A stretch of 64,000 bases of DNA from Streptococcus sp. (GTDB lineage Bacteria > Bacillota > Bacilli > Lactobacillales > Streptococcaceae), in assembly GCF_041802885.1 (NCBI RefSeq), contig NZ_JBHCHN010000021.1:1061-65060 (forward strand), in the 5' to 3' direction. How positions within the stretch are numbered: position 1 is the first letter of the stretch; the number at the start of each line of letters is the position of its first letter. The position numbers were made by a program, and so were the translations under genes. Below the pieces are notes generated by a model, which saw only the letters and a program-made list of their open reading frames with translations, had not been told where the DNA came from and did not search any database. Below are positions 1 through 64,000 of this stretch, piece after piece.

Positions 1-2
1 GG

Positions 3-1094
3 AAGGGGGGCAAATCTGCCTCCTGGCTCAATCTGTTCTTACATGGGCTCTTGGCCCTTTTTCTGGTAAATAACGCCATGTTGCCAACTCATCTATTGGC
101 CCTCTTTATGACACTTGAATTTTTTGCCATGGGCTTGATTTTGCTATTGGATTTTGGGGTCAAATGGTTCAATCAATTGAGGCCATCACTGCTCATCCTT
201 TTGGATGGTGTTGTTCATTTCGTAATTGGTTTGATTGCCCTTTTTAATTTGGATGCTACTCTGGATTTGATTTATCGCCTCTTTGGTCTGTCTCTGCTCT
301 TGCGGGGCCTCTCCAGTCTCTGGGATGCTTGGCGGATAGACAAGGTTGAGATTGCCAATAAGGGACGCAGAAAGCGGCTAGGTCTGCCTATTTTCCTATC
401 TGCCCTCATTCCTATTGGAACATTACGGGCAATCAATCGCCTGCTCAGTCCGGATAAGAGCCGGGCCATCCAGTTGGGAAACCCTTTGGAAAAAACAGGA
501 AAATCAGATCTGGAAGTCTGGATTCATACGGCGAGACGGGGATTTGAAATGATGGGACATGTTGATATTTCCTACAAGGGTGTGACCTATGCTTATGGCC
601 TATATAATCCGGAATCTAGTCGCCTCTTTGGTACAGTGGGAGATGGGGTCCTTATCCGACTTTCCAGTCAGGATTACTTGGATGCTCTGGCCCAAGATGA
701 TTGGCGGGCTGTGGTTGGCTATGGGATGGTCTTGACGGATCAACAGCAAGAGGCCATTGAAAGTCGTTTGTCCGAGATTATGAGCTATACCAAGCCTTTA
801 GTTTTGCAGACTGAGAAGCAGCAGCAGAGTTATCTGGGCCAGCTCAATAATCACTATGGTGTAGAGAGTTTCACCTTTAGCAACTCTCAGTTCAAAACCT
901 ACTTTGTCATGACCACCAACTGTGTGCTCTTGGCTGATACCATTTTGGAAGTTATCGGTACGGATAACATTGCCAATCACGGTATCTTAACTCCGGGAGT
1001 TTATCAGGATTATTTTGAAAAAGAATACCTGAATCCCCAGTCAGCAGTTATCTCAAAATTTATCTTAGGCAAGCAGGAGGTAACGGAACAATAG
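3..1094 (+). CDS. Membrane protein, HdeD/DUF308-like TM region plus C-terminal soluble domain with permuted papain-like His/Cys motifs; 5'-truncated by window edge
   Basis: Frame is open from position 3; several hydrophobic helices, then GHVD (555-566) and YFVMTTNC (Asn-Cys at 918-923). Confidence 0.7.
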   Translation, partial: KGGKSASWLNLFLHGLLALFLVNNAMLPTHLLALFMTLEFFAMGLILLLDFGVKWFNQLRPSLLILLDGVVHFVIGLIALFNLDATLDLIYRLFGLSLLLRGLSSLWDAWRIDKVEIANKGRRKRLGLPIFLSALIPIGTLRAINRLLSPDKSRAIQLGNPLEKTGKSDLEVWIHTARRGFEMMGHVDISYKGVTYAYGLYNPESSRLFGTVGDGVLIRLSSQDYLDALAQDDWRAVVGYGMVLTDQQQEAIESRLSEIMSYTKPLVLQTEKQQQSYLGQLNNHYGVESFTFSNSQFKTYFVMTTNCVLLADTILEVIGTDNIANHGILTPGVYQDYFEKEYLNPQSAVISKFILGKQEVTEQ

Positions 1095-1185
1095 ATTGAG
1101 GGCCTTTGGCCCTTTTTCTTATGAAATTATTCTTTTTGGGTTAGATTTTGCTATAATGGACTCAGAGAAATCAGGAGGAATCCAA

Positions 1186-2148
1186 ATGAAATTAGCCTTA
1201 CTTGGAACGGGTATGATTGTGTCGGAAGTCTTGCCGGTCTTGCGAGATATGAATGGGATTGAGCTGGTGGCCATCCTATCCACACCGCGCTCGATTGAGA
1301 AAGCCAAGAGCCTGGCAGCAGAATATGGCCTGCCCCAGGCGACCAGCCACTATGAGGATATTCTGGCCAATCCTCAGGTGGACACTGTCTATGTTGGGAC
1401 ACCCAACCATACCCACTATGACTACGCCAAGCAGGCCCTTTTGGCTGGCAAACATGTAATTTGTGAAAAGCCCTTTACCTTGCTGGCAGAAGAGTTGGAA
1501 GACTTGGTCCGCATCGCAGAGGAGAAAAAGCTTTTCCTCCTGGAAGCCATCACCAACCAGTATTTGGGGAATTTCCACTTCATCAAAGAAAACCTGGACA
1601 AACTAGGGGATGTCAAGATTGTGTCCTGCAATTACTCCCAATACAGCTCACGTTATGATGCCTTCAAGCGTGGGGAAATTGCGCCAGCTTTTAACCCAGA
1701 GATGGGGGGAGGTGCCCTACGGGACCTCAATATCTACAATATCCATCTGGTGGTCGGCCTTTTTGGTCAGCCTCAGTCGGTGCAATACCTGGCCAATATG
1801 GAGCGGGGAATTGATACCTCGGGGATGCTGGTGATGGACTACGGGGCTTTCAAGTGCGTCTGTATCGGGGCTAAGGACTGTGCGGCGGAAATCAAGTCTA
1901 CGATTCAAGGCGACAAGGGGTCTATGTCTGTTTTTGGCTCAACTGGTGCCATGCCAGCCATCAACCTCCAACTCAATGGTCAAGAGGGGCAAGATTTGGA
2001 TTTGAATGGTCCTCATCACCGCATGCACGATGAATTTGTAGCATTTGAGGAGATGATAGCTGGTCAAGATTTTGCCAGAGCTCAAGCGGCCCTTGACCAT
2101 AGCCGGACTGTCATGCAGGTCCTGGATCAGGCTGTGAAGTCAATGTAG
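1186..2148 (+). CDS. Gfo/Idh/MocA family oxidoreductase
   Basis: LGTGMI Rossmann start, HVICEKP motif, GGGALRDLNIY; SD GGAGG before ATG 1186; TGCTATAAT promoter upstream. Confidence 0.9.
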   Translation: MKLALLGTGMIVSEVLPVLRDMNGIELVAILSTPRSIEKAKSLAAEYGLPQATSHYEDILANPQVDTVYVGTPNHTHYDYAKQALLAGKHVICEKPFTLLAEELEDLVRIAEEKKLFLLEAITNQYLGNFHFIKENLDKLGDVKIVSCNYSQYSSRYDAFKRGEIAPAFNPEMGGGALRDLNIYNIHLVVGLFGQPQSVQYLANMERGIDTSGMLVMDYGAFKCVCIGAKDCAAEIKSTIQGDKGSMSVFGSTGAMPAINLQLNGQEGQDLDLNGPHHRMHDEFVAFEEMIAGQDFARAQAALDHSRTVMQVLDQAVKSM

Positions 2149-2259
2149 TTGATAGACTATTGGCCTTTGACCGATGGAAGTCAGGAGTCTTTGTTTTCAA
2201 ATGTTAAAAATGTATGACATTTGACTCATTTTAATCTTCAAACCAAAAATATGGTATAA

Positions 2260-3681
<1,422 letters not shown>

Positions 3682-3715
3682 ACTAGATTGAGAGTAGGCT
3701 TGCCTGCTCTTTTTC

Positions 3716-3784
3716 TGCATGTCAGCTCCATTTCGTGCATCTTATCTTCTATCAAGTATTTTTGGCTCATTATTCTGCTATAAT
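3716..3784 (+). promoter_or_regulatory. Putative LytTR-system promoter: direct repeat TGCATGTCA-N11-TGCATCTTA plus extended -10 TGCTATAAT
   Basis: TGCAT at 3716 and 3736 (20-bp period); TGnTATAAT at 3776-3784 upstream of the LytTR gene. Confidence 0.5.
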
Positions 3785-3802
3785 AAGGCAAGGAGAAGAG
3801 CT

Positions 3803-4255
3803 GTGAAGTTACGTTTAGAAGAAATTTCCAAAGGGCAGGAAGAGGTCATTGTTCGCTATCGGCAGATGAATGCGACAGTTCAAGCCATTTGCGAGCTGGT
3901 CCAAGAAGACCCAAAAAAATTGCTGGTGGAGACAGATTTGGGCAGTCGGTATATCTTGGTAGATGACCTCCTCTATTTTGAAAGCATTGACGGTAAAACC
4001 TTTGCCTATACAGAGAATTCTGTCTATCAGGTCCACCATAGTCTCAAAGATTTGGTTCAGGCTTATCAGGATAGGGGATTTTTTCGAGCAGCCAAGGCCC
4101 TGGTTCTCAACCTTTATCGGATTGCCCAATTTAAAAGCCAATCCTTTGGACGGATCGAGGCGACCTTGGACAATGGGGAAAAAGTGATTATTTCGCGCAA
4201 ATACGCTACCAAGCTCAGGCAATTACTGGAGGAAGGAGTGGCCGATGAGGACTAA
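3803..4255 (+). CDS. LytTR family DNA-binding protein lacking a receiver domain (LRS regulator)
   Basis: GTG start after AGGAG; LLYFESIDGKTF, FFRAAKALVLNL and IISRKY LytTR motifs. Confidence 0.88.
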   Translation: MKLRLEEISKGQEEVIVRYRQMNATVQAICELVQEDPKKLLVETDLGSRYILVDDLLYFESIDGKTFAYTENSVYQVHHSLKDLVQAYQDRGFFRAAKALVLNLYRIAQFKSQSFGRIEATLDNGEKVIISRKYATKLRQLLEEGVADED

Positions 4256-4700
4256 GTGGGAAGAAGTTTTAAGCCAAGAAATTGCCATTAAATATAAATC
4301 AGGTATCTATAGTCTCTGCCATCTTTTATACTGTGCCCTCTACCTGATCAGTCAGCAGCGGGACCAGATTGGTTTGCTCCAGCTGGCAGAGATTGTGCTC
4401 CTGGCCTGGTTCATCAATCATCTTCAAGTTTATTTTTTGGATAATTTCGATGAAGCGGATCAGATTTCAGGTAAATGGTGGCTCTCTGCCATCCTCTGCT
4501 CTATCCTTTACATGCTTGCAGCAGGCTATTTGAGTTGGTTTGGGGGAGATAAATTAGCCACCATCGGTTTTGGCTTCTTCCAACTATTTTGCTACATAGG
4601 CGTTTATATCAATAATAAAATCAAGCGCCAGATCGATAGCAAACAGCTTAACAAACAGCTGCAAGACTTCAAACAAAGAAGGGGGAATCACCATGGGTGA
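4245..4700 (+). CDS. DUF3021-like membrane protein (LRS inhibitor partner)
   Basis: Overlaps the LytTR stop; about 4 TM helices; 151 aa. Confidence 0.75.
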   Translation: MRTKWEEVLSQEIAIKYKSGIYSLCHLLYCALYLISQQRDQIGLLQLAEIVLLAWFINHLQVYFLDNFDEADQISGKWWLSAILCSILYMLAAGYLSWFGGDKLATIGFGFFQLFCYIGVYINNKIKRQIDSKQLNKQLQDFKQRRGNHHG

Positions 4701-5526
4701 AACAGTGGTAAACATCCAAGGACTGGAAAAATATTATGGGAAGCATTTGGCAGTCAGCAACCTGACCCTGTCTGTTCAGAAAGGGGAGATTTTTGGTTTT
4801 TTGGGAGCCAATGGGGCTGGCAAATCAACGGTCATTCGTTGTCTTTTGGGTCTTATCAAGAAAAGCAGGGGAGAAATGACTCTCTTTGCGGGGAAATATG
4901 ATAGCCTGACTGAAAAACTAGCTCACATCGGCTACCTGCCCTCTGAATCGCAATTTTACCCAGATATGACCGTCAAGGAAATCATTGCTTTAGCAGCAAG
5001 GGCCAGGAAAAAAGATTGCAGGGCAGAAGCCGAGCGGATTTGTCAAATCTTAGAAGTTCCAGTCGAAAAGAAAATCAAGGATTTATCCCTGGGCAATCGC
5101 AAGAAGGTCAGCATTGTCTGCGCCCTCCAGCACCAGCCAGAACTCTTGATTTTGGATGAGCCGACATCTGGCTTAGACCCTCTCATGCAGGAGCGCTTTT
5201 TCAAGCTGATTAAAGAGGCTTGTGCAGCTGGGGCCACCTGCTTCTTGTCTTCCCACAATCTAGCAGAAGTCAAAAACTACTGTGACCGGGCAGCCATCAT
5301 CAGAGAAGGTCAGCTCTTAACCATCGATACGATTGAAAATTTGACCCGCAGCCAAACCAAGCGGGTCACCATCTGGAAGGACGGTCAGGAAGAACACTTT
5401 AACTTTGAAGGGACCAGTTTGGAGCTGTTGGCCCATTTACAGGACTTGCAGCCTTCTGATTTCTTGGTAGAAGAGCCCTCGCTAGAAGAACTCTTCTTAC
5501 ACTATTATGAGGAGGTGGAAGCATGA
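4693..5526 (+). CDS. ABC transporter ATP-binding protein (exporter type)
   Basis: Walker A GANGAGKS, LSLGN signature, LILDEPTSGLDP. Confidence 0.93.
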   Translation: MGETVVNIQGLEKYYGKHLAVSNLTLSVQKGEIFGFLGANGAGKSTVIRCLLGLIKKSRGEMTLFAGKYDSLTEKLAHIGYLPSESQFYPDMTVKEIIALAARARKKDCRAEAERICQILEVPVEKKIKDLSLGNRKKVSIVCALQHQPELLILDEPTSGLDPLMQERFFKLIKEACAAGATCFLSSHNLAEVKNYCDRAAIIREGQLLTIDTIENLTRSQTKRVTIWKDGQEEHFNFEGTSLELLAHLQDLQPSDFLVEEPSLEELFLHYYEEVEA

Positions 5527-6311
5527 TACTTCTGTTGCACGAAATAAAAGAAAATCGTAAAAGCTTGCTCATCTGGTCTTTAACCGTAGGTTTGATTTGT
5601 TATGGCTGTATCTTACTGTATAAGAGTGTATCAGGACAGCTGGCAGAAGTAGCTGACCTCTATGCCAATATGGGAGAGATGACCAAGGCTCTGGGCATGG
5701 ACAAGGTTAGTTTAGCGACTCTAGATGGCTATTATGCCACCCAAATCGCCCTCATGTTTGGCTTGGGGGCAGGCATGTTTGCGGCCATGTTGGGGGTTAA
5801 CAGCCTGTCCAAGGAAGAAGAAGGGCATACCAGTGAATTTCTCTATACCTTGCCTTATCAACGCAAGACCATCTTCTTGTGGAAATTTCTCAGTGTCCTG
5901 GTCCTCATCCTATCATTCAATGCGATTGCTGTTGGACTTAGTTTGTTAGGAATCTGGCAGTTGGATATGACCTTTTCCTACCAGGCCATGTTCCATTATC
6001 ACTTGCTTGCCCTCCTTATGCAGCTTGAATTAGCCAGCCTAGGCTTTCTGATCTCTGCTATCAGTTCTAAGAAACAGACAGGACTGGCTATGGGCTTGGT
6101 GTTATTGACTTACAGCCTGGATATGATGGTGCGTATTGTACCGGACTTGGACAAACTCAAGTACCTGACCCCTTATTACTATGCTAGTGGAGCGGATGTC
6201 TTTAGTCAGGTGGACTTGGATATACTTTTGCTCATCAAAGCGGGAGTTGTGATTCTTGCCTCACTTCTCTTCTCGGTGATGATCCTGGAGAAAAAAGATT
6301 TGAAGGCTTGA
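5523..6311 (+). CDS. ABC-2 type transporter permease
   Basis: Six TM segments, SKEEEGHTSEFLYTLP motif; coupled to the ATPase. Confidence 0.88.
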   Translation: MILLLHEIKENRKSLLIWSLTVGLICYGCILLYKSVSGQLAEVADLYANMGEMTKALGMDKVSLATLDGYYATQIALMFGLGAGMFAAMLGVNSLSKEEEGHTSEFLYTLPYQRKTIFLWKFLSVLVLILSFNAIAVGLSLLGIWQLDMTFSYQAMFHYHLLALLMQLELASLGFLISAISSKKQTGLAMGLVLLTYSLDMMVRIVPDLDKLKYLTPYYYASGADVFSQVDLDILLLIKAGVVILASLLFSVMILEKKDLKA

Positions 6312-6353
6312 TGGAATAAACAAAAAAGTATGGAGTTTTGGCTCCATACTTTT

Positions 6354-7190
6354 TTATCGGTGTTCTCGTCGCCATTTGGTGGGGGATTGTTGGTAGTGGC
6401 GTTTGAAGGCTGTTGAAAAATTAAACTGATTGGAATAACCGACAGACTCTGCGATTTCTTGCAGGGTTTTATTGGTATTTTTCAATAACTCACAGGCTTC
6501 GCTGAGGCGGTACTGGATGATGAATTGCTGGGGGGAGATATTAACTTGCTCCTTGAAGAGACGGCTGAAGTAGTGGCGGTTGAGATTGCACTGCTGGGCC
6601 AAGTCATCGACTGAAATAGGTTTTTCAAAATTTCGCTCAATGAAGTTCAGCGCTTCGCGGATATAAAACTCTTTTATTTCATCGTGTTTACTGGTGCGAT
6701 GGTTCAGTGATTCATCAATTAAGGCGGAGATGAAAAGGTAGAGATGACCGATGATTTCAGCACTCTTTGACTGATAATTTTCGAGGATTGCCATCAATTC
6801 TTTGTAGACTGGGCTCAGTGCAGCAGGACTTTTTTGGGAAAAGATAGGTTGTTGGCGGGATAGACCAGCCTGTCTTAAAAAATGTTCGGTCTTTAAACCA
6901 TCAAACTCAACCCAGATATAGGTCCAAGGGTCTTTCTCATCTGCCTCATAGCTGCAGATCATATTGGGAGAGATAAGGAAGCCTTGACCGGCAGTCAGCC
7001 GATGGACACGCTGTCCCTGTGTGTCATAAAAATGTCCTGAACCAGAAACGATATAGTGAAAGAGATAGTGCTGTTTGGATGTTGGTCCGAAAGAATGAAG
7101 AGGAAGACATTCTTCCATTCCAAATTGAATGGGATAAAAATCCATATAGGACCGGTTATTAAAAACATGAAACTCCATCTTATTTGCCAT
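6354..7190 (-). CDS. AraC/MsmR family transcriptional regulator
   Basis: N-terminal cupin (HYLFHYIVSGSG) and C-terminal AraC HTH (IAESVGYSNQFNFSTAFKR); divergent from the sugar ABC genes. Confidence 0.9.
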   Translation of the reverse strand: MANKMEFHVFNNRSYMDFYPIQFGMEECLPLHSFGPTSKQHYLFHYIVSGSGHFYDTQGQRVHRLTAGQGFLISPNMICSYEADEKDPWTYIWVEFDGLKTEHFLRQAGLSRQQPIFSQKSPAALSPVYKELMAILENYQSKSAEIIGHLYLFISALIDESLNHRTSKHDEIKEFYIREALNFIERNFEKPISVDDLAQQCNLNRHYFSRLFKEQVNISPQQFIIQYRLSEACELLKNTNKTLQEIAESVGYSNQFNFSTAFKRHYQQSPTKWRREHR

Positions 7191-7347
7191 AAAATACAGG
7201 GATCTCCTTTGAATCTTCAGATAGTCAGTTATAATAAATGAATACGCTATCATTATACTATATTTATATGAATTTGTGACATTATATATGCAAAAAACCA
7301 AAAAAATCTCAAAATCATATAGAAAAGGTCAAATATTCCTATGTTTT

Positions 7348-7361
7348 TGAAAGCGTTTTTT
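7348..7361. promoter_or_regulatory. cre-like CcpA site
   Basis: TGAAAGCGTTTTTT is close to the TGWAANCGNTWNCA consensus, upstream of the sugar operon. Confidence 0.55.
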
Positions 7362-7438
7362 TGGTATTCTAATAACAGAAATCATCAGAGTATCTCAAGT
7401 TGGTAGACTTGGGAAAATCAGAAAAAGGAGTTATATAG

Positions 7439-8713
7439 ATGAAAAAAGTACGTTTCTATGCGGGAATTTTAGCGACAGCTGCCCTGCTAGCTGCTTGTTC
7501 CGGTTCAAATAGTAGCGGTTCTTCTTCAAGCTCAAAGGCTTCAGGAAAAACAGAAATTTCCTATGCCATCTGGGATTCTGGCCAGGAGCCGGGCATTCGA
7601 CAGATTGCAGACAAGTTTGAAGAAAAAAATCCAGATATTAAAATCAACATCCAAGTGGTGGATTGGGATAACTATTGGACCATGTTAGAAGCTGGGGCGA
7701 CAGGTGGTTCGTTGCCGGATACTTTCTGGATGCACTCCAATGAAATTTACCGTTATGGCTCCAATGAAATGCTGTTGCCTTTGGATGATTATTTGGCAAA
7801 GAGCAAAGAAGCTAAGCTGGAGAATTTCCCAGATGGTCTCAATGAAATCTACAATATCAAAGGTAAACAGTACGCCGTGCCAAAAGATTTTGATACCATC
7901 GGTCTCTGGTACAACAAGAAGATGTTTGATGAGGCAGGAATTCCTTATCCGGATGATACTTGGGATTGGAACAAACTAAAAGAAGTTGCGAAAAAATTAA
8001 CCAAATCTGACGGCAGCCAGTATGGTTTTGGGGCAGGTCTCAGCAACCAAGAGGGCTACTACAACTTTATCTACCAAAATGGCGGCACTGTGATTACAGA
8101 TGACATGAAGTCAGGCTATGACGATCCAAAAACCATCGAAGCCCTTGATTATTACTTCAGCTTCGTCAAAGAAAAACTCTCTCCGGCCCTGACAGTAGAT
8201 AAGGAGCGGGCAGAAGCCTTCCAAAATGGTCAAGTTGCCATGAGCGTCTTTGGTTCTTGGAACCTGTCCGGATTTTCAGCCAATGATTATATTCGTGAAA
8301 ATGCAGATGTAGCAGTTCTGCCAAAAGGACCAGATGGAACACGCGCAACGATTTTCAACGGTCTGGGAAATGCCATTGCCGCCAACACTAAGAATCCAGA
8401 TGCTGCTTGGAAATGGGTAGAATACCTCAGCTCTAAAGAAGCCCAAGAAATGCAAGCCAGCTTAGGTGTTGCGATTTCCGCTTACAAGGGAACGGCAGAT
8501 ACTTGGGTGAATTCCAATAAGGATTTTGCGATTAAGAATTATGTAGACATGTTGGATTACGCTCAAATCCGTCCTTATTCTCAAACAACTTTGAAATGGG
8601 AAGACAAGGCCTATGAGCTCTTGAAACCAGCTTATTTGGGAGAAGAAGCTACAAAAGATGCAGCTCAAAAAACTGCTGACATGATGAATAAAGAGTTAGC
8701 TTCTGAGAAATAA
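7439..8713 (+). CDS. Sugar ABC transporter substrate-binding lipoprotein
   Basis: Lipobox LAAC with Ser-rich linker; family 1 SBP motifs (GLWYNKKMFDEAGI). Confidence 0.92.
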   Translation: MKKVRFYAGILATAALLAACSGSNSSGSSSSSKASGKTEISYAIWDSGQEPGIRQIADKFEEKNPDIKINIQVVDWDNYWTMLEAGATGGSLPDTFWMHSNEIYRYGSNEMLLPLDDYLAKSKEAKLENFPDGLNEIYNIKGKQYAVPKDFDTIGLWYNKKMFDEAGIPYPDDTWDWNKLKEVAKKLTKSDGSQYGFGAGLSNQEGYYNFIYQNGGTVITDDMKSGYDDPKTIEALDYYFSFVKEKLSPALTVDKERAEAFQNGQVAMSVFGSWNLSGFSANDYIRENADVAVLPKGPDGTRATIFNGLGNAIAANTKNPDAAWKWVEYLSSKEAQEMQASLGVAISAYKGTADTWVNSNKDFAIKNYVDMLDYAQIRPYSQTTLKWEDKAYELLKPAYLGEEATKDAAQKTADMMNKELASEK

Positions 8714-8771
8714 AAGAAGGGTCTGGGGGAGAGTCAAACTTCTCCAGACCTTATTGTTTAAGGAGTCTGTT

Positions 8772-9665
8772 ATGTTTAAAAAGAAAGGGAGTTTAAACGA
8801 AGCCCTTTGGGGCTGGGCCATGGTGGCACCGACCATCATCGGTTTGATAGTGCTCAATATTATCCCCATTTTTCAAACCCTCAAAATGAGTTTTCATAAG
8901 AGTGGGGATTTTGGGCGCAATGATATCTTCGTTGGTTTTGAAAATTATCAGCGGATGCTAGGAGATGCTCAGGTGTGGCAAGCCACTTGGAATACCTTTA
9001 AGTATACCCTATTAGTGGTACCAGCAACGGTTACTCTCGCCATTTTTCTAGCTGTTTTGCTCAATTCAAAAATCAGAGGAAAGCATCTGTATCGGACTAT
9101 CTTCTTTCTGCCTATGGTGGCAGCTCCTGCTGCGGTGACCATGGTCTGGAAATGGCTCTATAATACTGATTTTGGACTGATCAACTTTGTTTTGGGAAAG
9201 ATGGGAATTGGGCGGATCAACTGGATTGAAGACCCCAAAATTGCTATGTATTCTATTGCCCTGATTGGCATTTGGAGTACAGTTGGCTATAGTATGATTT
9301 TGATTCTAGCTGGTCTCCAAGAAATTCCTAAAGATTATTATGAGGCAGCTAAAATTGATGGAGCTAGTCCTGCAAAGCAATTCTTTCAGATTACCCTGCC
9401 CTTGGTGTCGCCGACCCTCTTCTTTGTGGTGGTGACCAGCATCATCCAGTCCATGCAGGTCTTTGATGTTATCTACATGATGGAAGACATTCGCAGTCCT
9501 GCCTACGATAAGACTGTCTCACTGGTTTATCTTTTCTATAACAATTCCTTTAAATACACAGACAAGGGCTACGGTTCGACCATTGTTATCCTGCTCTTGG
9601 TGATTATCCTCTTGATTACAGCTTTGCAGATGAAAGCCCAGAAGAAATGGGTATATTACCATTAA
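8772..9665 (+). CDS. Sugar ABC transporter permease
   Basis: EAA motif YYEAAKIDGAS. Confidence 0.92.
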   Translation: MFKKKGSLNEALWGWAMVAPTIIGLIVLNIIPIFQTLKMSFHKSGDFGRNDIFVGFENYQRMLGDAQVWQATWNTFKYTLLVVPATVTLAIFLAVLLNSKIRGKHLYRTIFFLPMVAAPAAVTMVWKWLYNTDFGLINFVLGKMGIGRINWIEDPKIAMYSIALIGIWSTVGYSMILILAGLQEIPKDYYEAAKIDGASPAKQFFQITLPLVSPTLFFVVVTSIIQSMQVFDVIYMMEDIRSPAYDKTVSLVYLFYNNSFKYTDKGYGSTIVILLLVIILLITALQMKAQKKWVYYH

Positions 9666-9675
9666 GGAGGTTATT

Positions 9676-10506
9676 ATGAAAGAAAAAAGTACGAAACAAT
9701 CCATCGGGGTCCATCTCTTTCTCATCGTTGTTGCACTGGGGATGATTATTCCTTTTGTCTGGATGGTTTTGACCTCCTTCAAGTCGGTCACAGAGTCCAC
9801 GCAGATGAATCCCTTTCATTTTTTTCCAAGCCAATGGCACATCAGTAATTACACAGAAGCTATTCGCATCAATAATTTTCCTATTTTGTATTTCAATACC
9901 ATCATGATGATGCTTTGGCGGATTTTTAGTTCAGTCATGTTTTCAGCGATGGCGGCCTATGCCTTTGCCCGCTTGGAATTTCCAGGCAGAAATGTTCTCT
10001 TTGGCCTCGTTCTCTTTCAGATGATGGTGCCGCCTCAGCTCTTTGTTATTCCGCAGTATTTGATGATTGATCAGCTGGGGATGCGCAATTCTATTTTTGC
10101 TCTGGTATTCCCAGGAATTGTCAGTGCTTTTGGGACCTTCTTGCTCCGACAGTTCTTTGTGGGGCTGCCTCGGGAGTTGGAAGAATCCGCCAAGCTGGAT
10201 GGTTGCAATATCGGCCAGACCTTCTTTAAAATCATGCTGCCTTTGGCCAAGTCTGGACTGATAGCTCTGGCCATCTTTACTGCCCTCTTTGCCTTTAAGG
10301 ACCTGCTCTGGCCTTTGATTATCAACTCTAATGCTGATAAAGCTACCCTATCTAGCGCCCTTTCTAAAATTCAAGGGGCTTATGCGGTCAATTATCCACA
10401 GCTAATGGCCGCTAGTGTTCTAGCTATTTGGCCCATGGTCGCACTGTACATCATCTTCCAGAAGCAATTTATCCAAGGGATTGCTACTTCTGGCGGAAAA
10501 TTATAG
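9676..10506 (+). CDS. Sugar ABC transporter permease
   Basis: EAA motif LEESAKLDGC. Confidence 0.92.
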   Translation: MKEKSTKQSIGVHLFLIVVALGMIIPFVWMVLTSFKSVTESTQMNPFHFFPSQWHISNYTEAIRINNFPILYFNTIMMMLWRIFSSVMFSAMAAYAFARLEFPGRNVLFGLVLFQMMVPPQLFVIPQYLMIDQLGMRNSIFALVFPGIVSAFGTFLLRQFFVGLPRELEESAKLDGCNIGQTFFKIMLPLAKSGLIALAIFTALFAFKDLLWPLIINSNADKATLSSALSKIQGAYAVNYPQLMAASVLAIWPMVALYIIFQKQFIQGIATSGGKL

Positions 10507-10512
10507 GAGGAA

Positions 10513-12723
10513 ATGATGCCAATCAACTACAAAGAAAAAACACAAGAATTTCACCTTTACAACGAAAGTCTCAGCTATATTTTTCATGTCTTGCCTAATG
10601 GGCATTTGGGCAATCTCTATTATGGAAAACGTTTGAACGAAAAGGTCTCTTATCTTCGTCTAAGAGAATATGGCTATCGGCCGCTGACTTCATTTGTTTA
10701 TGAAGACGAGCCATCCTTTTCTCTCCAACATACGCGGCAGGAATACGCCTGCTATGGAACGACAGATTTTTCCTTGCCAGCTTTTGAAATCGAGCAAGCA
10801 GATGGGAGCTGTCTATCTCACTTTGTTTACCAAAGTCATAGGATTTTGGACGGCAAGCCAAGTATTGAAGGGTTGCCTCAGCTCTATGTCAATGAGGAAG
10901 ATGAGGCTCAAACACTGGAAATCCTATTGGTGGACACCATTTCCCAGACAGAATTGATTCTGTCCTACACGATTTTTCAGAATCATCCAGTAGTCAGTCG
11001 CCATGCTCGTTTTGAGCAGAAAGGAGAGCAGGCCATCAAACTTCAACGGGCTCTTTCCATGACCTTGGATTTACCAGATAAGGATTATGACTGGATGCAC
11101 CTAGATGGGGCTTGGGGAAGGGAGCGGCATCTGCAGGTCAGTCCGCTCCATCAGGGAAGCCAGTCCATTTATAGCCTAAAAGGATCTAGTAGCGCTGAAC
11201 ACAATCCCTTCATGGCCTTGAAACGGCCGACAGCAGATGAACACCAGGGGGAGGTTCTAGGATTTTCCTTGATTTACAGCGGGAATTTTCTGGGACAGGT
11301 CGATGTCAGCTCCTTTGGGCAGACCAGAGTCAGCCTGGGTATTCATCCAGACCGCTTCACTTGGCTCCTGGAAAAAGGGGAATCCTTCCAAACTCCAGAA
11401 GTGGTTCTAGTGTACAGCGATCAGGGCTTGAATGGGATGAGTCAGGCCTTCCATGATGTCTATCGAGAGCATCTGATGCGAGGCTTCTGGGGACAAAGGG
11501 AGCGCCCTGTTTTGCTTAATAACTGGGAGGCCATGTCCTTTGATTTTGATGAAGAGCAGATTTTGACTCTTGCCCGCAAGGCTGCCTCTGTCGGAGTAGA
11601 ACTCTTTGTCATGGATGACGGCTGGTTTGGGGACCGCAACCATGAGCGGGCTGGTTTGGGAGATTGGTCTGTCAATCTGGACAAGCTTCCAAGTGGTCTG
11701 ACAGGCATTATTGACCAGGTGCATGGTCTGGGCATGAAATTTGGTCTTTGGATTGAGCCAGAAATGGTCAATAAGGACAGCCAACTCTACCGAGCCCACC
11801 CTGACTGGATTCTCCATCATCCCAAGCACAGTCAATCCCATGGCCGTTACCAATACACGCTTGATTTTTCAAGAGAAGAAGTCTACCAAAACATTTATGA
11901 CCAACTCTACAAACTCCTGTCCGAGCATGAGATTGACTACATTAAATGGGATATGAACCGCTATATGACTGAGGTTTATAGTCTGGGCCATCCGGTCGAG
12001 CGGCAGGGAGAAATTTTCCACCGTTACATGCTCAACCTCTATCGGCTTTATGAAAATCTGACTAGTAGCTTCCCTCATGTTCTCTTTGAATCCTGTTCAA
12101 GTGGTGGTGGTCGTTTTGACCCAGGTCTGCTCTACTATGCTCCTCAAACCTGGACCAGTGACAATACAGATGCCATCGAGCGCCTGAAAATTCAGTACGG
12201 AACCTCTATGGTTTATCCTTTGGTCAGCATGGGCTGCCATGTGTCAGAAAGTCCCAACCAGCAGGTCGGTCGGCCAACTCCCCTTTCCACCCGTGGCAAT
12301 GTCGCCTTCTTTGGCAGTTTTGGTTATGAGTTGGATTTGTCTGATTGTAATGCAGATGAGCTAGAAGAGATAAAAGAGCAGATTGCCTTTTACAAGCAAC
12401 ACCGCTCAACCTTCCAATTCGGGACCTTTACCCGCCTCCTCAGTCCTTTTGAGGGGGAAGATGTTGCCTGGCAGGTAGCGTCAAAAGATGGCAGTCAGGT
12501 TATCGTCGGTTTTTACCGTCGCCTTGTGACCGCCAATCTTGGTCTAGCTCGCTTGCGCTTAAAAGGACTGGACGAACTGGCCCTTTATGAACTGGATGGA
12601 AAAACCTACTATGGCAGTGACTTGATGTATGCAGGACTTCCGATTCACAACGAGGTTCATGTTCAAAAAGACAAGGACTTTTCATCAAGGCTCTACATTC
12701 TCAAAAGAATTGAGGAGTCATAA
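10513..12723 (+). CDS. aga: Alpha-galactosidase, GH36
   Basis: LFVMDDGWFG, YIKWDMNR and CSSGGGRFD GH36 motifs; 736 aa. Confidence 0.95.
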   Translation: MMPINYKEKTQEFHLYNESLSYIFHVLPNGHLGNLYYGKRLNEKVSYLRLREYGYRPLTSFVYEDEPSFSLQHTRQEYACYGTTDFSLPAFEIEQADGSCLSHFVYQSHRILDGKPSIEGLPQLYVNEEDEAQTLEILLVDTISQTELILSYTIFQNHPVVSRHARFEQKGEQAIKLQRALSMTLDLPDKDYDWMHLDGAWGRERHLQVSPLHQGSQSIYSLKGSSSAEHNPFMALKRPTADEHQGEVLGFSLIYSGNFLGQVDVSSFGQTRVSLGIHPDRFTWLLEKGESFQTPEVVLVYSDQGLNGMSQAFHDVYREHLMRGFWGQRERPVLLNNWEAMSFDFDEEQILTLARKAASVGVELFVMDDGWFGDRNHERAGLGDWSVNLDKLPSGLTGIIDQVHGLGMKFGLWIEPEMVNKDSQLYRAHPDWILHHPKHSQSHGRYQYTLDFSREEVYQNIYDQLYKLLSEHEIDYIKWDMNRYMTEVYSLGHPVERQGEIFHRYMLNLYRLYENLTSSFPHVLFESCSSGGGRFDPGLLYYAPQTWTSDNTDAIERLKIQYGTSMVYPLVSMGCHVSESPNQQVGRPTPLSTRGNVAFFGSFGYELDLSDCNADELEEIKEQIAFYKQHRSTFQFGTFTRLLSPFEGEDVAWQVASKDGSQVIVGFYRRLVTANLGLARLRLKGLDELALYELDGKTYYGSDLMYAGLPIHNEVHVQKDKDFSSRLYILKRIEES

Positions 12724-12774
12724 ACCTATAAAAAAACTTGGTTTCCTTTAAAAACCAAGTTTTTTGAATGTCCT

Positions 12775-13152
12775 TTATCCTTCCTTGCCCCTAAAGAAGA
12801 CATAGCCGATAGTCCAGGCGATGGCACCTGACAGGACGAAGATTCCAGCTGCTAGTGCCAGATTGGCTAGATTAAAAGCGAACCAACCGCTGATAAAGAG
12901 AGTCGGAAAGACGACTAAGGCCATAAAGAAAGTGTGGACCAGGGTCCGTTTTCGTAAGGGCCAAGAGTTGATATCATAGATGTTCCAGGTTCCGGCAATG
13001 CCAGCGGCGATAAAGCCGACACAGAAGGTCTGCCAGGCTTGACTGGGCTGACCATTGAACTTCCAAATCGAGAGAGCACAGAGGCCAAAGGTCAACAAAA
13101 CTCCAAAAACACGAAGCAGGGTCACTTTAATATAGGGTCTAAATTCAGCCAT
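12775..13152 (-). CDS. DUF3021-like small membrane protein (orphan)
   Basis: Four TM helices, IYDINSWPLRKRTLVH and SGWF motifs typical of DUF3021. Confidence 0.7.
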   Translation of the reverse strand: MAEFRPYIKVTLLRVFGVLLTFGLCALSIWKFNGQPSQAWQTFCVGFIAAGIAGTWNIYDINSWPLRKRTLVHTFFMALVVFPTLFISGWFAFNLANLALAAGIFVLSGAIAWTIGYVFFRGKEG

Positions 13153-13187
13153 AGGGATTATCCACCTTCCTTTTTCAGTTATAGGAA

Positions 13188-13293
13188 TATAGTCATTTGA
13201 ATTATCTTTGATACATCGTCACTTTCGACTTGCCGTACTCTAGTACAGCCTGCGCCTCAGTTCCTTGTCTGAAAGCTAATTCATTCGACTATA
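13188..13293. mobile_element. RUP-like MITE (106 bp)
   Basis: Starts TATAGTCATTTGAATTA and ends TAATTCATTCGACTATA (imperfect TIRs, TA ends); size similar to the 107-bp pneumococcal RUP. Confidence 0.75.
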
Positions 13294-13443
13294 GTATAGT
13301 TCTTTTTCTGGAAATAGACAATAGCCATAAAGAAGTGTTTTGGCTCTAAATGGGCCCTTTCAGTGGTCATACTCGCTTTTCTGGCCCGAATATAGTAAAA
13401 TTTAGGGTAATAGAATCAAGAAGTACCAGCGGAGGTTGAACTT

Positions 13444-13992
13444 GTGAATTTTGAAGAAAAAACCATCAAGCGTCAAGAAATTTTTAAGGGTCATATTTTT
13501 ACAGTGGCTGTAGATGATGTAGAATTGCCAAATGGCTTAGGCCAGGCCAAACGTGAGTTGATTTTTCACAAGGGAGCTGTCTGTATCTTGGCTATCACGC
13601 CAGAGGGTAAAATCATCTTGGTCAAGCAATACCGTAAGGCCATTGAGCGTGTCAGCATTGAAATACCAGCTGGCAAGTTGGAAGTGGGAGAGTCAGGGAG
13701 CGAGGAAGAAGCAGCCCTGCGGGAATTGGAAGAGGAGACGGGCTATACCAGCCCCAAACTAACCCTTTTACATGATTTTTACTCTGCCATCGGTTTTTGC
13801 AATGAGCGGCTTCGTCTCTACCTGGCAGACGAGCTGATTAAAGTGGAAAATCCCCGTCCTCAAGATGAGGATGAGGTCATCCAACTCATGGAAGTAACCT
13901 TGGAGGAGGCTATTTCCTTGATTGCCAGTGGGGATATCTGCGATGCCAAAACCATCATGGCCATTCAGCATTTACAGATTATCAGAAAGTAG
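13444..13992 (+). CDS. nudF: ADP-ribose pyrophosphatase (NUDIX)
   Basis: Nudix box AGKLE...AALRELEEETG; synteny with macP-mtnN. Confidence 0.9.
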   Translation: MNFEEKTIKRQEIFKGHIFTVAVDDVELPNGLGQAKRELIFHKGAVCILAITPEGKIILVKQYRKAIERVSIEIPAGKLEVGESGSEEEAALRELEEETGYTSPKLTLLHDFYSAIGFCNERLRLYLADELIKVENPRPQDEDEVIQLMEVTLEEAISLIASGDICDAKTIMAIQHLQIIRK

Positions 13993-14001
13993 GAAAACCA
14001 G

Positions 14002-14340
14002 ATGGGCAAGCCCTTGTTAACAGACGAAGTTCTTGAAAGAGCCCGCCACCGCAAGGATCGGGAAAAAGAATTTGGTTACTATTCGCCAAAATCAGACAAC
14101 TACGAAGAAGAATTCTACGATGACTATGACGAATATGACCAATACGAAGACGACTGGGATGAAGAATATCAAGGCTATCAAGAAGGACAGACTGTTCGGA
14201 TTCCAGTTGAACAGTCCATTATCAAAAGTCGCCGGATTGAGACTGTCAAGCGAGAAAAATTCCGCTCTAAGGTCAATAAAGTCCTCTTTTGGGTGGTTCT
14301 CTTAGTCATCCTCTTTTTGCTAGCAGTCTTTTATTTATAG
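14002..14340 (+). CDS. macP: Cell wall synthase accessory phosphoprotein MacP
   Basis: LLTDEVLERA N-terminus, KSRRIE motif, C-terminal TM; located between nudF and mtnN. Confidence 0.8.
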   Translation: MGKPLLTDEVLERARHRKDREKEFGYYSPKSDNYEEEFYDDYDEYDQYEDDWDEEYQGYQEGQTVRIPVEQSIIKSRRIETVKREKFRSKVNKVLFWVVLLVILFLLAVFYL

Positions 14341-14348
14341 GAGAAATC

Positions 14349-15038
14349 ATGAAGTTTGGAATTATTGCCGCCATGGAAGAAGAACTAAAAACCTTGCTTA
14401 TGGCCTTACAAGATAAAGAAGAAGTGACTGTTTTAGGAAAAACCTACTACGCAGGTCACATCGGGCAACATGAGGTTGTTTTGGTCCAATCGGGGATTGG
14501 CAAGGTCATGTCCGCCATGTCCGTGGCTATTTTAGCAGAGACTTTTACAGTAGATTCTATCATCAACACCGGTTCGGCTGGTGCGGTAGCTCATGGTTTG
14601 GCGATTGGGGATGTGGTGATTGCAGACAGGCTGGTCTACCATGATGTGGATGTGACAGCCTTTGGCTATGCCTATGGACAGATGGCTGGGCAAGAGCTTT
14701 ACTTTTTGGCTGACCCAGACCTGATGGCTAAACTGCAAGCTGTTCTGGCCCAAGAGGGACAGGAAAGCCATCTGGGTCTAATCGCGACAGGGGATAGTTT
14801 TATCGCAGACCCAGACAGGGTAGCGGCCATCAAGCACCATTTTCCAGAGGTCTTGGCGGTTGAGATGGAAGGGGCGGCCATTGCTCAAGCGGCCCAGGCA
14901 GCTGGCAAGCCATTTATGGTCATCCGGGCTATGAGTGATACAGCTCAAGGTGATGCCAACATCACCTTTGATGAATTTATTCTGGAGGCTGGCAAACGTT
15001 CAGCCCAGACCCTCCTTGCTCTTTTAGAAAGCTACTAG
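14349..15038 (+). CDS. mtnN: 5'-methylthioadenosine/SAH nucleosidase
   Basis: MKFGIIAAMEEE, GIGKV, AVEMEGAAIAQ, RAMSD. Confidence 0.96.
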   Translation: MKFGIIAAMEEELKTLLMALQDKEEVTVLGKTYYAGHIGQHEVVLVQSGIGKVMSAMSVAILAETFTVDSIINTGSAGAVAHGLAIGDVVIADRLVYHDVDVTAFGYAYGQMAGQELYFLADPDLMAKLQAVLAQEGQESHLGLIATGDSFIADPDRVAAIKHHFPEVLAVEMEGAAIAQAAQAAGKPFMVIRAMSDTAQGDANITFDEFILEAGKRSAQTLLALLESY

Positions 15039-15043
15039 AAAGA

Positions 15044-15060
15044 TATAGTTTGCTGCTATA
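15044..15060. promoter_or_regulatory. Met-box-like palindrome (MtaR/MetR LysR site); may double as the mtnN terminator
   Basis: TATAG-N7-CTATA (TATAGTTTGCTGCTATA) upstream of a homocysteine synthase gene. Confidence 0.55.
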
Positions 15061-15150
15061 TCTTTTTCTTTTTTATAAGTATTGGTCAAAAAATCCAAAA
15101 AAGAGTAAAATAGATATGTTAGATACAAGTTGAAAGCCAAGGAGGTTCTT

Positions 15151-16431
15151 ATGACACATCAATACAACTTTGAAACCCTGCAATTGCATGCTGGGCAAAC
15201 ACCGGATGCCGAAACCAAATCCCGAGCAGTTCCCATCTACCAAACCACATCCTTCGTTTTTGAGGATGTCCAGGAAGCGGAGGACCTCTTTGCTTTGAGA
15301 AAACCGGGTAATATCTACACCCGAATTGGAAATCCAACTGTTGCCGTCTTTGAGGAGCGTATGGCAGCCCTGGAGAAGGGTGTCGGTGCTTTGGCTACCG
15401 CTTCTGGTATGGCAGCTATTACCTATACCATCCTTGGTTTAGCCCATGCGGGGGATCATGTGGTCGCAGCGACCACCCTCTACGGAGGAACCTTCAATCT
15501 TTTGAAAGAAACCTTGCCTCGCTATGGTGTCACCACAACGTTTGTTGACATCGAAAATTTAGATGAGGTGGAAGCTGCCATTCAGGACAATACCAAGTTA
15601 GTCTTGATTGAAACATTGGGCAATCCCCTCATCAACATTCCTGATATTGAAAAAGTGGCGGAGCTGACCCATGCCCACCAAATCCCTCTGGTGGCGGACA
15701 ATACCTTTGGTACCCCATATCTGATCAATGTCTTCGAACATGGGGTGGATATCTCTGTTCATTCTGCCACCAAGTTTATCGGCGGACATGGCACCACCAT
15801 CGGTGGAGTAATCGTGGATAGTGGGAAATTTGACTGGGCTGCCTCTGGTAAATTTCCGCAATTTGTAGAAGAAGACCCTTCCTATCACAATATTTCCTAT
15901 ACCAGAGATATTGGAGCTGCAGCCTTTATCGTAGCCCTGCGTGTCCAACTCTTGCGGGATACCGGTGCAGCCATCTCACCTTTCAATGCCTTCTTGCTGC
16001 TGCAAGGTCTAGAGACCCTGTCACTGCGAGTAGATCGTCACATTGAGAACACCAAGAAAATTGTCGACTTCCTCGAAAGTCATCCTAAGGTGGAAAAGGT
16101 CAACTATCCTAGTTTGCCATCTAGCCCTTACTATGATTTGGCTCAGAAATATTTCCCTAAGGGGGCAGGTTCCATCTTTACCTTCCATGTCAAAGGAGAT
16201 GCCTCGGATGCAGGTAAGTTTATCGACCAGCTGGAAATTTTCTCCAATCTGGCAAATGTAGCAGATGCAAAATCTCTGGTAGTTCATCCTTACACCACCA
16301 CTCACTCCCAGCTATCAGATGTAGATTTGGCAGCTTGTGGCGTGACCCCTAACCAGGTTCGACTCTCTATCGGTCTGGAAAATGCAGATGATCTGATAGA
16401 GGACTTGCGTTTGGCTCTGGAAACTATTTAA
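15151..16431 (+). CDS. O-acetylhomoserine aminocarboxypropyltransferase/sulfhydrylase (MetY/CysD)
   Basis: IYQTTSF, YTRIGNPT and the PLP lysine motif HSATKFIGGHG. Confidence 0.93.
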   Translation: MTHQYNFETLQLHAGQTPDAETKSRAVPIYQTTSFVFEDVQEAEDLFALRKPGNIYTRIGNPTVAVFEERMAALEKGVGALATASGMAAITYTILGLAHAGDHVVAATTLYGGTFNLLKETLPRYGVTTTFVDIENLDEVEAAIQDNTKLVLIETLGNPLINIPDIEKVAELTHAHQIPLVADNTFGTPYLINVFEHGVDISVHSATKFIGGHGTTIGGVIVDSGKFDWAASGKFPQFVEEDPSYHNISYTRDIGAAAFIVALRVQLLRDTGAAISPFNAFLLLQGLETLSLRVDRHIENTKKIVDFLESHPKVEKVNYPSLPSSPYYDLAQKYFPKGAGSIFTFHVKGDASDAGKFIDQLEIFSNLANVADAKSLVVHPYTTTHSQLSDVDLAACGVTPNQVRLSIGLENADDLIEDLRLALETI

Positions 16432-16510
16432 TGATATGTCAGCTCCATAGGGCTGACTTTTTGTCTGGACAAGTCTTGAAAAAACACGAAAATTCTGCTA
16501 AACTCTTTCT

Positions 16511-16732
16511 ATGAAGACGCTCTATGATGTACAGCAACTGCTCAAACAGTATGGGATTTTTGTCTATATGGGCAATCGACTTTATGAAATCGAGGTTATG
16601 AAGCTAGAGTTGAGCCAGTTACATCAGATGGGTCTCATAGACCAGGAAGCCTTTATTGAAGCAGCTATGGTCTTGAGACGAGAGCATCGCTTAGAGTCAG
16701 ATTATCAGAAGAAAATAGGAGATGAGAAATGA
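16511..16732 (+). CDS. YqgQ/DUF910 family protein
   Basis: MKTLYDVQQLLKQYGI N-terminus. Confidence 0.85.
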   Translation: MKTLYDVQQLLKQYGIFVYMGNRLYEIEVMKLELSQLHQMGLIDQEAFIEAAMVLRREHRLESDYQKKIGDEK

Positions 16733-17112
16733 ACACTTTATATATCTTGCTAGCAACAGTAGCGGTATTGGCAGCTTGGTTTGGTTTTAATTACTGGCGT
16801 TTGAAGCGGGCAGCGACCATTTTGGACAATGCAGAATTTGCAGAAAAGATTTTCACTGGTCAGTTGATTGACCTGCGCGACCCAAACGAATATCGCAGAA
16901 AGCACATCATGGGAGCACGCAATATTCCCTATGAGCAGTTCAAACAGAGTTTGGGTGCCATTCGCAAGGATAAGGCAGTTCTTCTCTATGAAAATGACCG
17001 TGGCCAGCGCGTGACATCGACAGCCCTTTTTTTGAAAAAACAGGGCTACAATGAAATCTACATCCTCAGCTATGGACTCAATGCCTGGGATGGTAAAGTC
17101 AAAAGCAACTAA
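16729..17112 (+). CDS. Rhodanese-like domain protein with N-terminal TM
   Basis: LIDLRDPNEY..HIMGARNIP motif. Confidence 0.88.
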   Translation: MNTLYILLATVAVLAAWFGFNYWRLKRAATILDNAEFAEKIFTGQLIDLRDPNEYRRKHIMGARNIPYEQFKQSLGAIRKDKAVLLYENDRGQRVTSTALFLKKQGYNEIYILSYGLNAWDGKVKSN

Positions 17113-17209
17113 TGGTTTGGGGTAGAACCCCAACCTTTTTCATTAAGACTGGTCTTCTCTTTGTAAACTGTGATAGTCCAGGACATAGAAAACATCAAGG
17201 TGGAATAAA

Positions 17210-18448
17210 ATGAATAAACGCTTGTATCTCTTGGCCGGATCGGTCTTGCTATTAACAACCCTTTCGGTAGGAACCGTAGCCTACTTACAAGGTGATTTTA
17301 AGGCCCTGACAGGACAGACCAGTACTCCAACTACCGAAACAGTTCGTATTGAACTCTCGGAAAATGGGGCCAAAGTTTCTTCTGATGCGGTCAACGTTTC
17401 AGAAGGTACTGTCACTATCACAAAAGCTGGCCAATATGAAATCACTGGTCAAGCTCCAACTGTAACTGTTCAAGTAGCAGATTCGGTATCAAACGATGTG
17501 ACCTTGCGCCTCAATAATGCTAGCCTTGCTTCCTTGGACCTCCAATCAAGTGGCGCCAATATTGTGGAACTGGCGAAGGAATCAACCAATAGTCTGACAG
17601 GGGGAGAAGTCGGCATATCAGCGACCAATATCACTCTCACAGGTGAGGGAAGTTTGGCTATTTCGGAAGTAAACAGTTATGGGATTTTAGCGACAGATGA
17701 TCTGGTCATCGACTCTGGCAATCTCAGCATTGATTCAGCTGGTTCGGGTCTTTATGCCTTTCATGAGACGAAGGCTAGTCAAGGCAATCTGACCATCAAC
17801 GGAGGGAACCTGACTATCACGTCATCACAGCAGGAAGGGGCGGCGCTTTTTGCCGGAAACGAACTGACAATCAACAATGGAACAGTGACTGTTGACACAG
17901 CTTATGAAGCCTACGTTGGTAAAAAAATAGCTATTAATGGTGGTACAGCCAATCTTGCGACAGTAGCCAATGGTTTAGCTGCCAGAGATTCTTTTGCCCA
18001 AGAGGGTCAAAATTCAGAAGCTAGTATTGAAATCAAGGGTGGTACCAATACCATCACTGCTGGGACGAGTCCACTTTTGGCTAACGGCAATATCAATCTT
18101 GCTGGTGGTGTCAATACTTTCATGACTAGTATTCCTGAACAGCCTATCCTCAATTATACAGACACTGCAGAAATCTCTGGCGGAACCCTGATTGCGCTGG
18201 GGAGCGCTGAATTGACCAGTTCAAACCAAAATTTCCTTCTGGCTAACTTGATTGGGAATGCTGGTGATACGGTCACGATTACTGATGCAGCCGGTAATGA
18301 AGTAGCCAGCTATGTGTCTCCTGTATCCTTTACCAATGTGACCTATTCATCAGAAAATCTGACAGAAAATGATGTCTATTATCTGTCGACCACCAGTGGC
18401 AATTATGGACAAGCAACCGCAACCAAGGGAAGCCCAACAGCGCCCTAA
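17210..18448 (+). CDS. Carbohydrate-binding domain protein (Cthe_2159/DUF4353-like beta-helix), N-terminally anchored
   Basis: Signal/anchor, VTITKAGQYEITG, repeated L-x-I-N-G-G-x-x-T-I strands, ISGGTLIALG. Confidence 0.75.
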   Translation: MNKRLYLLAGSVLLLTTLSVGTVAYLQGDFKALTGQTSTPTTETVRIELSENGAKVSSDAVNVSEGTVTITKAGQYEITGQAPTVTVQVADSVSNDVTLRLNNASLASLDLQSSGANIVELAKESTNSLTGGEVGISATNITLTGEGSLAISEVNSYGILATDDLVIDSGNLSIDSAGSGLYAFHETKASQGNLTINGGNLTITSSQQEGAALFAGNELTINNGTVTVDTAYEAYVGKKIAINGGTANLATVANGLAARDSFAQEGQNSEASIEIKGGTNTITAGTSPLLANGNINLAGGVNTFMTSIPEQPILNYTDTAEISGGTLIALGSAELTSSNQNFLLANLIGNAGDTVTITDAAGNEVASYVSPVSFTNVTYSSENLTENDVYYLSTTSGNYGQATATKGSPTAP

Positions 18449-18498
18449 TAAATTGAGCAGGAATTTCCTGCTTTTCTTTTTATCGAAACCAAATATTA

Positions 18499-18513
18499 AA
18501 ATATCAGAAAATT
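18499..18513. promoter_or_regulatory. CodY box
   Basis: AAATATCAGAAAATT, 13/15 match to AATTTTCWGAAAATT, upstream of asnA. Confidence 0.6.
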
Positions 18514-18592
18514 TAATTTTTTGCCCATTTTAGCTTTACATCTCCTAGAAAAAGCGTATAATGGTACTATCATTGTTTGAAGGGGGAGTATT

Positions 18593-19585
18593 ATGAAAAA
18601 AAGTTTTATTCATCAACAAGAAGAAATTTCCTTTGTCAAAAACACCTTTACCCAGTATTTAAAAGACAAGTTGGAAGTGGTAGAAGTTCAAGGTCCCATT
18701 TTGAGCCGGGTCGGAGATGGGATGCAGGACAACCTATCAGGGATTGAACATCCGGTTTCTGTCAAGGTCAAGTTGATTCCTGAGCACACCTATGAGGTGG
18801 TTCATTCTTTGGCCAAATGGAAACGACACACCCTGGCTCGTTTTGGTTTCAATGAGGGTGAAGGACTCTTTGTCCATATGAAGGCCCTGCGCCCAGATGA
18901 AGACTCGCTTGATCCCATCCATTCTGTCTATGTGGACCAATGGGACTGGGAAAAGGTCATTCCAAATGGCCGCCGGGACTTAGGTTATTTGAAAGAAACA
19001 GTCGAGCAAATCTACAAGGCTATCCGCTTGACCGAATTGGCTGTCGAAGCCCGCTATGATATTGACTCTGTCCTGCCAAAACAGATTACCTTCATCCATA
19101 CAGAGGAACTCGTCGAGCGCTATCCCGACCTGACTCCGAAAGAACGTGAAAATGCCATTGCCAAAGAATATGGAGCAGTCTTTCTGATTGGTATCGGTGG
19201 TGAGCTGGCGGATGGCAAGCCCCATGACGGACGAGCACCGGACTACGATGACTGGACCAGCCCATCTGAAAATGGCTACAAGGGTCTCAACGGCGATATC
19301 CTGGTTTGGAATGAGCAATTGGGTGAAGCCTTTGAACTCTCCTCCATGGGAATTCGTGTAGATGAGGATGCCCTTAAGCGCCAGTGTGCCATCACAGGGG
19401 ATTTGGATCGTCTGGAGTACGAATGGCATAAGGCCTTGCTACATGGTCTATTCCCTCTCTCAATTGGGGGCGGCATCGGACAATCCCGTTTAGCCATGTT
19501 CTTGCTCCGCAAGAAACACATTGGCGAAGTACATTCCAGTGTTTGGCCAGCAGATGTCCTCGAAAGCTTTGATAATATCCTGTAA
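18593..19585 (+). CDS. asnA: Aspartate-ammonia ligase
   Basis: [31 protein letters not shown]. Confidence 0.97.
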
Positions 19586-19768
19586 AAGACAGCTTCGGCT
19601 GTTTTTTGTTGGGAAAAAAGAAAAAAATTCTAAAATCAATCTAAGTTCACCACTTAATTTGTAACTTTCTGCCAATCCTCTGAAAACATTTACATTGTCT
19701 AAATTCTGCTCTTTTACCCCAAACTGTGTTATAATTCTTTAGTTAAACTAATTATTAAAGAGGAAAAA

Positions 19769-21610
19769 ATGACAACATTAAGAAATGATATCCGTAACGT
19801 TGCGATTATTGCCCACGTTGACCACGGAAAAACAACCTTGGTGGATGAATTGCTCAAACAATCCCAAACTCTTGATGAGCGGACAGAATTATCTGAGCGG
19901 GCCATGGACTCAAACGATATCGAAAAAGAGCGCGGTATCACCATTTTAGCGAAAAATACAGCAGTTGCTTACAACGGAACCCGTATCAACATCATGGATA
20001 CACCTGGACACGCAGACTTCGGTGGAGAAGTTGAGCGGATTATGAAAATGGTGGACGGGGTTGTCTTGGTAGTGGATTCATATGAAGGAACCATGCCCCA
20101 AACCCGTTTCGTACTGAAGAAGGCTTTGGAGCAAGACTTGACACCAATCGTGGTTATCAACAAGATTGATAAACCATCTGCTCGTCCAGCAGAAGTAGTG
20201 GATGAGGTTCTTGAGCTCTTTATCGAATTAGGGGCTGATGATAATCAGCTGGATTTCCCAGTCGTATATGCTTCAGCTATCAACGGAACATCCTCTTTGT
20301 CAGATAATCCAGCAGACCAGGAAGCGACGATGGCTCCAATCTTTGATACCATCATTGAACATATTCCTGCACCTGTTGATAATTCAGATGAGGCACTGCA
20401 GTTCCAAGTTTCCCTCTTGGACTACAATGACTTCGTGGGTCGTATCGGTATCGGACGTGTCTTCCGTGGCACCATCAAGGTTGGTGACCAGGTTACTCTT
20501 TCCAAATTGGATGGCACCACTAAAAATTTCCGTGTTACCAAACTATTTGGTTTCTTTGGCCTAGAGCGTAAAGAAATCAAGGAAGCAAAAGCCGGTGACT
20601 TAATTGCTGTTTCAGGTATGGAAGACATCTTCGTTGGAGAAACCATCACACCGACGGACTGTGTGGAGCCCCTCCCTGTTCTCCGTATCGATGAACCAAC
20701 TCTTCAAATGACTTTTTTGGTCAACAATTCTCCGTTTGCTGGCCGCGAAGGAAAATGGATTACCTCCCGAAAGGTGGAAGAGCGCCTCTTAGCAGAGTTG
20801 CAAACAGACGTATCTCTTCGTGTTGAAGCGACGGATTCACCAGATAAGTGGACCGTTTCAGGTCGTGGCGAATTGCACCTCTCTATCTTGATTGAAACCA
20901 TGCGTCGTGAAGGCTATGAACTGCAGGTATCTCGTCCAGAGGTCATCATCAAGGAAATCGACGGTGTCAAATGTGAACCGTTTGAGCGCGTTCAAATTGA
21001 TACCCCAGAAGAATACCAAGGTGCCATTATTCAATCCCTATCAGAACGAAAAGGTGACATGCTCGACATGCAGATGGTTGGAAATGGACAAACTCGTCTG
21101 ATTTTCCTTGTACCAGCTCGTGGTTTGATTGGTTATTCTACAGAGTTCCTATCTATGACTCGCGGTTACGGTATCATGAACCACACCTTTGATCAATACC
21201 TCCCTGTTATTCCAGGTGAAATTGGTGGTCGCCACCGTGGTGCCCTCGTTTCCATCGACCAAGGTAAGGCCACCACTTACTCCATCATGCGGATTGAAGA
21301 GCGTGGCACCATCTTTGTTAACCCAGGAACAGAAGTCTATGAAGGTATGATTATTGGTGAAAATGCTCGTGAGAATGACCTCGGTGTCAACATCACAACG
21401 GCTAAACAAATGACCAATGTCCGCTCTGCAACCAAGGACCAAACTGCTGTTATCAAGACGCCACGCATCTTGACACTCGAAGAGTCTCTGGAGTTTTTGG
21501 ATGATGATGAGTACATGGAAGTAACACCTGTCTCTATCCGACTCCGCAAGCAAATCCTGAATAAGGCTGAGCGTGATAAAGCCAATAAAAAGAAAAAAAT
21601 TGCTGAATAA
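19769..21610 (+). CDS. typA: Translational GTPase TypA/BipA
   Basis: AHVDHGKTT, ERGITI, DTPGHADFGGEVER; 613 aa. Confidence 0.98.
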   Translation: MTTLRNDIRNVAIIAHVDHGKTTLVDELLKQSQTLDERTELSERAMDSNDIEKERGITILAKNTAVAYNGTRINIMDTPGHADFGGEVERIMKMVDGVVLVVDSYEGTMPQTRFVLKKALEQDLTPIVVINKIDKPSARPAEVVDEVLELFIELGADDNQLDFPVVYASAINGTSSLSDNPADQEATMAPIFDTIIEHIPAPVDNSDEALQFQVSLLDYNDFVGRIGIGRVFRGTIKVGDQVTLSKLDGTTKNFRVTKLFGFFGLERKEIKEAKAGDLIAVSGMEDIFVGETITPTDCVEPLPVLRIDEPTLQMTFLVNNSPFAGREGKWITSRKVEERLLAELQTDVSLRVEATDSPDKWTVSGRGELHLSILIETMRREGYELQVSRPEVIIKEIDGVKCEPFERVQIDTPEEYQGAIIQSLSERKGDMLDMQMVGNGQTRLIFLVPARGLIGYSTEFLSMTRGYGIMNHTFDQYLPVIPGEIGGRHRGALVSIDQGKATTYSIMRIEERGTIFVNPGTEVYEGMIIGENARENDLGVNITTAKQMTNVRSATKDQTAVIKTPRILTLEESLEFLDDDEYMEVTPVSIRLRKQILNKAERDKANKKKKIAE

Positions 21611-21631
21611 TAAATAAAGGGAGAATCGGCT

Positions 21632-21889
21632 ATGTTTTACCTGATTATTGCCATTATGCTGCTCTTGTTTTATATTTTTGCTGCACCGCGCAATGTTAAG
21701 GGAACCATGAACCTGGTCGCTTCGGTCTTCCTCTTGGTAGGCTTGGTCATTGTCCTCATTCTTGGAATTTTGAAGGTAGTCCAGTCTCCGCCAGAAATTT
21801 GGCTATGTATTGGCATGATTGTCGTAGGCTTCTGGGCTATGTGGGACATATATCACATGCCACGGTCGGCATATACCAGAAAAAAATAA
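21632..21889 (+). CDS. DUF3165 family small membrane protein
   Basis: MFYLIIAIM...FAAP N-terminus; conserved position after typA. Confidence 0.8.
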   Translation: MFYLIIAIMLLLFYIFAAPRNVKGTMNLVASVFLLVGLVIVLILGILKVVQSPPEIWLCIGMIVVGFWAMWDIYHMPRSAYTRKK

Positions 21890-21896
21890 GATGATA

Positions 21897-22290
21897 GAGA
21901 GCGGGATAGAAATTCGATTTCGTCAACAAGTCTTTATTTCCAGTTGTTGACCTAAAATGGTCTATCCCCAGACCTTGAATGATGTGAGCTGACTACCGTC
22001 AGCTGCTATCTCCCACTTCAAAAGGTCTCCCAGACCTTTTGAACTCCCACCTCCGCATAGCTCAAACTGTCTGGGAGACAGTTTGAGGTTGGAGATAAAG
22101 CGAACTCCGTTCGCATCAATCGTATAGGGCTGTAAAAGCTGATTTATCAGCGCATTTTGACACAAACTCCGTTTGTTTCATTTCCGACCTCTAACAATCT
22201 CCCAGATTGTTAGAGCCCACTCAACCACTGCGCTATTAGTATTAAAACGAAATAGAGTTTGGAACTACTTTTGTCCCAAACTCTTCTTTT
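21897..22290 (-). repeat. Expanded SPRITE-like repeat with multiple hairpin modules
   Basis: Minus strand carries SPRITE-like motifs (GGGACAAAAG, GCGCAGTGGTTGAGTGGGCTCTA, ATCAGCTTTTACAGCCCTA, TGCGGAGGTGGGA, GACGAAATCGAATT, TCCCGCTCTC) interleaved with hairpins. Confidence 0.75.
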
Positions 22291-22320
22291 GTGTTACAAT
22301 GATGGTAGAAAAATAAAGGA

Positions 22321-23016
22321 ATGGACTTGCCTATGCTAGAGAAAAAACATATTCCGTCAGTCATGTCAGACCTTCGTTATGAGATCGTAGAGGTACCGGC
22401 CAATATCAAGCAATGCTCAGGAATCCAAATTTATGGCCGACGTATCAAATCGGTCATCTTTACTACGGATGTTTCCATCATTGCTAATAACAATGCCGAT
22501 GCAGTCCTAGCAGTTTATCCCTTTACCCCCAATCCAGCTATTCTCAAAAGTATTATGCAAGTTGCCTCAGTGCCTGTTTTTGCAGGAGTGGGAGGCGGTT
22601 TGACCAAGGGTGATCGATCAGGCAATATGAGCCTTTTTGCTGAGTCGGAGGGAGCCTTTGCGGTTGTGGTTAATGGACCAACGGATGTGCCAACAATTCA
22701 GACCATCAATAAAATGATTGATGTGCCCATCATCTATACAGTTGTCTCAGACAAGGCAGATATCGCTTCCCGCATCGAGGCAGGAGTGGATATCCTCAAT
22801 GTCAGCGGAGGTAGCCAAACGGCTTCCATCGTGACCAAAATTCGGGAAAGCTATCCTCATTTTCCCATTATGGCGACAGGTGGTCCGAGTCTAGAAAGCG
22901 TAGAAGCCACCATCGCAGCTGGAGCCAATGCAATCACATTCACACCGCCGAGCAATGCAGAACTCTTTAAATTCAAAATGGAGGAGTATCGCCTGACCGA
23001 AGAAAGAGGTCATTAA
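22321..23016 (+). CDS. Uncharacterised TIM-barrel protein (often annotated hydrolase)
   Basis: Long ORF with PVFAGVGGGLT, LNVSGG and MATGG phosphate-binding-like loops. Confidence 0.7.
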   Translation: MDLPMLEKKHIPSVMSDLRYEIVEVPANIKQCSGIQIYGRRIKSVIFTTDVSIIANNNADAVLAVYPFTPNPAILKSIMQVASVPVFAGVGGGLTKGDRSGNMSLFAESEGAFAVVVNGPTDVPTIQTINKMIDVPIIYTVVSDKADIASRIEAGVDILNVSGGSQTASIVTKIRESYPHFPIMATGGPSLESVEATIAAGANAITFTPPSNAELFKFKMEEYRLTEERGH

Positions 23017-23171
23017 TTAGTCTACAAGGTAAGAAAGAATAGGGAATTGCACCACTTGATACCCATTTAGAGAGAGTTTTTCAGCTCTTTCTTTTTTATT
23101 TAGTTTACTCTGGCTTGAAAAAGGAGCCAAATCAAGGTAAAATAGATGAGTTAGAAAGATTGGACAAAGAG

Positions 23172-24530
23172 ATGAAATACATTACAGACTTTAAAGATAA
23201 AAAGGTTTTAGTACTTGGCTTAGCCAAGTCTGGAGAATCAGCAGCCCGCCTCCTAGATAAACTGGGAGCTATTGTGACTGTCAATGATGGCAAGCCATTT
23301 GATGAAAACCCGACTGCCCAAAGTCTTTTGGAAGATGGTATCCGTGTCATCTGTGGTAGCCATCCTCTGGACTTATTGGATGAAGATTTTGCCCTTTTGG
23401 TGAAGAACCCAGGCATTCGATACGACAATCCCATGGTAGAGAAAGCCCTCCAAAAGGGCATGCCGGTTTGGACTGAAGTTGAATTGGCTTATTTGATTTC
23501 AGATGCCCCAATTATTGGAATCACAGGTTCCAATGGCAAGACGACGACCACCACCATGATTGCAGAAGTCTTGAATGCAGGCAGAAGGCCTGCCAAGCTC
23601 TGTGGTAACATCGGCTACCCAGCCTCCAGCGTAGCCCAAGAGGCTACAAAAGAGGACGTCCTTGTCATGGAACTCTCCTCCTTCCAGCTCATGGGTATTA
23701 AGGACTTTAGACCGCATATTGCTGTTTTGACCAACCTGATGCCTACACATATTGATTACCATGGATCAGTAGAGGCTTATATTGAGGCCAAGTGGAATAT
23801 CCAAAACCAGATGACTGCTGAGGATTTTGTAGTCCTCAACTTTAACCAAGCAGAAGCTCGTGAACTTGCCAATCGCACTCAGGCGACTGTGGTGCCTTTT
23901 TCGACCACTGAAAGAGTAGAGGGTGCTTATCTGGATGGAGAGGTTCTTTACTTCAAGGATGAGGAAATCATGAAAGTTAGTGATATCGGAGTCCCTGGCA
24001 GCCACAATGTGGAAAATGCTTTAGCGACTATCGCTGTGGCTAAATTATCTGGTGTTGACAACCAAGCCATTAAAGAAGCTCTTTCGCACTTTGGTGGAGT
24101 TAAACATCGTCTTCAATATGTAGGGGAAATTAATCAGATTTCCTTCTATAACGATAGTAAATCTACTAATATATTAGCTACTCAAAAAGCCCTCTCTGGT
24201 TTTGACAATCGTCAGGTCATCTTGATTGCTGGTGGCCTTGATAGGGGCAATGAGTTTGATGAATTGGTTCCTGATATTGAAGGTTTGAAAAAGATGGTCA
24301 TCTTAGGGCAATCAGCAGACCGTGTTAAACGAGCTGCGGACAAGGCAGGGGTATCATATGTGGATGCAATCGATATCGCCGATGCAACTCGTAAAGCCTT
24401 CGCACTGGCTACAGCAGGGGATATAGTCCTTCTTAGCCCAGCTAATGCTAGTTGGGATATGTATGCCAATTTTGAAGTACGGGGCGATCTTTTCCTAGCA
24501 ACCGTAGATGAATTAAAGGAAAAAGCATGA
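23172..24530 (+). CDS. murD: UDP-MurNAc-L-Ala:D-Glu ligase
   Basis: [26 protein letters not shown]. Confidence 0.97.
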
Positions 24531-25603
24531 AAAAAATAGTCTTTACAGGAGGAGGGACCGTGGGGCATGTGACGCTCAATCTCCTTCTGATTCCCCGTTT
24601 TATCGAGGATGGCTGGGAAGTACATTATATTGGTGATGAGCATGGTATTGAGCACGAACAAATCACTAATTCGGGGTTGGATATCAGTTTCCATTCCATA
24701 GCGACTGGAAAACTCCGCAGATATTTTTCTTGGCAAAACCTTTTGGATACTTTCAAGGTTGCTTTTGGTATCGTTCAGTCCCTTGTTATTATTTTTAAAA
24801 TGAAGCCACAAGCCCTCTTTTCTAAGGGAGGTTTTGTTTCTGTGCCTGCTGTTATTGCCGCTAAGTTGCTGGGGGTTCCTGTCTTTATCCACGAGTCAGA
24901 TTTATCTATGGGACTGGCAAACAAGATTGCATATAGGTTTGCAAACATCATGTACACTACCTTTGAGCAGGACTCCAGTTTGACGAAGGTTAAGCATGTG
25001 GGGGCGGTGACAAAGGTGGATACAAAGACCAATGTAATACCCATTCAGCTCCCAGACATCATGTCTCATTTTGATAACAAGTTGAAGACCCTTTTGTTTG
25101 TTGGTGGTTCTGGCGGTGCCAAAGTTTTTAATGATTTTATCAGCCAACATGAAGAGGCACTGACCAAACGATTCAACATCATCAATTTGACAGGGGATTC
25201 CTCTCTCAATAAACTGAGCAAAAATATTTACCGTGTAGATTATGTGACAAATTTGTACCAACCGTTGCTAGAAGCATCAGATTTGGTGGTGACACGCGGT
25301 GGCTCCAATACTCTCTTTGAATTGCTAGCCTTACAAAAACTGCACCTCATTATTCCATTGGGCAAACAAGCCAGTCGAGGAGATCAGCTTGAAAATGCCC
25401 GTTATTTTGAGGGAAAAGGCTATGCCAAGCAGTTGGAGGAAAGCCAACTCAGTTTGGACAATCTCTTAAAGGCAATTCAAGATGTATTTGCACAAGAAGT
25501 TGTGTATAAGGATAAGATGTCCCATACGCAGGAAATCCAATCAGTGGAGAGTTTTTATACTCTTCTAAGGGCAGATGTAGATGGAAAGGAGCGTCATGAC
25601 TGA
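24527..25603 (+). CDS. murG: Undecaprenyl-PP-MurNAc-pentapeptide GlcNAc transferase
   Basis: [25 protein letters not shown]. Confidence 0.97.
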
Positions 25604-26729
25604 AAAAGATATACATGAAGCGACAGACTCAGAAACGAGTCCATCTTCTGCACCAGAAGAAATGGTTCCAGCTGACAAGAACTCTTCTGAAGAGGATTCT
25701 GAAAGTAGGGAGCCTGTGGCAGAGACTCTTGAAGAAAAAGCAGCCCCTGAGTCTGAAAGTGAAGAAAACCTAGAAGAAGAAACACAAGAAAAGCAGGAGG
25801 AAGAAGCTAACGAGCCCAGTGAGTTTTTGCAAAAATGGCAAGAACGACATGAGGCTTATTTGGCGAGCCAAAAAGAGGGAGAGAAATCCCAATCAGAACA
25901 GGATCAAACGAAGAAAAAGTCAAGCCAGAAAAAACCAACCCTTTTCAAGAAAAAAGAGCAACTGGAGATAGATCCACTAATCTTATCCCAGGAGAAAAGT
26001 CCAAGTGACTCAGACAATGACAATCGCAAAGTGAAAATCCCTCAGGAACTAATCTGGAAAGCGACTCCCATTATCGCCCTTGCCCTTTCTATTGCGATTA
26101 TCTGTCTGTATTTTATCACCCCATTCGGGAAGTTGAAACAACTCATCATCAAAGGCAACGATCATGTAGAGTCCACAAAAATTGTAAAGGCTAGCCTGAT
26201 TCGGCAAGAAGATTATGTTTTGTCCACTCTAATCAATCGTTCGGGTCATGAAAACAATATCAAACAGTCGAGTCCCTGGGTCAAGGATGTAGCCATCGGT
26301 TTTAGCTTTCCTAATACCTTTACGATTTCCATTCAAGAATACAATCAAATTGGCTTTGTCAAACAAGGTGAAAAATACTTTTCCGTGCTCTCGAGCGGTG
26401 CAGTATCTGAAACGGAAACATCACAGGACCAACTTCCCCCTGTTTATACAACCATCCACCTGACAGACCGCGAACTGATTAAAAAACTAGTGTTGCAGTT
26501 GGCAAATGTGAATCCATCCATCTTGGCAGATATTCAAGATATCCAGTTGACTCCTAGCAAGGTAACCAATGATCTCTTGACCCTAACCATGTTCAGTGGA
26601 CACAAGGTTTTAGTGCCTCTTTCGGATATTGATTACAAGTTACCATACTACGAAAAAATTGCACCTCAACTACAGGTAGCCAGTATTGTTGATATGGAAG
26701 TCGGAATTTTTAGCTATGCCAGTCCATAA
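25596..26729 (+). CDS. divIB: Cell division protein DivIB/FtsQ
   Basis: Acidic N-terminus, TM, POTRA region, DMEVGIFSY end; synteny. Confidence 0.9.
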
Positions 26730-26887
26730 CTGGGAAAAATATCTAAAAAAAGTTTAAAAATTATGGAAAAAAAGCGGTTATTCTCCCCATTTTAAAAGAT
26801 TGTGTGTTATAATGGAGGATGAATAATTCTATTTTTCCTAAATAGGAGAATCATATAAAAACTCGGAAGTAAGAGAGGACTGATAGA

Positions 26888-28264
26888 ATGGCTAGAAATG
26901 GCTTTTTTACGGGATTAGATATTGGAACCAGCACTATTAAGGTCTTGGTCGCAGAATATATTGATGGACAGATGAATGTCATTGGTGTCAGTAATGTCAA
27001 AAGTGCTGGTGTCAAGGACGGTATTATTGTAAATATTGACGTAGCAGCAAATGCAATCAAAACGGCTCTTGCACAGGCAGAAGAAAAGGCAGGAATTCGG
27101 ATTGATAAGGTCAATGTTGGCTTGCCAGCTAACCTACTTCAAATTGAGCCAACTCAAGGTATGATTCCAGTGACCACCAATTCACAGGAAATCACCGATG
27201 TGGATGTAGAGAATGTTGTAAAATCAGCTCTGACAAAGAGCATGACACCAGAGCGTGAAGTGATTTCCTTTGTTCCAGAAGAATTTGTAGTGGATGGCTT
27301 CCAAGGAATCAAGGACCCACGTGGTATGATGGGGATTCGCTTGGAAATGCGCGGTTTGCTTTACACTGGTCCACGGACAATCTTGCACAACCTTCGTAAG
27401 ACAGTTGAACGTGCAGGTGTTCAGGTGGAGAACATTGTGATTTCTCCGCTGGCCCTGACACGCTCAATCCTCAATGAAGGGGAAAAAGAGTTTGGTGCGA
27501 CCGTTATTGATCTCGGTGGTGGTCAAACAACAGTTGCCGTGATGCGCGGACAAGAGTTGCAGTACACCAATATCTACCAAGAAGGTGGCGACTACATTAC
27601 CAAAGATATTTCTAAAGTCTTGACAACATCTCAAAGCATAGCGGAAAACTTGAAGTTCAACTATGGCATTGCTTATCCGCAACAAGCGACTGAAAAAGAG
27701 AAATTCACAGTTGAAGTGATTGGAGAGAGTAATCCAGTTGAAGTGACAGAGCGTTACTTATCTGAGGTCATTGCGGCCCGCCTTCGTCAAATTTTCACTC
27801 GTGTGAAACAAGATTTGGAGCGTACTCGTGCCCTTGAGTTGCCAGGTGGAGTTGTCCTCGTTGGTGGTGGCGCCATTTTACCAGGTATTACAGAATTGGC
27901 GCAAGAAATCTTGGGCGTCAATACTAAATTATATATTCCAAACCAAATCGGTATTCGCAACCCATCCTTCGCCCATGTGATTGCTCTTGTTGAGTATGTT
28001 GGTGGTTTGGATGATGTTGAAAAAATCTCCCAAGCAGCGGTCAACGGAGAAGCAGATCTTCGTCAAAAACCAATTGACATTCCAGTAGCTTCCAAACGAC
28101 CAAGTGCTTCACCAATTGTTCCAAAACCAGTAGCTGCTGAGCCATACTCTGAAGAGGAAGTTCAAGCCGATGCTCCTGCCTACGCGAACAATTCAGAAGC
28201 GGAAGAACCAAAATCTAACATTGGAGATCGTCTCCGCGGGTTCTTCGGAAGCATGTTTGAGTAA
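26888..28264 (+). CDS. ftsA: Cell division protein FtsA
   Basis: GLDIGTSTIKV, IDLGGGQT, C-terminal amphipathic FFGSMFE. Confidence 0.97.
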   Translation: MARNGFFTGLDIGTSTIKVLVAEYIDGQMNVIGVSNVKSAGVKDGIIVNIDVAANAIKTALAQAEEKAGIRIDKVNVGLPANLLQIEPTQGMIPVTTNSQEITDVDVENVVKSALTKSMTPEREVISFVPEEFVVDGFQGIKDPRGMMGIRLEMRGLLYTGPRTILHNLRKTVERAGVQVENIVISPLALTRSILNEGEKEFGATVIDLGGGQTTVAVMRGQELQYTNIYQEGGDYITKDISKVLTTSQSIAENLKFNYGIAYPQQATEKEKFTVEVIGESNPVEVTERYLSEVIAARLRQIFTRVKQDLERTRALELPGGVVLVGGGAILPGITELAQEILGVNTKLYIPNQIGIRNPSFAHVIALVEYVGGLDDVEKISQAAVNGEADLRQKPIDIPVASKRPSASPIVPKPVAAEPYSEEEVQADAPAYANNSEAEEPKSNIGDRLRGFFGSMFE

Positions 28265-28269
28265 ATTAA

Positions 28270-29508
<1,239 letters not shown>

Positions 29509-29509
29509 A

Positions 29510-30181
29510 ATGAACTTTCAAAAGAATAAAGATGAGGTCTTTCAAGCTGTTGCCAATGCAACAGAAGAAGCCCATCGACCACAAAATTCAGTAAAGATAA
29601 TAGCTGTCACAAAGTATGTTGACAGCTCTATTGCTAAAGACCTCCTAAAAACAGGAATTGAACATATCGGTGAAAATCGAGTAGATAAATTTCTAGAGAA
29701 ATACGAGGCCTTGGCGAATCTAAAACTGACCTGGCATCTTATCGGGAGCCTTCAGAGACGCAAGGTCAAGGATATCATCAACTATCTGGATTATTTCCAT
29801 GCCCTTGATTCTGTCAAATTGGCTGCTGAGATTCAAAAAAGAGCCAATAAGCCCATCAAATGTTTTCTTCAGGTGAATGTTTCCAAAGAAGAGAGCAAGC
29901 ATGGATTTATGGTAGAGGACATTCATCAAGCAATCGAAACTATCAAAAATTACGATAAAATTGAATTGGTTGGTCTCATGACCATGGCCCCTTTTGGAGC
30001 TGATGCGGACCAACTCAAGGATATTTTTTCAAAAACACATGCTTTACAAAAGGAATTGCAACAGCTTGGAATTGCCAACATGCCTTTCACAGAATTGAGT
30101 ATGGGAATGAGCGGTGATTTTAAAGAAGCTATCGCAAATGGTTCGACTTTTGTCCGTATTGGAACAGCATTTTTTAAGTGA
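29510..30181 (+). CDS. ylmE: YggS/YlmE PLP-binding protein
   Basis: IIAVTKY, WHLIGSLQRRKV, LSMGMSGD. Confidence 0.93.
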   Translation: MNFQKNKDEVFQAVANATEEAHRPQNSVKIIAVTKYVDSSIAKDLLKTGIEHIGENRVDKFLEKYEALANLKLTWHLIGSLQRRKVKDIINYLDYFHALDSVKLAAEIQKRANKPIKCFLQVNVSKEESKHGFMVEDIHQAIETIKNYDKIELVGLMTMAPFGADADQLKDIFSKTHALQKELQQLGIANMPFTELSMGMSGDFKEAIANGSTFVRIGTAFFK

Positions 30182-30191
30182 GGAACATAAA

Positions 30192-30752
30192 GTGGCACTG
30201 AAAGACACATTTAAAAGTTTATTTAGTTACTTCGAAATTGACGATTCAGCTGATGGAGAAGAGAGAGGAGGAGCCTACCGCATGGAAAATGATACCCCAA
30301 AAATGCGCGTTGCCCCAGCTCCTACTCCAGCAGAACGCAATGATGTAGTTGAAATGAGAAGAACTCCCAGTCGTTCGCAGGCACCCGTTGAGCAGACCAA
30401 TCTTCAACGTTTGAATGAGCGCCAGCAAGAACTGCAGTCGGAGTCGGAAGCAAAGAAAACAACCATTGACATCAAGTTTCCTAAGAGATATGAAGAGGCT
30501 CCTGAAATCGTCAATCTTCTCTTGGGAAATGCCAGTGTCTTGATTGACTTCCAGTATATGTCTGAAACCCAGGCTCGCCGTTGTCTAGATTACTTGGACG
30601 GCGCCCGCTCTGTATTGGCTGGAAACTTGAAGAAGGTTTCCAATACCATGTGGCTTCTGACCCCAGTTAATGTGACAGTTAAGATTGAAGAGTTGCGTTC
30701 AGCTAGTTCTGCTCCATCAGAGTCGCATTTTGACTATGATATGAGACGGTAA
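30192..30752 (+). CDS. sepF: Cell division protein SepF
   Basis: GTG start; RCLDYLDGARSVLAGNLKKVS. Confidence 0.92.
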   Translation: MALKDTFKSLFSYFEIDDSADGEERGGAYRMENDTPKMRVAPAPTPAERNDVVEMRRTPSRSQAPVEQTNLQRLNERQQELQSESEAKKTTIDIKFPKRYEEAPEIVNLLLGNASVLIDFQYMSETQARRCLDYLDGARSVLAGNLKKVSNTMWLLTPVNVTVKIEELRSASSAPSESHFDYDMRR

Positions 30753-30757
30753 TTAGT

Positions 30758-31018
30758 ATGCAGATGATCATTATTATCCTCTTGAGAGCTATTGAGATTT
30801 ATTCTTATGTCCTACTGGCCTATGTTGTTCTCACTTGGATTCCAAGCCTTTATGACACGGCCTTAGGTAGACTGATTGTTTCCTTGGTTCGGCCTGTCAT
30901 CACCCCTTTTCGAAAACTTAACCTTCAATTCTTCGGCCTAGATTGGACAGTGTTTGTCATTTGGATAATTTTAAATGTCATTTCTAGGATTCTTGTCCGA
31001 CTACTATTCTTCCTCTAA
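30758..31018 (+). CDS. ylmG: YggT/YlmG membrane protein
   Basis: LTWIP...GLDWT motifs; synteny. Confidence 0.88.
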   Translation: MQMIIIILLRAIEIYSYVLLAYVVLTWIPSLYDTALGRLIVSLVRPVITPFRKLNLQFFGLDWTVFVIWIILNVISRILVRLLFFL

Positions 31019-31030
31019 AGGAATGATAAG

Positions 31031-31822
31031 ATGAAGAGAACAGAAGGAATTTTTCAACATTTTGCTCCTGATGAGAGGGGTTTTGTTGAAAAAATGATGG
31101 ATATTTGCCAACAGGTTGAAGAGACCTATTCTTATCATTTGACTTCCTTTCTCAATCCCAGAGAGGAGGAGATTCTCCAATCTCTTGCAGGATATTTTCA
31201 TTTAAAGCTATTTTCGAGTCGACAAATTATAGCAACAGAATTCATCAGAGTCATTGTTGCACCAGACTACTACCTTTTGAATGAAGAGGATTTTGACATC
31301 ATGGCTCTTGAAATTTGCTATCCAAGGAAATTTCATCAGTTGAGCCATGCGCAAGTTTTGGGGACACTGTTGAACCAACTGGGAATCAGAAGGGAATTCA
31401 TAGGAGACATTCTGGTAGGTGATGAGCAGCTTTTTGTGATATTGGATAGAAAATTTGGAGACTTAGCCAAAAGTACGGTCTCTAAAATATCTCGTGTTCC
31501 TGTCACTTGGAAGGATTATACCTTATCTCAGCTTCCCATAGGGGCCAATCAAGATTATAAGAGCTATCAAGTGCTCGTGTCTAGTCTGCGGTTGGATAAG
31601 TTGATAGCTATCGGATTTAAACTTTCACGCTCTCATGCCCTTAAGCTCATAGAATCGGGACAAGTAAAGGTCAACTACAAAGAGGTCAAGCAAGCTGGCA
31701 AAACCTTGGATATAGGCCATTTAATCAGCGTGAGGGGTTTTGGAAGATTGAAATTGAAAGAATTTTTAGGTTTCTCTAAGCAAGGCAAGTTAAAATTAGA
31801 GATCGAAATTATAAAGAAGTAG
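31031..31822 (+). CDS. ylmH: YlmH S4-domain RNA-binding protein
   Basis: SLRLDKLIA, ISVRGFGRL. Confidence 0.9.
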   Translation: MKRTEGIFQHFAPDERGFVEKMMDICQQVEETYSYHLTSFLNPREEEILQSLAGYFHLKLFSSRQIIATEFIRVIVAPDYYLLNEEDFDIMALEICYPRKFHQLSHAQVLGTLLNQLGIRREFIGDILVGDEQLFVILDRKFGDLAKSTVSKISRVPVTWKDYTLSQLPIGANQDYKSYQVLVSSLRLDKLIAIGFKLSRSHALKLIESGQVKVNYKEVKQAGKTLDIGHLISVRGFGRLKLKEFLGFSKQGKLKLEIEIIKK

Positions 31823-31830
31823 GAGACATT

Positions 31831-32532
31831 ATGGCACTTACAGCATTAGAATTAAAAGACAAGACCTTTAGCACTAAATTTAGAGGCTATAACGCAGAGG
31901 AAGTGGATGATTTCTTGGATATCGTCACTCGTGATTATGAGGACTTGGTTCACAAAAATCATGCTCAGGAAACAGAGATTAAATCCCTCAAGGATCGTCT
32001 CTCTGTCTTTGACGAAATGAAGGAATCCCTGAGCCAGTCTGTTATCTTAGCCCAAGATACGGCTGAAAAGGTTAAACATGCCTCTGAAGACCAGGCCCAC
32101 AACATCTTGAAACAGGCTGAGTACGATGCACAAAATCTTCTCAATGAAGCGAAGGAAAAGGCCAATGCCATTCTTCGGTCTGCAACTGACAATGCTAAGA
32201 GTATTGTTGTGGAGACAGAGGAGTTGAAAAATAAGACTCGACTCTTCCATCAACGTCTAAAATCAACGGTGGAAAGCCAATTGTCTCTAATCAATTCTTC
32301 CGAATGGGAAGATATTCTTCGTCCAACTGCTACTTATCTGCAGACTTCTGATGAAGCCTTCCGTGAGGTCTTGGAAAAAGTCTTAGAGGAAGCTCCTGCT
32401 GAGACATCGGAAGAAGATTTAGAAATCACCCGCCAGTTGACTCCGGAAGAGTTGGAAGAATTGCAGCGGCACACTTCCCAGATGGACTCTTCTTCCCATC
32501 ACGAAGGTGATGAATATCAAGAAACAGAATAA
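31831..32532 (+). CDS. divIVA: DivIVA
   Basis: MALTALELKDKTFSTKFRGYNAEEVDDFLD followed by coiled coil. Confidence 0.96.
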   Translation: MALTALELKDKTFSTKFRGYNAEEVDDFLDIVTRDYEDLVHKNHAQETEIKSLKDRLSVFDEMKESLSQSVILAQDTAEKVKHASEDQAHNILKQAEYDAQNLLNEAKEKANAILRSATDNAKSIVVETEELKNKTRLFHQRLKSTVESQLSLINSSEWEDILRPTATYLQTSDEAFREVLEKVLEEAPAETSEEDLEITRQLTPEELEELQRHTSQMDSSSHHEGDEYQETE

Positions 32533-32569
32533 AAACCCAAGAGCAAAAAATGCTTTAGATATGATATTT

Positions 32570-32757
32570 TTAGCGAGTAGGTGACGGTGGAAGACCTGCA
32601 ATTCCTCAATCTTTGGCTATCGTTTTGCTGGTTTTTTCCTGAAATATAGTAGGGGAAAACGTATGGCTCTCGTTACGAGCCGCAGAGGGACAGGGGAAAC
32701 TCTGTCTAAATTAAGGTGGTACCACGAACTTTCGTCCTTTCTGGCGGAAGTTTTTTT
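32570..32757 (+). ncRNA. T-box riboswitch (Ile)
   Basis: T-box AATTAAGGTGGTACCACG at 32709-32726, stem I AGCGAG...GGTGGAAG, terminator with U-tract ending at 32757; upstream of ileS. Confidence 0.88.
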
Positions 32758-32764
32758 ATGTATT

Positions 32765-33208
32765 ATGATTAAATTAAAAATGGTTGATGAGACAACTTTT
32801 GATCAAGTCATCGAGCTGTCTCTTGCAGAACAAGATAAGCGCCGCGTCGCTTCTAATGTTTATTCTCTAGCCCAGGCCTGGCTCCTGCGGGAGAAACATC
32901 AAGTCTTCCCCCATGCCATTATCAGTGGGGAGACAGTGGTTGGTTTTCTTCTTTTGACCAAGGATAGGGACAAGAAGGAGTATTATGTCTGGCGTTTGAT
33001 GATTGATCAGAATTATCAAAATCGGGGCTATGGCAAGGAAGCGATGAGATTGGTGATTCAAATAGCGCAAGCTGACCCAGAATGTCACCGCCTACGAGTG
33101 GCTTATGTCATGGGCAATCATCGGATGCGCGGTATCTTGGACAGTTTAGAATTTAAGAGTAGTGGGCCATCAGGAAATGAAATCGTGATGACCTTAGATG
33201 TAAAATAG
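32765..33208 (+). CDS. GNAT N-acetyltransferase (BltD/SpeG-like)
   Basis: VWRLMIDQNYQNRGYGKEAM acetyl-CoA-binding motif A; no strong SD, so the start is uncertain. Confidence 0.8.
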   Translation: MIKLKMVDETTFDQVIELSLAEQDKRRVASNVYSLAQAWLLREKHQVFPHAIISGETVVGFLLLTKDRDKKEYYVWRLMIDQNYQNRGYGKEAMRLVIQIAQADPECHRLRVAYVMGNHRMRGILDSLEFKSSGPSGNEIVMTLDVK

Positions 33209-33220
33209 TTAGGAGAAAAA

Positions 33221-36019
33221 ATGAAACTCAAAGAAACCCTCAATTTAGGAAAAACAGCCTTTCCAATGCGTGCTGGCCTTCCAAACAAGGAACCTCAGTG
33301 GCAGAAGGAATGGGATGAAGCAGACCTCTATGCTAGACGTCAGGAACTAAATGCTGGCAAGCCTGCCTTCCATCTCCATGATGGCCCTCCCTATGCCAAT
33401 GGAAATATCCATGTAGGCCACGCCCTCAACAAGATTTCTAAGGACATCATTGTCCGTTCGAAGTCTATGTCAGGTTTCCGTGCCCCATATGTCCCAGGTT
33501 GGGATACCCATGGTCTGCCTATTGAACAGGTTTTGGCCAAACAAGGGGTCAAGCGCAAGGAATTGGACCGGGCTACCTATCTGAAGATGTGCCGGGATTA
33601 TGCCCTTTCTCAGGTGGATAAGCAGCGTGAGGATTTCAAGCGTCTAGGCGTTTCAGGTGACTGGGAAAATCCTTATGTGACCCTCTATCCTGAGTTTGAA
33701 GCAGCTCAAATCCGTGTCTTTGGAGCCATGGCAGACAAGGGCTATATCTACCGTGGTGCCAAGCCAGTTTACTGGTCCTGGTCTTCTGAATCAGCCCTCG
33801 CTGAGGCTGAAATCGAATACCATGATATTGACTCCACTTCTCTCTACTATGCCAACAAGGTTAAGGATGGCAAGGGAGTCCTAGACACAGACAGCTATAT
33901 CGTCGTCTGGACCACAACCCCCTTCACCATCACTGCTTCTCGTGGTTTGACCGTTGGTGCGGAGATGGATTATGTGGCGGTACAGGTTCCTGGCTCTGAC
34001 CGCAAATACATTTTTGCTGAAGCCCTACTGGATACCCTAGCTCCTAAGTTTGGTTGGGAAAGTTTTGAGATTGTTGCCAAGTATAAAGGGGCTGATTTGG
34101 AGCATATTGTGACCGAGCACCCTTGGGATAGCCATGTGGATGAGTTGGTCATCCTGGGTGACCATGTCACGACTGAATCTGGTACAGGGATTGTCCATAC
34201 AGCCCCAGGTTTTGGTGAGGATGACTACAATGTCGGTATCCAGTACAATCTGGAAGTAGCAGTGACAGTGGACAGTCGCGGTTTCATGAATGAGGCAGCT
34301 GGTCCTGATTTTGAAGGACAATTCTATGACAAGGTCCTGCCAACTGTTCTTGAAAAATTGGGTGACTTGTTGTTGGCCAAGGAAGTCATCAATCACTCCT
34401 ACCCATTTGACTGGCGGACCAAGAAGCCAATCATCTGGCGGGCTGTTCCCCAATGGTTTGCCTCCGTTTCCAAATTCCGTCAGGAAATCCTGGATGAGAT
34501 TGACAATACCAAGTTCTACCCATCATGGGGCCATACCCGCCTCTACAATATGATTCGAGATCGTGGTGACTGGGTTATCTCCCGTCAGCGTATCTGGGGT
34601 GTTCCTCTGCCAATCTTCTATGCAGAGGATGGCACAGCCATTATGACTAAGGAAGTGACGGACCATGTGGCCAATCTCTTTGAAAAAGAAGGTTCCATCA
34701 TCTGGTGGGAACGTGATGCCAAAGACCTTTTGCCAGCAGGTTTCAGCCATCCAGGTTCGCCAAATGGCCTCTTTGAAAAAGAAACGGACATCATGGATGT
34801 TTGGTTTGACTCAGGTTCTTCTTGGAATGGGGTCATGAATGCCCGTGAGAATTTGGCCTATCCAGCTGATTTGTACCTGGAAGGATCAGACCAGTACCGC
34901 GGATGGTTTAACTCATCGCTGATTACTTCTGTTGCAGTCAATGGCCATGCCCCTTACAAGGCTGTTCTGTCTCAAGGCTTTGTCTTGGATGGCAAGGGTG
35001 AAAAAATGTCCAAATCCAAGGGCAATATCATTTCGCCAAATGATGTGGCCAAGCAATACGGTGCTGAAATCCTGCGCCTTTGGGTTGCTTCAGTGGATAC
35101 TGATAACGATGTCCGGGTTTCAATGGATATCCTGGGACAGGTATCTGAAACCTACCGCAAAATCCGCAATACCCTGCGTTTCTTGATTGCCAATACATCT
35201 GATTTCAACCCTGAAGTCCATGCAGTGGCATACGCAGACCTGCGTCCAGTAGACAAGTATATGACCATCAAGTTCAATAGTTTGGTCAAAACCATCCGGG
35301 ATGCCTATGACAACTATGATTTCTTAGGTATCTATAAGGCCGTTGTCAACTTTATCACTGTTGATTTGTCAGCCTTTTATCTGGACTTTGCCAAGGATGT
35401 GGTGTATATCGAGGCTGAAAATGCCCTGGCCCGCCGTCAGATGCAGACAGTCTTCTACGATATCCTGGTCAAGATTACCAAACTCTTGACACCAATTATC
35501 CCCCACACTGCTGAGGAAATCTGGTCCTATCTCGAATGTGAGGCGGAAGATTTTGTCCAACTTGCTGACCTACCTGAGGCTAAAGTTTTCCCTGACCAAG
35601 ATGCGATTCTGGAGCAGTGGGAGGAGTTTATGGCCCTTCGTACCAAGGCTCAAAAAGCCCTGGAAGAAGCCCGCAATGAGAAAATCATTGGGAAGTCTTT
35701 GGAGGCTCACTTGACCATCTACGTATCTGAGCCTGTTTCAGCTCTCCTGGCTAGTCTTGACAGTGACCTTGCCCAGCTCTTGATTGTGTCTCAACTGACC
35801 ATCACAGAAGAAGCTGCTCCTGCCCATGCCCTTGTCTTGGATGGAGTTGCCTTTGTAGTGGAACATGCTAGTGGTCAGGTTTGTGAGCGTTGCCGCCGCA
35901 TTGATGAGACCGTCAAAGACCGTCCATACCATGCCTTTGTCTGCGACCACTGTGCAGATATCCTTGAAGCAAACTTTGCAGCAGCTGTTGCTGAAGGCTT
36001 CGAAAGCAATGCAAAATAA
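33221..36019 (+). CDS. ileS: Isoleucine-tRNA ligase
   Basis: [21 protein letters not shown]-terminal Zn motif CERC...CDHC. Confidence 0.99.
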
Positions 36020-36043
36020 GGGGCTTTGAATTTCAAAAACAGT

Positions 36044-36072
36044 AACCGACCTGGAAACCAGGTCGGTTTTTT
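36044..36072 (+). terminator. Rho-independent terminator after ileS
   Basis: AACCGACCTGG-AAA-CCAGGTCGGTT followed by a T-run. Confidence 0.85.
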
Positions 36073-36124
36073 AAAGATAAATTGCAAAAAAAGAGCAAGC
36101 CACGGCTTACTCTTACTTATTACT

Positions 36125-36427
36125 TTATTGCTCTATTGGAATTGACATTTCAATCAAGCGTTCGGTGTGGATGGTTTGGATTTTTTCAGGATTGATAGAA
36201 TTTGTATCTATTTTGCGTTTGAGGAAAAAATCTCGGATACCTTCAATCTCTCTTGGTAAAACAGCTCTGTATTTGTTGGTAATCAACAGTTCATAGTGAA
36301 GTGGAGCCTGGGTGAAAATCACATCGGTATTTCCAGCTGAATAAGTCTCCACTAAAATAGCATCGGTATTCTCTAATTGGCTTTGGACGAGATTTAGGTG
36401 GCTGTTGGTCGTATTGATTAATTTCAT
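36125..36427 (-). CDS. DUF1827 family protein
   Basis: MKLINTTNSH N-terminus; synteny with Nudix-clpE. Confidence 0.8.
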   Translation of the reverse strand: MKLINTTNSHLNLVQSQLENTDAILVETYSAGNTDVIFTQAPLHYELLITNKYRAVLPREIEGIRDFFLKRKIDTNSINPEKIQTIHTERLIEMSIPIEQ

Positions 36428-36486
36428 GCTAGACCTCCTCTTATTTGGATTTATTATAGCACGCTTATGTTGATTTTTCTAGCTTT

Positions 36487-36936
36487 TTACACATTTTTTC
36501 TATTTTTCCATTGCTCAATGCCCCATTTGTGACTGCCTCGTTTGAGTTTTTCAATAGCGTGATCAACAGGGAACCAGGCAAGGTTGTTGAAATCTTCCAA
36601 GGGTTGTCCAATTTCTGTGTAGCTGGTGACTTCGTAAAGATAGGCAGGATTGTAGTAGTGGGTATCTCGGTGGCGGGAATAGAAATATTCATCTGCCTGT
36701 CCATAGTACTGACCAATGGTGGCTGTAAAACCTAATTCTTCAAGGAGTTCTCGCTCTAGGGCTGCCAGATGATTTTCACCTGCCTCAATTTCACCACCTG
36801 GTAAAAACCAGGCTCCATTGGGAGCTTGGACGAGGATGATTTCTGTTTGTTCAGGATTAGGAATGACAGCATAGACTCCGTATCGGGCCTGATAGTCTTC
36901 TCCCTCAACCTTTTCTCCGAAAACTGGAATTGTCAT
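36487..36936 (-). CDS. NUDIX hydrolase (MutT-like)
   Basis: LPGGEIEAGE...LERELLEELG Nudix box. Confidence 0.9.
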   Translation of the reverse strand: MTIPVFGEKVEGEDYQARYGVYAVIPNPEQTEIILVQAPNGAWFLPGGEIEAGENHLAALERELLEELGFTATIGQYYGQADEYFYSRHRDTHYYNPAYLYEVTSYTEIGQPLEDFNNLAWFPVDHAIEKLKRGSHKWGIEQWKNRKNV

Positions 36937-37036
36937 AAGCACGACCTTCTTTATTGATTAGTCCTATTATACTAAAAATAATATGAAAATTCTACCCCAT
37001 AAATCTTAAAACTAGCTTAAAAGTCAGTTTTAGGAT

Positions 37037-39277
37037 TTAATGTGATGTTTCGCCCTTTTCCTTGTGCGCGGATTTGACGATAATTCGACCGTTTGAGGTC
37101 ATAACTGCTCGGAGCTCTTTGTCGCTCGGATGTTCCAAATAATAATCGGTGATGGCATCTTCGATTTGATCTTGGATAATACGACGTAGTGGGCGAGCAC
37201 CCATCTTTGGATCGTAGCCTAGGTCCACCAATTTTTCCTTGACCTTGTCAGTCACATGGATGTGGATGCCGTTGCTGGAGAGTCGTGCATTGACATCGTC
37301 CAACATGAGGTCCACAATCTTGAGGAGATGACTCTTATCTAAAGCCTTAAATTCGATAATACCGTCAAAACGGTTCATAAATTCAGGGCTGAAGAAGTCG
37401 CCAAGTTGGCCAAGGACTGACTGGGTCCGTCCTTCCATGGCTGCTCCAAAGCCAACAGAGGCTTCAGTTTTGCCGGTGCCAGCGTTGGAAGTCATGATGA
37501 TGATGGCATCTTTGAAGCTGACAGTACGGCCTTGTCCATCTGTTAGGCGGCCATCATCCAGGACCTGCAAGAACATGTGCATGACATCAGGATGGGCTTT
37601 TTCAACCTCATCTAGGAGGATGAGGGAGTATGGATTGCGGCGGACTTTTTCAGTTAACTGTCCAGCCTCTTCATAGCCGACGTAGCCTGGAGGGGCGCCG
37701 ACTAGCTTGGCCACGCTGTGTTTTTCCATGTACTCGGACATATCAAAGCGAATCATGCTATCGGCTGAGCCAAAGAGCTCGATGGCTAATTGTTTGGAGA
37801 GTTCGGTCTTACCGACCCCAGTTGGTCCGACAAAGAGGAAGCTGCCGATAGGGCGATTTGGGGCACCCAGTCCGACACGGTTACGGCGGATGGCCTTGGC
37901 AATCTTATCTACGGCCTCGTCTTGACCAATGACATGGGCCTTGAGGTCATCAGCCAGGTTGATGAGCTGAGACTGCTCTTTTTCTTTGAGCTCGCCTACA
38001 GGAATATTGGTTTTTTGCTCGATGATGGCCTCGATTTCTTTCTCAGTGATGAGGGGAATATCTTCTTCATTGAGACTGGTCTTTTGCATTTCCTTATACT
38101 TGGCAATCTGATCACGGTAGTAGGCTGCTTTTTCGTAGTCTTCATCACGGGTAGCCTGAGCCTTGCGGTTTTCAGCATCTACCAATCGTTGATCAAGCTC
38201 TTTTGGATCGATGAAGTTGAGGGTTAAATTCATCTTAGAGCCGGATTCATCCAACAGGTCAATGGCCTTGTCTGGTAGGAATCGGTCTTGGATGTAGCGA
38301 TTAGAGAGGACGGCAGCAGCTTCGATGGCTGCATCTGTATAGCGGACATGGTGGTAGTCTTGGTACTTGTTCTGAATGCCTTTGAGGATGGTAATGGTTT
38401 CTTCCACTGAAGGCTCATCCACTCGGACAGGCTGCATGCGCCGTTCAAGTGCTGCATCTTTCTCAATGATGCGGTATTCGTTGAGAGTGGTAGCGCCAAC
38501 CATCTGGAGTTCACCTCTGGCCAGGGCTGGCTTGAGGATATTTCCAGCATCCATATTGCCATCGCCAGCTGCGCCAGCACCAACGATTTCATGGATTTCA
38601 TCGATAAAGAGGATGACTTCCTTGCGGTTGCGGATTTCCTCCATCAGTTTTTGCATGCGTTCTTCAAATTGACCGCGAATACCTGTTCCTTGTACTAGGC
38701 TGACAACATCCAGGCGGATGACTTCTTTACCTTGGAGTTTTTGAGGAACCGTTCCGTCGACAATCTTTTGCGCCAGACCTTCTACAACGGCTGTTTTACC
38801 AACCCCAGGTTCCCCAATCAGGACAGGGTTGTTTTTGGTCCGTCGGTTGAGGATTTCGATGACTCGAGTGATTTCTTCATCGCGGCCGATGACAGGGTCA
38901 ATGTTGCCTTGGCGGGCAATTTCTGTGATATTGATACCAAATTCTTCTAGCAAACCGTTGGCTTGTTGAGGCTGTTGTGGCGGCTGTTGGAAGCCTCCTC
39001 CGCCATTGCGCCCAGCCTGGGTAGGTGGTGTTTGATCGGGCTGGCGTCCAGCAGGTGTTTTGCCAGGATAGCCCCCAATGTTATTGAAAAATTCGCTGAA
39101 AGGGTCCATGTCATTGGGATTTCCCAAATCGCCTAGGCCCTTCAAAATGGCGTTATTAGGATCAGTTTTCATGATTTGATAGCAGTTGTGGCAGAGATCC
39201 ACTTGCTGTTGTTTTCCATTGAGATTTGTATAGAGATGAATGGTTGCATCGTTGATTTTACAGTTTTGACAAAGCAT
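37037..39277 (-). CDS. clpE: ATP-dependent Clp protease ATP-binding subunit ClpE
   Basis: Zn-finger MLCQNC, two Walker A motifs ([16 protein letters not shown]). The start reads as CAT at 39275-39277 on +, so the gene is on the minus strand; the ORF track + label is wrong. Confidence 0.97.
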
Positions 39278-39310
39278 GGCAATACCTCTTTCTATAAAGT
39301 ACCTTTCAAT

Positions 39311-39327
39311 GGTCAGAAAAGGTCAGA
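39311..39327. promoter_or_regulatory. CtsR operator
   Basis: GGTCAGA-AAA-GGTCAGA direct heptad repeat upstream of clpE. Confidence 0.8.
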
Positions 39328-39492
39328 TATATGTTCATTATACCAATATTCCGGAAAAATGCAAGAATCTGACCCGATTTGGAGGGATTTTTTGTAAAAA
39401 TATACTGATGAATCTGGAAACCTAGCTTTTATGGAAGACATATTAGGTAAAATATGGTAAAATAAACCTATAAAACGAATAGGAGAAGGAAC

Positions 39493-39723
39493 ATGGAATC
39501 ACATTTGGTGAGAATAATCAACCGTTTGGAAGCTATGGCAACTGACGGCGGTACTCTTAAACGTAATTTCGAACGTGATGGTGTTGTGGTAGCAGAAGTT
39601 GCATACAATCATGATGAAGAAAACGGTTCTGTATTTACTTTGCGTGATGTCGCTGCTCGGGAAACCTACACTTTTGACAGTATTGACCTGATTGCGATGG
39701 AAATCTACGAATTGTTGTACTAG
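39493..39723 (+). CDS. DUF1797 family protein
   Basis: MESHLVRIINRLEAM; FDSIDLIAMEIYELL. Confidence 0.85.
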   Translation: MESHLVRIINRLEAMATDGGTLKRNFERDGVVVAEVAYNHDEENGSVFTLRDVAARETYTFDSIDLIAMEIYELLY

Positions 39724-39838
39724 GATGAAAGAGACACATTAGTGTCTTTTTTGTTTTGTATAAAACTTCCATTGTTCTTGTATGATTATTCAAATTGTGG
39801 TACAATATCACTTTAAATGATAAAAACGGAGTAAACAA

Positions 39839-40528
39839 ATGAATTTTTCTTTCTTGCCCAAGTATTGGCCTTACTTTAATTACGGGGCTGTCGTAACCCT
39901 CATAGTGGCCCTTTGTGTGGTGATTCTTGGCAGTATTCTGGGTGTCTTGATTGCTTTTGCACAGCGCAGTAAGTTTCGCCCCTTGGTCTGGTTGGCTAAA
40001 ATTTATGTCTGGATTTTCCGGGGTACGCCGATGGTGGTGCAAATCATGATCGCCTTTGCCATGATGCACATTGTAGCACCGACTTTCCGAATCGGGATTT
40101 TGACAGTGGACATGACTCGTTTGATTCCGGGAATTATTATTATCGGGATGAACTCGGGCGCTTATGTCAGCGAGACCGTCCGAGCTGGGATCAATGCGGT
40201 TCCAAAAGGGCAGCTGGAAGCAGCCTATTCTCTAGGGATTCGGCCGAGAGAAGCCATGCGCTATGTCGTTATGCCACAAGCTATCAAGAATATTTTACCG
40301 GCCCTGGGGAATGAGTTTGTGACGATTGTCAAGGATAGCTCTCTCTTGTCTACAATCGGTGTGATGGAGCTGTGGAATGGGGCGACAACTGTTTCCTCTA
40401 CTACCTACATTACTTTGGAGCCTCTCTTATTTGCGGCTGCCTACTATCTCTTGATGACCAGTGTCTTGACACTTGCCATTCAAGCCTATGAGAAAAAATT
40501 GAACAAGGGAGGAAAGACGGGTGTCTGA
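39839..40528 (+). CDS. Polar amino acid ABC transporter permease
   Basis: [28 protein letters not shown]. Confidence 0.93.
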
Positions 40529-41255
40529 GGCGATTATTTCCATTAAGAATTTACACAAGTATTTTGGGGACAATGAGGTTTTAAAGGGTATTGACCTAGA
40601 AATTGAGCAGGGAGAAGTTGTGGTGATTATCGGTCCGTCAGGGTCTGGTAAATCCACCTTCCTGCGGACCATGAACCTTCTGGAGGAACCAACCATGGGT
40701 GTGGTGACCTTTGAAGGAGTGGACATTACTGATAAGAAAAATGACATCTTCAAGATGCGGGAAAAGATGGGCATGGTCTTCCAGCAATTCAATCTCTTCC
40801 CCAATATGTCTGTTTTAGACAATATTACCCTATCTCCCATCAAAACCAAGGGCCAATCAAAGGCTGAAGCTGAAGACAAGGCGCGGGATTTGTTGGTCAA
40901 GGTAGGCCTGCCTGATAAGGCAGATGCCTATCCTCAGAGCTTATCAGGTGGACAGCAGCAGCGGATTGCCATTGCCCGTGGCTTGGCAATGGACCCAGAT
41001 GTTCTCCTCTTTGATGAGCCAACTTCGGCTCTGGATCCTGAGATGGTTGGGGAAGTTCTAGCCGTTATGCAGGATTTGGCCAAGTCTGGTATGACCATGG
41101 TCATTGTAACCCACGAAATGGGCTTTGCCCGTGAGGTAGCAGACCGGGTCATCTTCATGGATGGCGGTGTCATTGTGGAGCAGGGTTCACCTGAACAAGT
41201 TTTTGAAGCAACCAAAGAAGACCGGACCAAGGATTTCTTGAGTAAGGTTCTATAA
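40521..41255 (+). CDS. Polar amino acid ABC transporter ATPase (GlnQ-like)
   Basis: [28 protein letters not shown]. Confidence 0.95.
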
Positions 41256-41386
41256 GGGAAAAGATGGACTTTGGTCCGTCTTTTTTTATGTCCACATTTT
41301 CGGATAGGATTGGACCTGGTGGAGGGGATATGCTATACTAGAATTGTCTGAAAACAAGAGAAACATTAAAAAGAAAGGCTGCTATC

Positions 41387-41863
41387 ATGAGATTGTTGGA
41401 TGCTCCCTTGGAGTCGATCTATCAGATCCTTAGCATTGATTTGCCGGAGGAAAGCCAGAGGCATTTATCCAATCTGGGCTTGAAACCTGGAGTCAACTTA
41501 AAATTTATTTCAAAAACAGCAACTGGCGGGATTGTGATGGTAAAATCCACGCGTTTAGCCTTTGACCGCTCCATCTTGCAGCAAATCGATGTAATCGAGG
41601 CAGGTGGCCAGGAAACCTCCATCCCATTATCAAGCTTGAAGGTGGGAGAGTTTGCCTATGTAGAGGGGATTTATGCGGCTAAGGAAGCCAAGCGACGCCT
41701 GATGGATATGGGTTTGACCCGCCATACCAAGATCTACCTGCGCAAGGTGGCCCCACTCGGTGACCCTATTGAAATTAGTTTAAGGGGATATGAGCTGACC
41801 TTGAGGAAATCCGAAGCTCAGATGATTAGTGTCATCCCTGCAGAAAAAGAGGGAGAGGAATAG
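41387..41863 (+). CDS. feoA: Ferrous iron transport protein A (tandem FeoA domains)
   Basis: LSNLGLKPG and RRLMDMGLT...APLGDP motifs. Confidence 0.9.
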   Translation: MRLLDAPLESIYQILSIDLPEESQRHLSNLGLKPGVNLKFISKTATGGIVMVKSTRLAFDRSILQQIDVIEAGGQETSIPLSSLKVGEFAYVEGIYAAKEAKRRLMDMGLTRHTKIYLRKVAPLGDPIEISLRGYELTLRKSEAQMISVIPAEKEGEE

Positions 41864-41868
41864 AGGAC

Positions 41869-44022
41869 ATGGAGACAGAAATTGCTTTAATTGGAAATCC
41901 AAATAGTGGAAAAACCACCCTTTTTAATCTCTTGACAGGTACCAGCCAGCGGGTGGGGAACTGGCCAGGGGTGACGGTTGAGAGAAAGAGTGGCAAGGTT
42001 CGCAAACTGGCTCAGGTTAATGTGCAGGATTTGCCAGGGATTTATTCTATGTCACCATACAGTCCAGAGGAGAAGGTGGCTAGGGACTATCTCTTGAGCC
42101 ACCATGCGGATAGTATTTTGAATGTGGTTGATGCGACAAATTTGGAGCGAAATCTCTATCTGACCACCCAGTTGATTGAAACAGGAATTCCGGTTACCTT
42201 GGCCTTGAACATGACGGATGTTTTGGCCAGTCAGGGGAAAAGCATTCAGGTGGATAAGTTATCCTATTGGCTGGGAGTGCCTGTTCTGTCCATTTCTGCC
42301 CTAAAAAATCAGGGGGTAGATGAGGCGGTGAAAAAGGCTGCAAAGAGGACACGCAGAAGTGTGGAGGAGCCTAGCTTTCCCCAGTACGATGATCGCTTTG
42401 AGGCAGCTATTGCACAGATTATCGAGGTCCTGGGAAATTCCGTCCCTCAAACCGCAGCACGATTTTATGCCATCAAGTTATTTGAGAGGGACAGCCTGAT
42501 CAAAGAGGAGCTGGATTTATCTCCCTTCCAGAGGTCTGAAGTGGAAGACATTATCCAGATCACAGAGGAGATTTTTACGGAGGATTCCGAGTCCATCGTT
42601 ATCAACCAGCGCTATGCCTTTATCGAAAAAGTCGTCAAAATGGCCCAATCGGAGGATGCTGGTTTCAAGTTTAATCTGTCTGATCGGATTGATATGGTGG
42701 TGACCAACCGCTTTTTGGCCCTACCGATTTTTGCCTTGGTCATGTACCTGGTCTACTTCCTGTCTATTCAGACAGTGGGAACCGTCTGGACGGACTGGGT
42801 CAATGATGTCCTCTTTGGGGAATGGATTCCTAGCTGGGTGGAGACGGCCCTGGATTATCTCCAGGTAGCGGATTGGATGAAGTCTTTGATTCTGGATGGG
42901 ATTGTAGCGGGTCTTGGGGCTGTCCTGGGCTTTCTGCCCCAGATCTTTGTGCTCTTCATTTGCCTGGGAATTTTGGAAGATACGGGCTATATGAGCCGCA
43001 TTGCCTTTGTCATGGACAGGATTTTCAGGCGCTTTGGCCTGTCTGGAAAGTCTTTTATTCCCATGCTGATTGCGACGGGTTGCGGGGTTCCAGCCATTAT
43101 GGCCAGCCGCACCATTGAAAATGAAAGAGACCGAAAGATTACCATTATGACGGCGACCTTCATGCCTTGTTCGGCCAAGCTGGAAATCATTGCCCTGATT
43201 GCAGGGGTTTTCTTCCCTGGGAACCCCTTGGTTGCCCCGTCGGCCTATTTTCTGGGGCTGGCAGCGATTATCCTCTCAGGGATTGCCCTGAAAAAGACCC
43301 GCTTTCTGGGTGGTGCTGCCAGTCCTTTTATCATGGAGCTTCCTGCCTACCATTGGCCTAAGATGCTGACAGTGGTCCATTATGCTACTGGAAAGGCTCT
43401 GAGTTTCCTCAAACGGGCTGGAACAGTCATCTTTAGCTTAATGGTTATCATCTGGTTCCTCTCTTCTTATGACTTGCAGCTCAGGGCAGTGGAGACTGAG
43501 GCCAGTATCTTGGCTACTTTGGGGCAGTCAATGGCCTGGATTTTTGCTCCTCTTGGCTTTGGAAATTGGAAGGCGACGGTGGCTGCGGTGACTGGATTAG
43601 CAGCCAAGGAAACCGTTGTGGCTACCTTTGGAATCCTTTACCATGATTCTAGCAGTGAAGGGTTAGGAAGTCTCTTACAGGCGGATTATTCCCTGCTGTC
43701 AGCCTATTCTTTCTTGGCCTTTAATCTGCTTTGTGCCCCCTGTTTTGCGGCCATCGGCGCTATCAAAAGAGAAATGAATGACCTCAAATGGACCTTGGGA
43801 GCCATTGGGTTCCAGACAGGTCTGGCCTATGTGGTTTGTTTCTTAATCTATCAGTTTGGGCTGGTCCTTTTCTATGGAAAGGCTGTGACAGTTTGGACCT
43901 TGGCAGCGAGTTTGCTACTTGGACTTCTGCTCTACTTTGTCTTGCGAAAACCGAGGACTGTGGAAGATGAAGTGATTGGCTTAGACAATTTGCCCATCTT
44001 GAAAGAAGGAGGGAGACTATGA
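41869..44022 (+). CDS. feoB: Ferrous iron transport protein B
   Basis: GNPNSGKTT, NWPGVTVE, DLPGIYS, GCGVP. Confidence 0.97.
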   Translation: METEIALIGNPNSGKTTLFNLLTGTSQRVGNWPGVTVERKSGKVRKLAQVNVQDLPGIYSMSPYSPEEKVARDYLLSHHADSILNVVDATNLERNLYLTTQLIETGIPVTLALNMTDVLASQGKSIQVDKLSYWLGVPVLSISALKNQGVDEAVKKAAKRTRRSVEEPSFPQYDDRFEAAIAQIIEVLGNSVPQTAARFYAIKLFERDSLIKEELDLSPFQRSEVEDIIQITEEIFTEDSESIVINQRYAFIEKVVKMAQSEDAGFKFNLSDRIDMVVTNRFLALPIFALVMYLVYFLSIQTVGTVWTDWVNDVLFGEWIPSWVETALDYLQVADWMKSLILDGIVAGLGAVLGFLPQIFVLFICLGILEDTGYMSRIAFVMDRIFRRFGLSGKSFIPMLIATGCGVPAIMASRTIENERDRKITIMTATFMPCSAKLEIIALIAGVFFPGNPLVAPSAYFLGLAAIILSGIALKKTRFLGGAASPFIMELPAYHWPKMLTVVHYATGKALSFLKRAGTVIFSLMVIIWFLSSYDLQLRAVETEASILATLGQSMAWIFAPLGFGNWKATVAAVTGLAAKETVVATFGILYHDSSSEGLGSLLQADYSLLSAYSFLAFNLLCAPCFAAIGAIKREMNDLKWTLGAIGFQTGLAYVVCFLIYQFGLVLFYGKAVTVWTLAASLLLGLLLYFVLRKPRTVEDEVIGLDNLPILKEGGRL

Positions 44023-44165
44023 TTGCGACTATCATCTTAGCTCTAGGCATTGCTGCCGCTGTCTTTTTTGGACTCAAATCCTTTGTCAAAGGAAAGGGTT
44101 CCTGTGGAGACTGTGCTTGTTCCTGTCCCATCAAGGATGAAATGAAAAAGCCTGGACAGGAGTAA
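44019..44165 (+). CDS. FeoB-associated Cys-rich membrane peptide (48 aa; not in ORF track)
   Basis: MIATIILALGIAAAVFFGLKSFVKGKGSCGDCACSCP...; overlaps the feoB stop; SD GGAGGGAG. Confidence 0.85.
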   Translation: MIATIILALGIAAAVFFGLKSFVKGKGSCGDCACSCPIKDEMKKPGQE

Positions 44166-44263
44166 AAACTAGAAAGAAGCCCTTCAAACCTGGTTTGGAG
44201 GGTTTTATGCGCTCTCCAGAAGTGCTATAATAGAAACAGAAGAAGTGGAAAAGGGGAGAAAGA

Positions 44264-45124
44264 ATGCGGATAGATGGTAGACTTGCAAAAATGGTGATTA
44301 GACCACGGCCCAGAGTATCTCACAAGGGAAGCTTTGGTAAAGTTCTCTTGATTGGCGGCTCTTATCCTTATAATGGGGCCATTATCCTCTCCGCTTTGGC
44401 CAGTGTCCATGCTGGTGCAGGACTGGTAACGGTCGCTACAGAGAAGGATAATATTTCAGCCCTTCACAGCCAGCTGCCAGAAGCCATGGCCTTTGATGTC
44501 TATGATTTTAGTCTCTTGAAACAGCAAATCGAGCTGGCGGATGTCCTCTTAATTGGGCCAGGCTTAGGGGAGTCGGTCCTGGCTGGAAAGATTCTGGATT
44601 TGGTCCTGACAGGAGTCCAGGTCCATCAGAGCTTAATCATCGATGGTTCGGCCCTGAACCTCCTAGCCCAGGAAAATTCTGTTCACTGGCAGACCCAGCG
44701 ACTCGTCTTGACCCCTCATCAGAAGGAATGGGAGCGTTTATCAGGCCTGCCTATTTCAGAGCAGAATGAGGACAATACCCAAGAGGCTTTGCGTTGCTTT
44801 CCTGACCAAACTGTTCTCGTTGCCAAATCCCATGCAAGCAAGATATATCAGGGTCATCAGATTGGCTACCTGGATGTTGGGGGACCCTATCAGGCCACAG
44901 GCGGCATGGGAGACACTTTGGCTGGTATGATTGCAGCCTTCGTGGCCCAGTTTCCAACTGACTTCTTTGCCAGTGTAGCCGCAGCCACCTATCTCCACTC
45001 AGCTATTGCAGATGAACTGGCCCAGGAAGCCTACGTCGTCCTGCCCTCAGCCATCTCAAAAGCTATACCCAAATGGATGAAAAAACTGTCTGAAGCGCCT
45101 GAAATGGATGAGGTTTTCTTGTAA
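44264..45124 (+). CDS. nnrD: NAD(P)H-hydrate dehydratase
   Basis: HKGSFGKVL, IGPGLG, TPHQKEWERL, GGMGDTLAG. Confidence 0.92.
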   Translation: MRIDGRLAKMVIRPRPRVSHKGSFGKVLLIGGSYPYNGAIILSALASVHAGAGLVTVATEKDNISALHSQLPEAMAFDVYDFSLLKQQIELADVLLIGPGLGESVLAGKILDLVLTGVQVHQSLIIDGSALNLLAQENSVHWQTQRLVLTPHQKEWERLSGLPISEQNEDNTQEALRCFPDQTVLVAKSHASKIYQGHQIGYLDVGGPYQATGGMGDTLAGMIAAFVAQFPTDFFASVAAATYLHSAIADELAQEAYVVLPSAISKAIPKWMKKLSEAPEMDEVFL

Positions 45125-45157
45125 AGAATTTTGCTTATTTTTCTATATTTTCACGAA

Positions 45158-45172
45158 AAATTCCAGAAAATT
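45158..45172. promoter_or_regulatory. CodY-like box upstream of folD
   Basis: AAATTCCAGAAAATT, 13/15 match to consensus. Confidence 0.45.
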
Positions 45173-45268
45173 TTCTTCGATTCCGTACATTCTCTTTTCT
45201 TCTGATTAGATTGTTGGGAATTTACCCCGATTTTTAGTATAATAAAGAAAAAGATGAAGGAGTATGTT

Positions 45269-46117
45269 ATGGCATTGATTGATGGGAAGGTACTTGCGGC
45301 CAAGATGCAGGGGAAGTTGGCTGAAAAGACCGCTCAGTTGAAAGAAGAAAAAGGAATCGTTCCTGGTTTGGTGGTGATTCTAGTGGGAGAAGATCCTGCT
45401 AGTCAGGTCTATGTCCGCAATAAGGAGAGGTCTGCTCTGGCAGCCGGTTTCAAGAGTCAGGTTGTCCGTTTAGCAGAAACCACAACGGAAGAAGAGCTTT
45501 TGGCCTTGATTGAGAAATACAATCAGGATGCAGACTGGCACGGGATTTTAGTCCAGCTGCCACTTCCAGCCCATATCGATGAAGAAAAGGTGCTCTTTGC
45601 CATTTCACCGGAAAAGGATGTGGATGGCTTCCATCCGACCAATATGGGGAAACTCTGGTCTGGTCATGCGGTCATGGTTCCGTCCACGCCAGCTGGGATT
45701 ATGGAAATGTTCAAAGAGTACCAGGTGGATTTGACTGGTAAAAATGCGGTGGTCATTGGGCGTTCCAATATTGTTGGCAAACCCATGGCTCAACTGCTCA
45801 TGGATGCTCATGCGACAGTGACCATCGCCCATTCCCGGACCAAAAATCTGGCTGAATTGGCCCGCCAAGCGGATATCTTGGTGGTGGCCATCGGTCGAGG
45901 TCATTTTGTCACCAAGGATTTTGTCAAGGAAGGTGCAGTTGTCATTGATGTCGGCATGAACCGGGATGAAAATGGCAAGTTGATTGGTGATGTGAAATTT
46001 GATGAAGTTGTCCCTGTGGCCAGCTTGATTACGCCCGTTCCAGGCGGTGTGGGACCAATGACCATTACCATGCTGATGGAACAGACCTATGAGGCGGCCC
46101 TGCGAAGTTCTCGGTAG
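45269..46117 (+). CDS. folD: Methylene-THF dehydrogenase/cyclohydrolase
   Basis: [26 protein letters not shown]. Confidence 0.97.
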
Positions 46118-46130
46118 AGGAGGAATTCCT

Positions 46131-46904
46131 ATGAAATTTGTTTTTGATTTGGATGGGACCCTGTGTTTTGACCGCAGGACCATTGATGATGAAATCATGC
46201 AGGTCTTACTCAGTGCCCCTAAATATGGTCATGATCTTGCCTTTGCCACAACTCGTTCCTATCGTGATTGCCTTGGAACCTTGGGCCCAGAACTCAGCCA
46301 GAAACTAGTGGTTGGTCTCAATGGAGGCTTGGTTTATGAAAATGGGCAGCTGATTTTTGAGCGCTCGATTGATGAGCGGGCCTATCAGATTCTGGTGGAC
46401 TGGTGTCAAACCTATAATTTACCCTTCATAGTCGATGATCATTTTGATTATTCTGGCCAAATTCTTGAAAAAATGCCCTTTATTTCCAGAGTTGATCCGT
46501 TGCAAAAAGCTAAATACTTATCACTTGAAGATATCAAAAATCCGATTAAAATGGTGATTTATATGGGCAACCATGAAAATTTGGTCGAGGAAACTCTGGC
46601 CCAATTTGCCAATGAAAAGAGCCTAGAAGTCTTCTATGATGAAGGGGAGAAATGTATCTATCTCAATCCAGCAAAAACTCATAAAGCCAGTACTTTGGTC
46701 GAACATGTGGGCAATGATGTGGTCGTCTTTGGCAATGACCGCAATGATATTGAACTCTTCAAGGAATCTCTTTATGCAGTTCAGGTTGGAGATGTTTCAG
46801 TCTTGACAGAATTTGCGGACGAACAAGTCAAGCTGATTGGTGACTACAAATCAGCTATTGCTGCCAAGATTCTCGAAGTCTTTGCCCTTTTTAGAGGAAG
46901 ATAG
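46131..46904 (+). CDS. Cof-like HAD hydrolase
   Basis: FDLDGTL motif I, FGNDRND motif IV. Confidence 0.88.
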   Translation: MKFVFDLDGTLCFDRRTIDDEIMQVLLSAPKYGHDLAFATTRSYRDCLGTLGPELSQKLVVGLNGGLVYENGQLIFERSIDERAYQILVDWCQTYNLPFIVDDHFDYSGQILEKMPFISRVDPLQKAKYLSLEDIKNPIKMVIYMGNHENLVEETLAQFANEKSLEVFYDEGEKCIYLNPAKTHKASTLVEHVGNDVVVFGNDRNDIELFKESLYAVQVGDVSVLTEFADEQVKLIGDYKSAIAAKILEVFALFRGR

Positions 46905-46905
46905 A

Positions 46906-47020
46906 AAAATCAGCCCTAGGACCGATGCAGGTTCCTGCTTTTCAAGTTATACTATACTCAATCCTAAATATTTTTCATAATCTCCACAAAAACAGCAGTC
47001 AATCATGGCTGCTGTTTTTG
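46906..47020 (+). repeat. Repeat unit copy 1 (palindrome, -10 box, csRNA-like sRNA about 46960-47019, terminator)
   Basis: Aligns with copies at 47985 and 49543; identical 34-nt core TCAATCCTAAATATTTTTCATAATCTCCACAAAA. Confidence 0.9.
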
Positions 47021-47098
47021 TTGTTTGGAAGTTGATGAAATGAAGATTTTTATCAGAATATGCTATACTTGAAAAAAGGATCTTATGAAGGAGTACCT

Positions 47099-47986
47099 AT
47101 GCAAACAATCATCCCCCATCTTTGGTTTGACACGCAGGCCTTGGAGGCTGCCCAACTCTACACCAGCCTAATTCCTGACAGTCGGATTGACTGGACCCAC
47201 CAATTGACAGATACGCCTTCTGGTGATGCTGTTTTGATTCAATTTCAACTAGCCAATCTGACTCTGGCTGCTATCAGCGCGGGCCCTTACTTCAAACTCA
47301 ACGAATCGGCCTCGTTAATGGTTCATTTTCGGGATAAGGCCGAATTAGACCGTGTCTTTCAGCTTCTCTCTGAAGGTGGCCGCATCCTCATGCCACTGGG
47401 AGAGTATCCCTTCAATCCCTATTATGTTTGGTTTGAAGACCGCTTTGGTCTCTCCTGGCAATTTCTCCTAGTACCCCAGCTAGACAAGTCAGTTCATTTG
47501 GACATTTGCCTTCTCTTCTCAGAAGAGCAGGTTGGCTTGGCCAAACCCTTCTTAGATGAAGCCCTAACCATCTTCCCAGAAAGCCAGCAAGGCCAGCTCA
47601 GTTATTATCAGGAAGGGGAGAAGCAGGTGCCAGCAGCCCAGCTCAATTACGGGGAACTGCTCCTTGGTGATCAGAAACTGGTGGTCATGGATCATGGCTA
47701 TGGTGGAGTGGCCTACATCAACGAAGCCTTCTCACTTATGGTCTATACGGACAGTCAGGAAGAAACATCAAGACTCTATGATCTTCTTTCCCATGAGCCA
47801 AAGGCCGAGCAATGTGGCTGGGTCAAGGACCAATTTGGGCTTTCCTGGCAGATTGTTCCCCGTCCGCTCATGACGGCCTATGAGGAGCTATCCAAGGATC
47901 AAATGAAGGAAGTGAATGATGCCATCCTCAGCATGAAACGCCTGAATTATGATGAGATCGTCTCCTTAATCAAAAAAACCTCCTAA
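47099..47986 (+). CDS. VOC family protein (two PhnB/3-demethylubiquinone methyltransferase-like domains)
   Basis: IIPHLWFD, WFEDRFGLSWQ, CGWVKDQFGLSWQIVP. Confidence 0.88.
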   Translation: MQTIIPHLWFDTQALEAAQLYTSLIPDSRIDWTHQLTDTPSGDAVLIQFQLANLTLAAISAGPYFKLNESASLMVHFRDKAELDRVFQLLSEGGRILMPLGEYPFNPYYVWFEDRFGLSWQFLLVPQLDKSVHLDICLLFSEEQVGLAKPFLDEALTIFPESQQGQLSYYQEGEKQVPAAQLNYGELLLGDQKLVVMDHGYGGVAYINEAFSLMVYTDSQEETSRLYDLLSHEPKAEQCGWVKDQFGLSWQIVPRPLMTAYEELSKDQMKEVNDAILSMKRLNYDEIVSLIKKTS

Positions 47987-48098
47987 ATCAGTCCTAGGAC
48001 CGATGAAAAGGGAGAAATTTCGGGTTATACTGTATTCAATCCTAAATATTTTTCATAATCTCCACAAAAGCAGCAGTCAGCAATGGCTGCTGTTTTTG
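47985..48098 (+). repeat. Repeat unit copy 2 (csRNA-like sRNA about 48038-48097)
   Basis: Same architecture as copy 1; starts in the VOC stop codon. Confidence 0.9.
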
Positions 48099-48158
48099 GT
48101 TTAAACCAGTTTTTTTCTTATCAAAGTGCTATACTGAAAGAAAAAAGGAGATGATAGG

Positions 48159-49556
48159 ATGAAAAAACAGTTCAAAAAAATATTCAGCTCTTTTCTGGTG
48201 GTCTGTCTGGCTAGTTTTCTATTGATTAGCAGCACCGTCTTTGCTGCAGAAGACATAGACTATCGGGCTATTAGTCAACAAATAGCTCAGGATGTGGAGG
48301 CTTACCGGATTCCTGCTATGGCGGTGATAGTGGTGGACAAGAATCAAGTAGTATTTCAAGAAACCTATGGAGAAAATGTCAGTCCTGATAGTCCTTTTAT
48401 CATCGGTTCGATGAGCAAGTCCTTCACCGCACTTGCCATCATGCAACTGGTAGAAAAAGGAAAAATTGACTTGACTGCTCCGATTTCAACCTATATCGAT
48501 GCTTCCAAATGGTTTGTAAAGGATGGTCAAGATGAGAAAGTGACTGTGCGTGACCTTCTCCATCATACTAGTGGCCTTGGGACCTATCAGACCTTTGGTC
48601 ACTTGGAAATAACAGACTCTTATGGACAGCACCTCTATGCCAATGCCAATTATGGTTTGCTGGGGTTAATCATTGAAGCAGTGAGTGGAGAATCTTATGA
48701 GTCCTATGTGACAAAACATATTTTTCAGCCACTGAAGATGAGCCAATCTTCAGCCTCCCTGCAAGCCAGTATCGAAAAAGGCTTAATAGCAGGTTACCGC
48801 AATTACTTTGGCTTGCCCATTTCAGGTCCAGCGGATTATCCAGGTCCCATCGACAGAGGGAGCTGGGGAAGTGTTCCTGCGGGTTACCTCTCAGCCAGCA
48901 TATCGGATATGGGTAGATATCTGCAGATGTATCTGAGAGATGGAGACGCCATAATCAGCAAAGAGAGTGTCCAGCAGATGTTTTATGATACGGTGCCAGT
49001 TGATGATGAGGGTCTTCGATATGGTCTGGGCTGGGGCTATACCGAAAAAAGATTGGACCAGCCCCTTCTTGTGCATGCAGGTTTGGTGGAGAATTATACT
49101 TCCAAAATGTTTATCCTCCCTGAAAAAGAGATTGGCGTGGTAGTGTTGGTCAATATGAACGACTACTTGGTGACCAATAATGTACTGGATACAATCGTCG
49201 ATCCCTTGCTTGGTGAGCCTCGAAAAGATCTGCCAAATCACTATCTCCTTCTCCATCTGGCCATTGATGCCCTATATCTGCTATTGACCATCATCAGTAT
49301 TTATTCTTTCATCACCATTGGAAAATGGAAGCAAAAAGAGAAAGGGATGAAAACCTATATTCTGGATATTCTGCGCCATTTTCTTCTTCCAGTAGGTCTG
49401 CTCTGTCTCCCGCTCTTGGTTGGCAGTCCGCCTCGGATCATCTGGCTCTTTGTCAAAGATTTATTTGTTGTTCTCTATTTCAATGCCTGCGTCCTCATAC
49501 TCATTGGAGTGTATAAATTATTTCTTATCTGGAAGAATAGACAAAATCAGTCCTAG
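48159..49556 (+). CDS. Serine hydrolase, beta-lactamase class C/penicillin-binding superfamily, with signal peptide and C-terminal TM helices
   Basis: SxxK (GSMSKS), YxN (YANANY), HxG (VHAG). Confidence 0.88.
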   Translation: MKKQFKKIFSSFLVVCLASFLLISSTVFAAEDIDYRAISQQIAQDVEAYRIPAMAVIVVDKNQVVFQETYGENVSPDSPFIIGSMSKSFTALAIMQLVEKGKIDLTAPISTYIDASKWFVKDGQDEKVTVRDLLHHTSGLGTYQTFGHLEITDSYGQHLYANANYGLLGLIIEAVSGESYESYVTKHIFQPLKMSQSSASLQASIEKGLIAGYRNYFGLPISGPADYPGPIDRGSWGSVPAGYLSASISDMGRYLQMYLRDGDAIISKESVQQMFYDTVPVDDEGLRYGLGWGYTEKRLDQPLLVHAGLVENYTSKMFILPEKEIGVVVLVNMNDYLVTNNVLDTIVDPLLGEPRKDLPNHYLLLHLAIDALYLLLTIISIYSFITIGKWKQKEKGMKTYILDILRHFLLPVGLLCLPLLVGSPPRIIWLFVKDLFVVLYFNACVLILIGVYKLFLIWKNRQNQS

Positions 49557-49657
49557 GACCGATGAATAGGGAGAAGTTTTAGGTTATACTATACTCAATC
49601 CTAAATATTTTTCATAATCTCCACAAAAGCGGCAGTCAGCAATGGCTGCTGTTTTTG
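49543..49657 (+). repeat. Repeat unit copy 3 (csRNA-like sRNA about 49597-49656)
   Basis: Same architecture; supplies the last codons and TAG of the serine hydrolase. Confidence 0.9.
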
Positions 49658-49751
49658 TGTGGAAAAGTTTGATGCTTCCTAGCTTTCCGCTACCCTTTTT
49701 TATGCAAAAAATGGTATAATTGTATAGATATACAGCGAAGAAAAGGGTTTT

Positions 49752-51095
49752 ATGACAGAATATTTATCGGTCTCCCAGTTGACCAAGTATTTAAAGTTAA
49801 AATTTGACCGAGATCCTTATCTGGAGCGGGTTTACCTGACAGGTGAGGTGTCCAACTTCAGGCGGCGGCCGACCCATCAATACTTTTCCCTCAAGGATGA
49901 AAAGGCGGTCATCCAGGCTACCATCTGGGGCGGTGTTTACAAAAATCTAGGTTTTGAGCTGGAGGAAGGCATGAAAATCAATGTCATCGGCCGAGTCCAG
50001 CTCTATGAGCCCAGCGGTTCCTATTCCATCGTCATTGAAAAAGCTCAGCCAGATGGGGTCGGGGCATTGGCCATTCGCTTCGAGCAGTTGAAAAAGGCCC
50101 TGGCCCAGGAAGGCCTTTTTAACCCGGAGTGGAAACAGGTCCTGCCTCAGTTTGTCCAAAAAATCGGAGTCATCACCAGTCCAAGTGGAGCGGTTATCAA
50201 GGATATTATCACCACCGTTTCCCGGCGGTTTCCCGGTGTTGAAATTGTCCTCTATCCCACCAAGGTACAGGGAGATGGAGCGGCCCAGGAGGTGGCAGCC
50301 AATATCCAGGCTGCGAATCAGCGGGATGACTTGGATGTTCTCATTGTCGGTCGTGGCGGTGGCTCCATTGAAGACCTCTGGGCCTTCAATGAGGAAATCG
50401 TGGTGCGGGCCATCTTTGAATCTCGGATTCCCATCATTTCCAGTGTGGGCCATGAAACGGACACTACCTTGGCTGATTTTGTGGCGGATAGGCGGGCTGC
50501 AACCCCGACAGCAGCGGCGGAGCTCGCAACACCAGTGACCAAGGCGGATATCCTGGCCTGGATTGGGGAGCGGGAAAACAGGGCCTATCAGGCAGCCCTC
50601 AGAGCTATCAAGCAGAGGCAGGAGCGTTTGGAAAAGTCTAGCAAATCGGTCATCTTTCGGCAGCCTGAGCGGCTCTATGATGGCTATCTGCAAAAATTGG
50701 ATGGACTAATGACTCATTTGCAGTCAGCTATGCGCCAAACATACAGGGAGAATCTGAACGCAGAGAGAATCCTAAGCCAGCGCCTGCGGTCCTTGGACCT
50801 GCAGGGGCGTTTGACCAGCCTGAAAGAGAAAATCCAGCAGCAGGAGCGCCTCTTAAGGAGCAACATGGCCAATAGCTATGACCAGAAGGTGGCCAAGGCA
50901 GACAAGCTAATGGAGGCCTTGACCATGCTGGATACCAGCCGAATCGTGGCGCGTGGTTATGCCATGGTGGAGCAAGGGGGGCATGTCGTTGACAGTGTGT
51001 CCAAAATTGATGAGAAGGAAGCCATGACCATCCGGATGCGGGACGGTCAAGTTCATGTGGAGGTAAAAGATGTCCAAAGAGACGAAAACATTTGA
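49752..51095 (+). CDS. xseA: Exodeoxyribonuclease VII large subunit
   Basis: [33 protein letters not shown]. Confidence 0.97.
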
Positions 51096-51288
51096 AGAAA
51101 ATTTAGCGGAATTGGAAGCAGTGGTGACCAAGTTGGAGCAGGGGGATGTGGCCCTAGAAGAGGCTCTGTCTGAGTTCCAAAAGGGGATGAAGTTATCAAA
51201 GAGCTTGCAGAAAACCTTGAAGGAAGCAGAAGAAACCCTGGTTAAGGTCATGCAGGCTGATGGGACAGAAACAGAGATGGATGCCTGA
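51070..51288 (+). CDS. xseB: Exodeoxyribonuclease VII small subunit
   Basis: [20 protein letters not shown]. Confidence 0.95.
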
Positions 51289-52154
51289 TGGACAAGTTAC
51301 AGGGAATTGATGCGGCTATCCGCCGCTTTTACGGGCAAGAGGCCGTTTCTGAGGAGCTGATCGAAGCCATCCTTTATTCGGTAGATGCGGGAGGGAAACG
51401 GATTCGCCCTCTCATCCTCCTAGAACTCTTAGAAGGCTTTGGTCTGGACTTGACGGAGGCCCATTTTGATGTGGCAGCAGCCTTGGAGATGATTCATACG
51501 GGCAGTCTCATTCATGATGACTTGCCGGCCATGGATGATGATGATTACCGTAGGGGGCGCTTGACCAGCCACAAGAAATTTGATGAGGCCACGGCCATCT
51601 TGGCTGGGGATAGTCTCTTCTTAGACCCCTTTGGCCTCTTGGCAGAGGCAGACTTACCAGCTCCTGTCCTTGTGAACCTAATCCAGGCCTTATCGGCTGC
51701 TTCTGGCACCTTTGGCATGGTTGGTGGCCAGGTCTTGGACATGAAGGGAGAGGGGCAGGACTTGAACTTGGACCAACTTTCGGCTATTCACGCCAATAAA
51801 ACAGGCCGGCTCTTGGCCTTTCCCTTTGAAGCAGCGGGCATCATTGCTCAGCAAAGCTTGGAAGTTCGCCATCAGCTCTTTGAGGCCGGCAGCCTGGTCG
51901 GTCATGCCTTTCAGGTGCGTGATGACATCTTGGATCTGACAGCCAGCTTTGAAGAGATTGGTAAGACACCTAAGAAGGACATTCTGTCTGAGAAGTCAAC
52001 CTATCCAAGTCTGCTCGGTCTGGAAAAATCTTATGAGATTCTAAAGGAATCCCTCGATCAAGCCCAAGCTATCTTCAAAGATTTGCAGCAGCAAGTTGGT
52101 TTTGACCCTGAAAAGATCCTGGAAATGCTAGAAAGGTTGCGACTGAATGTCTAA
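51288..52154 (+). CDS. ispA: Farnesyl/geranylgeranyl diphosphate synthase
   Basis: GGKRIRP, SLIHDDLPAMDDDD, FQVRDD. Confidence 0.95.
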   Translation: MDKLQGIDAAIRRFYGQEAVSEELIEAILYSVDAGGKRIRPLILLELLEGFGLDLTEAHFDVAAALEMIHTGSLIHDDLPAMDDDDYRRGRLTSHKKFDEATAILAGDSLFLDPFGLLAEADLPAPVLVNLIQALSAASGTFGMVGGQVLDMKGEGQDLNLDQLSAIHANKTGRLLAFPFEAAGIIAQQSLEVRHQLFEAGSLVGHAFQVRDDILDLTASFEEIGKTPKKDILSEKSTYPSLLGLEKSYEILKESLDQAQAIFKDLQQQVGFDPEKILEMLERLRLNV

Positions 52155-52968
52155 GGAAAGAGTGGATGTTTTGGCCTACAAACAGGGCCTCTTTGAGACC
52201 CGTGAGCAGGCCAAGCGAGGTGTCATGGCTGGCTTGGTGGTTTCGGTTCTTAATGGTGAGCGCTTTGACAAGCCAGGTGAAAAAATCGATGAGGCTACTG
52301 AACTCAAACTCAAGGGAGAAAAACTCAAGTATGTCAGCCGGGGCGGTCTGAAGCTGGAGAAGGCCTTGCAGGTCTTTGCTATCTCGGTGGAGGGTTTGAC
52401 CACCATTGACATCGGGGCCTCGACCGGTGGCTTTACGGATGTCATGCTGCAAAATGGTGCAGCCCTGGTTTACGCTGTTGATGTAGGGACCAATCAGCTG
52501 GTCTGGAAATTGCGCCAGGATGAGCGGGTCCGCTCCATGGAACAGTACAATTTCCGCTATGCTGAGAAGGATGACTTTACAGAAGGTCTGCCTAGCTTTG
52601 CCTCCATCGATGTCAGTTTTATTTCTCTGCGGCTCATCCTGCCAGCCCTCAACAAGGTTCTGGCTGACGGTGGGCAGGTCGCGGCCTTGATTAAGCCCCA
52701 ATTTGAAGCCGGCCGAGAGGCTATCGGAAAAAATGGCATCGTCCGAGACAGGGGTGTTCATGAAAAAGTTTTGAAAGATGTTGTTTCTTTTGCCATGGAA
52801 TACGGATTTACAGTTAGGGGACTGGATTTTTCTCCTATCCAGGGTGGCCATGGCAATATCGAATTTTTAGCTTATTTAGAAAAATCACAAGCGCCACAAA
52901 ATCTCCTAAAAGATTCGCTGGGGGAAGTCGTGGCCAGAGCACATGGAGAATTTACAAAAGATGAATAA
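52147..52968 (+). CDS. tlyA: TlyA family rRNA methyltransferase
   Basis: YVSRGGLKL, DIGASTGGFT, LIKPQFE. Confidence 0.95.
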   Translation: MSKERVDVLAYKQGLFETREQAKRGVMAGLVVSVLNGERFDKPGEKIDEATELKLKGEKLKYVSRGGLKLEKALQVFAISVEGLTTIDIGASTGGFTDVMLQNGAALVYAVDVGTNQLVWKLRQDERVRSMEQYNFRYAEKDDFTEGLPSFASIDVSFISLRLILPALNKVLADGGQVAALIKPQFEAGREAIGKNGIVRDRGVHEKVLKDVVSFAMEYGFTVRGLDFSPIQGGHGNIEFLAYLEKSQAPQNLLKDSLGEVVARAHGEFTKDE

Positions 52969-53383
52969 AAAAGAACGCTTGAATCTGATTAAGGACTTGG
53001 TGGTTCGCTATCCCATCGACACCCAAGAAGAAATGGTAGAAAAATTGAGCGAAGTTGGTGTCCACGCGACCCAGGCTACCGTCTCCCGCGATATCAAGGA
53101 GTTGGGGATTGTCAAGGTGCCAGTGGGCAAGGGCTACATTTATGGCCTGCCAAAGACAGGCAGCTCCAAGGTCCAAAATAAAAATGTCCTCAGCATTGAC
53201 TCAATGGATAAGATGCTCCATCTCAATCTGGTACCGGGCAGCACAGCTGTGGTCAAACGCCAGATTTTGGAGCGCTTCAAGGACCATATTTTCAGCATTA
53301 TCACGGATGACGACAGCATCCTCATCATCGTCAAGGAAGAGATGGCTCTTCCGCAAATTGAGCAAACAATAAGGGTTTGGTAA
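52961..53383 (+). CDS. argR: Arginine repressor (ArgR/AhrC family)
   Basis: TQATVSRDIKELG wHTH; synteny with tlyA-recN. Confidence 0.9.
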   Translation: MNKKERLNLIKDLVVRYPIDTQEEMVEKLSEVGVHATQATVSRDIKELGIVKVPVGKGYIYGLPKTGSSKVQNKNVLSIDSMDKMLHLNLVPGSTAVVKRQILERFKDHIFSIITDDDSILIIVKEEMALPQIEQTIRVW

Positions 53384-53386
53384 AGC

Positions 53387-55045
53387 ATGTTACTAGAAAT
53401 TTCCATTAAAAATTTCGCCATTATCCAGGAGGTTTCCCTGACCTTTGACAAGGGCATGACTGTCCTAACCGGGGAAACGGGTGCCGGGAAGTCCATCATC
53501 ATTGATGCCATGAATCTCATGCTAGGTAGCCGGGCCACGACAGATGTCATCCGCCATGGCAGCCCCAAGGCTGAGATTGAAGGCCTCTTTTCGCTGGAAA
53601 AAAATGCGGAATTGGAAGACATCTTGACCCAGCAAGGGATTGCGGTGTCAGATGAGCTAATTATTCGCCGGGAAATCCTGGCCAATGGCCGCTCAGTCAG
53701 CCGTGTCAATGGTCAACTGGTCAATCTGTCCGTTCTAAAGGAAATGGCTCCCTATCTGGTAGACATCCATGGTCAGCATGATCAAGAAGAATTGATGCGG
53801 TCCAGCCACCATATCGGCCTTCTGGATAGCTTTGGTCAGGCGGATTTTCAGGAGCTGAAAGCTAGCTACCAGCAGGTTTTTGAAGCCTATCGGACCCTGC
53901 GCAAACAGGTCTTGGACAAGCAAAAAAATGAACTGGAGCACAAGGCCAGAATCGAGATGCTGGAATACCAGATTGCAGAGATAGAGGCAGCAGACTTGCA
54001 GGCAGGTGAGGATGTAGCTCTCTTGCAGGAGAGAGACCGCCTGCTCAACCACAAGCAGATTGCGGATACCTTGACCAATGCCTATGCGATGCTGGAAAAC
54101 GAGGATTTCTCCAGCCTCTCCAACCTTCGTTCGGCCATGAACGACATGCAGTCGGTGGAAGAATACGATAAGGATTACAAGGAAATCTCCCAGCAACTGA
54201 CCGAATCCTACTATGTCATCGAGGACATCAGCAAGCGTTTGGCGGATATCTTGGAGGACTTGGACTTTGATGGCAACCGCCTCCTGCAGGTGGAAAACCG
54301 TCTGGACTTGATCTATTCCATAAGCAGAAAATACGGCGGCCAAGTCGATGATGTCTTGGAATATTTTGCCAAAATCAGCCAAGAATACCAGCTGCTGACA
54401 GGCTCCAACCTGACAGGTCAAGACCTAGAAGGCCAGCTCAAGGTTTTGGAGGCAGACCTGATTGCAAAAGCAGGGGAGCTCAGCCAGGCCAGACGGGAAT
54501 TGGCTCAAGTCCTGGAAAACCAGATTCATCAAGAGTTGCAGGACCTCTATATGGAAAAGGCTCGCTTCCGTGTGGACTTTTCCAAGGGCAAATTTGGCCG
54601 TCAAGGCAATGAGCAGATAGAATTTTACATTTCAACCAACCCAGGTGAGGACTTCAAGCCCCTGGTTAAAGTGGCTTCTGGTGGGGAATTATCCCGGCTC
54701 ATGCTGGCCATCAAATCAGCCTTTGCCCGCAAAGAAGGCAAGACCAGCATTGTCTTTGACGAGGTGGATACGGGCGTGTCGGGCCGGGTGGCCCAGGCCA
54801 TCGCCCAGAAAATTTACAAGATTGGCCAGTTTGGCCAGGTCTTGGCTATTTCTCACCTGCCACAGGTTATTGCCATTGCGGACCATCAGTTCTATATTGA
54901 GAAAATTTCTGATGAAGCGTCCACGGTTTCCCAGGTCCGTCTTTTGACCTTTGAGGAAAGGGTGGAAGAAATCGCCAAGATGCTGGCGGGTGATGTGGTG
55001 ACAGAAGCAGCCAGAACCCAGGCCAGACAATTAGTTTCAAAGTAA
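53387..55045 (+). CDS. recN: DNA repair protein RecN
   Basis: TGETGAGKS, ASGGELSR, FDEVDTG. Confidence 0.97.
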   Translation: MLLEISIKNFAIIQEVSLTFDKGMTVLTGETGAGKSIIIDAMNLMLGSRATTDVIRHGSPKAEIEGLFSLEKNAELEDILTQQGIAVSDELIIRREILANGRSVSRVNGQLVNLSVLKEMAPYLVDIHGQHDQEELMRSSHHIGLLDSFGQADFQELKASYQQVFEAYRTLRKQVLDKQKNELEHKARIEMLEYQIAEIEAADLQAGEDVALLQERDRLLNHKQIADTLTNAYAMLENEDFSSLSNLRSAMNDMQSVEEYDKDYKEISQQLTESYYVIEDISKRLADILEDLDFDGNRLLQVENRLDLIYSISRKYGGQVDDVLEYFAKISQEYQLLTGSNLTGQDLEGQLKVLEADLIAKAGELSQARRELAQVLENQIHQELQDLYMEKARFRVDFSKGKFGRQGNEQIEFYISTNPGEDFKPLVKVASGGELSRLMLAIKSAFARKEGKTSIVFDEVDTGVSGRVAQAIAQKIYKIGQFGQVLAISHLPQVIAIADHQFYIEKISDEASTVSQVRLLTFEERVEEIAKMLAGDVVTEAARTQARQLVSK

Positions 55046-55078
55046 GCGCCAGCTTACTTTTTTTGAAAGAGGAAAGAG

Positions 55079-55729
55079 ATGAAAGAGGAAAAAATCCTGC
55101 AAGAAGTAGCCACTTATGTGGAGCGAAAGTTATCAGGTGAGGGAAGTGGGCATGACTGGTGGCATATCGTCCGAGTCCGAAAGCTGGCAGAAAAGCTGGC
55201 CCTAGCTGAAGGGGGAGACTCCTTTATCTGTCAGTTGGCCGCCCTGGTCCATGATTTGGTGGATGATAAGTTGGTGGCTGATGAAGGGCTGGCCTTGGCA
55301 GAGGTCAGGGACCTATTGACCAGAGTGGGAGTCGCTGCAAACCAGACTGATCAGGTGCTGACCATTATTCAGTCTATTTCCTACAAGGGAGGAAATCAGA
55401 ACCATCTGGTCTTAAGCTTGGAGGGGCAAATCGTCCAAGATGCCGATCGGCTGGATGCCATGGGGGCCATTGGTGTGGCTAGAACCATGGCCTATTCGGG
55501 TCATCATCAGCGGATTATTCATGACCCAGAGGTGGCGGTCCGTCAGAACATGACCCTGGATCAATATCGGTCTCATCAGGGCACCGCTATTACCCATTTC
55601 TACGAAAAGTTGCTTCTCTTAAAGGACTTGATGAATACCAAAACAGCCCAGGAGCTGGCCAAGGGGAGGCATGCATTTTTAGAAGCCTATCTGGACCAGT
55701 TCTTTGCAGAATGGGATGGTCAGCGCTAG
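55079..55729 (+). CDS. HD domain phosphohydrolase
   Basis: GHDWWHIVRV, HD motif LVHD, VQDADRLDA. Confidence 0.9.
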   Translation: MKEEKILQEVATYVERKLSGEGSGHDWWHIVRVRKLAEKLALAEGGDSFICQLAALVHDLVDDKLVADEGLALAEVRDLLTRVGVAANQTDQVLTIIQSISYKGGNQNHLVLSLEGQIVQDADRLDAMGAIGVARTMAYSGHHQRIIHDPEVAVRQNMTLDQYRSHQGTAITHFYEKLLLLKDLMNTKTAQELAKGRHAFLEAYLDQFFAEWDGQR

Positions 55730-55816
55730 GTCGCCTCTATAAAGTAAATGAAAAATGCCCCTATTTTGGCATTTTTTTGATATAATAAGAGCAGAAATTG
55801 TAAAGTAGGAAGTTAT

Positions 55817-56647
55817 ATGACAGTGAAGATTGTAACAGACTCCAGCAATACCATGGAGCAGGACCTGGCTCAGGAACTGGGTATCACTATTGTTCCTCTG
55901 ACCAGTATGGTCGATGGGGTGGTCTATTCTGATTTGGACCTGAAAGAGGGTCAGTTTTTGGAATTGATGCGAACCAGCAAGACCTTGCCCAAAACCAGTC
56001 AGCCTCCAGTCGGTCTTTTTGCGGAAGTTTTCTCTGATTTAGCTAGTGATGGCAGTCAGATTATTGCCATCCATCTTTCCCATGCCTTATCTGGAACGGT
56101 GGAAGCCGCCCGGCAGGGTGCAACCCTATCAGGCGCAGACGTGACAGTTGTGGATTCTGGCTACACAGACCAGGCTATCAAGTTCCAGGTTGTTGAGGCG
56201 GCTCGTTTAGCCAAGGCGGGAGCCAGTAAGGAGGAAATCCTTGTGGCAATCGAAAAGGTCAAGGAAAAGACAGAACTTTATATTGGCGTATCAACCTTGG
56301 AAAATCTGGTGAAGGGCGGACGCATTGGCCGTGTAACAGGCTTGCTGAGCTCTCTTCTCAATATCCGTGTCATCATGACGATGAAAGACCACCAGCTAGA
56401 GCCAGTAGCCAAGGGTCGCGGTAATAAGACGTTCAAAAAATGGCTGGATGAATTTGTTGCTGGCTTGCAGGGAAAACAAGTGGCTGAAATCGGGATTTCC
56501 TATGCCGGTTCTTCTGCCTATGCTCATGAAATGAAGGAGCGCTTGCAACCTTTTGTGCCTACACCTATTTCTGTCCTAGAAACCAGCTCTATCATCCAAA
56601 CCCATACGGGTGAGGATGCCTGGGCCATCTTGGTGCGCTATGAATAG
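55817..56647 (+). CDS. DegV/FakB fatty-acid-binding protein
   Basis: IVTDSS, PKTSQP, LSGT, KGGRI. Confidence 0.92.
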
Positions 56648-57482
56648 TCGGAAAATATTACAGGGACTGGTCTTCTTTTTTACCAGTCTTTTAGGTTTTG
56701 TGTTCATCTTCCATGTTCTTGTGCCTTCTGCTCAGCCAGTTTTGACCAAGGCGGATTATCAGACAAGAAAGGTGCAGCAATTCTCCTATGTAGCCTTGGG
56801 CGATTCCTTGACCCAGGGGGTTGGCGACACGACCAATCAGGGGGGCTTTGTTCCCTTGGTCGCCCAAAGTTTGACCAACGAAGAAGGCTATCAGGTGGAT
56901 GTCAAAAATTTTGGTGTGGCAGGCAATACCAGCAATCAAATCCTCAAGCGGATGAAAGAGCAGGCTGAGATTGCGGATGCTTTATCCAAGGCGGATTTGA
57001 TGACTCTGACGGTTGGGGGCAATGACTTGCGTAAAGTCATTTTGGACAACATTACCAGTCTTAAAATATCAACTTTCAAGAAACCCTCTGTGGCGTATAG
57101 CAAGCGCCTCGTAGAAATTATTGAATTGGCCAGAAAAGACAATCCTGATCTACCTATTTATGTTTTGGGAATTTACAATCCTTTCTACTTGAATTTTCCT
57201 GAAATGACGGATATGCAGACGATTGTAGACAATTGGAATCAGACAACCCAGGACACCATTGCCAAATTTGACAAGGTTTATTTTGTGCCTATCAACGATC
57301 TTCTATATCAGGGAATTGATGGCCAGGAGGGAATTGTGCAGACATCGGGAGAGGCGACCAAAATCATCAATGATGCCCTTTTTCAGGGAGACAATTTTCA
57401 TCCCAATAATACGGGTTATGAAATCATGAAACGAGCAGTATTGGAGAAAATTCGTGAGACAAAAGATAAGTGGAAAAACTAA
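56640..57482 (+). CDS. SGNH/GDSL hydrolase
   Basis: GDSLT, GGND, DNFHP. Confidence 0.9.
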
Positions 57483-58047
57483 TATTTGGAAGTGGCTTTT
57501 CCTCATACTATTGGCAGCAGTGTTGGGTTTGGGTCTAGTTTTAATGAGTCGCGTAACCACCTACAGAGAAGATACCAGTCAGATTGCAGTCAAAAAAGGG
57601 ACTGAAACCAAAATTGGGACCTTTACGACGACAAGAGATCAGCTGAATGATACAGTAGCGACCTATTTAAAAGATTACCAAACCAAGGATTTCACCTACA
57701 AACTTTATGCCAGCAATCAAATGGTCTTGTTTGAAGGTGAGTATGTTTTTTTGGGGCAAAAAATTCCCCTCTATATCTATTTTCAGCCCAGCAAATTGGA
57801 AGATGGCAGTGTCTTGCTGACGGTTTCAGAAGTTTCAGCTGGTACTCTGGGCCTGCCACGGGCTGAAATCTTGACCTATCTCAAGAAAAATTACAAGTTA
57901 CCAGACTTTATTTCTGTGGATGTTGAGGCATCCAGTATTCTGATTCAGACAACCGCTATCACCAATAATTTGGGCATTTATGTAAAAGCTAATACCATAG
58001 ACCTCTATAATGATCAGATTATCTTTGATATTTACCGGAAAAAGTAG
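57454..58047 (+). CDS. YpmS/DUF2140 family protein
   Basis: NIWKWLF N-terminal anchor; synteny before hup. Confidence 0.8.
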   Translation: MRQKISGKTNIWKWLFLILLAAVLGLGLVLMSRVTTYREDTSQIAVKKGTETKIGTFTTTRDQLNDTVATYLKDYQTKDFTYKLYASNQMVLFEGEYVFLGQKIPLYIYFQPSKLEDGSVLLTVSEVSAGTLGLPRAEILTYLKKNYKLPDFISVDVEASSILIQTTAITNNLGIYVKANTIDLYNDQIIFDIYRKK

Positions 58048-58140
58048 GTTTTGCATGTAAAAAGCTTGACCAATTCAAGTTTTTTCGGTAATATAATAGA
58101 GTGAGTATTAACTCAGAAAATTTTTGGAGGATTTAGCAAA

Positions 58141-58416
58141 ATGGCTAATAAACAAGATTTGATTGCAAAAGTTGCAGATGCAACTTCATTGACTAAAAAG
58201 GATTCAGCAGCAGCTGTAGACGCAGTATTCGCAGCAGTAGCTGACTACCTTGCAGCTGGTGAGAAAGTTCAGTTGATCGGTTTCGGTAACTTCGAAGTTC
58301 GCGAACGCGCAGCTCGTAAAGGTCGCAACCCACAAACTGGTAAAGAAATCACTATCGCAGCTTCAAAAGTTCCAGCATTCAAAGCTGGTAAAGCTCTTAA
58401 AGACGCTGTAAAATAA
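58141..58416 (+). CDS. hup: Histone-like DNA-binding protein HU
   Basis: [29 protein letters not shown]. Confidence 0.98.
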
Positions 58417-58425
58417 TAGCGACTT

Positions 58426-58473
58426 AAAAAGCCTATTGCATCAAGCTTTCTAGCTTGTGCAGTAGGCTTTTTT
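58426..58473 (+). terminator. hup terminator hairpin
   Basis: AAAAAGCCTATTGCA...TGCAGTAGGCTTTTTT. Confidence 0.85.
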
Positions 58474-58477
58474 GTTG

Positions 58478-58499
58478 TTTTTGGGGCATTTTTGGGGCA
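58478..58499. repeat. Tandem 11-bp direct repeat TTTTTGGGGCA x2 (att arm-site-like)
   Basis: Perfect tandem repeat directly after the hup terminator. Confidence 0.6.
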
Positions 58500-58646
58500 T
58501 AAAATCAGTAGTTTTCCATGATGTCTGTGGCGTTGGATTTTGACTTTCGATCTGTTTTGGTCAACTCCAAGGGTCATTCTCAAAATTGAGCCAGTCACCC
58601 TTTTCTATGCTATAATATATAAAAATAAGTTAGGAAGTGTGTGCAT

Positions 58647-59372
58647 ATGTCCCAGGAAGAGTTTCTCAAGGTCTTCAATGATTTGGAGCAGACGCTGCAG
58701 AACAAATACGATACGACGGAGACCATTTATGATTTGTTGGAGCGGGAGAAGAATGCGGTAGAAAATAATCCAACCAAGGCCAATTGGGAAATCTTGGATA
58801 TTGCTAGGCGTCTCCGCAATATTCTGGCCCACGAAACTAGGACGACCTTGCCAGTGGTGGCGACACCCTCCCAGCAAATCATTGATGTACTAAAAAAAGT
58901 GACCCATGACTACCAACATCCCAAGACCCTGGGCGATTTTTTGGCAGAAGGGGAGCGGGAGAAGATTTTATCCTTCCAGCTTCAGGACCAGCTGACGGAA
59001 GTTTTGAAGGCTATTCATGAAAAACATTTTAACCAGTTTCCAGTCTTTGATGAGGCGGGCTATGCTGGCCTGATTTCCAACAATGGGATTGCCAGTTGGT
59101 TGGCGGCCTTGAGCGAGCAGGGTAGGTCTGTCGGTCTGGATTTGACTGGGGTCAGGATTTCTGAAATCTTGCCTTTTGAGGAAAATGGCGATACGGTCAT
59201 CAGACTTTCTAAGGACACCAGCCTCTTTGAGACCCTTCATCATTTTACAGGAAGCAAGGTAAGGCTGGTTCTGGTCTGCCAGTCAAAGGACCTGTCCATT
59301 CAAAGACCAGCAGATATTGCTGGAATCATTACCAAATCGGATCTTGGCCAGATGGTTAAGGACCTGCGCTAA
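58647..59372 (+). CDS. CBS-pair protein with N-terminal HEPN-like domain
   Basis: N-terminal EEFLKVFNDLE and RNILAH (58815-58832); CBS motifs FNQFPVFD..GLIS and IAGIITKSDL; own TGCTATAAT promoter (58608-58616). Confidence 0.8.
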   Translation: MSQEEFLKVFNDLEQTLQNKYDTTETIYDLLEREKNAVENNPTKANWEILDIARRLRNILAHETRTTLPVVATPSQQIIDVLKKVTHDYQHPKTLGDFLAEGEREKILSFQLQDQLTEVLKAIHEKHFNQFPVFDEAGYAGLISNNGIASWLAALSEQGRSVGLDLTGVRISEILPFEENGDTVIRLSKDTSLFETLHHFTGSKVRLVLVCQSKDLSIQRPADIAGIITKSDLGQMVKDLR

Positions 59373-59387
59373 ATCCATTTCCAAAGT

Positions 59388-59418
59388 AAAATGCCTGACC
59401 TAGGTCAAGCATTTTTTT
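59388..59418. terminator. Bidirectional terminator between convergent genes
   Basis: AAAATGCCTGACCTAGGTCAAGCATTTTTTT. Confidence 0.75.
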
Positions 59419-59421
59419 CTT

Positions 59422-60840
59422 TTAGTCGGACAAGTCTTGGCCATTGCTAGCAATGACTTTCTTGTACCAGTAGAAGGAATCCTTGCGGTAGCGTTTGAGG
59501 GTCTTGAGGTCAAAGTCGTCGCGGTCAACGTAGATGAAGCCGTAGCGTTTCTTGATACCCTCGTGGGTGGAAATGAGGTCAATGGCAGACCATGGATTGT
59601 AGCCCATCATCTCCACTCCATCTGTGATGGCCAAATGGATTTGCTCGATGTGGTGGCGGAGGTAGTCTATGCGGTAAGGGTCGTGGACTTTGCTATCCTC
59701 TGTTAGAGTATCATAAGCTCCTAAGCCATTTTCCGTGATGAGAATCGGTAGGCGGTAGCGGCTATAAATCTCTCTGACCGTTGCGCGGAAGCCGATAGGG
59801 TCAATCTCCCAGCCAAATTCGGTCTTGACCAGGTTGGGATTTGGAACGCTTCTGGCGATACCTGGGAAGGTTTGGCGGGACTGCTGGTCTCCAACCACAC
59901 CGGCCTGATCCTCTTCAGTAGAGGCTTCGACGGTCGCGGTATTGTAGTAGTTGATTCCAAGGAAGTCTGGCTTAGCAGCCTTCATGATGGCTAAGTCTTC
60001 GGCGGTAACCTGAGGAGTAGCATCGTTTTCTTCCAGGTAGGACCAGACAAGGTTGTTGTAAACCCCGTAAACTGCTGCGTCCAGATAGAGCCAGTTGCGG
60101 ATAGCGTTAAAGTTTTGCGAAGCAATCACATCTTCTGGCTTAGAGGAAGCGGCATAGACTAGGGCGATATTGGGAGCTGGGCCAATCTTGGCCTGCGGCA
60201 GCATTTGATGGCAAATCTGCATGGCCTTGGCTTGGGCAACCAGCTGATGGTGGTTTTGTTGGTAAATTTCCTTGGTCAGATTGGTGGTGCCTTCTGGAAC
60301 ATGGAGGGTACCGATAATGGGACCAACCAGGGTCAGCATGTTTTGTTCATTGATGGTTAACCAATACTTGACCCGGTCGCCGAAGTTTTCAAAAAGAACA
60401 GTGGCAAATTCTGCGAACCAGTCGATGGATTCCCGTTTGGACCAAGAGCCACGCTCATCCAGAGCAGCTGGCATGTCGAAGTGGAACATGGTCACGATGG
60501 GCTCGATGCCGTATTTCAAGCACTCGTCAATCAGGTTATTGTAAAAGGCGATTCCTTGAGGGTTGACTGCTCCAGTGCCTTCTGGCAAAATACGAGACCA
60601 GGAGATGGAGAAGCGGTAGGATTTGAAGCCCATTTCAGCCATCAGGGTGATGTCTTCCTTGTAGCGGTGGTAGTGGTCAACAGAGACTGAAAGATCTGAA
60701 GTTCCTTCTGGAATCTCTTTGACATCCTGGCAGGATGGCCCCTTGCCATCTTCCAAGGCAGCTCCCTCAACTTGGTAGGCTGATGAGGATGCACCCCAGA
60801 AAAAGTCATCTGGGAAGGGTTTGAGGTCTTTATGAAGCAT
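59422..60840 (-). CDS. GH1 (6-phospho-)beta-glucosidase
   Basis: FFWGASSSAYQVEG, TINEQ (acid/base), ITENG (nucleophile), KRYGFIYVD. Confidence 0.93.
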   Translation of the reverse strand: MLHKDLKPFPDDFFWGASSSAYQVEGAALEDGKGPSCQDVKEIPEGTSDLSVSVDHYHRYKEDITLMAEMGFKSYRFSISWSRILPEGTGAVNPQGIAFYNNLIDECLKYGIEPIVTMFHFDMPAALDERGSWSKRESIDWFAEFATVLFENFGDRVKYWLTINEQNMLTLVGPIIGTLHVPEGTTNLTKEIYQQNHHQLVAQAKAMQICHQMLPQAKIGPAPNIALVYAASSKPEDVIASQNFNAIRNWLYLDAAVYGVYNNLVWSYLEENDATPQVTAEDLAIMKAAKPDFLGINYYNTATVEASTEEDQAGVVGDQQSRQTFPGIARSVPNPNLVKTEFGWEIDPIGFRATVREIYSRYRLPILITENGLGAYDTLTEDSKVHDPYRIDYLRHHIEQIHLAITDGVEMMGYNPWSAIDLISTHEGIKKRYGFIYVDRDDFDLKTLKRYRKDSFYWYKKVIASNGQDLSD

Positions 60841-61001
60841 AGGATTCTCCTTTTTTATTAGATTTACAGGCCAGGGGCCTGTTTGCATTCTTATTTAATA
60901 GTATACTAGCGGATAATGGGGGACGCCAATGATATAAACCGCATTCCTGGTATTATCCTCTGATGTTCTTTGCTTTTCCTCCGAAGTTGGCTAGAGATTC
61001 T

Positions 61002-61015
61002 TGTAAGTGTTTTCA
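61002..61015. promoter_or_regulatory. cre-like CcpA site
   Basis: TGTAAGTGTTTTCA between the divergent glucosidase genes. Confidence 0.55.
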
Positions 61016-61061
61016 AAATGGTTTAGAATGGGGGCAAGAAAACAAAAAGTGAGGTGTTCTG

Positions 61062-62444
61062 ATGACAAAAGGACTGAAAATTGCGACCATCGGTGGTGGT
61101 TCCAGCTACACACCAGAATTGATGGAGGGCTTTATCAAGCGTTATGAGGAGCTGCCCATCAAGGAAATCTGGCTGGTAGATGTGGAAGCTGGCCGGGAAA
61201 AACAAGAAATTGTCGGTGCCATGGCTCAGCGGATGTGGGATGCTTCTCCTTATGATGTCAAGGTTTATACAACTCTCAATCGGGAAGAAGCCTTGAGGGA
61301 TGCGGATTTTGTCACCACCCAGTTTCGTGTCGGCCAACTCAATGCTAGGGTCAAGGATGAACGGATTCCCTTTTCCTATGGGCTTTTAGGCCAGGAAACC
61401 AATGGGGCTGGCGGTATGTTCAAGGCCTTTCGGACCATTCCAGTCATCCTGGAGGTGGTGGAGGACATGAAACGCCTCTGTCCAAATGCCTGGTTGATCA
61501 ATTTTGCCAATCCAAGCGGCATGGTGACGGAAGCTGTCCTCCGCTATGGGAAGTGGGATCGGGTTATCGGCCTGTGCAATGTACCGGTCATGGCTAAGAT
61601 GACTGAGGCCATCATGCTGGACAGACCGGTTGAAGATTTGATTTATAAGTTTGCGGGTGTCAACCATTTCCACTGGCACAAGGTAGCTGATAAGGCTGGC
61701 AATGATGTGACTCCACTGGTTATCGACAAGCTCTATCAGGAGGACAATGGTCTGCCAAAAAATATCCACGGCGTGCCCTTCTATCGGGAGCAGCTGGATG
61801 AGATGAATATGATTCCATGCGGTTACCACCAATATTATTACCGGGCAGAAGAGATGCTGGCCCATGGTTTGGAAGAGTATGCAACGGTGGGAACCAGGGC
61901 AGAGCAGGTCAAGGCCCTGGAAGCAGAGCTCTTTGAGCTCTACAAGGACCCTGCCCTCAACTATAAACCAAAGCAGTTGGAGGAAAGGGGCGGAGCCTAC
62001 TATTCGGATGCGGCCTGTGAAACCATCGCCTCCATCTACGCCAATAAGAATACAGAAATCGTGGTCTCCACCCGCAATGATGGGGCAGTTCCAGATTTAC
62101 CAGCGGACTGTGCAGTTGAAGTGACAGCCTACTTAGGTGCCCAAGGTGCCCGAAATGTGGCCTTCGGCCCTCTTCCAACTGCTGAGCGGGGTTGGTTGCA
62201 GGTCATGAAAGCCATGGAACTCCTGACCATTGAAGCAGCAGTGACAGGCAACTATGCCCTGGCCCTCCAAGCCTTTACCATCAATCCCCTGATTCCATCA
62301 GGAGCAACGGCCAAGCAGGTCATGGACGAGCTCTTTGTGGCCCACAAGGCCTATTTGCCACAATTTGCCGAGGTGATTGCTAAGTTGGAAGCTGAGGGTA
62401 TCACCATCAAGGATGAAAAAGTTCGTGCTCTGATGGGAGAATAA
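61062..62444 (+). CDS. GH4 6-phospho-beta-glucosidase (CelF/LicH-like)
   Basis: IGGGSSYTPE, GQETNGAGG, NPSG, GLCNVP. Confidence 0.93.
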   Translation: MTKGLKIATIGGGSSYTPELMEGFIKRYEELPIKEIWLVDVEAGREKQEIVGAMAQRMWDASPYDVKVYTTLNREEALRDADFVTTQFRVGQLNARVKDERIPFSYGLLGQETNGAGGMFKAFRTIPVILEVVEDMKRLCPNAWLINFANPSGMVTEAVLRYGKWDRVIGLCNVPVMAKMTEAIMLDRPVEDLIYKFAGVNHFHWHKVADKAGNDVTPLVIDKLYQEDNGLPKNIHGVPFYREQLDEMNMIPCGYHQYYYRAEEMLAHGLEEYATVGTRAEQVKALEAELFELYKDPALNYKPKQLEERGGAYYSDAACETIASIYANKNTEIVVSTRNDGAVPDLPADCAVEVTAYLGAQGARNVAFGPLPTAERGWLQVMKAMELLTIEAAVTGNYALALQAFTINPLIPSGATAKQVMDELFVAHKAYLPQFAEVIAKLEAEGITIKDEKVRALMGE

Positions 62445-62473
62445 GCATAAAGAAGACCTCGGGGTCTTCTTTT

Positions 62474-63361
62474 CTATAAATTCAGTTTACTTTGGTCATA
62501 GAGTTCCTGGAGAAGGGCGATGAGGTTGGCAAGGGCTGGGTTGAGCTGGTCTTGGTGGCTGACAAGGACCAAGTCAAAGGATTCGGGACAGTCAAAGGGA
62601 ATCCAGGCAAAGACCCCGCTGTGGTCGTTGAGATAGCCTGGAGATAGACAGATGGCCTTATCACTGGCCACCTGTATCAGGGTGAAATCATGGGTGGGGC
62701 TATTGAAATAGTGGATGGGCACTGTGCTGAGAACCCTTTGCTGGACCTGGCGCAGGGTTTGGGAAGAACCGCCATTAACCAGGAGGGTTCTGCCAGCCAA
62801 ATCCTGTGCGGTCACCCTGTCCAGCTGGGCCAAGGGGTCCGTCTGTTGGCAAAGCAGATAAATCTGGCTGATATAGAGGGGATGGATGACCACGTTGCTT
62901 AACTTCTGCGCTTCCTGCTTGGGGAGGAGAATGAGGTCCAATTCCTTGTGCAAAAAGGCTGTTAGAGAATCATTTGGAGCCTGAATCTCGGGGACAATCT
63001 GGACATCAGGATGCATTTGTTCAAAGAGCTTCATGGCTTGGGGCAAATAGTAGAGGGCGCTGCGGGAGGCAAAGCCAATTTTGATGGAGTCTGTGTAAAT
63101 CTCCCCCATGTTCTGGGCCTGTTCGATGGCAAATTGGAGGTCAACTGAAATCCGTTGGAGGGAAGTGACCAGTTGTTGGCCAGCAGGTGTCAGGCGAATG
63201 CTCTTTCCTACTCGGTCAAAAATGGCAAAACCCACTTCCTCCTCGATGACCTTGATTTGGTAAGATAGAGCCGGTTGAGAAATGAAGAGATTTTCAGCCG
63301 CTCGACTGAGGTTGAGGGTCTTGGCGGTTTCGATAATGTAGTCCATCTGCTTGGTATTCAT
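62474..63361 (-). CDS. LysR family transcriptional regulator
   Basis: LNLSRAAENLFISQPALSYQIK HTH. Confidence 0.93.
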   Translation of the reverse strand: MNTKQMDYIIETAKTLNLSRAAENLFISQPALSYQIKVIEEEVGFAIFDRVGKSIRLTPAGQQLVTSLQRISVDLQFAIEQAQNMGEIYTDSIKIGFASRSALYYLPQAMKLFEQMHPDVQIVPEIQAPNDSLTAFLHKELDLILLPKQEAQKLSNVVIHPLYISQIYLLCQQTDPLAQLDRVTAQDLAGRTLLVNGGSSQTLRQVQQRVLSTVPIHYFNSPTHDFTLIQVASDKAICLSPGYLNDHSGVFAWIPFDCPESFDLVLVSHQDQLNPALANLIALLQELYDQSKLNL

Positions 63362-63469
63362 GGAAGCTCCTTATAAAAATATTTTATAAATAATCTAAAA
63401 TATGTATTGGATATTTTTATTATAAGGAATTATAATCAAATCATCAAGTAGAAAAAAAGGAGAAAGTCC

Positions 63470-64000
63470 ATGACAAAAGAAGTAGTATTAGTAATAGGGG
63501 CAGGGCAAATTTCCCTAGCCATTACGCGTCGGGTGGCCTTTGGCAAGAAGGTGCTTTTGGGGGATAAATCCTTAAAAAATGCGCAAGCAATGGCACAAAT
63601 CTTAGCCCAGGCAGGTTTTGATGTGGAGGCGGTGGAGATGGACCTGGCCTCTCGGGAATCAATCAAGGCCTTTATCGCAAGGGGGCAGAAATTTGGCCCC
63701 ATCAAATACCTGATCAATGGGGCTGGGGTATCTCCTTCTCAGGCTTCCATTGAAACCATCCTCAGGGTGGACCTGTATGGGACTGCGGTGCTCTTGGAGG
63801 AAGTTGGCAAGGTCATCGACAGCTCTGGAGCTGGAGTGACCATTTCCAGTCAGTCAGGCTTTCGGATGCCGGCCCTGACGGCCCAAGAGGATAGGCTTCT
63901 GGCCACCTGCCCGACAGAGGATTTGTTGAAGTTAGATTTCTTACAGCCGAGCGTCATTCGGGATTCTCTTCATGCCTATCAGCTGGCCAAGCGGGCCAAT
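63470..64000 (+). CDS. SDR family oxidoreductase (3'-truncated; not in ORF track)
   Basis: ATG 63470 after AAGGAG; MTKEVVLVIGAGQIS..., LINGAGVS, ISSQSG; divergent from LysR. Confidence 0.85.
   Translation, partial: MTKEVVLVIGAGQISLAITRRVAFGKKVLLGDKSLKNAQAMAQILAQAGFDVEAVEMDLASRESIKAFIARGQKFGPIKYLINGAGVSPSQASIETILRVDLYGTAVLLEEVGKVIDSSGAGVTISSQSGFRMPALTAQEDRLLATCPTEDLLKLDFLQPSVIRDSLHAYQLAKRAN

What the first reader, a model, noticed from the sequence alone, without database searches (positions are those of the whole stretch)
58647..59372. Stand-alone HEPN-CBS fusion: candidate adenine-nucleotide-sensing RNase at a phage-integration hotspot
Seen: a ~95-aa helical N-terminal region with F-x-x-x-F-N-x-L-E and R-N-I-L-A-H (R57/H62; 58815-58832), followed by a CBS pair. 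It has its own promoter and terminator, and no adjacent MNT antitoxin. Established: RxxxxH (often RN-x3-H) is the HEPN endoRNase signature used by many Abi, toxin and CRISPR effectors; CBS/Bateman modules bind AMP, ATP, SAM or c-di-AMP and drive allosteric change; HEPN active sites form on dimerisation. Inference: a one-component sensor-effector that cleaves RNA on a change in adenylate or second-messenger level, for example during phage infection. Its position right after the hup att-like remnant fits defence cargo. I believe HEPN-CBS fusions were noted in comparative genomics, but I know of no experimental characterisation.
Basis: partly seen in the sequence, partly recalled or inferred. Interest (0 to 1): 0.8.

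Follow-up and report, generated by a model that had tools for sequence, protein, structure and literature searches.

The report
Nucleotide-gated HEPN RNase fused to CBS
This Streptococcus gene encodes a small protein that joins a probable RNA-cutting (HEPN) domain to a nucleotide-sensing CBS pair; a differently built relative was recently shown to defend E. coli against phage, but here the gene is a stably inherited chromosomal gene, not mobile cargo.

Summary
Window 58647-59372 (+) encodes a 241-aa protein with a ~95-aa helical N-terminal domain carrying F6xxxF10-N11-x-L-E and R57-N58-I-L-A-H62 (58815-58832), followed by a CBS pair. R57, N58 and H62 are the only invariant columns across 97 diverse homologues.

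The N-terminal domain matches the HEPN superfamily by sequence, but only below threshold. The predicted helix order fits HEPN, yet Foldseek found no significant fold match.

DS-11 of E. coli (DefensePredictor, Science 2026) is a single CBS+HEPN protein. Its phage defence is lost in R330A, H335A and Y157A mutants. The window protein is not a DS-11 member: it scores 21 bits against a cutoff of 260, the domain order is reversed, and only the CBS pairs are homologous.

The "defence cargo at a hotspot" reading is not supported here. The gene follows hup in four Streptococcus species and in 10 of 10 contigs; a variable segment lies between hup and the gene. A family member in Enterococcus faecalis (EF1724) is a genus-core gene next to lspA-rluD. 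Other lineages do place the family beside restriction-modification genes or on plasmids.

Best reading: a ligand-gated HEPN RNase whose physiological role is unresolved. It is a new variant of a known kind, of moderate interest.

The parts
58426..58472 (+). Intrinsic terminator of hup (long GC-rich hairpin followed by a U-run). It isolates the target gene transcriptionally from hup.
   Evidence: -29.7 kcal/mol, z -6.6. Sequence read.
58479..58500 (.). Tandem 11-nt repeat TTTTGGGGCAT x2. The left junction of the strain-variable segment (58487/58488) falls inside it.
   Evidence: Sequence. L018 breakpoint. Loose end at 58488 in a wastewater contig.
58488..58603 (.). Strain-variable intergenic segment. 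In one genome (GCA_046327855.1, L018) it is replaced by a 2.65-kb insert carrying a DUF6414 gene and a truncated S24-peptidase gene.
58586..58616 (+). Candidate promoter: TTGAGC (58586-58591), a 19-nt spacer, then an extended -10 TGcTATAAT (58608-58616).
   Evidence: Read from the sequence. Not reported by the strict consensus scan, so this is an inference.
58632..58637 (+). Ribosome-binding site AGGAAG, 9 nt before the ATG.
   Evidence: Sequence.
58647..59372 (+). Coding sequence of the 241-aa HEPN-CBS protein, stop codon included.
58647..58931 (+). N-terminal HEPN-like domain (aa 1-95). Helix 1 is 3-21 (F6, F10, N11). Helix 2 is 27-35. An insert spans 36-46. Helix 3 is 47-63. A loop spans 64-75 (A72, P74). 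Helix 4 is 76-90.
58815..58832 (+). R57-N58-I-L-A-H62, the Rx4H catalytic signature at the C-terminal end of helix 3. R, N and H are invariant in the family.
   Evidence: Position rule taken from PMC3710099.
58950..59369 (+). CBS pair (Bateman module), aa 102-241.
59028..59045 (+). CBS1 strand motif F128-N-Q-F-P-V (family consensus YSQFPV). F128 aligns with Y157 of DS-11, the residue whose alanine substitution abolishes defence.
   Evidence: DS-11 mutant data in PMC13092281.
59322..59342 (+). CBS2 motif G226-I-I-T229-K-S-D232, the canonical G-h-h-T-x-x-D ribose-binding motif of adenosyl-ligand CBS sites. G226 and D232 are near-invariant.
   Evidence: The role of the motif comes from general knowledge of CBS domains, so its function here is inferred.
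59388..59415 (.). Bidirectional terminator hairpin shared with the convergent glycoside hydrolase family 1 (GH1) gene. A U-run follows on the + strand.
   Evidence: + strand -12.1 kcal/mol (z -4.2); - strand -16.5 kcal/mol (z -4.3).

Best explanation
The gene encodes a one-polypeptide sensor-effector. It has a minimal N-terminal HEPN domain of four core helices, with the R57-N58-x3-H62 catalytic signature at the end of helix 3. This is fused to a C-terminal CBS pair that has one canonical adenosyl-binding site: F/Y128-x-Q-F-P in CBS1 and G226-I-I-T-x-x-D232 in CBS2.

Proposed mechanism (inferred, not shown): the protein dimerises through its Bateman modules. Binding or loss of an adenine-containing ligand changes how the two HEPN domains are juxtaposed. 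That switches on or off a composite, metal-independent endoRNase site that leaves 2',3'-cyclic phosphate ends.

In this Streptococcus the gene is a vertically inherited, monocistronic chromosomal gene next to hup. It is not mobile cargo. The physiological trigger could be phage infection or energy/nucleotide stress. It is not resolved, and neither is the RNA target.
For: Shown here:
- R57, N58 and H62 are the only invariant columns across 97 homologues at 17-74% identity. RNxxxH is present in 159 of 161 family proteins.
- Scanning 90 family N-termini against Pfam, the most frequently hit families at sub-threshold level include named HEPN families: HEPN_RiboL-PSP (30 members), HepT-like (23), HEPN_Cthe2314 (9) and HEPN_Apea (9). 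DUF6548 (25), DUF4145 (19) and DUF3644 (8) also rank high; their HEPN status was not checked here.
- A profile search of the PDB puts the HepT toxin SO_3166 in the top three places (E 0.025-0.07). The alignment covers about 80 residues with LRNxxVH in register.
- The AlphaFold2 helix order, and the position of the motif at the end of helix 3 before a loop and helix 4, match the canonical HEPN description (PMC3710099).
- The CBS pair is confirmed.
- Nearly all of the best 150 of the 214 family representatives found are 225-260 aa, consistent with the same two-domain architecture. The three longer listed proteins only add N-terminal extensions.
- No conserved partner gene occurs across lineages.

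Precedent: DS-11 (CBS+HEPN) loses phage defence on R330A, H335A and Y157A. Its CBS pair is homologous to this family's (hhalign probability 97.4%), and Y157 aligns with F128/Y.
Against: - Foldseek with the N-terminal model alone found no significant match in the PDB or BFVD. The best HEPN hit, 1wwp, had E 9.4.
- All Pfam HEPN matches are below the gathering thresholds, and the window protein itself reaches only E 0.17 to DUF4145.
- The Ex3[KR] acidic motif of helix 2 seen in many HEPN families is not conserved here.
- The family was collected with a profile containing the motif, so the motif's invariance is partly ascertainment.
Confidence: 0.6

Rival explanations
1. It is a dedicated anti-phage abortive-infection effector of the DS-11 type. 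The CBS pair senses an infection-linked change in an adenine nucleotide and unleashes the HEPN RNase to stop the cell or the phage. The gene sits at a hup-linked integration hotspot as defence cargo.
For: - DS-11 precedent.
- Family members lie next to a Type IV restriction enzyme in three Carnobacteriaceae loci.
- One member sits 10 nt after a Type III restriction-modification operon in an Erysipelotrichia MAG.
- One member overlaps an Eco57I-like gene beside a large methyltransferase and DUF4209 on a Chlorohelix plasmid. Another sits beside HNH, MazG-like and helicase genes on a Rhodococcus conjugative plasmid.
- PADLOC scan of 87 neighbour proteins: mREase_IV x3, MTase_III x2, PDC-S07 x2.
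- A recurrent junction at 58487/58488 and a 2.65-kb insert in one strain show that the hup-gene spacer accepts foreign DNA.
Against: - In the window's lineage the gene is fixed. It keeps the same position after hup in the window species, S. varani, S. minor and S. ovis, and in 10 of 10 contigs with the identical HU protein. Its neighbours are housekeeping genes.
- The E. faecalis member EF1724 is genus-core and sits directly before lspA-rluD. The Listeria member has the same position.
- No PADLOC model matches the family.
- No homologue was found in IMG/VR viral contigs.
- No control set was run for the neighbour scan, and the number of independent lineages is small.
Confidence: 0.25
2. It is a housekeeping or stress-response RNase. 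It links adenylate or second-messenger status (ATP/AMP, c-di-AMP, Ap4A, (p)ppGpp-related pools) to cleavage of a cellular RNA such as rRNA, tRNA or specific mRNAs, as a core function of some Lactobacillales.
For: - Conserved synteny and species-wide presence in the window's lineage.
- EF1724 is one of the genus-core genes that distinguish enterococci. It is scored 'Fitness Important' by Tn-seq (insertion ratio 0.02), and its stop overlaps the start of lspA, followed by rluD and pyrR.
- Listeria shows the same arrangement before lspA-rluD.
Against: - The Tn-seq effect may be polar on the essential lspA.
- The family is patchy: the Tn-seq tables list no orthologue in S. pneumoniae or S. aureus.
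- It also occurs on plasmids and beside restriction-modification systems.
- The Enterococcus clade is only about 23% identical to the window protein, so the role may differ between clades.
Confidence: 0.3
3. The N-terminal domain is not an enzyme. The protein would then be a CBS-domain regulator that binds a partner protein or nucleic acid, in the manner of DarB/CbpB or the 'predicted transcriptional regulator' label given by IMG. The RNxxxH motif would serve binding or folding.
For: - IMG names some members 'predicted transcriptional regulator'.
- Foldseek gave no HEPN match.
- Some HEPN domains are known to be non-catalytic (PMC3710099).
Against: - No HTH or other DNA-binding family is hit.
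- Non-catalytic HEPN domains typically lose the Rx4-6H motif, whereas here R, N and H are the only invariant residues of the whole protein.
Confidence: 0.12

Closest known systems
DS-11 (E. coli WP_000257686.1; NCBIfam NF053863 'CBS domain-containing anti-phage protein'; DefensePredictor, Science 2026, PMC13092281)
   Same: - Single polypeptide combining a CBS pair with a HEPN domain that carries R-N-x3-H.
- No partner gene.
- The CBS pairs are homologous (hhalign probability 97.4%, E 1e-11).
- DS-11 Y157, which is needed for defence, aligns with the family's Y and the window's F128.
- The proposed logic is the same: an adenine-ligand-gated HEPN RNase.
   Different: - Domain order is reversed. 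DS-11 is N-terminal domain, then CBS pair (134-241), then HEPN (C-terminal, R330/H335). The window protein is HEPN (1-95) then CBS pair (102-241).
- DS-11 is 365 aa against 241 aa, with an extra ~120-aa N-terminal region.
- The HEPN domains align over only 17 columns around the motif (probability 17.6%).
- The window protein scores 21 bits on NF053863 (cutoff 260), while DS-11 scores 405.
- DS-11's closest listed relatives come from Proteobacteria; this family was found mainly in Bacillota.
- No defence phenotype is known for this family.
HEPN-CBS(-HD) fusions listed by Anantharaman et al. 2013 (PMC3710099; e.g. alr3009, Pelobacter gi 118580987)
   Same: Computational recognition that HEPN domains are fused to CBS domains, with the same proposed idea that nucleotide sensing controls RNA stability.
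   Different: Those examples are from cyanobacteria and proteobacteria, and some carry HD domains. I could not retrieve their sequences, so I did not test whether they belong to this 240-aa family.
HepT/MNT (DUF86) type II/VII toxin-antitoxin toxins, e.g. Shewanella SO_3166 (PDB 5yep, 6m6u, 6m6w)
   Same: Best solved-structure sequence match (E 0.025-0.07). The alignment covers about 80 residues with LRNxxVH in register. Domain size is similar. HepT-like Pfam is hit by 23 of 90 family N-termini.
   Different: No MNT nucleotidyltransferase neighbour occurs in any locus. Control would instead come from a fused CBS pair in cis. All matches are below family thresholds.
E. faecalis EF1724 ('CBS domain-containing protein')
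   Same: Same two-domain architecture and the same invariant motif (LRNAIVHE). The 234-aa protein is a member of the same family (tblastn E 2e-8). Its identity as EF1724 was established from gene length and the flanking EF1723 (lspA) and EF1725 (fhs).
   Different: Only about 23% identical to the window protein. It lies directly before lspA-rluD-pyrR rather than after hup. Only Tn-seq fitness data exist; there is no biochemical study.

Membership tests
HEPN superfamily | Rx4-6H motif with a polar residue (N/D/H) after the R, conserved across the family | tested here: met
   R57-N58-x3-H62 are the only invariant columns in 97 members. The motif is present in 159 of 161 proteins.
HEPN superfamily | Four-helix up-down bundle with an insert between helices 2 and 3, and the motif at the end of helix 3 before the loop to helix 4 | tested here: inconclusive
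   The AlphaFold2 secondary-structure order and the motif position fit (rule from PMC3710099). Foldseek with the domain alone gave no significant match in the PDB or BFVD; the HEPN entry 1wwp appears only at E 9.4.
HEPN superfamily | Profile-level sequence similarity to recognised HEPN families | tested here: inconclusive
   Every match is below threshold, but the hits converge. HEPN_RiboL-PSP (30), HepT-like (23), HEPN_Cthe2314 (9) and HEPN_Apea (9) are among the top hits of 90 members, with best E 6e-5 to 2e-3. DUF4145 (19) also ranks high; its HEPN status was not checked. The PDB top three are HepT toxins at E 0.025-0.07.
HEPN superfamily | Metal-independent endoRNase activity dependent on R and H | not testable with these tools
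   Needs biochemistry.
CBS pair (Bateman module) | Two tandem CBS motifs that pass the Pfam threshold and adopt the Bateman fold | tested here: met
   PF00571 scores 30.6 bits against a cutoff of 24, in two stretches. Foldseek matches CBS-pair structures with probability 1.0 and target-normalised TM-score (TMt) about 0.7.
CBS pair (Bateman module) | Canonical adenosyl-ligand site (G-h-h-T/S-x-x-D plus a hydrophobic/aromatic strand) | tested here: met
   G226-I-I-T229-K-S-D232 and F128-N-Q-F-P-V are present and conserved. The identity of the ligand was not tested.
DS-11 anti-phage protein (NF053863) | Score at or above the curated cutoff (260 bits) of the equivalog model | tested here: not met
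   The window protein scores 21 bits and other family members 21-27 bits. DS-11 itself scores 405 bits.
DS-11 anti-phage protein (NF053863) | Architecture of N-terminal domain, CBS pair, then C-terminal HEPN | tested here: not met
   The order is reversed here (HEPN then CBS) and the extra N-terminal region is absent.
DS-11 anti-phage protein (NF053863) | Protection against phage that depends on the HEPN R/H and the CBS Y157 | not testable with these tools
   Needs phage assays.
HepT-MNT toxin-antitoxin | Adjacent MNT nucleotidyltransferase antitoxin gene | tested here: not met
   No MNT, and no partner conserved across lineages, in the window, 15 genome loci, 10 metagenome contigs or 2 plasmids.
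Defence-island / mobile cargo gene | Variable presence between strains and clustering with known defence genes or mobile-element genes | tested here: not met
   For the window's lineage the gene is present at the same site in 10 of 10 contigs and in 4 species, with housekeeping neighbours. Elsewhere the feature is partly met: restriction-modification neighbours in 3 lineages and 2 plasmids.

The most novel reading that the evidence does not exclude
This ~240-aa HEPN-CBS family would be a chromosomally fixed, nucleotide-gated endoRNase of Lactobacillales and Bacillales. In this reading it couples the adenylate or second-messenger pool directly to cleavage of cellular RNA, as a bacterial counterpart of ligand-activated HEPN/KEN RNases such as RNase L. 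Core members such as E. faecalis EF1724 would contribute to fitness, and the restriction-modification-linked and plasmid-borne members would be the same switch recruited for immunity.
Probability: 0.25. Interest if true: 0.7.

Novelty: new variant of a known kind. Interest (0 to 1): 0.5.

Why it matters
Only one CBS-HEPN protein, DS-11, has any experimental support, and its ligand and RNA target are unknown.

This family is a second, independently assembled fusion. The domain order is reversed and the HEPN subfamily differs, while the CBS module is homologous. Reaching the same design twice argues that nucleotide gating of HEPN RNases by CBS pairs is a general solution.

The family is small and soluble, needs no partner, and occurs in tractable Gram-positive hosts (Enterococcus faecalis, Listeria). 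That makes it a convenient system for finding the ligand and the target.

Its presence both as a genus-core gene and beside restriction-modification systems bears on how housekeeping regulators and immune effectors exchange roles.

Tried and rejected
1. Foldseek with the whole model returned only CBS structures. With the N-terminal model alone it returned nothing significant in the PDB or BFVD.
2. Single-sequence Pfam, NCBIfam and PADLOC scans found no named family for residues 1-95.
3. I tried to enlarge the set of genomic contexts through the search for related loci. The diverse alignments A4 and A5 had no stretch conserved enough to search with. The word-indexed protein search with A4 added only a few proteins. 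Context statistics therefore rest on 15 genome loci, 10 metagenome contigs and 2 plasmids, with no matched control.
4. A viral-contig scan found no relative. The two 'phage' GenBank hits are UNVERIFIED_ORG records whose gene order is that of host chromosome, so I rejected them as evidence of phage carriage.
5. I tested whether the Listeria member is the c-di-AMP receptor CbpA. It is not: CbpA is a CBS+ACT protein (PMC10117814).
6. RNA evidence is uninformative. Only assembled contigs of wastewater and aquatic 'RNA' runs were available. Depth over hup is no higher than over its neighbours, which suggests DNA carry-over.
7. The strict promoter/terminator consensus scan found nothing at the gene. 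The signals reported here were read by eye and checked by folding.
Full report
**1. What is in the sequence**

The window carries an ORF at 58647-59372 on the + strand, 241 aa from the ATG, with an in-frame GTG two codons upstream. Homologues start MSQ/MTQ, and an AGGAAG ribosome-binding site lies 9 nt before the ATG, so the ATG is the start.

F6-x3-F10-N11-x-L13-E14 lies in the first helix. R57-N58-I-L-A-H62 is encoded at 58815-58832.

Pfam finds CBS above its threshold (30.6 bits against 24, in two stretches) and nothing else of note. NCBIfam and PADLOC give no family for the N-terminus.

An AlphaFold2 model built on 13 homologues has pLDDT 85.7. It shows helices 2-21, 27-35, 42-45, 47-63 and 76-90, followed by an alpha/beta CBS pair. 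Foldseek matches the model to many CBS-pair crystal structures with probability 1.0.

**2. Is the N-terminal domain a HEPN domain?**

I collected the family with an exhaustive HMM search using the N-terminal domain alone. It returned 214 cluster representatives at E ≤ 1e-3. Nearly all of the 150 best hits listed are 225-260 aa. The three longer listed proteins (282, 297 and 429 aa) only add N-terminal extensions, two of them low-complexity. So this domain is found essentially only fused to a CBS pair.

RNxxxH is present in 159 of 161 collected proteins. In an alignment of 97 diverse full-length members (17-74% identity to the window protein), the only invariant columns are R57, N58 and H62. 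F6, N11, P74, P92, G226 and D232 are near-invariant.

Three sequence-level results point to HEPN:
- Scanning 90 family N-termini one by one against Pfam, the most frequently matched families include named HEPN families: HEPN_RiboL-PSP (30 members, best E 1.7e-4), HepT-like (23, best 6e-5), HEPN_Cthe2314 (9) and HEPN_Apea (9). DUF4145 (19) also ranks high. DUF6548 (25) and DUF3644 (8) do too, but I did not verify their clan membership.
- The window protein itself reaches only E 0.17 to DUF4145.
- A profile of the domain searched against all PDB sequences puts the HepT toxin SO_3166 (6m6w, 6m6u, 5yep) in the first three places at E 0.025-0.07. The alignment covers about 80 residues and has LRNxxVH in register.

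Anantharaman et al. [quoted passage not shown] They add that the residue after R is usually N, D or H, and that an insert lies between helices 2 and 3 (PMC3710099). The model fits all three points.

Against this, Foldseek with a confident model of residues 1-100 alone (pLDDT 88.6, built on 90 sequences) found nothing significant in the PDB or BFVD. A HEPN structure, 1wwp, appears only at E 9.4.

I therefore treat HEPN membership as well supported by sequence and topology, but not confirmed by a fold search.

**3. What is already known**

HEPN-CBS fusions, some also carrying HD domains, were noted computationally in 2013, together with the idea that nucleotide sensing controls RNA stability.

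More importantly, the DefensePredictor study describes DS-11 (bioRxiv January 2025; Science 2026, PMC13092281). DS-11 is a one-protein system with CBS and HEPN domains that protects E. coli from phage. R330A, H335A (HEPN) and Y157A (CBS, predicted to contact adenine) abolish defence. NCBI now has an equivalog model for it, NF053863.

I took the DS-11 sequence from the paper's supplement and compared it with the window protein:
- On NF053863, DS-11 scores 405 bits. The window protein and four other family members score 0-27 bits, in the CBS region only. The cutoff is 260.
- BLASTP aligns only the CBS pairs (27% identity, E 0.002).
- Profile-profile comparison of the two families gives 97.4% probability over the CBS pair. 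DS-11 Y157 falls on the family's conserved Y, which is F128 in the window.
- The HEPN domains align over only 17 columns around the motif, at 17.6% probability.
- The order is reversed: DS-11 is N-terminal domain, CBS, HEPN, whereas the window protein is HEPN, CBS.

The window protein is therefore not a DS-11 family member. It is a second, differently assembled CBS/HEPN fusion. No PADLOC 2.0 model covers it.

**4. Genomic context**

*Window.* The order is recN, an HD-domain gene, a DegV-family gene, an SGNH/GDSL-hydrolase gene, a DUF2140 gene, hup, the target gene, a convergent glycoside hydrolase family 1 (GH1) gene, a family 4 (GH4) glycosidase gene, then a LysR-type regulator gene (ORFs; domain families; the recN and LysR labels are my reading of the translations).

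*Transcription signals.* A strong hup terminator precedes the gene (-29.7 kcal/mol). A weaker bidirectional hairpin with a U-run follows it (-12.1 and -16.5 kcal/mol, z about -4.2). A strict consensus scan reports no promoter or terminator. By eye there is an extended -10 (TGcTATAAT, 58608-58616).

*Streptococcus.* The same hup-gene adjacency holds in S. varani, S. minor and S. ovis (61-86% identity). It also holds in all 10 contigs that encode the identical HU protein. In this lineage the gene is fixed and vertically inherited.

*Variable spacer.* What varies is a 116-nt piece of the spacer (58488-58603).
- In one genome (L018) it is replaced by 2.65 kb carrying a DUF6414 gene and a truncated S24-peptidase gene.
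- The left junction (58487/58488) lies inside a tandem TTTTGGGGCAT repeat. It recurs as a loose end in a wastewater contig.
- The right junction (58604) recurs in another contig.

The HEPN-CBS gene is not the cargo.

*Other lineages.* The picture is mixed.
- Three Carnobacteriaceae loci have a Type IV methyl-directed restriction enzyme as the next non-overlapping ORF in my ORF call (PADLOC E 2.5e-246).
- An Erysipelotrichia MAG has the gene 10 nt after a Type III methylase-restriction pair.
- A Chlorohelix plasmid has it overlapping an Eco57I-like gene, after a 945-aa methyltransferase and a DUF4209 protein.
- A Rhodococcus conjugative plasmid has it among HNH, MazG-like and helicase genes.
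- A PADLOC scan of 87 neighbour proteins gives mREase_IV x3, MTase_III x2 and PDC-S07 x2. No matched control was run.
- Mesobacillus, Marinilactibacillus and other Carnobacteriaceae loci are housekeeping.

*Enterococcus and Listeria.* Two GenBank 'phage' records that hit the protein are labelled UNVERIFIED_ORG and have host gene order. In Enterococcus the order is fhs, HEPN-CBS, lspA, rluD, pyrR, with the stop overlapping the lspA start. In Listeria it is HEPN-CBS, lspA, rluD.

Gene lengths and flanking names identify the Enterococcus gene as EF1724: 704 nt, between EF1723 (lspA) and EF1725 (fhs). A Tn-seq study lists EF1724 as a CBS-domain protein that is among the genus-core genes distinguishing enterococci. 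It scores EF1724 'Fitness Important', with an insertion ratio of 0.02 (PMC7701990). A polar effect on the essential lspA could explain that score.

No MNT gene, and no other partner conserved across lineages, is present anywhere.

**5. Mechanism**

*Shown.* A CBS pair with a conserved canonical adenosyl site (F/Y128-x-Q-F-P and G226-I-I-T-x-x-D232). A fused helical domain whose only invariant residues form the HEPN catalytic signature. A fixed two-domain architecture. No partner gene.

*Inferred from established knowledge of the two domain families.* HEPN active sites are composite and form on dimerisation. Bateman modules dimerise and change conformation on binding adenine nucleotides. Ligand occupancy would then set the geometry of the two HEPN domains and gate a metal-independent endoRNase. 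DS-11 gives experimental precedent for the dependence on both the HEPN R/H and the CBS aromatic residue.

*Unknown.* The ligand, the direction of control (activation or inhibition), the RNA target and the physiological trigger.

I put 0.6 on the molecular mechanism. On the biological role I cannot separate a stress or housekeeping function (favoured by fixation in Streptococcus and core status in Enterococcus and Listeria) from immunity (favoured by DS-11 and by the restriction-modification and plasmid contexts). The family may contain both.

**6. Verdict**

Novelty: a new variant of a known kind. It is a reversed-order CBS/HEPN fusion from an uncharacterised family of roughly 200 clusters, found mainly in Bacillota.

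Interest: 0.5. It is kept moderate because the family is an independent instance of the same design, includes a genus-core enterococcal gene with a fitness signal, and is easy to test.

Noticed in passing
L018 4348-6999 (GCA_046327855.1), replacing window 58488-58603: One strain carries a 2.65-kb insert between hup and the HEPN-CBS gene. It holds a DUF6414 protein (295 aa), a truncated S24 peptidase (84 aa, LexA/CI-like C-terminus) and a 59-aa ORF. None of them hits PADLOC. It looks like a remnant of a mobile element.
   Followed up: partly
window 58479-58500: A tandem 11-nt repeat TTTTGGGGCAT x2 lies just after the hup terminator. The junction 58487/58488 inside it recurs in L018 and in a wastewater contig, which suggests a recombination or integration site.
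   Followed up: partly
window 59422-60888 (-); L016, L017, L019 and L021 at about 5266-6844: The convergent glycoside hydrolase family 1 (GH1) gene is intact in the window (488 aa). In four related contigs it is split into 305-aa and 164-aa pieces, so it is probably a pseudogene in those strains. Other strains (L020, L022, L025) have an extra 124-aa ORF between it and the HEPN-CBS gene.
   Followed up: no
L028 (OR846607.1) and L029 (OR849199.1): Two GenBank records named as Enterococcus and Listeria phages (UNVERIFIED_ORG) carry host housekeeping gene order (fhs, lspA, rluD, pyrR). They are most likely bacterial chromosomal contigs mislabelled as phage.
   Followed up: partly
L004 7187-10153, L006 7289-10225, L008 6735-9167: A roughly 980-aa protein combining PLD-nuclease, helicase and DUF3427 domains lies next to the family member in three Carnobacteriaceae. 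It matches PADLOC mREase_IV at E 2.5e-246.
   Followed up: partly
L010 990-6675: In an Erysipelotrichia MAG the HEPN-CBS gene starts 10 nt after a Type III restriction-modification pair (627-aa methylase, 1026-aa Res with RE_endonuc domain) on the same strand. It is possibly one operon.
   Followed up: partly
L027 1-7681 (Chlorohelix plasmid NZ_CP128403.1): A DUF4209 protein, a 945-aa DNA methyltransferase, two hypothetical proteins and an Eco57I-like protein precede the family member and overlap its start. This looks like an uncharacterised restriction-modification or defence-like cassette.
   Followed up: no
Pfam DUF6548 (PF20185) against family N-termini: 25 of 90 family N-termini hit DUF6548 (best E 1.6e-5), as often as they hit the named HEPN families. 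DUF6548 may be an unrecognised HEPN family.
   Followed up: no
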